This document shows, piece by piece, positions 1-10,695 of a stretch of 10,695 nucleotides of DNA; within the stretch, counting starts at the first letter, position 1; each line of letters opens with the position of its first letter. The notes under the pieces were generated by a model, which saw only the letters and a list, made by a program, of their open reading frames with translations, made no database searches and was not told the origin of the DNA. The stretch comes from Dehalococcoidia bacterium (lineage in GTDB: Bacteria; Chloroflexota; Dehalococcoidia; Dehalococcoidales; UBA1222). The DNA lies in contig QZJY01000057.1 of the NCBI GenBank assembly GCA_003597995.1, positions 1 through 10,695 of the forward strand. The letters are read 5' to 3'. The translations under genes were made by a program, and so were the position numbers.

Positions 1-449
1 GAGGCGGGGGCCTTGCCGCCCCGGGCCTGGATGCGGGCGAATGCCGTTTCCAGGGGCACACGCAACACGTAGTAGCAAGTTCTAAGCCCGCGACCCGCGG
101 CATATAGGTGGTATTGGCGGGTGTGGAGCATCACGCCCTCCCATGCGACCGCCCAATATCCCGCCTTTTTCGCCTGGATACAGGCATGTTCCAGGGCATT
201 AAGGATCTCAATCTTCGAGCCGATACGGTCCACACCCGGAATCTTAACACTCGGCGTGAGATAGTCGCCGATGAGCACAATGCCGAAATTCCTTACCGCC
301 GTGAGGGGTACCGTGTACCCTGCCACTACCGACTCACCCTGCTCGGCCACAGCACGGAGCACGGTCGACTTGCCCGCACCATTCGTTCCAAGAACAGTTA
401 GCAAGACCAGGGGCGATCCATCAAAGGCATTTACGCCGAAGGTAGTCAC
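1..449 (-). CDS. P-loop NTPase/kinase-like protein. The N-terminus is in the window and the C-terminus runs past position 1.
   Basis: Manual minus-strand translation gives (V/M)TTFGVNAFDGSPLVLLTVLGTNGAGKSTVLRAVAEQGESVVAGYTVPLTAVRNFGIVLIGDYLTPSVKIPGVDRIGSKIEILNALEHACIQAKKAGYWAVAWEGVMLHTRQYHLYAAGRGLRTCYYVLRVPLETAFARIQARGGKAPA..., open to position 1. It has a Walker A motif (GTNGAGKST) preceded by a hydrophobic strand, and a hydrophobic strand ending in Asp (GIVLIGD) that resembles Walker B. An in-frame TGA sits at 453-455, followed by GTG at 447-449. The gene is absent from the ORF track, presumably because it has no stop inside the window. Confidence 0.6.
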   Translation of the reverse strand, partial: MTTFGVNAFDGSPLVLLTVLGTNGAGKSTVLRAVAEQGESVVAGYTVPLTAVRNFGIVLIGDYLTPSVKIPGVDRIGSKIEILNALEHACIQAKKAGYWAVAWEGVMLHTRQYHLYAAGRGLRTCYYVLRVPLETAFARIQARGGKAPA

Positions 450-453
450 CCGA

Positions 454-651
454 TCACGTACGGCGCGTGTGGGCCTTGTGGATCTTCGTTGAGCGAGCCT
501 TGCCGCAGGTCGGGCAGATGCGAGTTTGGTAGAATGGCGTGGGGCGGCGCTCGCCGGTCGTAAGCTGATGTTCGCGCACCACGTTGTCGGCTTGAATGCG
601 CGCCACGAGACGGGCCATCTCACTGGGGGTGCGGGCGTACTTCCGCGCCAT
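454..651 (-). CDS. Small basic protein of about 65 aa with a CPTC Cys pair; function unknown.
   Basis: This is the track ORF 454..678. Its first M at 678 is actually a TTG codon. An in-frame ATG at 649-651 lies 1 nt after the upstream kinase stop (653-655), giving MARKYARTPSEMARLVARIQADNVVREHQLTTGERRPTPFYQTRICPTCGKARSTKIHKAHTRRT. Third-position GC is very high, about 80% by hand count, which supports coding. The protein is rich in Arg and Lys. Confidence 0.45.
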   Translation of the reverse strand: MARKYARTPSEMARLVARIQADNVVREHQLTTGERRPTPFYQTRICPTCGKARSTKIHKAHTRRT

Positions 652-652
652 G

Positions 653-1222
653 TCAGGAGGACCTAATAGCGCGGTCAATCCACGCGTGAATCACAGCGTG
701 CTCAGGATAGCCCGGGGTAATCCAGAATTCCGCAACCTCGTGCAACGGCGCTGCGGGGTGGTCCCGTTGGAACTTGGCGAACGCCCGGGTATACCGGGAG
801 GCAAAGAGTTGTTCCGCATTCCGGCTGCCGCTTTCCCAAAACTCCTTGCGGTACGCCTTACCCCGGCGCACACAGCGGGCTTCGATATGGCGTGCACCGA
901 CCTCTACCGTCTGGAGCATCAGCGCCGCGCGGAGCCCCCGGTACATGCCGAAGGTGGACTGATGCACGAGGCACCGGAAGACGGCACTGTAGATCCGTGT
1001 ACCCTCAATAAGAAGCACGCGGGCCCGCGGATCGGCCCACCGTGTCATCATGTTGCGAAAGGTCGTCACCAACGGCTTCTGAAGAAGGGTATCTTCATCC
1101 GCCGTAATAACCCATTCGGGCTTGATCAGCCCTGCCTGGACCAGTCGTTCGCCGGCCTGGCGGAGCACCGTAGTCTTGCCGGCAGCGTTGCCGCCGGCAA
1201 GCAGGATGGCGCTGTATTGCAC
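653..1222 (-). CDS. P-loop kinase-like protein of 189 aa. It could be a (d)NMP kinase or a modified-nucleotide or DNA kinase; its specificity is unknown.
   Basis: Walker A (AILLAGGNAAGKTTVLRQ) lies at the extreme N-terminus, followed by an acidic strand (VITADED). The size matches small nucleotide kinases. The start is GTG at 1220-1222, immediately after an in-frame stop. Order of motifs and spacing are similar to the truncated P-loop gene at 1..449, suggesting a paralog. Confidence 0.7.
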   Translation of the reverse strand: MQYSAILLAGGNAAGKTTVLRQAGERLVQAGLIKPEWVITADEDTLLQKPLVTTFRNMMTRWADPRARVLLIEGTRIYSAVFRCLVHQSTFGMYRGLRAALMLQTVEVGARHIEARCVRRGKAYRKEFWESGSRNAEQLFASRYTRAFAKFQRDHPAAPLHEVAEFWITPGYPEHAVIHAWIDRAIRSS

Positions 1223-1289
1223 CCCTAATTACGGCGAAGACCGCACGGCTTCAATCGCCTGCGTGCTTCCATGCCGCCGTACCGGGTCG

Positions 1290-1466
1290 TCATGGCTGAG
1301 CGTGCGTGCCGGTGCGGAGGTTGACCTGTCGGAGAATAGTGATGACTTCGTCCAGGCTATGTGCGACGAAATTCAGCGACGACTCGTACATACCCAACGT
1401 AACGGTGTATCCATTCTCCGCCGGGTAAACCGTGAGACTCGTCGCGTCGTAGGTCGTACCTGCCAC
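1290..1466 (-). CDS. Possible unannotated small ORF of 58 aa, hypothetical.
   Basis: Manual translation from GTG at 1464-1466, 1 nt after the flotillin TAG stop, to TGA at 1290-1292 gives VAGTTYDATSLTVYPAENGYTVTLGMYESSLNFVAHSLDEVITILRQVNLRTGTHAQP. Third-position GC is about 70% by hand count. It falls below the 60-aa cutoff of the ORF track. Confidence 0.25.
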   Translation of the reverse strand: MAGTTYDATSLTVYPAENGYTVTLGMYESSLNFVAHSLDEVITILRQVNLRTGTHAQP

Positions 1467-1467
1467 G

Positions 1468-3000
1468 CTAGACCCCCTTATCCTCCACAGCGTTCAGATC
1501 GGACACCCCTGCCTTGGCCAACAGCGGGCTGATGTCGATACCCATCGCCTTGCACCGTTCAACGAGCGCGAAGAGGGCTTGGGGCCCAATACCCACGTAC
1601 CGGTCCAAGGCGCTACCGTGCCCGTTGCTGCTGCCGGAATCCATGACGATGATCTTATCCGCCTCAGCCAACGGCGCCGTCGCCGCGGCCATGACCCCGC
1701 TGAATTCCTTGATCGCGGCCGGCACCAGCGTTTGGGCAGCCTCGAGGATCTGGAGGAGCCGGCCGGCTTCATTCAGGGCCTTGTATGCTTCGGCCTTCTT
1801 GAGCGTGCCCTCAGCTTCCGCGAGGAGTTTGGCACGGATGCCGTCGGCTTCGGCCAGCAACTCGGCCCGCTTTGCCGCGGCCCGCCCTTCGCCTTCCGCG
1901 GCCAGGGCTTTACGCTGTGCTTCGGCCTCGATTTCTATCGCCCGCGCCCGGCCTTCCGCCGCGACCTCGGCCGAGCGACGCTGTGCTTCGGCCGGCCTGA
2001 TTACTTCTGCCACGAGTTCCTGCTCGCGACGAGCAGCCGCAGCCTCTGCCACTTCGGTTGCCTTGAGTGTGCGGACGAGTTCGACCTCTTGCTCCTTCTC
2101 CACGACCGCCTTCCGCGCTTCGGCCGTTGCCAACGGACCAGCCTGCTCGGCCCGGGCGCTTTCGGCGTTGGTTTCTGCCCTGTAACGGGCGACGCGTACG
2201 TCCTTTTCTTTCTCCGCCTCTTTGATCAGCGCAATGTTTTCCTGCTCCTTTACGGCACCTTCTTTTTCGGCGGTCGTGGCCTGGATAGTCGCTTCCTTCT
2301 GCGCGTCAGCGGCACCGATTTCGGCGTCCCGCTTGACCTCCGCGGTCCGCTTCAGCCCCAACGCGGCCAAATAGCCTTGCGAGTCGGACAGTTCCTTGAC
2401 CGTAAGGATATCGATCTTGAGCCCCAGGCGGGCCAGGTCGCTCTGTGACTCGTTAATCATACGCTGCTGGAACGCCGCCCGATCGCTGTTGATCTCCTCA
2501 ATGGACAGCGTGCCCAGCATGGAGCGCAGGTGGCCTTCCAGGGCCTCGTATGCCATCTGCCGGATCTCTTCTTGGCTTTTACCGATGAGCCGTTCGACGG
2601 CGTTGATAAGCAGCGTGTCCTCGCTGCCCACCTTGATGTTGGCAACGGCCTTGATCGACAGCGGCACGCCTTCCCGTGTGATAGCTTCTTGGACGGCTAG
2701 ATTCGGGATGGTGATGACCCGTAGGTCTAGCTCGTCCTTACGCTCGAGAAACGGGATAACGAGGGTCGCCCCACCGCGCACGAGGCGGTAGCCGACCGTT
2801 ACGGTCTGCTCCTCCCCGTTCTCATTGCGTGTCACGATCCGGTGCTGCCGCCCCGAGACAACGGCCACAAGATGTGGTGGCACTTTGATGTAGTTGGCCC
2901 GCAGCATCCGAATGATGATGGCGAGCATGAGCACGACAAGTCCAACGATGGCTAGCGTCGTCAACCATGCGGCTATCTGCTGTCCGATATCAAGACCCAC
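1468..3000 (-). CDS. floT: Flotillin of the FloT/YuaG type (SPFH/band-7 domain protein).
   Basis: The 510-aa protein has an N-terminal TM helix (LTTLAIVGLVVLMLAIIIRML) and an SPFH core containing RLVRGGATLVIPFLE, LIGKSQEEIRQMAYEALEGHLRSMLGTLSIEEI and LGLKIDILTVKELSDSQGYLAALGLKRTAEVKRDAEI. By recall these align closely with B. subtilis FloT. A long Ala/Glu/Arg-rich coiled-coil repeat region follows, then a C-terminal tail. The start is GTG at 2998-3000, overlapping the nfeD stop by 11 nt. Confidence 0.85.
   Translation of the reverse strand: MGLDIGQQIAAWLTTLAIVGLVVLMLAIIIRMLRANYIKVPPHLVAVVSGRQHRIVTRNENGEEQTVTVGYRLVRGGATLVIPFLERKDELDLRVITIPNLAVQEAITREGVPLSIKAVANIKVGSEDTLLINAVERLIGKSQEEIRQMAYEALEGHLRSMLGTLSIEEINSDRAAFQQRMINESQSDLARLGLKIDILTVKELSDSQGYLAALGLKRTAEVKRDAEIGAADAQKEATIQATTAEKEGAVKEQENIALIKEAEKEKDVRVARYRAETNAESARAEQAGPLATAEARKAVVEKEQEVELVRTLKATEVAEAAAARREQELVAEVIRPAEAQRRSAEVAAEGRARAIEIEAEAQRKALAAEGEGRAAAKRAELLAEADGIRAKLLAEAEGTLKKAEAYKALNEAGRLLQILEAAQTLVPAAIKEFSGVMAAATAPLAEADKIIVMDSGSSNGHGSALDRYVGIGPQALFALVERCKAMGIDISPLLAKAGVSDLNAVEDKGV
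1780..2350 (+). repeat. Low-complexity GC-rich coding repeats, the flotillin EA-rich coiled-coil region.
   Basis: gcttcggcc-like motifs recur around 1787, 1841, 1917, 1985, 2117 and 2160. On the minus strand they encode AEAE, AEGR and KRAE repeats. The same region produces long spurious plus-strand ORFs (1514..2185 and 1579..2448). Confidence 0.5.
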
Positions 3001-3508
3001 GGTGATTCTCCTTTACGCGGATGGAGGGTTTGACTAGCACCTGGTCTCCTATGAATGTTGTCAAAATTACACGGGTGCCGACGGGGTAGGCCGGCGCGTA
3101 CGGCTCCCCGGCCCGTGCGACGAATGTCTGTTGGTTCCCGCCGACATTGACGACAACTTCGCCGGCTGTTAGCCCCGGCCCCACTTGCACAGTCACGACG
3201 CCGGTGCGGCCGAAGACGTCTGCGGTTTGCACGTGACTCGTCGACTGTTGACGGCTGATCACACGGAGCATCCACACCATCAGCGCACCAAAGCACAGTC
3301 CCGCGAGTACCCCGTACCCGGCGGCGCCAACGATACCGAAGCCGGCGTAGCGAGCTAGCTGCCCGAACCCGCCAAACGCCGCGAGAAAGGCTGCAATTAC
3401 TTTCATGTTGGCTAACTGCGGCCCATCGTGGTCCAAATCCCCGTCGAGATCAAACAGGAACGCGATGAGCAGGCCGGCTAAGCCGACGGCGAGCAGTATG
3501 ACGAACAT
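2990..3508 (-). CDS. nfeD: NfeD-like membrane protein (YuaF/YqiJ type), the usual partner of flotillin.
   Basis: From the internal ATG (aa 51 of track ORF 2990..3658) the protein reads MFVILLAVGLAGLLIAFLFDLDGD..., with hydrophobic TM segments (VIAAFLAAFGGFGQL, GIVGAAGYGVLAGLCFGALMVWML). A C-terminal OB-like beta domain follows (GRTGVVTVQVGPGLTAGEVVVNVGGNQQTFVARAGEPYAPAYPVGTRVILTTFIGDQVLVKP). The ATG lies 5 nt downstream of the upstream gene's stop (3513). The GTG start at 3658 listed in the track would overlap the upstream gene by 146 nt and was disfavoured. Confidence 0.75.
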   Translation of the reverse strand: MFVILLAVGLAGLLIAFLFDLDGDLDHDGPQLANMKVIAAFLAAFGGFGQLARYAGFGIVGAAGYGVLAGLCFGALMVWMLRVISRQQSTSHVQTADVFGRTGVVTVQVGPGLTAGEVVVNVGGNQQTFVARAGEPYAPAYPVGTRVILTTFIGDQVLVKPSIRVKENHRGS

Positions 3509-3512
3509 GCCT

Positions 3513-4457
3513 TCACCCCTTGTGTACCCAATACTTGGGATTGCGGAACCGCTGCGGAATCGTGTCCCAGAGGCGTAGATCCGTGCTGGCTTTGGCCGGG
3601 TCGTAGGTGCGCTTTGCGCGCCCGAACTCCTTGAACCGCACGTATTTCTGGTATTCACATAAGGCTTGTTCGAGATTCTCCAAGGTTAGCGGGGGCCCAA
3701 GAAGCGTGGCGCCGGCTGCTGCTAGCTGGTCGTACTGGCTGTCGCGTAATTCCATCAGTGCCGGCTGCACCTGCGGCAGGCGTATGCGGCGCTCAAGCAA
3801 CAGGTCAAGCCCCCGAATCGCTCCGGGTCCACAGAAGGCCCACTCGTCGAGCCACGAGCTTGGGAGAATGTCGACTTCGGGGTAACAGCAGTCAATCATG
3901 ATCTCAAAGGCGTTAAACCCGGCCCAGCCGGGCACTTGCATGAGCACGCGATGCGCCTGGACGGGGTTGGTGGCATCGGCCAGTTCGTCAAGGACGCGGC
4001 TAACGTGTTCCGCGAGCCATGTCAGATTCGTGATAATCGTGCGTAGCTTGCCCCCGCCGCCCCCGCCGCCGTGACCAGTGATCATATACGCCCCGGTGAA
4101 GATCTTCACGCCTTGGGCCCGGAGCGCCTCCAACCGGTGGAACATCCGTTTGGAGCTCCAGGACTCAGGCGTCAGGTAGCCGCCGAGAGCGTCGTAGGTA
4201 GCCGGCCACCCAAAGGAGCGGAAGGCCGCGACGTTAAAGAGCTGGTTTTCTGGCTTGCCTTGCTCGGGCAGACGGCGAAGAAGTTCGCGCGTCCCCCGAT
4301 CTAGTTCACGGTAAATGTTCGTGAATGCTACGCTGCGCAACACCTGATCCTCGGACCACGGCGGCGGTTCCAGTCGAATGATCCGGCGCACGAACACCGC
4401 ATGTCGCTCAGCGACAAACCGCCAAAACTGTGGAACATGCTCAGGGTGCCAGTCCAT
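3513..4457 (-). CDS. Hypothetical 314-aa protein with a poly-Gly loop (GHGGGGGGGK). Candidate partner enzyme of the adjacent TS-like gene; function unknown.
   Basis: The ORF has an ATG start at 4455-4457, 7 nt after the TS-like gene's TAG stop, and its stop lies 5 nt before the nfeD start. Codon usage and third-position GC match the neighbouring genes. I could assign no family from the sequence alone. The Gly-rich loop does not fit the Walker A pattern GxxxxGK[ST]. Confidence 0.75.
   Translation of the reverse strand: MDWHPEHVPQFWRFVAERHAVFVRRIIRLEPPPWSEDQVLRSVAFTNIYRELDRGTRELLRRLPEQGKPENQLFNVAAFRSFGWPATYDALGGYLTPESWSSKRMFHRLEALRAQGVKIFTGAYMITGHGGGGGGGKLRTIITNLTWLAEHVSRVLDELADATNPVQAHRVLMQVPGWAGFNAFEIMIDCCYPEVDILPSSWLDEWAFCGPGAIRGLDLLLERRIRLPQVQPALMELRDSQYDQLAAAGATLLGPPLTLENLEQALCEYQKYVRFKEFGRAKRTYDPAKASTDLRLWDTIPQRFRNPKYWVHKG
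4051..4068 (+). repeat. Perfect tandem 9-mer (cccccgccg) x2 inside the 314-aa CDS, encoding the Gly7 run.
   Basis: Read directly from the sequence: cccccgccgcccccgccg at 4051-4068. Its reverse complement, ggc ggc ggg ggc ggc ggg ggc, encodes GGGGGGG. The repeat unit is a multiple of three. Confidence 0.8.
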
Positions 4458-4464
4458 GTCGTCC

Positions 4465-5637
4465 CTACGGGCCGTGATATTCAGGCAAGGAAGGCTGCAC
4501 AGCCCCGTCGTGTTTAATGTAGGCGAGTACGACGGCCGGATAATCCGGGAGATAAACGTGGCGCGTTACGTGCCGCCGCGCTGCCCACCGCCACAGGAAT
4601 TCCCATGCGGCCACGGCCCAATCCTGCGCAGCTACACAGTGGAGTTCGTCGACTGCCCGTTGGCATCGCTCAACGTTGTCGCGGGCACTTGTACCGTGTA
4701 AGTGGCCCCATGCCCGTAACATTCGCCGGACGCTCTCCCAATACGGACAATCGACCGGATCGTCGAGCGTTCGGGCCAACAGGGCCGCCCGTGCCAACGC
4801 CGGACCGGGGGCCATGCGGGTAAACGGCACGTGCCGGTACACGTCAAAGGACACGTGAGGATTCTCGACGAGTCGGCGTACGATGGGATCATCCTCGTAC
4901 ACGTGCAGGCTGGAGCTGAAGTGCGAATACTCGCCGACGTCCACCCCAAGCTCACAGGCCAACGCCTCCTGGATGGTCGTAAATTGCACGATGTTTGTAT
5001 ACGAAAGGCCCAGGACCAAATCGTTCGAGCGGTTGAAGGTAGCCGCCCAGAGCTTGCCATCCCGCAGTTGGTACGTGCAGGCTATGTTGCAGGGCATATC
5101 ACGGGTCTCTACCTGCGGGTTATCGAGTTCCGGATCCCTCAGCACGGTGGCAGCGCGGCGGCTGCCGGCGTCCAATCGCAACTGCGCGAGGACGTCTTTA
5201 AGCTGGTCTGCGGTGCCCTGAAACCCCGCACGACGCAGGCGCTTACCGTACGCGCCATGGAAGTCCGGCCCGCCGTCCAAGTACTGGCGGAGTTGTGAGT
5301 TGTACCGGCAAATCCATTCGGCGTCACTCCGGCCGGCCAGGATCCACACGGGTTCCGCTAGCTGGAAAAAGGGGTTTGCCCGCCGGTACGGGATTGTAAG
5401 CACCCGCTGCCGGGGCTGCACCAGCATAGTCAGGGCGTGTAGCATTTCCCTGTGCGTGCGCCCCCGGGAGGTTACGGGGGTGCCATAGAGGCGCATTTGC
5501 TGTACGGCGTCTACAAACCACTCGTTCGCATGCCCGGCCAAGATCAGCCGTTCGGCCTGGTGCTCGCTGGAGGCGCCCCACTTTCCGGCAGCGGTTTCGT
5601 CAGCGTTGGGCGGTGAGCCGTTTCCGTTGCCTGTCAC
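4465..5637 (-). CDS. Thymidylate-synthase-family enzyme, divergent. It may be a canonical thymidylate synthase or a pyrimidine hydroxymethylase; uracil specificity is predicted.
   Basis: The 390-aa protein aligns, by recall, block for block with E. coli ThyA. HGAYGKRLRRAG matches GPVYGKQWRAW. DQLKDVLAQLRLDAGSRRAATVLRDPELD...MPCNIACTYQLRDGKLWAATFNRSNDLVLGLSYTNIVQFTTIQEALACELGVDVGEYSHFSSSLHVYEDD matches [26 protein letters not shown]...[69 protein letters not shown]. The catalytic Cys and the Asn equivalent to E. coli N177 (dUMP specificity) are present. It differs from ThyA in three ways: PCN replaces PCH, there are about 90 extra C-terminal residues, and there is a low-complexity N-terminal extension of about 25 aa. 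The start is GTG at 5635-5637, overlapping the RuvC gene's stop by 38 nt; an alternative TTG start lies about 31 codons downstream. Confidence 0.85.
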   Translation of the reverse strand: MTGNGNGSPPNADETAAGKWGASSEHQAERLILAGHANEWFVDAVQQMRLYGTPVTSRGRTHREMLHALTMLVQPRQRVLTIPYRRANPFFQLAEPVWILAGRSDAEWICRYNSQLRQYLDGGPDFHGAYGKRLRRAGFQGTADQLKDVLAQLRLDAGSRRAATVLRDPELDNPQVETRDMPCNIACTYQLRDGKLWAATFNRSNDLVLGLSYTNIVQFTTIQEALACELGVDVGEYSHFSSSLHVYEDDPIVRRLVENPHVSFDVYRHVPFTRMAPGPALARAALLARTLDDPVDCPYWESVRRMLRAWGHLHGTSARDNVERCQRAVDELHCVAAQDWAVAAWEFLWRWAARRHVTRHVYLPDYPAVVLAYIKHDGAVQPSLPEYHGP

Positions 5638-6271
5638 GGCGCTTCTCCTTTGGAGCCGCTTGCTGTTCCCACGTATAGGCCAGCTTCAGCAACACTTCGC
5701 GTTGCGGTTTCGTGAGGCGGTCGCCTGTACTGCTGCCCGTCAGGACGGTGTGGAAGTCGTGCCCGATCCGGGCGAGGACGAACGCGTCGGCGAGGTTGTG
5801 GTCTTTGTACTCGCGCCCCCACCGTTTGTAAACCTGAAGCAGCACTTCGTCTTTTTGCTGGGCACCGCAATACTTCTTAACGTGCGCCACATTCACGGGA
5901 AGAAAATGCAGCGTTGGCCAGCGCGACTCCCAGAGCACAACCTGGTACACCGCCTGGATGGCCGCCGCTTCACTGGCGGTGTGCGCGTTCGACAGCCAAA
6001 TCTCTGACTCCAGTGCCACCACAACGTGCGCCGCGGAGTCGCGCGCAGACAAGACGATCCGGGCAAGCCGCTCGCGCTGTTCGTACAGGCGCAGGGGGCG
6101 CGGCCCGTCACCCGGGGCGGTCTCGAGCGCGTACTCCTGAACAACCCGTCCGTCCGTTAGGACACAGACGCCTGTGTGCGCAAGTGAGGGGTCAACCCCG
6201 ACGACGGTGACGGCTGGGTAGCTTGGGTCGCCGCTGCTTCCGGGCGGGCTGTTGACCGGCTGCCTGACCAT
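5600..6271 (-). CDS. RuvC-like Holliday-junction resolvase (phage-type).
   Basis: The 223-aa protein carries an N-terminal RuvC-fold signature (VTVVGVDPSLAHTGVCVL) with an Asp, then a conserved Glu (VVALESEIW), then AAIQAVYQVVLWE and a C-terminal acidic motif (DHNLADAFVLARIG). A basic tail (KEKRRDRQRKR) follows. The start is ATG at 6269-6271. Confidence 0.8.
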   Translation of the reverse strand: MVRQPVNSPPGSSGDPSYPAVTVVGVDPSLAHTGVCVLTDGRVVQEYALETAPGDGPRPLRLYEQRERLARIVLSARDSAAHVVVALESEIWLSNAHTASEAAAIQAVYQVVLWESRWPTLHFLPVNVAHVKKYCGAQQKDEVLLQVYKRWGREYKDHNLADAFVLARIGHDFHTVLTGSSTGDRLTKPQREVLLKLAYTWEQQAAPKEKRRDRQRKRLTAQR

Positions 6272-6458
6272 AAGTCACCTCAAGCACTTCGACATCCACA
6301 CGTCGATACGGGATGCCGGGCGTGTTATTGCCGCATTTGTAGCAGAAGAACGCGGTGTCCTGCATCGTGTGCACGAGGCCCACCTTGCAACGTGTGCACA
6401 GATAAATCGTGTCCGGCACGGACATCATGCGATGTTCGGCGTAGTGCGGCATTGTCAT
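6192..6458 (-). CDS. Small Zn-ribbon protein of 88 aa from the internal ATG; function unknown.
   Basis: This is track ORF 6192..6569. The ATG at 6456-6458 forms an ATGA overlap with the Dcd-like gene's TGA stop (6455-6457). The protein reads MTMPHYAEHRMMSVPDTIYLCTRCKVGLVHTMQDTAFFCYKCGNN..., with a CxxC...CxxC motif and a basic C-terminal tail. Its last 80 nt overlap the RuvC N-terminus in another frame. In that overlap the third-position GC is lower for this frame than for the RuvC frame. Confidence 0.5.
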   Translation of the reverse strand: MTMPHYAEHRMMSVPDTIYLCTRCKVGLVHTMQDTAFFCYKCGNNTPGIPYRRVDVEVLEVTYGQAAGQQPARKQRRPKLPSRHRRRG

Positions 6459-6967
6459 GGGCGTGCTAGCTGCGCCGTTGCTGCCCCTTGGTAACGGCCG
6501 TTGTAGGGGTTGCGGGCAAGGCTGGAGAGCCGGTGGACGACCACCTGTGCGAACCGCAGCCCAGGCCAAAGGGGCAGTTGATGATAGCGCGTCTCATTCT
6601 TAATTTCCATCGTCCCAATGCCGTCCCACCCCGGGTCAAACCAAAAGGCCACGGTATGATTCCAGCCTTCACGGGCCCGGCTGGACTTCATCTTCAACTC
6701 CAGCGCATACCCGTTCGGTACGTGGAGCCACTCCCATGTTGACGTAAGGAGGAATGCCCCGGGGTCAACAAGAAACGGTTTCTCCTCACTGTACCCCGCA
6801 AGCGAGTGCGGCTCCCATCCGGGGACACGCCCGGGCTTTTCTACCCAAGCGTCAGTACCAATGCGGATGTCAACCGATGCGGGATTTACAAGCTTCCGGT
6901 CTTCGTCGGGCGCCTTGGGAAACAGCACAGGAAACAGGTCGTCCAGCTCCCGATCACTTAGAGGCAT
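6455..6967 (-). CDS. dcd: dCTP-deaminase-family protein (dUTPase superfamily), possibly a bifunctional dCTP deaminase/dUTPase.
   Basis: The 170-aa protein reads MPLSDRELDDLFP...VNPASVDIRIGTD, which compares with E. coli Dcd MRLCDRDIEAW...VDVRLGN. It also has KMKSSRAREGW (Ser/Arg motif), FDPGWDGIGTMEIKNE (the Dcd-type DPGWxG motif plus the catalytic Glu) and GLRFAQVV. The ATG at 6965-6967 overlaps the Rad50-like gene's TAA stop by 10 nt. Confidence 0.8.
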   Translation of the reverse strand: MPLSDRELDDLFPVLFPKAPDEDRKLVNPASVDIRIGTDAWVEKPGRVPGWEPHSLAGYSEEKPFLVDPGAFLLTSTWEWLHVPNGYALELKMKSSRAREGWNHTVAFWFDPGWDGIGTMEIKNETRYHQLPLWPGLRFAQVVVHRLSSLARNPYNGRYQGAATAQLARP

Positions 6968-8703
6968 TCGACCTCCGCTTCGCCTTGGGAACGTGTCACA
7001 CGCACCACACGGGCACCGGGAAACAGCGCCTTCTGGTCCTGATTGTGTGTAATCACAAATACGGTTACACCGTTGTGGACTTCTTCATGGAGCATGTCAA
7101 TGATAGCGCGCATCCCCGTAGGATCAATACCGCTGAGGCATTCGTCTAAGACTAACAGGTTCACCGGTTCAGGCATGCGCCACCGGGCTAGGGCCCGCAG
7201 CGCCCACGCGATGATGAGATTTACTCGTTCCTTTTCGCCCCGGCTCAGCCCCTCGTACGTCGGGGCACTGGCCCCGCTGATGCGAATGAGGTCTTCATTG
7301 CGGCTGGTGCGAAGCGAGTTAAACTCAACGTGAATTGTGCCGCCAGTCAGCCGGCGACTGACGGCGGCGGCGGTGCGGTTGAGCACCGGCAATGCTTGTG
7401 CAAAGAGATAGGCTTGCAGGCCGTCGCGGCCAAACTCCTTAACCCAAAACGTCGCCCGTTCCAACAGCGTCGTCTTGAGGCTCAGTTCAGTCTTTGCTTC
7501 CCGCAACGCGGCGTCGGCGCGCTCCACCTGTTCGGCGGCGAGTCGGCGATGCGCGGCCTGTTCCTCCTGCTGTCGATGAATCTCCCGCATTTGGTGTTCA
7601 AGGGCATCTTGCCCCTGCGCCGCGGTTTCCAACCGGCGGTAGTCCTGCTCGGCGGCCTGTAGCGCGGCCTGTAGCTTTGCGGCCTGCTCGGTCGTGTGTT
7701 GGGCCTGCTCAGCGGCCTCCGCGCGATCGGCATGCAAGCCCGCCAGCCGACGTTCACTAGCTTTCCGCTGCTTTTTCAACTCCGCAACATTGTCGAACGG
7801 TCGCTTGCAGGTAGGGCAAGCAGTTGAGAAGTCCTGCGCGGCCAGGGAGCGTATTTCCCCGTCCAGACGGTGAACGGTTGCGAGACGTGTATTCGCCTCT
7901 TGCTGGGCCTTGTCGTAGGCGGCCTTACGCACCCGACAAGAGAGTTCGCTCTTAGTCAAGAGGCTCTGCGCGTGTTTCGCTTGCCGTAGTCGTTCCTCAA
8001 GCCGCTCTAGGGCGGCTTCGTAATCGTACGTAGCGGCAGCGCGCACGTGCGCAAGGAAACGCTCCGCCTCGACATGCACCGCCTCCCGTTCCCGTACGAC
8101 CGCCGCGGCGGTGGCCCGCTCCTTCTCGAGGGACGCGGCGTGTTTTGCGGCCAGGGCTGCCGCCTCATTCAATTCGCCTAGCTTGAGCACGGCCTCCAGC
8201 ACGGCCATCTGCCCGGAGAAGCCGGCCTGTGCAAGCGTCGATTCGCCGCTGAGCACGACCGCGGCGCAAAGGGTGGCATAATCGAGACCAAACAGGGCCT
8301 CCGTGTCACGGGCGCGCACGGCCGCATCCCGTGACAGCGGCACCCCCTGCTCTTCAAGTGTAGAAATTACAAGACTCGGGTGACCCTTGGCCGTGCGGGC
8401 GCGACGCAGGCGGACAACGGCCCCCGAATCAAGTTGAATAAGCTCCTCGACGTCGGCGCCGCGTAGGGGGTGGGCGGCGTCGTCGGTAACTGCTCGATTG
8501 CCGTACCGGACCATCTTACCGAAGAGGGCCCACAGAAGCGTTTCGACGATAACGAGCGACTTTCCAGCGCCGTTACTATCCGCGGCGCCGGGGGTGTCGA
8601 GGTTGACGCCCTCGACGAGAACAATTCCGGGGCGGTTAAGTGGAAGGGTGACCGGGCGGCGGATCCGGTTGAAGCTGTGGATCCGATGTTCGAGGAACTT
8701 CAC
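6958..8703 (-). CDS. Rad50/SbcC-like ATPase of the SMC-type ABC family, with a zinc hook.
   Basis: The 581-aa protein has an SbcC-like N-terminus (MKFLEHRIHSFNRIRRPVTLPL...DSNGAGKS, Walker A). A long Ala/Glu/Arg-rich coiled coil follows, with a central CPTC hook (DFSTACPTCKRPFDN). The C-terminus carries the signature motif (LSRGEKERV), Walker B (LLVLDECLSGID) and an H-loop (VFVITHN). The start is GTG at 8701-8703. Confidence 0.85.
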   Translation of the reverse strand: MKFLEHRIHSFNRIRRPVTLPLNRPGIVLVEGVNLDTPGAADSNGAGKSLVIVETLLWALFGKMVRYGNRAVTDDAAHPLRGADVEELIQLDSGAVVRLRRARTAKGHPSLVISTLEEQGVPLSRDAAVRARDTEALFGLDYATLCAAVVLSGESTLAQAGFSGQMAVLEAVLKLGELNEAAALAAKHAASLEKERATAAAVVREREAVHVEAERFLAHVRAAATYDYEAALERLEERLRQAKHAQSLLTKSELSCRVRKAAYDKAQQEANTRLATVHRLDGEIRSLAAQDFSTACPTCKRPFDNVAELKKQRKASERRLAGLHADRAEAAEQAQHTTEQAAKLQAALQAAEQDYRRLETAAQGQDALEHQMREIHRQQEEQAAHRRLAAEQVERADAALREAKTELSLKTTLLERATFWVKEFGRDGLQAYLFAQALPVLNRTAAAVSRRLTGGTIHVEFNSLRTSRNEDLIRISGASAPTYEGLSRGEKERVNLIIAWALRALARWRMPEPVNLLVLDECLSGIDPTGMRAIIDMLHEEVHNGVTVFVITHNQDQKALFPGARVVRVTRSQGEAEVECL

Positions 8704-9172
8704 GCTCGCGAAGTTCCCGTAGTGTGTCGCGCAAGAAGGTATACCGACACACTGCGCACGGCGTCACGTCGGGAAGGTCTAAGCGACACGGTTCCTTGAG
8801 CCCATTGGATGCGACCAGCCGCAAACAGTGTAGTCGTGAGTCAGGCGCGGGGCGCGTCGCAGCAATAAGAATCCTATCCACGAGGGCGTAGGCTTTCTTT
8901 GCTTCCACTGACCACATTAGATTGGACGCCGCCATCTCGTCGTAGCGCGCCTTAGTCAGCGGCGGTTCCTGGTACTCCAGGTGGATAGGGCTGGCGGGCT
9001 TAGGGGGGCAACTGGGGCAACGGACCTGGGTGCGGCGCGTGACCGTAAATCGCTTCCACCAGCCGCTCGGTGCCGCCCGCACCGGCTTTACTGTGCCGCA
9101 CACTTCACACGTCAGGGCATCGCGGTACCAGCGGTCCTTATATTGATGCCACGTTGCACGTGTTGAAGTCAT
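8636..9172 (-). CDS. Hypothetical 178-aa protein with Cys pairs (Zn-ribbon-like) and a Trp-rich N-terminus.
   Basis: The ATG at 9170-9172 is preceded by GGATGG about 4 nt upstream. The protein reads MTSTRATWHQYKDRWYRDALTCEVCGTVKP...VRCPSCPP, with a further CAVC motif. Its C-terminal 68 nt overlap the Rad50-like start in another frame. Third-position GC is moderate, about 60%. Confidence 0.5.
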   Translation of the reverse strand: MTSTRATWHQYKDRWYRDALTCEVCGTVKPVRAAPSGWWKRFTVTRRTQVRCPSCPPKPASPIHLEYQEPPLTKARYDEMAASNLMWSVEAKKAYALVDRILIAATRPAPDSRLHCLRLVASNGLKEPCRLDLPDVTPCAVCRYTFLRDTLRELREREVPRTSDPQLQPDPPPGHPST

Positions 9173-9299
9173 TCGTCACATCAATCCATCCAGGGTTGCT
9201 TGCGGCCTGTCCGGCGCCGTTCCTGAGTAAGAGCGAGGTATACCGAGCCGATGGCATAAGCCCGTGACGGCCTGCGCGTTACCCAACGCCAAATACTTC
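9173..9299 (-). promoter_or_regulatory. 127-bp intergenic region, the only substantial noncoding gap in the window. Probable transcription boundary, either promoter or terminator.
   Basis: No ORF is supported in this stretch. It lies between the 91-aa gene and the 178-aa gene in an otherwise gap-free array. I could not identify a convincing -35/-10 pair or a terminator hairpin by eye. Confidence 0.2.
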
Positions 9300-9575
9300 T
9301 TACGACGTGGATGCCTGCTCTCCCTGCGCTGTGACAGTCATTGCTCCCCGAAGCGCGAGGTAGGAGATGACGCGCCCCAACGTCCACTCCGGACCCAGCT
9401 GTTCGGCCACGGTGCGCAGGTCGGCCAAGACCGCGACCGGCAGGTCCACCCGCACCGCAGGGTCCAGGAAATCAGCTAGCTCTCCCGGCTCGACATCCAG
9501 ATCCTTCAAGACCGTTTTACAGAAGTGCGGCCAATCTTTTGGAAACTGTGTTGCGACGAGTTTCAGCTTGCCCAT
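9300..9575 (-). CDS. Hypothetical 91-aa protein.
   Basis: This is track ORF 9300..9578, which begins with GTG. The second codon is an ATG at 9573-9575 that overlaps the Mre11-like gene's TGA stop (9575-9577) by 1 nt, a TGATG junction. The protein reads MGKLKLVATQFPKDWPHFCKTVLKDLDVEPGELADFLDPAVRVDLPVAVLADLRTVAEQLGPEW.... I recognised no family. Confidence 0.5.
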   Translation of the reverse strand: MGKLKLVATQFPKDWPHFCKTVLKDLDVEPGELADFLDPAVRVDLPVAVLADLRTVAEQLGPEWTLGRVISYLALRGAMTVTAQGEQASTS

Positions 9576-10606
9576 CACCTGCTGGCCTGCCGGTAAAGGT
9601 ACATGCCCAATTCCACCATCTGCGCCTGCTCATCTGCACTGAGTTCAGGGCATTTTGCCCGAACGCGCTGCCGGAGCAACTCTTCCGAGATCGCCTGCCC
9701 CCCGGCCAACGCTGTCATAATCGATTTCTCTACCTCTGGCACAATCTCTGCGGGCAGCGGCACGGCGTCCAGCCAGCCCAAGCCTTTCGCTGCGTGCTGT
9801 GCTTCTTCCAACTTCTCCTTCGGCACGGCCACGATGCGCAAGTAACCGCCTTCTGGGGGCGCGACGGGAAGCTTCGGCCACTTCGATGTGACGAATACGG
9901 GGGCGGTAAAGGTTACCCGTTCGTACCCGTGGTCGTCAATCAGCACCCCCCCGCGGGAACCGACGTCCCCGAAGTCGAAGTGCATCGGGGCCCCCACGTA
10001 AACCACGCGATAGTTCCGCTGCACAGAGGGCTTGTGCACGTGGTTAAAGAACACCCGGGGGAAGCGGCCCAGCTCACCCAACTTCAGGGGCGCCTCCAGC
10101 CAGTAGTCGGATTCCAGCTCTACCCCTTCGGCGGCGTAGTGACTAAAGACCATGAATTCACTCTCGGCGGCGTCAAAGGCTTTGACCATCACTGCCGGAT
10201 CTGGGTGGAAGGGAATAAAGGTGGCCACGCCACCTAAAATGTCGATCTGTTCGGCCTGTTCGACGAGGGTCGTATTCGGTAGGTGTTTGAGTGGATACAG
10301 CGCGTGCTCTACACCATCCTCGAAATCGTGATTGCCCGGCACGATGATCGTTTCCACTACTCGTTCGGTTAACCGCTCCAGCGCCCGGTAAATGGCATTG
10401 TAGAGCCGGAAGCTAATAAAGTGCCGGCGGTGAAAGATGTCCCCACCCAACACGAGCGTTTCCACATCTCGTCCAACCAGTATGCGCTCCACCTGTCCCA
10501 GCACGTTGAGTAGGTCGTTGACCCGTGTGGGCAGACCATTCACATCTAGCCGGCTGTACGGCCAGTTCCAGTTCGCGTGCAGGTCCCCAATATTGAGGAT
10601 CTTCAA
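9575..10606 (-). CDS. Mre11/SbcD-like calcineurin-type phosphoesterase (DNA repair nuclease).
   Basis: The 343-aa protein has an N-terminus typical of SbcD (MKILNIGDLHANW, motif I GDxH), then GGDIFH (motifs II/III), GNHD (motif IV) and later His residues. The start is TTG at 10604-10606, overlapping the upstream gene's TGA stop (10603-10605). Confidence 0.85.
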   Translation of the reverse strand: MKILNIGDLHANWNWPYSRLDVNGLPTRVNDLLNVLGQVERILVGRDVETLVLGGDIFHRRHFISFRLYNAIYRALERLTERVVETIIVPGNHDFEDGVEHALYPLKHLPNTTLVEQAEQIDILGGVATFIPFHPDPAVMVKAFDAAESEFMVFSHYAAEGVELESDYWLEAPLKLGELGRFPRVFFNHVHKPSVQRNYRVVYVGAPMHFDFGDVGSRGGVLIDDHGYERVTFTAPVFVTSKWPKLPVAPPEGGYLRIVAVPKEKLEEAQHAAKGLGWLDAVPLPAEIVPEVEKSIMTALAGGQAISEELLRQRVRAKCPELSADEQAQMVELGMYLYRQASR

Positions 10607-10695
10607 TGCAGTACGGGGGCCCGGCCGACGGTCAGCCGATACAGCATCTCGGGCAGCAGGGGGATCAGGTGCAGAAGTTGTGCAAACTGCTGTTC
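10603..10695 (-). CDS. 3' end of an upstream gene, a partial C-terminus.
   Basis: The minus-strand frame is open from the window edge to TGA at 10603-10605 and encodes ...EQQFAQLLHLIPLLPEMLYRLTVGRAPVLH. Its stop overlaps the Mre11-like TTG start. Confidence 0.4.
   Translation of the reverse strand, partial: EQQFAQLLHLIPLLPEMLYRLTVGRAPVLH

Follow-up and report, generated by a model that had tools for sequence, protein, structure and literature searches.

The window analysed here, 10,695 nucleotides long, is a whole contig that was deposited within a bacterial MAG, binned with Dehalococcoidia, and its end falls inside a kinase gene (positions 3-449). Positions 1 to 6967 form a dense single-strand array. 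Every gene listed in an earlier reading made from the letters alone (the sequence-only reading) is present in it, on the minus strand and with the same or close boundaries. The features are as follows:

3..449, minus strand: predicted 5-hmdU DNA kinase (5-HMUDK), N-terminal 149 codons, cut by the contig end (PF18748)
454..678, minus strand: small ORF, 74 aa (ORF only)
653..1222, minus strand: P189, P-loop kinase-fold protein, 189 aa (P-loop kinase fold; linkage to HMUDK)
1290..1466, minus strand: small ORF, 58 aa (ORF only)
1468..3000, minus strand: flotillin (SPFH/Band 7), 510 aa (PF01145, E 6e-22; PF15975, E 3e-4)
2990..3508, minus strand: NfeD-like membrane protein, 172 aa from the ATG at 3508 (neighbour-gene identity)
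3513..4457, minus strand: HMUDK_hel / aGPT-Pplase clade 1 protein, 314 aa (PF18723, E 5.2e-50)
4465..5637, minus strand: TS-family enzyme, 390 aa (PF00303, E 4.7e-18)
5600..6271, minus strand: RuvC-like Holliday junction resolvase (phrog_159, E 4.6e-22)
6192..6458, minus strand: Zn-ribbon small ORF, 88 aa (CxxC...CxxC motifs in the translation)
6455..6967, minus strand: dCTP deaminase-family protein, 170 aa (PF22769, E 1.6e-18)

Neighbouring genes overlap by up to 80 nt or are separated by up to 127 nt, and several junctions are gaps of 1-7 nt or ATGA-type overlaps, in agreement with the tight, coupled arrangement described before. GC3 is even along the array (0.63-0.76). SbcD, SbcC, RuvC, TS and Dcd each have a PHROG family match, and neither virion structural nor housekeeping genes were found on the contig. 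The window probably belongs to an uncultured tailed phage, or to what is left of a prophage, and covers part of its module for replication and nucleotide metabolism. The RuvC-like gene, which was missing from the sequence-only reading, belongs to replication/recombination and is placed between the array genes, outside the base-modification chemistry; homologues occupy the same position in two relatives, L002 (E 4e-42) and L003 (E 4e-41).

The Dcd-like protein matches phrog_1663 'dCTP deaminase' (E 2e-34) and scores 87 bits against TIGR02274, slightly below the cut-off of 92.8. Among solved structures its best relatives are the dCTP deaminases 9ln0/8y1w (E 1.7e-16) and, with E 8e-16, 2qxx, whose deposited name is deoxycytidine triphosphate deaminase. 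Close homologues (E 3e-52) adjoin P189-family genes in L014 and L017. The protein presumably supplies dUMP or dUTP to a hydroxymethylase encoded in the same array.

The candidate for this hydroxymethylase is the TS-like enzyme. It belongs to phrog_5131 (E 7e-72), a family labelled 'thymidylate synthase', but remains far under the cut-off of all NCBIfam ThyA equivalogs (e.g. 71 vs 174.55 and 48.6 vs 327). The best solved match is the CMP 5-hydroxymethylase MilA (5jnh/5b6d, E 2e-25), whereas the best thymidylate synthase structure gave a weaker match (E 6e-11). The Cys nucleophile, Arg/Ser/Asp, His and Tyr are all kept in the alignment, and the position deciding between uracil and cytosine carries Asn (YTNIV) instead of the Asp of MilA, by which the enzyme is predicted to specify uracil. 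Tryptophans W80/W83 of the E. coli enzyme (folate side) are absent, and an extension of about 140 aa replaces the TS C-terminus. The nearest cultured relatives (about 30% identity) are Yuavirus (YuA/M6-like) genes annotated as 'thymidylate synthase / dUMP hydroxymethyltransferase'. The protein groups with hydroxymethylases. It is probably a dUMP hydroxymethylase making 5-hmdUMP, although hydroxymethylase and methylase are not distinguished with certainty at the level of sequence.

The 314-aa protein, regarded as an orphan in the sequence-only reading, has a family: it matches PF18723 (HMUDK_hel, formerly aGPT-Pplase clade 1; E 5e-50) and phrog_2396 (E 4e-45), and its homologues in Yuavirus phages are annotated as 'aGPT-Pplase1 domain-containing protein'. 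A gap of 7 nt separates its gene from the TS-like gene upstream. C267-E268-x-x-K271 is invariant among 21 homologues, and hhalign places C267 onto the 'ETVLC' cysteine of ADDT (E 2.5e-4, probability 43%), the proven group-transfer family PF18724, formerly aGPT-Pplase2. HMUDK_hel is helical and paralogous to the amino acid:DNA transferase, has kept the catalytic-Cys motif and plays a putative role in the pathway. Its AF2 model (pLDDT 92) shows weak fold matches to archaeal Ogg glycosylases and PaMx11 gp46 (8z2n; TM 0.42-0.52, E 0.4-0.75). The homologue gp55 of phage M6 was dispensable for the glycinylated intermediate Nalpha-GlyT in a lysate reconstitution, this being the one reaction tested in vitro (PMC8989533). 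Relatives are encoded on at least 548 IMG/VR stretches. In 57-58 of 80 IMG/VR loci HMUDK_hel accompanies a TS-like gene with neither kinase nor ADDT within the DNA examined, so HMUDK_hel alone is no proof of hypermodification; L007 and L006, a cellular locus, likewise have it but no ADDT.

A profile search against the 5-hmdU DNA kinase family, proposed earlier, gave a clear outcome for the truncated P-loop gene at the contig end, which passes the gathering cut-off of PF18748 (HMUDK_HMUD1; 34.1 bits, cut-off 27, E 2.5e-8). It starts with GTG at 449, contains the conserved motifs G-x-N-G-x-G-K, IGDY, G-x-D-R-I, EG and R-I-x-x-R, and shows 44% identity to the kinase of L002 and 33% to a gene of Yuavirus PAC5 annotated 'kinase', which occupies the position of M6 gp54. 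An identity as thymidylate kinase was rejected for both P-loop proteins, because neither matched Thymidylate_kin (PF02223).

P189, the second P-loop protein, was assigned to no specific family in Pfam, PHROG, NCBIfam or PADLOC. It has only 28 relatives among 1.84 billion representatives and no homologue at E <= 1 in the cultured phage records, a collection that presumably includes Delftia phage PhiW-14. Its AF2 model (pLDDT 96) displays a generic P-loop kinase fold, resembling polynucleotide kinase, thymidylate kinases and the SP10 5-hmdU DNA kinase (TM about 0.55-0.6), and hhalign relates it to HMUDK (94.6% probability, E 7e-8). Homologues adjoin HMUDK and/or DCD in L013, L014 and L017. In L048 a fusion protein combines an HMUDK domain (37-213, E 8e-44) with a P189-family domain (234-434, E 1e-48). 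We thus describe a new, unannotated family which lies beside the 5-hmdU DNA kinase and is fused to it in one contig. P189 is probably a second kinase linked to the hypermodification pathway. We tentatively favour the view that it acts on DNA jointly with 5-HMUDK; alternatively it might be a 5-hmdUMP kinase, a possibility to which we give less weight.

The order SbcD-SbcC-RuvC-TS-HMUDK_hel is common to L002, L003 and our contig (proteins E 1e-40 to 1e-130), and the set of TS-like, HMUDK_hel and HMUDK genes recurs with the same SbcD-SbcC-RuvC flank in both relatives; the co-location of these three genes is therefore not due to chance. ADDT is present in L002 and L003, and L002, the closest syntenic relative, possesses HMUDK, PLP, radical-SAM and acetyltransferase genes as well. 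Similarly, genes for aGPT-Pplase2, a PLP and a radical-SAM enzyme, a kinase, aGPT-Pplase1 and TS lie together in Yuavirus PAC5. Unlike in M6-like phages, L002 and L003, no HD-type 5'-deoxynucleotidase or dTTPase (dTTP exclusion) occurs here.

Instead of ADDT and tailoring enzymes, the corresponding slot contains the flotillin and NfeD-like genes, which is a new observation. The flotillin (264 bits against NCBIfam FloT, equivalog cut-off 700) is 62% identical to a copy in a cellular operon (L011) and 61% to one on a phage-like contig (L009); among 50,697 phage records, only 10 had flotillin-like matches. The NfeD-like protein has no Pfam match of its own, but exhibits 37-39% identity to the product of the gene that immediately precedes the closest flotillin homologues (cellular L011/L012 and phage-like L009), the partner in L011 matching NfeD PF01957 below threshold (E 2.8e-5). 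In line with the sequence-only reading, which had placed the pair outside any described version of the pathway, it is probably an inserted membrane-scaffold cassette of two genes, independently mobile and unrelated to base chemistry, which came to lie in the cluster's variable slot.

Inspection of the contig for the partners known from hypermodification clusters, as suggested earlier, was only partly successful: the aGPT-Pplase clade 1 protein and the 5-hmdU DNA kinase are there, while ADDT and PLP, radical-SAM, FAD and acetyltransferase genes are absent from the contig. In a six-frame search of the window for ADDT the best match was the paralogue HMUDK_hel (E 0.069; positive controls 1e-110 to 1e-177). 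Among IMG/VR loci with HMUDK and enough flank, ADDT was present in 11 of 11, at a distance of about 1.5 kb or less from the kinase, upstream or downstream. In L048, L084 and L085 the ADDT gene follows HMUDK on its downstream side, which makes a transferase gene shortly beyond our contig end plausible.

Taken together, we consider it likely (roughly 75%) that the contig, from a phage or prophage remnant, holds the core genes for thymidine hypermodification by way of 5-hydroxymethyl-dU. Direct results of the analysis are the family memberships, the conservation of catalytic residues, synteny and co-occurrence, from which the enzymatic activities, the kind of final base and the viral origin are predicted. 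The known pathway replaces thymine of viral DNA by a chemically decorated hydroxymethyl-uracil. Phages M6, ViI and PhiW-14 have the same type of pathway, the cluster described here being about 30% identical, and their counterpart enzymes were reconstituted biochemically (PMC8989533). The Dcd-family enzyme would convert dCTP to dUTP or dUMP, and the TS-family enzyme would hydroxymethylate, rather than methylate, dUMP to 5-hmdUMP. After conversion to the triphosphate, 5-hmdU would be inserted into DNA by the phage polymerase in place of T. The 5-hmdU DNA kinase would then phosphorylate the hydroxymethyl group within the DNA polymer, yielding 5-PmdU, and a cysteine-dependent base-flipping enzyme would allow displacement of the phosphate by a nucleophile. 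This enzyme may be an ADDT (aGPT-Pplase2) encoded past the contig end, possibly acting with HMUDK_hel.

An ordinary phage dTTP supply by dCTP deaminase, genuine thymidylate synthase and thymidylate/nucleotide kinases, leaving only canonical bases, would agree with the sound Dcd and TS-family assignments, the complete TS catalytic residues including the uracil-specifying Asn and the PHROG label. It is nevertheless highly improbable in view of the ThyA scores, the hydroxymethylase as best solved match, the missing W80/W83 and TS C-terminus, the lack of a PF02223 match, the adjacent HMUDK_hel gene and a kinase for which 5-hmdU in DNA is the sole substrate known. The preference of the sequence-only reading for 5-hmdU hypermodification over this supply route is supported by PF18748, PF18723, the hydroxymethylase-like TS and the absence of a thymidylate kinase. 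Alternatively, the TS-like, HMUDK-type and kinase genes might lie on a Dehalococcoidia chromosome as a nucleotide-modifying or -depleting defence system against phages. The deposition in a Dehalococcoidia MAG fits this, as does a Tmk-like / HMUDK_hel / TS-like cassette on a clearly cellular 131-kb contig (L006). In E. coli, validated DefensePredictor systems contain domains of 5-hydroxymethyluracil kinase and thymidylate synthase, aGPT-Pplase being among the predicted, unvalidated defence domains (PMC13092281). However, PADLOC models matched none of the 8 proteins tested, the SbcCD and RuvC flanks are of phage type with PHROG matches, L002 adds RecA, a helicase, GIY-YIG and NUMOD3 homing endonucleases, DUF3310 and DnaG primase, and the contig lacks housekeeping genes, which makes a defence system very unlikely.

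A replicon truly devoid of aGPT-Pplase2/ADDT is unlikely, too, though less so. Here 5-hmdU would be made and phosphorylated by 5-HMUDK, with HMUDK_hel as the sole base-flipping catalyst and P189 possibly adding a second phosphate; the outcome might be a not-yet-described thymidine derivative, regenerated T or the phosphorylated base as end product. ADDT is indeed missing over 10.2 kb upstream of the kinase gene, the invariant Cys-Glu-x-x-Lys of HMUDK_hel aligns with the catalytic Cys of ADDT, clade-1 proteins lack an accompanying ADDT in most viral loci as well as in L007 and cellular L006, and the fusion links the two kinase families. A pyrophosphorylated intermediate was described for PhiW-14 in older work, whereas recombinant 5-HMUDKs yielded only the monophosphate (PMC8989533). 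On the other hand, the contig stops within the kinase gene, next to which the IMG/VR loci place ADDT, P189 has no counterpart in the cultured phages, and ADDT coexists with P189 relatives in L014 and L048.

Three small ORFs were likewise absent from the sequence-only reading. The 58-aa ORF (1290-1466), separated from the flotillin stop by 1 nt, had no family match in Pfam, PHROG and PADLOC searches. The 74-aa ORF (454-678) shares 26 nt with P189, and 4 nt separate its end from the HMUDK start. The start of the Zn-ribbon ORF (6192-6458) overlaps the Dcd stop by 4 nt, and L003 (E 1e-5) and L002 (E 3e-4) have weak homologues in the corresponding place.

The genes of the window lie on the minus strand and are, from the SbcD end towards the contig end:

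9575-10606, minus strand: SbcD-like phosphoesterase (phrog_100, E 4e-30)
9300-9578, minus strand: small ORF of 92 aa between SbcD and SbcC, no family
8636-9172, minus strand: small ORF of 178 aa with CxxC motifs between SbcD and SbcC, no family
6958-8703, minus strand: SbcC-like ATPase (phrog_77, E 1e-49)
6455-6967, minus strand: Dcd-family protein (PF22769, phrog_1663)
6192-6458, minus strand: Zn-ribbon ORF of 88 aa, its start overlapping the Dcd stop by 4 nt
5600-6271, minus strand: RuvC-like resolvase, interleaved with the modification genes
4465-5637, minus strand: TS-family protein, putative dUMP hydroxymethylase
3513-4457, minus strand: 314-aa protein, HMUDK_hel (PF18723)
2990-3508, minus strand: NfeD-like membrane protein, named by homology to genes upstream of the nearest flotillin relatives
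1468-3000, minus strand: flotillin (Band_7)
1290-1466, minus strand: 58-aa ORF
653-1222, minus strand: P189, a 189-aa P-loop protein
454-678, minus strand: 74-aa ORF
3-449, minus strand: second P-loop gene, a 5-hmdU DNA kinase fragment cut by the contig end (PF18748)

The window comprises the whole contig of 10,695 bp, which was deposited within a MAG of a Dehalococcoidia bacterium. Adjacent genes overlap by up to 80 nt or lie up to 127 nt apart, many gaps being 1-7 nt, and GC3 is even across the array (0.63-0.76). The sequence-only reading was therefore correct in describing a contiguous, co-directional and tightly coupled array. The Zn-ribbon ORF, which was missing from its gene list, has weak homologues at the same position in the two syntenic uncultured relatives L003 (E 1e-5) and L002 (E 3e-4). 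The order SbcD/SbcC/RuvC is kept in both relatives as well and marks the window as a phage replication/recombination module. Searched as nucleotides, the whole window matched none of 50,697 phage records. A promoter and terminator scan of the window returned background level only, and neither tRNA nor Rfam searches found anything in it.

The truncated gene at the contig end (149 codons) matches the 5-hmdU DNA kinase family PF18748 with 34.1 bits, compared to a gathering score of 27, so that the 5-hmdU DNA kinase (5-HMUDK, or HMUDK) typical of hypermodification clusters is present. It shows 44% identity to the kinase at the end of the L002 cluster and 33% to a gene of the Yuavirus PAC5, annotated "kinase", which occupies the position of M6 gp54; the conserved motifs of the window protein are all common to these two kinases. 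Of the two small P-loop kinases proposed earlier, this one is thus identified as a DNA kinase, and neither matches thymidylate kinase (Thymidylate_kin, PF02223).

The TS-family protein keeps the Cys nucleophile, the Arg/Ser/Asp contacts to phosphate and pyrimidine, and the His and Tyr. An Asn replaces the Asp of the cytosine-specific hydroxymethylase MilA, and the enzyme should therefore act on uracil. The closure elements, suspected beforehand to be atypical, are so indeed: the two Trp on the folate side of E. coli ThyA (W80/W83) are absent, and the C-terminus is replaced by an unrelated helical extension of about 140 residues, common to the phage relatives. Its best solved relative is the CMP 5-hydroxymethylase MilA (E 2e-25), the best thymidylate synthase following with E 6e-11. 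The NCBIfam ThyA equivalog models gave 30-71 bits versus cut-offs of 108-427, i.e. the protein does not qualify as the ThyA of housekeeping dTTP synthesis (Dcd - ThyA - Tmk). The nearest homologues in cultured phages are Yuavirus genes annotated as thymidylate synthase / dUMP hydroxymethyltransferase, some of them as deoxyuridylate hydroxymethyltransferase. Homology and active-site residues together indicate that the TS-family protein is probably a dUMP hydroxymethylase, as expected in a hypermodification cluster. According to Lee et al., dUMP hydroxymethyltransferase and 5-HMUDK co-associate (PMC5889632).

The Dcd-family protein matches PF22769 and phrog_1663, and its TIGR02274 score of 87 bits is slightly below the cut-off of 92.8. 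In the PDB the short dCTP deaminases 9ln0 and 8y1w and also 2qxx are nearer relatives than E. coli Dcd; 2qxx, whose deposit name reads only "deoxycytidine triphosphate deaminase", is presumably the bifunctional M. tuberculosis enzyme. By the logic of the pathway the window enzyme would supply dUMP. The hypermodifying phages characterised so far use a dCMP deaminase instead of a dCTP deaminase (PMC13458397).

The 314-aa protein (RJO61032.1, locus tag C4542_07420) had been taken for an orphan, which did not hold up: residues 8-275 match PF18723 (HMUDK_hel, "5-hmdU DNA kinase, helical domain") with E 5.2e-50, and phrog_2396 is matched with E 4e-45. Its Yuavirus homologues are annotated "aGPT-Pplase1 domain-containing protein", aGPT-Pplase1 being the clade-1 member of the alpha-glutamyl/putrescinyl-thymine pyrophosphorylase pair, and the clade-1 paralogue of hypermodification clusters is consequently found here, too. 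The closest relatives (43-48% identity) sit in syntenic contigs.

Profile searches proposed in the sequence-only reading thus led to matches to PF18748 for the kinase fragment and to PF18723 for the 314-aa protein. That reading had favoured 5-hmdU-based hypermodification over plain dTTP supply, and the identity of the kinase, HMUDK_hel and the features of the TS-family protein support this preference. Plain dTTP supply, consisting of Dcd, a genuine ThyA and Tmk, fails as an explanation, being contradicted by the identity of the kinases and by the features of the TS-family protein. We conclude that the system of the window probably belongs to the known 5-hmdU hypermodification clusters as a divergent variant, and the contig does not allow its end product to be named.

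Like the window, the 5-NedU cluster of M6 and YuA (Yuavirus) (Lee et al. 2018, 2022) comprises a TS-family dUMP hydroxymethylase, a clade-1 aGPT-Pplase and a 5-hmdU DNA kinase in a replication module. M6/YuA-type genes are the best cultured-phage matches of the TS-like and 314-aa proteins, with an identity of only 27-33%. M6-like phages furthermore have genes for the amino acid:DNA transferase ADDT (aGPT-Pplase2), PLP and radical-SAM proteins among or near the cluster, an HD 5'-deoxynucleotidase and a dCMP deaminase. No ADDT, PLP, radical-SAM or HD 5'-deoxynucleotidase gene was detected in the window, which has a dCTP deaminase family gene in place of the dCMP deaminase, and P189, flotillin and the NfeD-like gene instead of the others. 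For such clusters, a Dcd-type dUMP supply, the P189 family and the flotillin cassette are not described in the papers searched.

L002 (Logan SRR14194075) and L003 (JGI 3300079545) share the order SbcD-x-SbcC-small ORFs-RuvC-TS-HMUDK_hel with the window, and their TS and HMUDK_hel proteins show 43-50% identity to those of the window. Unlike the window, both have an HD nucleotidase gene between TS and HMUDK_hel and ADDT downstream, L002 additionally PLP, radical-SAM and acetyltransferase genes, and both are without Dcd, P189 and the flotillin/NfeD pair. The complete orders are SbcD-x-SbcC-small ORFs-RuvC-GIY-YIG-TS-HD nucleotidase-HMUDK_hel-317 aa-PLP-333 aa-acetyltransferase-radical SAM-ADDT-NUMOD3-HMUDK-DUF3310-DnaG in L002 and SbcC-RuvC-TS-HD-HMUDK_hel-317 aa-ADDT in L003. 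These are hypermodification clusters of the type of Lee et al. 2022 inside a phage replication module.

In HTVC023P-type pelagiphages, too, a TS-family gene adjoins a clade-1 Pplase gene near replication genes, with a deoxynucleotidase or glucosyltransferase nearby but no 5-HMUDK or Pplase2 reported (PMC9599517); besides such a pair, the window has a bona fide 5-HMUDK plus another kinase. The pre-replicative pathway of Bacillus hmU phages (SPO1 type) resembles the window in its logic of dUMP supply, dUMP hydroxymethylase and a nucleotide kinase leading to 5-hmdUTP, but these phages replace T by 5-hmdU without hypermodification (PMC8989533), have a dCMP and not a dCTP deaminase, and are not among the carriers of 5-HMUDK or aGPT-Pplase listed by Lee et al.

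A profile built from three diverse ADDTs found no ADDT in the six-frame translation of the window (controls 1e-110 to 1e-177). Instead of the tailoring genes of the relatives, the genes for the NfeD-like protein, flotillin, the 58-aa ORF, P189 and the 74-aa ORF lie between HMUDK_hel and HMUDK. We scored 80 IMG/VR loci with HMUDK_hel relatives (L019-L098) by local profiles for seven families. HMUDK was present in 13 loci, 11 of which also have ADDT at a distance of about 1.5 kb or less to either side of the kinase. The other two are contigs of 5-6 kb cut right beside the kinase, so that ADDT occurs in 11/11 informative loci and a transferase can therefore be expected close to a kinase. In three of the viral loci (L048, L084, L085) ADDT follows HMUDK on the downstream side. 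Since the contig ends inside the kinase, and since ADDT is found downstream elsewhere, the failure to find it in the window does not speak for a genome lacking it. An ADDT gene may plausibly be located past the contig end.

HMUDK_hel and a TS-like gene without 5-HMUDK or ADDT were found in 57-58 of the 80 loci, as judged from the sequence available, and in 26 of the 35 loci having at least 8 kb on both sides. Pairing of TS and clade-1 Pplase is the commonest pattern among the 80 loci, and the main partner of the clade-1 protein is the TS-like gene, in agreement with the description of TS and aG/PT-PPlase1 as "partner" genes in pelagiphages (PMC9599517).

The motif L-C-E-(Y/F)-x-K is invariant in 21 HMUDK_hel homologues (C267, E268 and K271 in the window protein). 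Profile alignment puts C267 on the cysteine of the ADDT motif "ETVLC", with modest support (E 2.5e-4, probability 43%). This cysteine is needed for activity in M6 gp51 and ViI gp247 (PMC8989533), and in PaMx11 gp46 the ADDT cysteine touches the flipped base (PMC11472151; PMC13458397). The AF2 model of the 314-aa protein is confident (pLDDT 92). Its top fold matches, archaeal Ogg glycosylases and PaMx11 gp46 (8z2n), are weak (E 0.4-0.75, TM 0.37-0.52); the matches to HhH glycosylases and ADDT are coherent but non-significant, and the probable fold relationship to both groups is based on the literature. Profile matches to PDB sequences comprised repeat proteins only and were discarded as spurious. 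The M6 homologue gp55 was dispensable for the formation of Nalpha-GlyT in a lysate reconstitution (PMC8989533), and our literature search found no paper giving the clade-1 Pplase an activity. HMUDK_hel looks like an enzyme tied to the TS-like gene and not to its namesake kinase.

Residues 128-137 of this protein form the glycine run GHGGGGGGGK (window about 4050-4080). In the family alignment this loop is rich in gaps, and the AF2 model has its sole segment of low confidence there (pLDDT <50 at residues 130-134); a flexible linker or a GGN repeat prone to slippage are possible explanations. A scan of IMG/VR with the 314-aa protein alone revealed no close relative, whereas an alignment-based scan did find relatives. 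In L004 (948-4654, plus strand), the closest homologue by E-value (46% identity) follows a TAGT glycosyltransferase gene (PF20691) at a distance of about 2 kb. On this 7.5-kb contig there is no homologue of the TS-like, HMUDK, P189 or Dcd proteins, hinting at a glycosylating branch which uses the same clade-1 protein.

P189 belongs to no Pfam, PHROG, NCBIfam or PADLOC family, and look-ups of its exact sequence and that of the 314-aa protein found no entry. A tblastn search of the cultured phages (E <= 1) gave no match in that collection, and only 28 relatives were present among 1.84 billion cluster representatives. The family conserves G-G-N-A-A-G-K-T, a strand end E-G-T-R and several arginines. 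The AF2 model (pLDDT 96) shows a generic P-loop kinase fold and resembles a polynucleotide kinase, thymidylate kinases and the SP10 5-hmdU DNA kinase with a TM of about 0.55-0.6. To HMUDK there is remote profile similarity only (hhalign probability 94.6%, E 7e-8). Assignment of P189 to 5-HMUDK or to thymidylate kinase was rejected, as none of 21 family members matches PF18748 or PF02223.

We took the neighbourhoods of the P189 family from contigs encoding homologues. The order is P189 homologue, 224-aa gene, HMUDK in L013 and ADDT-...-acetyltransferase-95 aa-P189 homologue-DCD-82 aa-HMUDK-DUF3310-DnaG in L014 (JGI 3300050222, a 102-kb contig), in which the accessory set known from the window, P189-family kinase, DCD (E 3e-52) and HMUDK, lies within 2.5 kb, accompanied by NUDIX, HAD-like, glyoxalase and acetyltransferase genes. 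In L017, DCD overlaps the P189 homologue. L048 (IMG/VR 3300015371_002966) shares HMUDK_hel, the TS-like gene, HMUDK and the P189-family domain with the window, and differs in that a single 442-aa ORF (7855-9183, plus strand) fuses the HMUDK domain (37-213, E 8e-44) to the P189 domain (234-434, E 1e-48). The gene immediately upstream of this ORF (7518-7955, plus strand) encodes a DSP-type (dual-specificity) phosphatase. Unlike the window contig, both L014 and L048 contain ADDT. In a further protein, P0157, the P189 domain is fused to a DSP-type phosphatase. Another difference to the window is that the TS-like gene of L048 (1523-3517, plus strand; 664 aa) contains an intein, in which there is an HNH endonuclease domain.

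Because of these genomic associations we regard P189 as a putative pathway-linked kinase, tied to HMUDK by neighbourhood and fusion and not by family membership. The HMUDK fusion and the link to phosphatases favour action at the DNA level beside 5-HMUDK, which could be a second phosphorylation or a reaction in a different sequence context. The repeated adjacency of P189 and DCD, on the other hand, favours a role at the nucleotide level as 5-hmdUMP kinase, and a dNMP kinase of this type is encoded by hmU phages (PMC8989533). The two roles are not separable on present evidence.

If P189 acts on DNA, a branch independent of ADDT can be imagined, in which 5-HMUDK and then P189 would act on 5-hmdU in DNA and HMUDK_hel would resolve the intermediate; we consider this unlikely. 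Recombinant kinases have never yielded the pyrophosphoryl intermediate that was described for PhiW-14 in 1981 (PMC8989533). Serial kinases would yield e.g. such an intermediate, from which the clade-1 Cys-Glu enzyme might form an undescribed base or regenerate thymine. The mechanism of thymine regeneration was reportedly still unknown to Lee and colleagues in 2018.

A cellular defence cassette deserves mention as well. The contig was binned as bacterial, HMUDK_hel also occurs in a clearly chromosomal cassette, and among the validated E. coli systems of DefensePredictor there are some that contain domains of 5-hydroxymethyluracil kinase and thymidylate synthase (PMC13092281). Phage-type flanks and the synteny with L002 speak against it, as does the lack of any match to PADLOC-DB models by eight window proteins, among them HMUDK_hel, P189, flotillin and the NfeD-like protein. 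The chromosomal cassette (L006:9349-12042, plus strand, on a 131-kb ENA contig) consists of thymidylate-kinase-like, HMUDK_hel and TS-like genes beside response-regulator, microcompartment and glycosyltransferase genes, and resembles the TS/kinase-containing systems of DefensePredictor (PMC13092281).

The studied enzymes are only about 30% identical to those of this probable hypermodification cluster, whose contig was binned with a Dehalococcoidia MAG. Thymidine hypermodification shields phage DNA from restriction and other nucleases, and work is under way to turn its enzymes, a DNA nucleobase kinase and Cys-dependent DNA transferases, into tools. The P189 family may supply the missing 5-hmdUMP kinase or, alternatively, a second kinase acting on DNA bases. 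The clade-1 Pplase has a catalytic-looking Cys-Glu motif and, in most of the viral loci examined, the TS-like gene alone as its partner. If neither family proves unusual, the system is one more divergent member of a described pathway.

The flotillin (Band_7 E 6e-22; FloT model aligned over residues 19-494) is 62% identical to the copy of a cellular operon (L011/L012) lying next to NusB, RNase III and P-type ATPase genes, and 61% identical to a copy in the unrelated phage-like contig L009, which has Gp3-like, Ro60/TROVE and RNA ligase genes. The gene upstream of each of these flotillins encodes a protein 37-39% identical to the NfeD-like protein of the window, one of them with a sub-threshold NfeD match. 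The window protein itself has no direct NfeD Pfam match, so that the pair has the make-up of a flotillin/NfeD operon, its NfeD half only by homology to flotillin partners. Flotillin-like matches occur in only 10 of the 50,697 phage records. An involvement of the pair in base chemistry was rejected, as the same pair is found in unrelated cellular and phage-like contexts, and we saw no link to it. The GC3 of the pair is like that of the neighbouring genes. Occupying the cluster's variable slot, the pair is a mobile cassette of two genes. In L009 (9451-11518, plus strand; a groundwater contig which also encodes Fic) and in L010, flotillin and NfeD-like protein are 61% and 37% identical to those of the window, and the cassette seems to circulate among environmental phages.

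Follow-up and report, generated by a model that had tools for sequence, protein, structure and literature searches.

For twenty years, genes encoding SPFH-domain proteins and flotillins have turned up in phage genomes and gone unexplained, and the locus described here raises the question of what a whole nfeD-floT pair does in an array of phage-type DNA-metabolism genes. The window analysed, 10,695 nt in length, was an entire contig (10.7 kb, 61% GC) that had been binned into a Dehalococcoidia MAG, and all of the genes described below were located on its minus strand. The initial annotation had recognised a flotillin operon in a virus-like gene array and had offered two readings of it, membrane organisation of replication or modification complexes and acquisition as a moron. 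Why SPFH/flotillin genes occur in phages "remains unclear" according to a 2026 paper (PMC13239085).

The gene at nt 1468–3000 (510 aa, GTG start) encoded a flotillin-family protein, as judged from Pfam, NCBIfam and PDB matches. The three regions initially ascribed to it were all recovered, namely a predicted membrane anchor (residues 12–30, nt 2911–2967; Kyte-Doolittle 19-residue mean of 2.76), an SPFH domain (residues 52–235, nt 2296–2847), and an Ala/Glu-rich coiled coil (residues 236–410, nt 1771–2295) in which Ala plus Glu made up 46% of the residues and EA/AE dipeptides occurred 28 times. The SPFH region matched Pfam Band_7/SPFH (PF01145) with an E value of 5.9e-22 (79 bits, cutoff 23.6), and a match to Pfam Flot (E = 3e-4, 21.3 bits) fell under the cutoff of 27. 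Structures of human flotillin-1 and flotillin-2 in the PDB matched residues 73–459 with E values of 2e-50 and 1.5e-42, respectively. The alignment to the NCBIfam FloT model (NF058507) was full-length (residues 19–494) and scored 263.8 bits, below the cutoff of 700 bits; the protein is therefore regarded as a member of the flotillin family and not as a FloT equivalog. It was 100% identical to the NCBI entry "MAG: flotillin family protein [Dehalococcoidia bacterium]", and an exact-match query of assemblies with it returned no entry.

The preceding gene, at nt 2990–3508 (172 aa, ATG start), encoded a short-form NfeD-like protein. About three membrane helices were predicted, at residues 2–20, 30–54 and 59–91 in an AF2 model of low confidence (mean pLDDT 49.8, 4-sequence alignment) in which the three helices were followed by strands; hydropathy peaks were also seen, and an Asp/His-rich loop occupied residues 20–29. 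The C-terminal part (approximately residues 98–164, nt 3017–3217) was predicted to form the beta-rich OB-type domain of NfeD. Searched alone against Pfam, the protein had no match, PF01957 included, even at E <= 10, and tblastn against phage records gave none either. It shared 36% to 40% identity with the products of genes upstream of cellular flotillin genes, two of which matched PF01957 weakly, under the Pfam gathering cutoff. A profile search with the family yielded 1693 representatives at E <= 1e-3, and PF01957 was matched by 52 of the 100 top-scoring aligned members. The family profile matched B. subtilis YuaF (PDB 2K14) at 7.9e-11, as well as 2K5H, 3WWV and 3CP0, and among the orthologues the NfeD_TM match was full in locus L051 and weak in L032 and L049. 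The long form, NfeD1a with a ClpP-like protease, was considered and rejected, as a ClpP-class protease domain was not found in this protein of only 172 aa. The assignment of nt 2990–3508 to a short-form NfeD-like protein, the predicted partner of the flotillin, thus has strong support from its family, though of an indirect kind.

The two genes lay where they had first been placed, tightly packed on one strand, but of the gaps of 5 and 7 nt given for the operon, the former corresponds to 4 nt between the upstream stop codon and the nfeD ATG, and the latter, correct in length, separates two genes farther upstream, those for a thymidylate-synthase-like protein and a helical-domain protein. NfeD and floT overlapped by 11 nt, and a Shine-Dalgarno-like AAGGAG was located at nt 3008–3013, 7 nt before the floT GTG and within the 3′-end of nfeD. 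The overlap suggests that the two genes may be translationally coupled. One nucleotide past the floT stop codon began a putative 58-aa ORF (orf58, nt 1290–1466), with a GC3 like that of its neighbours and with no homologue found, followed after a further 67 nt by a P-loop ORF. Because the pair is packed in the same co-directional gene string, it is probably transcribed together with the early or middle DNA-metabolism genes. The moron interpretation was not supported in its strict sense, as no promoter or terminator of the pair's own was detected: on the minus strand, nt 1290–3508 had no promoter- or terminator-like site at its flanks, and the counts of such sites were not above those in shuffled sequences, although a scan limited to the sigma-70 consensus is weak evidence. 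Direct or inverted repeats around the pair, which might be scars of its insertion, were looked for, but only short chance-like matches and repeats internal to the EA region came up. GC content, GC3 and codon usage of nfeD-floT were the same as in the rest of the contig, which argues against both a recent insert and an assembly chimera. Both genes are intact, with a composition adapted to that of the phage.

The gene ending 4 nt before nfeD had been described as of a DNA-modification type, and it indeed encoded a 5-hmdU DNA kinase helical-domain protein (HMUDK_hel; nt 3513–4457, 314 aa) matching PF18723 (E = 5.2e-50) and phrog_2396; 368 phage records and 179 IMG/VR stretches contained a homologue. 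Farther upstream were genes for a thymidylate-synthase-like protein (nt 4465–5637, 390 aa; phrog_5131, E = 6.9e-72; PF00303, E = 4.7e-18), a RuvC-like Holliday junction resolvase (nt 5600–6271; phrog_159, E = 4.6e-22) that probably begins some way into the ORF, a dCTP deaminase-like protein (nt 6455–6967, 170 aa; PF22769, E = 1.6e-18; phrog_1663, E = 2.1e-34), an SbcC/Rad50-like ATPase (nt 6958–8703, 581 aa; phrog_77, E = 1.1e-49), and an SbcD/Mre11-like nuclease (nt 9575–10,606, 343 aa; phrog_100, E = 4.3e-30; PF00149). The thymidylate-synthase-like protein was about 31% identical to the products of M6-like phage genes, some of which are annotated as deoxyuridylate hydroxymethyltransferase, and it is probably a dUMP hydroxymethylase. 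Of the kinases initially placed downstream of floT, one was borne out, namely a 5-hmdU DNA kinase (5-HMUDK) of the P-loop type at nt 1–449 (start GTG at 449 or TTG at 404), the 3′-end of which was cut by the contig end; it matched PF18748 with 34.2 bits, above the cutoff of 27. The other, a P-loop NTPase of 189 aa with a Walker A motif (nt 653–1222), had no assignable family and no family, phage or PDB match, and its candidacy as a second 5-hmdU DNA kinase was rejected since the resemblance was confined to the Walker A motif. A putative 74-aa ORF with Cys pairs (orf74) was located at nt 454–678.

Among phage hypermodification enzymes, 5-HMUDK is one that has been characterised (PMC8989533). 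As in the clusters of phages M6, PaMx11, ViI, SP10 and PhiW-14, the window carries a dUMP-hydroxymethylase-like gene, HMUDK_hel and a P-loop 5-hmdU DNA kinase gene on one strand. The nfeD-floT pair is therefore located, going by these predicted functions, inside a thymidine-hypermodification cluster, between the HMUDK_hel and 5-hmdU DNA kinase genes. Unlike M6-type clusters, however, the window shows neither an amino-acid:DNA transferase nor tailoring enzymes; no window ORF matched aGPT-Pplase/ADDT, a gene for which might lie past the contig end.

The phage-type array described around the pair was supported by PHROG matches of SbcC, SbcD, RuvC, dCTP deaminase and thymidylate synthase. Altogether, eight neighbour genes had PHROG and Pfam matches, in addition to the 5-HMUDK gene at the contig end, and every recognisable neighbour of nfeD-floT is of phage type by these matches. 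The phage identity of the contig rests on this gene content and on synteny. Genes for capsid, terminase, tail, tRNA and integrase were not found on the contig, whose 10.7 kb leave no room for structural genes, and tRNA gene and Rfam scans of the window gave nothing informative. With the entire window as a megablast query, phage records gave no match, and a 40-mer taken from it had no exact copy in IMG/VR.

The array was syntenic, with 42% to 48% identity, with locus L010, which carries an M6-like hypermodification cluster. Identities to L010 were 43% for the truncated 5-hmdU DNA kinase and 45% for the SbcD/Mre11-like nuclease; those to both L010 and a second locus, L011, were 45% for the RuvC-like gene and 42% to 48% for the SbcC/Rad50-like gene. 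At L010 and L011, the closest relatives of the array, other genes follow HMUDK_hel and nfeD-floT is lacking. L010 also has the genes of such clusters for the PLP enzyme, the radical-SAM enzyme, the acetyltransferase and ADDT (PMC8989533), and where L010 has these transferase and tailoring genes the window holds nfeD-floT, orf58, the P-loop ORF and orf74. The locus thus differs from an ordinary chromosome segment with floT-nfeD conserved among relatives, both in its phage-specific genes and in the absence of the pair from its syntenic relatives. A flotillin or NfeD gene was likewise found within 10 kb of HMUDK_hel in none of 80 IMG/VR loci. IMG/VR gave no match when scanned with HMUDK_hel or the flotillin as single queries, nor when scanned with an alignment of the phage-like flotillins.

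That such a pair is unusual in phages, as first supposed, was borne out by the flotillin matching only 10 of 50,697 phage records, several of them short and unannotated. The two best-scoring records, Enterococcus phage IME_EF3 (2.5 kb) and Listeria phage LM 4-11-1 (3.1 kb), were suspected to be host DNA and excluded from the evidence. Flotillins of the window's group were present in at least six further phage-like contig lineages, always with nfeD directly upstream. These contigs included L030, which carries a terminase large subunit gene, L050, with SbcCD and a phage metallopeptidase, and L001, L049 and L051; in L042 and L043 the neighbours of the pair had PHROG matches. The other neighbours in these carriers differed and included TROVE/Ro60, SpoU, RtcB, DegT and ThyX. 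Among all loci examined with upstream sequence, an NfeD-family gene preceded the flotillin gene in almost every case. In a phage-like lineage other than that of the window, dN/dS between L043 and L041 was 0.07 for the flotillin and 0.15 for NfeD, and the pair is thus under purifying selection in at least one such lineage.

Flotillin genes or other genes of SPFH-superfamily membrane proteins are also present in complete phages, including Vibrio phage KIT04, csAssE-Sib, the T4-like phages 44RR, Aeh1 and RB43, Vi01-like phages, and GIB1 of the Schitoviridae. According to their annotation, the proteins of the T4-like and Vi01-like phages are short SPFH lipoproteins. In csAssE-Sib, an NfeD-like TM protein is encoded directly upstream of the flotillin (E = 6e-7), and these two genes lie among replication genes, between those of a helicase and an exonuclease, whereas the flotillin of KIT04 has no NfeD partner. 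Identity of the window flotillin was 25% to 29% to those of the two complete phages in which a flotillin gene is annotated and at most 37% to the other matching phage records. With flotillin/SPFH genes already annotated in a few complete phages, the flotillin-NfeD pair is uncommon in phages and not unprecedented; no flotillin gene of this type has yet been reported inside a thymidine-hypermodification cluster. What these carriers add is that the whole two-gene module, beyond a mere SPFH domain, was taken up by several unrelated phage lineages, and the constant retention of the partner together with purifying selection in at least one lineage provides defined, testable candidates for a viral membrane-scaffold role.

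Outside phages, the pair resembles B. subtilis YuaF (NfeD2)-YuaG (FloT) and S. aureus NfeD-FloA, in which nfeD likewise closely precedes the flotillin gene on the same strand; the flotillins of both species share the N-terminal anchor, SPFH domain and EA-rich coiled coil, and their NfeD proteins are of the same short form, with membrane helices and a C-terminal OB-type domain. S. aureus FloA-NfeD stabilises unfolded membrane proteins under stress without ATP (PMC11222466). In contrast to these chromosomal operons, the window pair is located in a phage-type gene array, a yuaI-like gene is missing downstream, and the nearest cellular kin of its flotillin are of CPR type, not Firmicutes. The group containing the window flotillin was separated from other bacterial flotillins with 100% bootstrap, and its named cellular members are so far candidate-phyla-radiation (CPR) bacteria. 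CPR operons in Saccharibacteria and Azambacteria MAGs (L004, L007, L013, L032, L033 and L040) share the flotillin group, NfeD family and gene order, with flotillins 59% to 67% identical to that of the window. They differ in having housekeeping neighbours (NusB, RNase III, P-type ATPase, ribosomal proteins and PolA, with a Pro_CA_2 gene downstream) and a GC content of mostly 42% to 52% versus 61% in the window. The cellular subclade, with 91% bootstrap, leaves out the window flotillin. A single viral clade of phage-borne flotillins was considered but is not claimed, the bootstrap for monophyly being just 40% in the neighbour-joining tree.

The explanation favoured here, held as a whole with moderate confidence, has three parts. 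The window would be a fragment of a tailed-phage genome or prophage carrying a replication, recombination and thymidine-hypermodification module; nfeD-floT would be a host-derived two-gene membrane module inserted in this lineage between the HMUDK_hel and 5-hmdU DNA kinase genes; and its most likely role would be that of a membrane scaffold expressed during infection. The flotillin would be inserted in the membrane of the infected cell via its N-terminal anchor, and its SPFH region and EA-rich coiled coil would drive oligomerisation into a scaffold or cage attached to the membrane. The small NfeD would dock onto it with the OB-type domain at its C-terminus, in the manner of the cellular pairs YuaF-FloT and NfeD-FloA. 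In this way the phage may add to the flotillin system of the host or take its place, so that membrane fluidity, membrane-protein complexes and energisation are kept going while host gene expression is shut down. The pair would then be an auxiliary host-maintenance function and not part of DNA modification. Counted against this explanation were the GC content of the named CPR kin, 45% to 52% against 61% in the window, the lack of any structural or packaging gene on a contig binned into a Dehalococcoidia MAG, the missing Pfam match and poor AF2 model of the NfeD-like protein, the score of the flotillin under the FloT cutoff, and the origin of the selection estimate in another phage-like lineage.

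Of the alternatives, the one that survives best, although unlikely, is that the pair is a membrane weapon of the phage, acting in superinfection exclusion or blunting membrane-depolarising abortive-infection effectors or premature lysis. The variation of the neighbourhood among phage lineages is usual for accessory and competition genes, the DNA-metabolism genes among which the pair is packed are usually expressed early or middle in phages, and in the literature phage SPFH proteins are treated as unexplained, with roles in entry or adsorption speculated (PMC13239085). On the other hand, PADLOC defence models matched neither protein, nor orf58, the P-loop ORF, HMUDK_hel or orf178, and the full cellular architecture and conserved residues are kept (71% to 76% of family-conserved columns in phage-borne copies versus 71% to 78% in the nearest cellular ones), which fits an unchanged or a new activity equally. 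The computed data fit membrane maintenance, superinfection exclusion and other membrane roles alike.

Somewhat more doubtful is the proposal that NfeD-flotillin represents a long-resident phage-borne lineage, of groundwater and soil phages with, possibly, CPR or Chloroflexota hosts, which builds phage-directed SPFH cages in the host membrane with a virus-specific job instead of copying the host function. Candidates for such a job include anchoring or shielding of replicating hypermodified DNA at the membrane, blocking of superinfection, and neutralisation of membrane-targeting abortive infection.

Improbable in view of the locus comparison is the idea put forward in the initial annotation, that the flotillin scaffold organises replication or thymidine-hypermodification complexes at the membrane. 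The location between HMUDK_hel and 5-HMUDK speaks for it, as does that among nucleotide-metabolism or replication genes in L042/L043 and csAssE-Sib. However, the pair was present in none of 82 other HMUDK_hel loci (both closest relatives and the 80 from IMG/VR). What the window has in common with the other carriers is limited to distant SbcD or TS-like genes, and those hypermodification enzymes that have been characterised to date work in vitro in soluble form (PMC8989533). Tying the pair functionally to replication or DNA modification was thus not supported. A conserved link between the pair and the surrounding DNA-hypermodification genes is absent, so that the practical consequence for the window is small.

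It is similarly hard to regard the pair as a neutral host-derived passenger without a role in infection, and this was rated slightly lower still. Its absence from the closest relatives indicates that it is dispensable for the core lifestyle, but both reading frames are intact, they have ameliorated to the composition of the contig, the partner gene is kept in every phage-like carrier examined, and the low dN/dS values given above apply to one phage-like lineage. Least probable, by a small margin, is a non-viral contig or a chimera in which a cellular nfeD-floT operon was fused to phage genes: the Dehalococcoidia binning, the missing hallmark genes and the absence from IMG/VR would fit, whereas neither composition nor codon usage changes at the junctions, the pair is joined to phage-type genes on both sides by gaps of 4 nt and 1 nt, with HMUDK_hel upstream and 5-HMUDK downstream, and it occurs again in independent phage-like contigs from other samples.

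The window and its sister contigs also give a hint of gene flow between phages and CPR bacteria.

All credible genes of the window, which spans the whole of a 10,695-bp contig submitted as 'MAG: Dehalococcoidia bacterium', were located on the minus strand; their families were assigned with Pfam, PHROGs and NCBIfam. In the order of transcription, they encoded an SbcD-like nuclease (9575-10606), orf92 and orf178, an SbcC-like ATPase (6958-8703), a dCTP-deaminase-like protein (6455-6967), a small zinc-ribbon ORF, a RuvC-like resolvase (5600-6271), a thymidylate-synthase-like protein (TS-like; 4465-5637), a 5-hmdU-DNA-kinase helical-domain protein (HMUDK_hel; 3513-4457), an NfeD-like protein (2990-3508), a flotillin (1468-3000), orf58 (1290-1466), a P-loop ORF of 189 aa (653-1222), orf74 (454-678), and, in the translation of the left contig end, a truncated 5-hmdU DNA kinase (1-449). 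The nfeD gene followed its upstream neighbour after 4 nt, instead of the 5 nt of the initial annotation, and overlapped floT by 11 nt; an AAGGAG motif was situated 7 nt ahead of the floT GTG, and orf58 started 1 nt after floT. What the sequence shows is the identity and architecture of both proteins and how closely their genes are packed within a co-directional string of phage genes. The longest-ORF calls overlapped their upstream neighbours by 38-115 nt at four places, SbcC/orf178 (8636-8703), orf125/dCTP deaminase (6455-6569), RuvC/orf125 (6192-6271) and TS-like/RuvC (5600-5637), and the real start codons of SbcC, orf125, RuvC and the TS-like gene are probably further downstream. The window contained no tRNA genes or Rfam matches, and no structural genes were found on this short contig.

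The window flotillin matched Pfam Band_7 (E=5.9e-22) and the solved chains of human flotillin-1 and -2 (E=2e-50), possessed a strongly hydrophobic N-terminal segment (residues 12-30), and contained 46% Ala+Glu with 28 EA/AE dipeptides in residues 236-410, making its predicted identity as a flotillin secure. It aligned over its full length with the NCBIfam FloT model, but the score of 263.8 bits was far under the equivalog cutoff of 700, and it is therefore classified as flotillin family, not as a FloT equivalog. The NfeD-like protein alone had no Pfam match even at E<=10, and shared 36-40% identity with proteins encoded immediately before the closest cellular flotillins; two of these proteins matched PF01957 weakly, under the Pfam gathering cutoff. 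With a cutoff of E<=1e-3, a profile of this protein and three homologues retrieved 1693 representatives; when the 100 best-scoring of them were aligned, 52 matched PF01957, and a profile of these 100 matched the solved C-terminal domain of Bacillus subtilis YuaF (7.9e-11), the partner of FloT in that bacterium, as well as three other NfeD-type domains. In nearly all fetched loci with upstream sequence, the family HMM placed a member directly upstream of flotillin on the same strand. These matches confirmed the pair at the position first proposed for it. The AlphaFold2 model of the NfeD-like protein (pLDDT 49.8) was too poor for use.

Eight neighbours of the pair had PHROG or phage-typical Pfam matches, and the predicted genes are those of a phage module for replication and nucleotide modification. 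Homologues of HMUDK_hel were present in 179 IMG/VR stretches and 368 phage records, including M6-like Pseudomonas and ViI-like Salmonella phages, for which thymidine hypermodification has been elucidated (PMC8989533). The closest relatives of the array, metagenomic contigs L010 and L011, were syntenic with the window, sharing SbcD, SbcC, RuvC, TS-like and HMUDK_hel proteins at 42-48% identity and orf92 at 36%. With these matches and this synteny, the phage-like DNA-metabolism operon of the initial annotation was upheld. Further along, L010 encodes a PLP enzyme, an acetyltransferase, a radical-SAM enzyme, ADDT, a P-loop 5-hmdU kinase, DUF3310 and a DnaG primase, a set that by its predicted functions is an M6-like hypermodification cluster. 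The ORF at 1-449 scored 34.2 bits against PF18748 (cutoff 27), shared 43% identity with the L010 kinase, and is by these similarities a genuine P-loop 5-hmdU DNA kinase, which places nfeD-floT within a thymidine-hypermodification cluster. Between HMUDK_hel and the kinase, L010 carries genes for amino-acid:DNA transferase, PLP and radical-SAM enzymes, whereas in the window this interval is occupied by nfeD, floT, orf58, the P-loop ORF and orf74, and none of the three enzymes was visible in the window (1-4457 versus L010:10001-18765). Modification in this phage may end at 5-phosphomethyl-dU, or genes for the tailoring steps may lie past the contig end. The 189-aa P-loop protein had no match in Pfam, PHROGs, NCBIfam, PADLOC, phage records or PDB; it resembled 5-hmdU DNA kinases at Walker A only, perhaps also in the following 'hhhhEG' strand, and could represent a kinase paralogue that has diverged strongly.

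About 20 relatives of the window flotillin shared 55-67% identity with it, followed at about 45% by ordinary bacterial flotillins, which number in the thousands; this close group was separated from other flotillins with 100% bootstrap. Its phage-like members were found near an intein- and HNH-laden terminase large subunit and TROVE/Ro60 gene (L030), TROVE, SLT, RNA ligase and Fic (L001), SpoU, RNase H and SLT (L049), RtcB, SbcCD and a phage metallopeptidase (L050), and ThyX, a TS-like gene sharing its PHROG with that of the window, an exonuclease, a nucleotide kinase and an RNA ligase (L042 and L043); L051 was a further such contig. Having almost nothing else in common with the window, these contigs represent different phage lineages, so that the full module recurs across unrelated phage-like lineages. 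Among complete phages, csAssE-Sib possesses an NfeD-like TM protein and a flotillin between DnaB helicase and exonuclease, and Vibrio phage KIT04 a flotillin without NfeD. Phage-encoded flotillin/SPFH proteins were thus known before, SPFH-domain genes being listed in T4-like, Vi01-like and other phages; no functional study of them was found in the literature.

Cellular members adjoined housekeeping genes (NusB, RNase III, SMC, P-type ATPase, ribosomal proteins, PolA, UvrB), often with a Pro_CA_2 gene downstream of flotillin, and those named were MAGs of Saccharibacteria and Azambacteria, i.e. CPR bacteria. They formed a subclade (91% support) leaving out all copies of phage-like contigs, and since monophyly of the phage-borne flotillins had only 40% support, one capture or several are both possible. 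The Pro_CA_2 gene was conserved among cellular loci L004, L033, L007 and L032, the first two also sharing an upstream VTT-domain gene and a P-type ATPase; the phage-like contigs have acquired none of these neighbouring genes.

Of 198 columns, each at least 90% conserved in 88 ordinary bacterial flotillins, phage-borne flotillins kept 71-76% and their cellular cousins 71-78%; dN/dS in the phage-like lineage L043/L041 was 0.07 for flotillin and 0.15 for NfeD, and the nfeD partner was always retained on the phage-like contigs examined. These features argue that the module functions as a pair, much as in cells. By analogy with the YuaF-FloT pair, the established cellular model, flotillin would assemble into oligomers at the cytoplasmic membrane, and NfeD would bind to them by way of its OB-type domain. 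Under stress, the resulting complex would keep the membrane organised and its proteins stable, as suggested by Staphylococcus aureus NfeD-FloA (PMC11222466); a role in host maintenance during infection is on this analogy mildly favoured. The main rival, competition or exclusion at the membrane, is a less probable reading; neither the 'moron' acquisition proposed initially nor a defence system was demonstrated, because no promoter or terminator of its own was detected for nfeD-floT and PADLOC defence models gave no match. The scaffold for replication or modification, also proposed initially, is improbable and gained no support from comparative context: L010 and L011 both lacked the pair at this locus, and no flotillin or NfeD-family gene occurred within 10 kb of HMUDK_hel in any of 80 IMG/VR loci (1.41 Mb in total), so nfeD-floT is not a conserved part of hypermodification clusters. 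A neutral passenger, against which stand the intact reading frames, low dN/dS in L043/L041 and retained partner, is a shade less probable still. A chimera or cellular origin is the least likely. GC, GC3 and codon usage of the pair matched the neighbouring genes and no repeat scars flanked it, the pair being neither a recent nor an artefactual insert.

Several minor features were observed. TROVE/Ro60-like genes (L001:5325-7001 and L030:6026-7867; 55% identical) were located 0.5-2.5 kb upstream of nfeD-floT, and RNA-repair genes may often be found alongside the module (RNA ligase in L001, RtcB in L050). A 940-aa ORF (L030:1-2823) matched terminase large subunits as well as LAGLIDADG and HNH endonucleases, which points to a terminase gene interrupted by an intein. 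Proteins of 400 aa (L042:15312-16514 and L043:17163-18365), adjoining the TS-like gene and ThyX, combined an N-terminal P-loop (thymidylate-kinase-like PHROG) with a uracil-DNA-glycosylase-superfamily domain; here too, genes for DNA base modification may be clustered in the vicinity of an nfeD-floT pair. The best-scoring 'phage' flotillin records (PQ520226.1, OR847422.1 and OR849508.1), unannotated, 1.5-3 kb long and bearing Enterococcus/Listeria phage names, encoded flotillins about 36% identical to that of the window that look like Firmicutes FloT, and may be host DNA deposited as phage. The pair was also present on IMG/VR contigs L008 (424 kb) and L009 (194 kb), with GC of 31-35% and a flotillin 39% identical to the window flotillin; these contigs may belong to huge phages or may be cellular DNA placed in the wrong class. 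In the window NfeD, the loop that joins predicted membrane helices 1 and 2 (residues 20-29; 3422-3451) reads DLDGDLDHDG, a possible metal-binding site; the equivalent loop was also Asp/His-rich in L001, L004 and L007, with longer DHD/DHG repeats in cellular homologues.

Follow-up and report, generated by a model that had tools for sequence, protein, structure and literature searches.

The closest described systems to the locus analyzed here are the thymidine-hypermodification pathways of phages, whose aGPT-Pplase-type proteins fall into clade 1 and clade 2. Clade 1 comprises Pseudomonas phage M6 gp55, the C-terminal domain of Bacillus phage SP10 gp186, and pelagiphage aG/PT-PPlase1, and the pairing of a thymidylate synthase (TS) homolog with aG/PT-PPlase1 is known from pelagiphages and M6-like phages (PMC9599517, PMC5889632). 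Clade 2, the ADDT family PF18724, comprises M6 gp51, ViI gp247, PaMx11 gp46/PUGT (PDB 8Z2M), and YuA Pplase2; PUGT has a catalytic Cys247 and a metal-binding Glu243 (PMC11472151), and in YuA Pplase2 the residue directly after the Cys, K248, binds the glycine carboxylate (PMC13458397). Transferase activity has been shown for clade 2 only and not for clade 1; in vitro, N-alpha-glycinylthymidine forms without M6 gp55, and the kinase domain from SP10 does not need its clade 1 domain for activity (PMC8989533). SP10 makes alpha-glutamylthymidine (Lee 2018 Table 3, PMC5889632). A further PF18723 protein occurs in E. coli DS-4 (“NTTI”), a system of TS, kinase, PF18723 protein, TIR, and Nmad2 that was validated by DefensePredictor.

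The window, that is, the whole 10,695-nt stretch of DNA that was analyzed, encodes a clade 1 protein of this kind (the target) together with several genes of nucleotide and DNA metabolism. The features on which the analysis relies are as follows.

Positions 3513..4457, minus strand: target coding sequence, 314 aa, aGPT-Pplase clade 1 / Pfam PF18723 (HMUDK_hel), an ATG-to-TGA open reading frame.
Positions 3645..3671, minus strand: predicted active-site motif E263-Q-A-L-C267-E268-Y-Q-K271, with a putative catalytic Cys and flanking acidic and basic residues.
Positions 3891..3935, minus strand: helix-hairpin-helix-like element V175-D189 (VPGWAGFNAFEIMID), in which F181 and D189 are invariant.
Positions 4047..4076, minus strand: Gly-rich loop G128-K137, GHGGGGGGGK, ending in the near-invariant Lys137.
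Positions 4050..4070, no strand assigned: perfect tandem repeat with a 9-nt unit, GGCGGCGGG, in 2.3 copies as read on the coding strand (TRF), source of the Gly7 run.
Positions 4465..5637, minus strand: TS-like gene, 390 aa, probable dUMP hydroxymethylase.
Positions 1..449, minus strand: 5-hmdU DNA kinase, Pfam PF18748 (HMUDK_HMUD1), truncated, at least 149 aa, with a GTG start at 449.
Positions 653..1222, minus strand: 189-aa P-loop protein, Walker A GGNAAGKTT, fused to the kinase elsewhere.
Positions 6455..6967, minus strand: dCTP deaminase-like gene, 170 aa, whose product probably provides the TS-like enzyme with dU nucleotides.

The 314-aa reading frame had been called correctly in the original prediction but without a strand, and it lies on the minus strand. 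The gap of 7 nt between the TS-like gene and the target was confirmed by the TAG at 4467-4465 and the ATG at 4457, while the gap to the next gene, given before as 5 nt, is 4 nt (TGA at 3515-3513, ATG at 3508). The frame is far beyond chance, with a Pfam E-value of 5e-50 and an N-terminus that lines up with the starts of homologs, and a scan of the coding strand across the junctions of TS, target, and next gene revealed no promoter- or terminator-like sites.

The target had been described as a novel orphan of no recognizable family, a view that the profile searches overturn. Residues 8-275 match PF18723 with 170.8 bits (cutoff 25) and cover positions 4-274 of the 281-position model, the protein is also a member of PHROG 2396, and all 21 of its 21 database homologs carry PF18723, as do M6 gp55 (29% identity to the target, E 4e-22) and residues 313-598 of SP10 gp186. 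Homologs number 3,286 cluster representatives at E<=1e-3 in a library of 1.84 billion proteins (clusters at 50% identity), and they occur in 368 of 50,697 phage records and in at least 548 IMG/VR loci. The closest representative in the library reaches at most 50% identity, the best identity to a protein encoded in the phage records is below 30%, and a megablast of the whole window against the same records returned no match. NCBIfam and PADLOC yielded no family for the target, and PDB sequence searches with the target and with a 21-sequence profile gave only spurious poly-Gly or coiled-coil matches. The target is thus a divergent but otherwise ordinary member of a large family of phage proteins that was named years ago and whose pairing with TS was already described. 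The earlier guess of an aGPT-Pplase-type partner for a TS-like hydroxymethylase was right at the level of the family, which is clade 1, although the transferase activity attached to it is demonstrated only for clade 2; PF18723, rather than any unrelated structural or lysis family, is what the searches found.

The neighboring genes place this family member in a recognizable module. The TS homolog upstream of the target, proposed from the start, is borne out by Pfam PF00303 (E 4.7e-18) and PHROG 5131 (E 6.9e-72), and its product is 33% identical to M6 gp58 (E 8e-41) and 42% identical to the TS of a syntenic locus (L004). The dCTP deaminase-like protein matches PF22769 (E 1.6e-18) and PHROG 1663 (E 2.1e-34) and falls just under the TIGR02274 cutoff (87 bits versus 92.8). 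At the left end, a kinase gene overlooked in the first reading has lost its C-terminus to the contig end; the remaining fragment carries the Walker A sequence GTNGAGKST, matches PF18748 with 32.7 bits (cutoff 27; E 6.6e-8) and a local family HMM (E 2.6e-42), and is 43% identical to the PF18748 kinase of a syntenic 35-kb phage contig (L002). It lies about 3 kb from the target, with four genes between. Directly downstream of the target, the 172-aa protein previously called nfeD does have an NfeD-like architecture, with TM helices, a C-terminal beta domain, and an SPFH/flotillin gene next to it, but Pfam and NCBIfam do not detect it as NfeD. The 189-aa P-loop protein has no Pfam, PHROG, or NCBIfam family; it resembles the C-terminal half of a 442-aa IMG/VR ORF (locus L037, 7855-9183; 35% identity, E 3e-27), the N-terminal half of which is a 5-HMUDK domain. 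It was itself considered as the 5-HMUDK of the window and rejected, as it has no PF18748 match, is missed by a kinase HMM built without window sequences, and resembles M6 gp54 only in the Walker A segment.

The syntenic phage contig encodes TS, HD, PF18723, a PLP enzyme, an acetyltransferase, rSAM, ADDT, and kinase, and additionally RecA, helicase, and DnaG. Mre11, Rad50, RuvC, TS, PF18723, and kinase of the window are 40-47% identical to their counterparts there and at the second syntenic locus. The window is a fragment of a phage thymidine-hypermodification cluster with a dCTP-deaminase-like enzyme, a probable TS-like hydroxymethylase, a clade 1 protein, and a 5-hmdU DNA kinase. The contig stops within the kinase gene, which places any ADDT or tailoring genes beyond its left end outside the view, and an exact 30-mer of this end found no match among metagenome contigs.

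A neighborhood census of 88 homologous loci further strengthens the association with TS, which the original prediction had made central: 75 loci have a TS-like gene within 10 kb, and 70 of these have it within 2.2 kb. A further partner within 10 kb is a TAGT glycosyltransferase in 46 loci and a 5-hmdU DNA kinase in 17 (ADDT in 14), and no locus combines the two kinds. Of 19 cases with a kinase, 14 have it at most 700 nt away, and in SP10 the kinase and the clade 1 domain are fused; the PF18723-PF18748 fusion occurs only in proteins of the SP10 gp186 type. The target polypeptide has no P-loop kinase domain, PF18723 being its sole Pfam match, and the PF18748 kinase of the window is a separate gene. 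The whole SP10 genome contains no ADDT detectable by a local clade-2 HMM at E<=10, which leaves clade 1 as the only domain of the aGPT-Pplase type detected in this producer of alpha-glutamylthymidine.

The AF2 model of the target (pLDDT 91.8, pTM 0.90) shows the all-alpha, HhH DNA-glycosylase-like fold that is a trait of PF18723, and its best structural match is a transferase and not a glycosylase. Several positions stand out by conservation, namely R18, F45, N47, R50, D53, R80, F181, and D189, the last inside the HhH helix, together with GPG210-212, G216, C267, E268, and K271, all of them invariant in 88 of 88 homologs and present in the target. An hhalign comparison of clade 1 with clade 2 (probability 93.5%, E 2.3e-7), which covers target residues 163-274 only, pairs LEQALCEYQKY of the target with VETVLCKWKSH of M6 gp51, so that C267 coincides with the catalytic Cys of the clade-2 E-T-x-L-C motif and E263 with its metal-binding Glu.

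Taken with the gene neighborhood, these observations make it somewhat more probable than not, in our assessment, that the target acts as a stand-alone clade 1 protein within a phage thymidine-hypermodification module, carrying out a Cys-dependent processing of 5-(phospho)hydroxymethyl-uracil. We infer its catalytic activity, substrate, and product along the following lines. The dCTP-deaminase-like enzyme and the TS-like dUMP hydroxymethylase would supply 5-hydroxymethyl-dU for phage DNA, and the 5-hmdU DNA kinase would phosphorylate the 5-hmdU base in DNA. The target would then bind DNA via its helix-hairpin-helix-like fold and flip out the 5-(phospho)hydroxymethyl-uracil, whereupon Cys267 could attack the pyrimidine C6 in the manner of the clade-2 amino-acid:DNA transferases. 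Loss of the C5 leaving group would give an exocyclic methylene intermediate, which may be resolved by a nucleophile or, with hydride, to thymine. The Gly-rich loop ending in Lys137 probably contacts a phosphate. Several observations count against this proposal. Our literature search found no demonstrated activity of any clade 1 protein, and the truncation of the contig hides possible tailoring genes. TAGT adjoins 46 of the 88 relatives without a nearby kinase or ADDT, so a phosphorylated substrate cannot be general for the family, and 61 of 80 loci from cellular genome assemblies have none of these partners within 8 kb. The Cys is followed by Glu268, which is invariant in clade 1, at the position of the carboxylate-binding Lys of clade 2, and position 263 is Gln in 12 of the 88 homologs (Glu in the other 76).

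Alternative explanations were weighed against the same evidence. The target could be a non-catalytic helical DNA-binding or targeting module that sets the sites phosphorylated by the 5-hmdU DNA kinase or tethers the enzyme, a reading implied by “helical domain” in its present Pfam name, and the fusion in SP10 gp186, the position of the kinase immediately upstream in M6 and in the majority of loci that have one, the in vitro results for M6 and SP10 cited above, and the known partial, sequence-context-dependent character of hypermodification all agree with such a role. We nevertheless consider it unlikely, given that one would not expect a pure binding module to keep a Cys-Glu-x-x-Lys motif invariant in 88 of 88 homologs, with its Cys aligned to the catalytic one of clade 2, that a kinase lies within 10 kb in just 17 of the 88 loci, with TAGT instead in 46, and that the kinase of the window is distant from the target. 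A thymine-restoring enzyme, which would convert unhypermodified 5-hmdU or 5-PmdU to thymine in the polymer via Cys-C6 addition, C5 loss, and hydride, would address a known gap: SP10, PhiW-14, M6, and ViI turn 5-hmdU into either the hypermodified base or thymine before packaging (PMC8989533), and the enzyme for the thymine step is unassigned. In Table 3 of Lee 2018, a second aG/PT-PPlase-type protein is entered for PhiW-14, ViI, and M6, and gp186C alone for SP10; of these proteins, M6 gp55 and SP10 gp186C are confirmed as PF18723 here. A clade-2 enzyme with borohydride yields thymidine via a methylene intermediate, and such a route-independent role would explain the family in both TAGT and kinase contexts. 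We found no reductant-binding motif or cofactor domain in the target, Pfam giving PF18723 alone, there is no experimental hint of this reaction, and phages with the TAGT context have no kinase to make the leaving group, all of which leave this explanation decidedly unlikely.

Considerably less credible is a genuine N-glycosidase of the HhH type with DNA or free nucleotides as its substrate, for example, one that removes T or U so that 5-hmdU fully replaces T. The glycosylase-like fold would fit it, but the best structural match is a transferase, Pfam reports no HhH-GPD match, Asn (61 of 88 homologs) and no conserved Asp follows the invariant GPGxxRG loop, and the invariant Cys falls on the transferase nucleophile; we judge this improbable. 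The emphasis of the original prediction lay on the seven glycines followed by Lys, read as a nucleotide- or phosphate-binding P-loop that would define a new enzyme activity. Residues 128-137 do read GHGGGGGGGK, and the GG-x-K loop is conserved in the family, with K137 kept in 85 of 88 homologs at the N-terminus of helix 136-161. The Gly7 run itself, however, is private to the target: the modal loop of the relatives, LTGTLGGTK, has 9 residues against 12 in the target, the longest Gly run in the loops of 87 relatives is 2, and pLDDT is below 50 at residues 128-134 of the model. TRF resolves the region into a repeat of period 9 with 2.3 copies and 100% matches, and one repeat unit less would restore the modal loop length of 9, which makes the Gly7 run, on sequence grounds, a recent duplication of 9 nt within a conserved Gly-rich loop. 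The earlier remark that this is not a Walker A motif holds, as Leu follows the Lys, the modeled fold is all-alpha, and the searches returned no P-loop family, and a P-loop of new activity is accordingly very improbable. Scarcely credible, finally, is a bacterial antiphage defense component modeled on E. coli DS-4. Its gene 3 product (WP_087900470.1) is a PF18723 protein with 23% identity to the target (E 5e-16), the contig was assigned to a Dehalococcoidia MAG, and a cassette of Tmk-like / PF18723 / TS genes is present on a bacterial contig of 131 kb; yet the window shares synteny with replication modules of the phage type (L002, L004), PADLOC matches nothing in it except for a weak P-loop match of the kinase fragment to PtuA, and a TIR or Nmad2 partner is absent.

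Cys-dependent processing of 5-(phospho)hydroxymethyl-uracil by the target thus remains our preferred reading. A bolder version, which is possible but rather doubtful, holds that PF18723 proteins are active Cys-dependent 5-hydroxymethyl-uracil-DNA enzymes common to the mutually exclusive TAGT and kinase plus amino-acid routes and that the pathway of the target leads to an undescribed thymidine modification. Such a shared enzyme may be, for instance, a thymine-restoring enzyme acting at the polymer level or a transferase that uses nucleophiles of a new class, the latter because Glu268 replaces the carboxylate-binding Lys of clade 2. The kinase and the second P-loop paralog, fused elsewhere, would then join the target in one pathway on a phage contig binned with a Dehalococcoidia (Chloroflexota) MAG.

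The practical outcome is a corrected annotation of the window as part of a phage thymidine-hypermodification cluster. More broadly, clade 1 is large, at 3,286 clusters, and its invariant Cys-Glu-x-x-Lys motif aligns on the catalytic Cys of the characterized clade 2 transferases, yet it has no assigned reaction, being labeled merely as the “helical domain” of a kinase, a label that has already led a defense-system paper to call a PF18723 protein a kinase. Solving its chemistry would fill a gap in the phage DNA hypermodification pathway, with a bearing on restriction evasion and on enzymatic DNA-labeling tools.

Compared with the known systems, the target is closest to the described clade 1 proteins, with which it shares a similar size (about 310 aa), the motifs F-x-N-x-x-R-E-x-D, [FY]TGAYM, GPGxxRG, and LCExxKY, and a TS-like gene and a 5-hmdU DNA kinase as partners (PMC9599517). 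It differs from them in its Gly-rich loop, longer through the private 9-nt duplication, and in a kinase that is not adjacent, the NfeD-like gene, the SPFH/flotillin gene, and two further small genes lying in between. With clade 2 it has in common a catalytic-type Cys with a Glu four residues before it (C267 and E263 by hhalign), whereas the Lys that follows the Cys in YuA Pplase2 is replaced by an invariant Glu, and transferase activity is demonstrated for clade 2 alone. The distance between the two is considerable: the target has no PF18724 match even at E<=10, a BLASTP comparison with M6 gp51 is empty, and a PDB profile search from the target family does not reach 8Z2M. The HhH DNA glycosylases, considered here with the Qng1/DUF2419 queuosine hydrolase, have an Asp after the Gly/Pro loop, where most of the target family has Asn; the family has a conserved, predicted Cys nucleophile instead. 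DS-4 and the target both pair PF18723 with a TS homolog and a small P-loop kinase encoded nearby, but DS-4 sits in a chromosomal defense setting with TIR and Nmad2, while the target belongs to a phage replication and nucleotide-metabolism module.

The 314-aa protein encoded at 3513-4457 on the minus strand, which the original prediction had described as an orphan, almost certainly belongs to the PF18723 family (aGPT-Pplase clade 1). It matches the Pfam model over positions 4-274 of 281 (E 5.2e-50, 170.8 bits against a cutoff of 25) and also PHROG 2396, and related phage proteins are annotated in GenBank as 'aGPT-Pplase1 domain-containing' or 'alpha-glutamyl/putrescinyl thymine pyrophosphorylase clade 1'. 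When 1.84 billion cluster representatives were searched exhaustively with phmmer, 3,286 matched at E<=1e-3, of which 1,660 reached E<=1e-10. Homologs were also found in 368 phage records (ViI-like Ackermannviridae, M6/YuA-like Pseudomonas phages and SP10-like Bacillus phages included), in at least 548 IMG/VR loci and in 106 loci across 185,579 species genomes. With closest relatives at only 44-50% identity, the protein is a divergent twig of a known, named family and not a new family. The Pfam name of PF18723 derives from Bacillus phage SP10 gp186, in which a Pfam search places a PF18748 kinase (residues 35-193) in fusion with PF18723 (residues 313-598); M6 gp55, 29% identical to the protein studied here (E 4e-22), carries PF18723 alone by the same search.

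The reading frame exists as predicted, though on the minus strand: the ORF listing of the window gives an ATG at 4457 and a TGA at 3515-3513. The stop codon of the thymidylate synthase-like (TS-like) gene (4467-4465) precedes this ATG by the claimed 7 nt, and the gap from the stop to the next start measures 4 nt instead of 5. A Shine-Dalgarno-like AGGGA lies upstream of the ATG, and the N-terminus aligns in register with those of the homologs. A scan of the coding strand at the junctions of the TS-like gene, the PF18723 gene and the next gene found no promoter- or terminator-like signals, which makes it plausible that the PF18723 gene and the TS-like gene are transcribed together. The window spans an entire contig of 10,695 bp, which was deposited in a Dehalococcoidia MAG (locus tag C4542_07420), and no near-identical DNA was found among 50,697 phage records.

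Gene order in the window (all genes on the minus strand)
1, minus, Mre11/SbcD-like phosphoesterase
2-3, minus, two small ORFs
4, minus, Rad50/SbcC-like ATPase
5, minus, dCTP-deaminase-like protein
6, minus, RuvC-like resolvase
7, minus, TS-like gene
8, 3513-4457, minus, PF18723 protein
9, minus, NfeD-like membrane protein, 172 aa
10, minus, SPFH/flotillin protein, 510 aa
11, minus, 58-aa ORF
12, 653-1222, minus, 189-aa P-loop protein
13, 454-678, minus, 74-aa ORF
14, 1-449, minus, PF18748 5-hmdU DNA kinase, at least 149 aa, GTG at 449, running off the left contig end

The last of these genes is cut by the contig end and was for that reason hard to list from the sequence, as ORF listings that omit end-running ORFs pass over it. 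The fragment matches PF18748 above the gathering threshold (E 6.6e-8; E 2.6e-42 with the local family HMM), carries the Walker A motif GTNGAGKST and shares 43% identity with the kinase of the syntenic metagenomic contig L002; the contig break therefore falls inside a thymidine-hypermodification cluster. The 35-kb L002 holds a full cluster, comprising TS, an HD phosphohydrolase, PF18723, an unknown 317-aa protein, a PLP enzyme, an acetyltransferase, a radical SAM enzyme, a PF18724 amino-acid:DNA transferase (ADDT, clade 2) and the PF18748 kinase; RecA, a helicase and DnaG border the cluster. Identities of L002 and a second syntenic contig, L004, to the window are 45% for Mre11, 40-42% for Rad50, 45% for RuvC, 42% for TS, 44-47% for the PF18723 protein and 43% for the kinase. 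The window belongs to a phage module for replication and hypermodification, and its only match to PADLOC defence families is a weak P-loop match of the kinase fragment to PtuA.

Several smaller features of this module were also observed. The 317-aa protein, which has no Pfam family and is absent from the window, is conserved directly after the PF18723 gene in the two syntenic contigs, which are the closest (L002 10948-11901, L004 6295-7248), and is possibly a further hypermodification component. The NfeD-like and SPFH/flotillin pair (1468-3508, minus) lies downstream of the PF18723 gene and upstream of the kinase in a phage-type DNA-metabolism setting, and is missing from both syntenic contigs; the NfeD-like protein was not detected by Pfam or NCBIfam, neither protein matched a PHROG family, and flotillin-like proteins matched in only 10 of the 50,697 phage records. 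For the 189-aa P-loop protein, which has no family assignment, 5.8 billion proteins contained just two homologs. A 442-aa IMG/VR ORF (L037 7855-9183) combines a 5-hmdU DNA kinase in its N-terminal half with a C-terminal half 35% identical to this protein, a 'Rosetta-stone' fusion which suggests that a second NTPase or kinase works alongside the 5-hmdU DNA kinase. A pyrophosphorylated intermediate was proposed in the older literature. The 74-aa ORF between the two P-loop genes bears a CPTCG motif and stops 4 nt before the kinase GTG. Short overlaps typical of tightly packed phage operons join the dCTP-deaminase-like start to the Rad50-like end (10 nt, 6958-6967, minus) and the Rad50-like start to a 178-aa ORF (68 nt, 8636-8703, minus).

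Neighbourhoods were compared across 88 loci (80 from IMG/VR, 7 others and the window) using family HMMs iterated locally. A TS-like gene occurred within 10 kb in 75 of the 88, with 70 of these 75 having it within 2.2 kb; an HD phosphohydrolase occurred in 34, the 5-hmdU DNA kinase in 17 and ADDT in 14. Where present, the kinase is usually the immediate upstream gene of PF18723, lying within 700 nt in 14 of 19 cases; M6 has the same arrangement. A TET-associated glycosyltransferase (TAGT; 261 aa, PF20691, E 3.9e-26) occurred in 46 loci (L008-L087, e.g., L084 11700-12485), directly adjoining the PF18723 gene in 27, and these loci also carry a TS-like gene, without kinase or ADDT. As TAGT coincided with kinase or ADDT in none of the 88 loci, two alternative routes from 5-hmdU are implied, with the clade 1 protein common to both. 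Among cellular genome assemblies, 61 of 80 loci had no TS, kinase, ADDT or TAGT within 8 kb. In MAGs of a gut Alphaproteobacteria group (L122-L157) the PF18723 gene occupies a conserved chromosomal neighbourhood, as do homologs in Haloferax isolates (L113, L114), in both cases without those partners.

The AlphaFold2 model (21 homologs) is of high confidence (pLDDT 91.8, pTM 0.90) and all-alpha. A link between clades 1 and 2 was not found by sequence methods; profile-profile comparison of aligned clade 1 (88 sequences) and clade 2 (14 sequences) proteins (probability 93.5%, E 2.3e-7) placed LEQALCEYQKY of the protein on VETVLCKWKSH of M6 gp51. In clade 2 this Cys is the essential nucleophile on C6 of 5-PmdU, or phosphorylated 5-hmdU, and the Glu four residues N-terminal of it is an active-site metal ligand (PMC8989533; PMC11472151: Cys247 and Glu243). 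Cys267, Glu268 and Lys271 are invariant in all 88 clade 1 sequences, as are R18, F45, N47, R50, D53, R80, F181, D189, G210-P211-G212 and G216, while at position 263 there are 76 sequences with Glu and 12 with Gln. After the Cys, clade 1 has its invariant Glu; the corresponding clade 2 residue is a Lys that in the YuA enzyme binds the carboxylate of glycine (PMC13458397). Taken together, these alignments make it look as though clade 1 kept the nucleophile machinery with a different co-substrate pocket.

The GHGGGGGGGK loop (residues 128-137) had been singled out as a nucleotide- or phosphate-binding element, and this intuition has a basis at the family level. Across the 88 homologs the segment from [FY]TGAYM to Lys137 is a short Gly-rich loop (modal LTGTLGGTK, 9 residues, with 9-12 common and length variation tolerated), and Lys137 is kept in 85; with this Lys at a helix N-terminus, the loop is a reasonable candidate for a phosphate-contacting element. 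The seven-glycine run itself is private and defines nothing, every other member having at most two consecutive glycines. Its coding sequence, GGCGGCGGG GGCGGCGGG GGC, repeats a 9-nt unit perfectly over 2.3 copies, and subtracting one unit returns the loop to modal length; recent slippage that duplicated one unit in frame, in a length-tolerant loop, thus explains the run best. Residues 128-134 are the sole stretch of the model with pLDDT below 50. The loop does not conform to Walker A.

On balance, we slightly favor a Cys-dependent DNA base-processing enzyme. This reading draws on the family, the fold, the conserved Cys motif, whose counterpart in the alignment is a Cys of proven catalytic function, and genes for a probably 5-hmdU-producing TS-like enzyme and a 5-hmdU DNA kinase at the same location. 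The protein would flip 5-(phospho)hydroxymethyl-uracil out of DNA, Cys267 would add to C6 of the flipped base, and expulsion of the C5 substituent would leave a methylene intermediate that the protein would then resolve. SP10 makes alpha-glutamylthymidine. No ADDT was found in its genome at E<=10 with the local clade 2 HMM, in agreement with the 'N/d' entry in Lee 2018 Table 3, so among the domains detected in SP10 only the clade 1 part of gp186 is a candidate transferase, and this case lends one further support to real catalysis by clade 1.

Counting against so simple a reading, in vitro glycinyl transfer proceeds without M6 gp55, the SP10 kinase is active without its clade 1 domain (PMC8989533), and a kinase is missing from the vicinity of most relatives. 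One live alternative is a module that targets the kinase without being catalytic itself; others are a glycosidase and the unassigned enzyme turning leftover 5-hmdU into thymine in the polymer. What interest remains attaches to the chemistry of the PF18723 family rather than to this locus.

In the experimentally validated E. coli anti-phage system DS-4 (TS, kinase, PF18723 as gene 3, TIR and Nmad2), the PF18723 protein, 23% identical to ours, is labelled '5-hmU kinase' (PMC13092281); the label is taken from the Pfam name alone and is probably a misnomer, since the PF18723 fold is glycosylase-like and not that of a kinase. A cellular cassette of a Tmk-like kinase, PF18723 and TS was also seen on a 131-kb bacterial contig (L005 9349-12042). 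HTVC023P-type pelagiphages have a published pair of TS and aG/PT-PPlase1 with a glucosyltransferase and 5'-deoxynucleotidase nearby (PMC9599517), so the pairing seen here is confirmation, not discovery. The original observation is real but mis-framed: the protein adds one divergent member to a family already named, and its gene cluster too is of a known kind.

Follow-up and report, generated by a model that had tools for sequence, protein, structure and literature searches.

A predicted dUMP hydroxymethylase of the thymidylate synthase superfamily, encoded together with thymidine hypermodification genes on a metagenomic phage contig

In the thymidylate synthase (TS) of E. coli, ThyA, water is excluded by Leu143 and by the closing C-terminal tail, while R166, S167, D169 and N177 act in phosphate and sugar binding, as the folate-binding Asp and as the uracil-specifying Asn, respectively. 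In the related pyrimidine hydroxymethylases, an acidic residue placed three positions before the catalytic Cys, at the position of E. coli L143, activates the substrate water and represents the signature of hydroxymethylation (PMC6400193, PMC13326640). The D145N substitution abolishes the activity of the T4 dCMP hydroxymethylase (PMC6400193). The substrate is reflected in other positions: (i) Asn or Asp at the N177 position, for uracil and cytosine, respectively; (ii) the D169N change, which marks 5-hydroxy-dCMP synthases (both PMC13326640); (iii) Ala176 and Lys133, which mark the ribose-preferring enzyme MilA (PMC5175136).

Among phages, gp29 of SPO1 is cited as a known dUMP hydroxymethylase in PMC5175136 and PMC6400193, and the enzymes of this kind from SPO1-like phages and SP10 consist of 382-407 aa (PMC4528723). 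The TS homologue of the M6/YuA-like phages has been treated as a dUMP hydroxymethyltransferase, and the DNA of M6 contains a base derived from 5-hydroxymethyl-deoxyuridine (5-hmdU) (PMC5889632, PMC8989533).

The window, i.e. the whole stretch of 10,695 nt that was analysed, comes from a phage that is known only from a metagenome; with its full length as the megablast query, no match was obtained among 50,697 phage records. All features described below are located on its minus strand. At 4465..5637 (stop codon included) lies a gene with a GTG start encoding a TS-fold protein of 390 aa, which is, with a probability of about 0.85, a phage dUMP hydroxymethylase of the thymidylate synthase superfamily. 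The ORF is assigned to TS by Pfam PF00303 (E 4.7e-18), and PHROG 5131 matches residues 36-356 (E 6.9e-72). The GTG overlaps by 38 nt the end of a RuvC-like resolvase gene (5600..6271; PHROG 159, E 4.6e-22), the product of which is 48% identical to that of the syntenic gene on the related contig L002. The preliminary description had left it unclear whether this GTG is the true start, and the point can be regarded as settled in its favour. A Shine-Dalgarno sequence, AAGGAG, is read at 5645..5650 within the 3' end of the RuvC-like gene and is separated from the GTG at 5637 by a 7-nt spacer. The first in-frame start after the GTG, a TTG at codon 33, was rejected, the N-terminus ahead of the conserved GHAN block then being shorter than in 17 of 17 aligned homologues. 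The gene call of the source itself (P0001, 320 aa, from Met71) is too short, because it cuts into the conserved core and loses Arg58, which is equivalent to E. coli R21. The N-terminal extension reported earlier is likewise present: residues 1-30 (5548..5637, 38 nt of which are shared with the RuvC-like gene) are unconserved in the homologue alignment and predicted to be disordered, with an AF2 pLDDT below 50 at residues 1-8 and 10-23.

The motif D180-M-P-C183-N184 is encoded at 5086..5100 (GAT ATG CCC TGC AAC). Cys183, the catalytic nucleophile, corresponds to E. coli C146 in the alignment and does not vary among the homologues, in agreement with the TS fold and catalytic Cys recognised at the outset. 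Asp180 replaces E. coli Leu143 three residues ahead of Cys183, and Asn184 replaces His147. In all of the 75 homologues tabulated by residue (E. coli numbering), Asp is found at the L143, Cys at the catalytic, Asn at the H147 and Asp at the D169 position; SPO1 gp29 and the enzyme of phage Lydia likewise have the equivalents of Asp180, Cys183 and Asn184. Most of the other catalytic residues of TS have been kept (Glu95, Tyr130, Arg203, Asp206, Asn215, His245, Tyr247), whereas E. coli Trp80 aligns to a gap and Trp83 is replaced by Tyr. PCN in place of PCH had been proposed as a region of altered chemistry. The substitution itself is real, the C-N pair occurring in all 75 homologues, but as the cause of altered chemistry it is unsupported by the known mutants of E. 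coli TS, in which replacement of His147 lowers the activity and leaves Km unchanged (cited in PMC7962005). We regard PCN as a marker of the clade; by the alignment it appears to travel with the Asp at the L143 position, and it is not a known determinant of the chemistry. The determinant described in the literature is the acid three positions ahead of the Cys, here Asp180, which had escaped notice. One part of the T4 signature, a Ser/Thr two residues ahead of the catalytic Tyr, is lacking in the 390-aa protein, which has Gly128-Ala129-Tyr130. Since SPO1 gp29 has Ala and the Lydia enzyme Gly at this position, Ser/Thr-x-Tyr may be confined to cytosine (dCMP) enzymes and does not seem to be defining for dUMP hydroxymethylases.

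Behind H245-x-Y247 the protein extends for 143 residues, compared with 55 behind H207-x-Y209 of E. coli ThyA, so that the earlier figure of about 90 extra C-terminal residues is matched closely (about 88). In the AF2 model (pLDDT 88), residues ~255-390 (4468..4875) form a helical domain with helices at 280-289, 298-313, 318-332, 338-354 and 368-374, standing in for the C-terminal strands and closing tail of ThyA. The motifs C297-P-Y-W300, D339-W340 and H376 (HD) of this domain are conserved among the relatives. The best Foldseek match is MilA, over an alignment of 333 columns that takes in the C-terminal domain (TM 0.83 on the target), whereas the ThyA matches cover the core only (~230-250 columns); the BFVD fold matches carry only the generic name ‘thymidylate synthase’ and added nothing. 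The suggestion that the long C-terminus controls the chemistry calls for a refinement: the closing tail of ThyA is gone, and the extra residues make up a MilA-type helical domain, which in MilA is located at a distance from the active site (PMC5175136). Judging from the model, the significant point would be the missing tail and not the added residues.

Seven nt past the stop codon of the predicted hydroxymethylase gene lies a gene (3513..4457) for a PF18723 protein (HMUDK_hel, aGPT-Pplase clade 1 type; Pfam E 5.2e-50). Its product is 38% identical to that of the syntenic gene on L002 and in tblastn matches M6/YuA-like and ViI-like phages, one match being annotated as Pplase1. To our knowledge, this class of genes is confined to thymidine-hypermodifying phages. 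At 3..449, cut by the left contig end, a 5-hmdU DNA kinase gene has been identified, with a likely GTG start at 449 and the P-loop GTNGAGKST. The fragment scores 34.2 bits against Pfam PF18748 (cut-off 27; E 2.4e-8) and matches the PF18748 gene product of L002 with E 6e-27 (BLASTP). A further P-loop NTPase (GGNAAGKT), unclassified as to family, is encoded at 653..1222; it has no match in Pfam, PHROG or NCBIfam, and in BLASTP it is similar to neighbouring gene products of L003, L002 and L006 (E 2e-27 to 7e-13). Its homologues in related clusters adjoin a 5-hmdU DNA kinase or a TS-like gene. The protein may represent a second kinase, but it was rejected as the 5-hmdU DNA kinase itself: it shows no resemblance to the PF18748 protein of L002, and with the kinase fragment of the window it has only the Walker A motif in common. 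A dCTP deaminase-like gene of the dUTPase fold (6455..6967; Pfam PF22769, E 1.6e-18; PHROG 1663), the product of which scores 87 bits against TIGR02274, slightly under the cut-off of 92.8, likely supplies deoxyuridine nucleotides. An NfeD-like/flotillin pair is also present within the hydroxymethylase operon.

Hypermodification clusters were recognised after Lee et al. 2018 and 2021 by a PF18748 kinase, an aGPT-Pplase-type gene and a PF18724 clade 2 amino acid:DNA transferase (ADDT). The first two are encoded in the window, and no PF18724 was found among the ORFs of its 10.7 kb. This gene occurs in four of the five related contigs (L002, L003, L005, L006), and here it may lie beyond the contig end, because the contig is only 10.7 kb long and stops inside the kinase gene. 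The linkage recurs among the relatives: all five contigs with close homologues have PF18723, PF18724 or PF18748 within 10 kb, and by HMMs made for this analysis the same applies to 15 of 20 loci from IMG/VR.

The identity of the modified nucleotide has been considered on the basis of the substrate positions. The stretch from R203-S204-N-D206 through N215 (4993..5028) corresponds to E. coli R166, S167, D169 and N177. An enzyme of the TS fold might instead produce another C5-modified pyrimidine nucleotide, such as 5-hydroxymethyl-dCMP, 5-hydroxy-dCMP, 5-methyl-dCMP, a MilA-like ribonucleotide or an undescribed product. Phage TS homologues have recently been shown to possess unexpected chemistry, e.g. 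5-hydroxy-dCMP synthesis (PMC13326640), the closest solved structure is that of a CMP hydroxymethylase, and the dCTP deaminase-like gene is nearby. However, the cytosine enzymes are marked by Asp at the N177 position, whereas the 390-aa protein has Asn215 (codon at 4993..4995), with Asn also in 74 of 75 homologues; the uracil-specifying Asn of the preliminary description is thus where it was said to be. The 5-hydroxy-dCMP synthases carry D169N, and the retention of Asp206 excludes the protein from their number. Ribose-preferring enzymes are characterized by Ala and Lys; Ser204, at the S167 position, and Arg160, at the position of MilA Lys133, indicate by alignment a deoxyribose substrate. The neighbouring kinase belongs to a family that acts on 5-hmdU (PMC8989533). 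Taken together, a product other than 5-hydroxymethyl-dUMP (5-hmdUMP) is improbable.

A dUMP hydroxymethylase is also favoured by sequence comparison over a divergent but ordinary TS that would form dTMP, along with dihydrofolate, for the replication of phage DNA. The latter could be argued from the TS fold, from the presence of most catalytic residues and from the many database records in which the relatives are labelled ‘thymidylate synthase’. Against it stand the scores of all seven NCBIfam ThyA equivalog models, which are far under the cut-off: 71.2 bits against 174.55 for the best and 30-49 bits against cut-offs of 108-427 for the remaining ones (e.g. 49 against 327). SPO1 gp29 (YP_002300412, annotated as dUMP hydroxymethylase) matches the 390-aa protein with 162 bits, E 1e-50 and 38% identity over 224 core residues (BLASTP). 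Among the sequences of solved structures, MilA reaches 93 bits (E 1.8e-25) and the ThyA chains only ~30-45 bits, so that both gp29 and MilA are closer than any ThyA. Moreover, the water-excluding Leu143 has become Asp, Trp80 falls in a gap and the tail that seals the folate in ThyA is missing (PMC6400193), and the linked 5-hmdU DNA kinase genes require 5-hmdU in the DNA. An ordinary TS is thus very unlikely. Least credible of all is the view that the gene has decayed, or that its TS-like product is inactive or serves a structural role only, as might be suspected from the metagenomic contig, the unusual overlapping GTG start and the too short gene call of the source. The ORF is intact, the catalytic residues are all invariant across homologues of ~50% identity, the Shine-Dalgarno sequence is strong, the AF2 model is confident and matches at E <= 1e-30 extend to 431 cluster representatives.

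The assignment as a dUMP hydroxymethylase is supported by four agreeing elements: the residue code, the resemblance to SPO1 gp29, MilA as the best match in fold and the linkage to 5-hmdU DNA kinase genes. The same elements speak, at the level of sequence and model, for the earlier proposal that the enzyme may make 5-hmdUMP instead of dTMP. It counts against the assignment that SPO1 gp29, the nearest enzyme both annotated and cited as characterised, reaches no more than 38% identity in the core. From the observed fold, residues, homology and gene linkage, the reaction and the eventual modification of the DNA may be pictured as follows. Cys183 would attack C6 of dUMP, and the one-carbon unit of 5,10-methylene-tetrahydrofolate would be transferred to C5; elimination of the folate would leave an exocyclic methylene intermediate. 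Because Asp180 occupies the Leu143 position and there is no closing tail, water rather than hydride would be added, giving 5-hmdUMP and tetrahydrofolate. With tetrahydrofolate released, dihydrofolate reductase would be unnecessary; neither the window nor the five related contigs showed a DHFR gene. The 5-hmdUMP would then be phosphorylated and incorporated into the phage DNA, where the 5-hmdU DNA kinase from the contig end and the adjacent PF18723 protein would act on 5-hmdU to give a hypermodified thymidine.

The gene is most likely a new example of a known enzyme type, and the formation of 5-hmdUMP the first step of a known route of thymine decoration in some phages. A more tentative idea, rather doubtful at present, is that the enzyme feeds a thymidine hypermodification not yet described, the product of which may be a new base; the PF18723 protein might then perform a distinct function. 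It is suggested by the absence of PF18724 from the window, by the unclassified second P-loop protein and the NfeD-like/flotillin pair encoded there, and by the joining of the same core to different accessory enzymes in the related contigs (inositol-1-phosphate synthase-like, PALP-family (PLP-dependent), glutamine amidotransferase, methyltransferase). As pyrimidine hydroxymethylases and thymidine hypermodification pathways have already been described, no new question of enzyme mechanism arises. The interest of the locus lies in a metagenomic phage that very probably replaces thymidine with 5-hmdU or a derivative, a replacement that affects the restriction resistance, sequencing behaviour and annotation of phage DNA. 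D-x-[PA]-C-N, combined with Asn and Asp at the N177 and D169 positions, respectively, occurs in nearly all homologues examined, and in at least 107 of 142 further cluster representatives by a crude regular-expression count, which overlooks fragments as well as proteins in which a Cys comes earlier. This combination could offer a simple re-annotation rule for the group, which database records mostly label ‘thymidylate synthase’.

A comparison with ThyA, T4 gp42 and dUMP hydroxymethylases places the protein closest to the last group, D-x-P-C-N being common to SPO1 gp29 and Lydia and the ThyA fold match being limited to the core. E. coli ThyA (PF00303) shares with it the fold and the Cys, Glu58, Tyr94, Arg166, Asp169, Asn177, His207 and Tyr209. 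The differences relate to the overall sequence (23% identity), to Leu143 (Asp here), His147 (Asn), Trp80 (gap) and Trp83 (Tyr), and to the C-terminal strands and tail, which are replaced by the helical domain. T4 gp42 (dCMP hydroxymethylase; PDB 1B5E; ternary complex in PMC6400193) resembles the protein in the Asp three residues before the Cys, in the lack of the ThyA closing tail and in the proposed chemistry, the addition of water to the exocyclic methylene intermediate. In contrast, gp42 is only 19% identical, consists of 246 aa without the C-terminal domain, has Ser94-x-Tyr96 instead of Gly128-x-Tyr130 and is cytosine-specific via Asp179; the automatic alignment sets this Asp one column off Asn215, a shift that makes the T4 row unusable as evidence there. 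The 5-hydroxy-dCMP synthases of the RB69 gp48 type differ in the Asn at the D169 position (PMC13326640), where Asp206 is found here. MilA, the CMP 5-hydroxymethylase of Streptomyces rimofaciens (PDB 5jnh, 5b6d, 5jp9), has a helical C-terminal domain as well as Asp at the L143 position (PMC13326640), but its substrate is CMP, C-T stands in place of P-C-N, and Asp at the N177 position, Ala176 and Lys133 correspond to Asn215, Ser204 and Arg160.

SPO1 gp29, of the ‘TS4’ group (PMC4528723), has the D-x-P-C-N motif (DRPCN), N-R-S-N-D (NRSND), Asn at the N177 position, a similar length (383 versus 390 aa) and a long C-terminal region where ThyA has its tail. However, the C-terminal domains barely align, gp29 being without CPYW and DW, and SPO1 retains plain 5-hmdU, with neither a 5-hmdU DNA kinase nor PF18723 in the 45 kb examined, whereas both are present on this contig. 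The best matches of the 390-aa protein among cultured phages are the enzymes of M6/YuA-like Pseudomonas phages (e.g. Lydia PaL_00004; PHROG 5131), with ~30% identity over 83-84% of the length, C-terminal domain included. The DNA of these phages contains hypermodified thymidine derived from 5-hmdU. In these phages an HD phosphohydrolase directly follows the gene and a dCMP deaminase is near; neither is on this contig, which has the dCTP deaminase-like gene instead. The likeness extends to the DLPCN motif of the Lydia enzyme and to the genes of PF18723 type, which adjoin in the M6/YuA-like phages too.

The 390-aa ORF at 4465..5637 on the minus strand (the TS-like gene) matches the thymidylate synthase family in Pfam (PF00303, E 4.7e-18) and PHROG 5131 (E 6.9e-72, residues 36-356). 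In the alignment to E. coli ThyA, Cys183, Asn184 and Asn215 correspond to C146, H147 and N177, respectively; codons 5086..5100 (-) specify the motif D180-M-P-C183-N184, and 4993..4995 (-) specifies Asn215. The features put forward in the preliminary description, namely a TS fold with the catalytic Cys, PCN in place of PCH and a uracil-specifying Asn, are thereby confirmed. The same holds for about 90 extra C-terminal residues, as 143 residues follow H245-x-Y247 compared to 55 after the HxY motif of ThyA, and for the N-terminal extension: residues 1-30 are unconserved among 17 aligned homologues (36-55% identity), and pLDDT is below 50 at residues 1-8 and 10-23 of the AlphaFold2 model.

The GTG start at 5637, which had been queried due to its position 38 nt within the RuvC-like ORF, is preceded by AAGGAG at 5645..5650 with a 7-nt spacer. 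The next in-frame start, a TTG at codon 33, was rejected; it has no AAGGAG-type site and leaves fewer residues ahead of the conserved GHAN block than in any of the 17 homologues. The source's own protein call (P0001, 4465..5427 (-), 320 aa from Met71) was also rejected, since it drops 70 residues including conserved core, among them Arg58, which corresponds to E. coli R21. On these sequence grounds the choice of start is considered settled, the overlapping GTG being the predicted one.

Published work reads the substrate and chemistry of TS homologues from a small set of residues: (i) the E. coli L143 position, three residues ahead of the Cys, holds Leu in enzymes that methylate and Asp or Glu in hydroxymethylases, where the acidic residue activates the water added to the exocyclic methylene (PMC6400193, PMC13326640), and D145N abolishes T4 dCMP hydroxymethylase activity (PMC6400193); (ii) N177 or Asp sets the choice between uracil and cytosine (PMC13326640); (iii) D169N marks 5-hydroxy-dCMP synthases (PMC13326640); (iv) Ala176 and Lys133 in MilA mark ribose preference, with Ser and Arg in deoxyribose enzymes (PMC5175136). 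The window protein carries Asp180, Asn215, Asp206, Ser204 and Arg160 at these positions, a code predicting a hydroxymethylase acting on a uracil deoxyribonucleotide and not a 5-hydroxylase. All 75 database homologues possess Asp at L143, Asn at H147 and Asp at D169, and 74 of the 75 have Asn at N177; in the same comparison, with E. coli numbering, the Trp80 position is an alignment gap and that of Trp83 is Tyr or Phe. The T4 signature also includes Ser or Thr at the second position ahead of the catalytic Tyr, where the window protein has Gly128. SPO1 gp29 (Ala) and the phage Lydia enzyme (Gly) do not have it either, so this part of the signature looks specific to cytosine enzymes. The PCN motif is common to the cited dUMP hydroxymethylase and the whole group, since SPO1 gp29 has DRPCN (and shares the NRSND motif) and Lydia has DLPCN. 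Substitutions of E. coli TS His147, as cited in PMC7962005, reduce activity with Km unchanged. PCN is a marker accompanying Asp at L143 and has no established causal role in the chemistry.

Homology points in the same direction. SPO1 gp29, annotated as a dUMP hydroxymethylase and cited as a known one (PMC5175136, PMC6400193, PMC13326640), aligns to the window protein at E 1e-50, with 38% identity across 224 residues. The top cultured-phage matches are M6/YuA-like Pseudomonas siphoviruses (about 30% identity over 83-84% of the protein), whose TS homologue is regarded as a dUMP hydroxymethyltransferase; phage M6 DNA contains 5-(2-aminoethyl)uridine, which originates from 5-hmdU (PMC5889632, PMC8989533). 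Among solved chains, ThyA scores about 30-45 bits and MilA 93, and all seven NCBIfam models fall far under their cut-offs for a ThyA equivalog assignment. Altogether 431 cluster representatives match the protein (E <= 1e-30), and most relatives are labelled “thymidylate synthase” in the database. Intein and/or HNH endonuclease domains occur in four homologues of 534-683 aa (P0012, P0030, P0072, P0073). For two of them, P0012 and P0030, the query match is interrupted just past the PCN motif (about residue 186), which points to intein insertion at the active site.

The AlphaFold2 model built from the family alignment (pLDDT 88, pTM 0.87) retrieved seven MilA chains as the top Foldseek matches (best TM 0.83 on target, 333 aligned columns), whereas ThyA chains aligned over the core only (about 225-285 columns); no dUMP hydroxymethylase was among the best 50 matches from the PDB copy searched. 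MilA has a five-helix C-terminal domain, remote from the active site and required for solubility, and lacks the 27-residue C-terminus of ThyA, the end of which closes over the folate (PMC5175136). Five C-terminal helices are also modelled here, and the motifs CPYW, DW and HD in this part are family-specific in the 17-homologue alignment. Given the MilA-type helical domain and the 382-407 aa length of dUMP hydroxymethylases from SPO1-like phages and SP10 (PMC4528723), the “extra 90 residues” are normal for this branch; the mechanistically relevant point is the missing ThyA tail, not the added residues.

Three independent lines, residues, homology and fold, thus support placing the predicted protein among pyrimidine hydroxymethylases, and within them the dUMP enzymes, as the preliminary description had proposed in place of a dTMP synthase. 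Judged by features readable from sequence or model, it has those of a dUMP hydroxymethylase and lacks those of ThyA, cytosine hydroxymethylases and 5-hydroxy-dCMP synthases. To the fold, catalytic residues, homology and linkage observed here, the T4 and TS literature adds a mechanism: Cys183 would add to dUMP C6, methylene-THF would alkylate C5 and THF would depart; in an active site without Leu143, Trp80 and the closing tail, Asp180 would position and activate a water for addition to the exocyclic methylene, giving 5-hmdUMP and THF. Neither the window nor the five long contigs of close homologues showed a DHFR gene, which fits an enzyme releasing THF.

The window is one entire metagenome contig from JGI (10,695 bp, G+C about 61-63% along its whole length). 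Comparison with 50,697 phage records gave no close DNA match. Nearly all genes are closely packed on the minus strand and read, from first to last transcribed: SbcD-like (9575..10606), two small ORFs, SbcC-like (6958..8703), dCTP deaminase-like (6455..6967; 87 bits on TIGR02274, just under the cut-off), a small zinc-ribbon ORF, RuvC-like (5600..6271), the TS-like gene, a PF18723 gene (3513..4457, E 5.2e-50) starting 7 nt past the TS-like stop codon, an NfeD-like ORF with a flotillin/SPFH gene (1468..about 3508), a 58-aa ORF, a P-loop ORF (653..1222), a 74-aa ORF and a gene interrupted by the left contig end (3..449). In their listed form, the Cys-rich ORFs 6192..6569 (-) and 8636..9172 (-) share 68-115 nt with adjoining ORFs and probably start further downstream; the former weakly matches (E 8e-5) a small ORF at the corresponding place in the related locus L004.

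The interrupted gene, absent from the ORF list, matches PF18748 (34.2 bits, cut-off 27; Walker A GTNGAGKST), a family that phosphorylates 5-hmdU inside DNA (PMC8989533), and this 5-hmdU DNA kinase gene is strong contextual evidence for a dUMP hydroxymethylase. The PF18723 class is found only in thymidine-hypermodifying phages (Lee et al.); its homologues adjoin the TS-like gene in M6/YuA-like phages, and one from ViI-like phages is annotated aGPT-Pplase clade 1. Pfam, PHROG and NCBIfam gave no match for the P-loop ORF (GGNAAGKT). Conserved counterparts adjoin the 5-hmdU DNA kinase gene in L002 and L003 and the TS-like gene in L006, and the ORF may encode a second kinase, e.g. for 5-hmdUMP. In the pathway suggested by the pathway papers, the dCTP deaminase-like protein would help provide deoxyuridine nucleotides, kinases would convert 5-hmdUMP to the triphosphate, the phage polymerase would build it into DNA, and the 5-hmdU DNA kinase would phosphorylate the base there, ready for a transferase. 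No clade 2 transferase (PF18724) occurs among the window's ORFs.

All five long contigs with close homologues (34-51% identity) encode PF18723, PF18724 or PF18748 within 10 kb, and in three of these the genes run SbcD, SbcC, RuvC, TS-like, as in the window. Scored with HMMs built in this analysis, 15 of 20 IMG/VR loci encoding relatives have such a gene in the fetched flank, several of the other five having little flank; the SPO1 region, as expected, has none. In the IMG/VR contig L013, a single ORF (7472..9430) matches both the kinase and the PF18723-type HMMs; this predicted fusion resembles the one already described in SP10 (gp186) and is probably why Pfam uses the name “5-hmdU DNA kinase, helical domain”.

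Compared to six related loci (L001-L006), the window has no HD phosphohydrolase after the TS-like gene, which is present in L001-L004 and L006. The NfeD-like ORF (likely ATG at 3508) and the 510-aa SPFH/flotillin gene, between the PF18723 and P-loop genes, have no homologues in these six loci and look like an insertion specific to this phage. The dCTP deaminase-like gene occupies a part of the cluster that holds other genes in relatives. In related clusters, different accessory enzymes stand beside the common core genes (L003 13173..14258; L006 11727..12563; L005 18584..19231; L002 18320..18943), the types being inositol-1-phosphate synthase-like, PALP-family (PLP-dependent), glutamine amidotransferase and methyltransferase, which hints at several distinct thymidine modifications in this phage group. 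What novelty is left lies in the product to which this lineage's cluster leads and in the P-loop protein, conserved but assigned to no family, and not in the enzyme, which is most likely a further dUMP hydroxymethylase of a populous known group.
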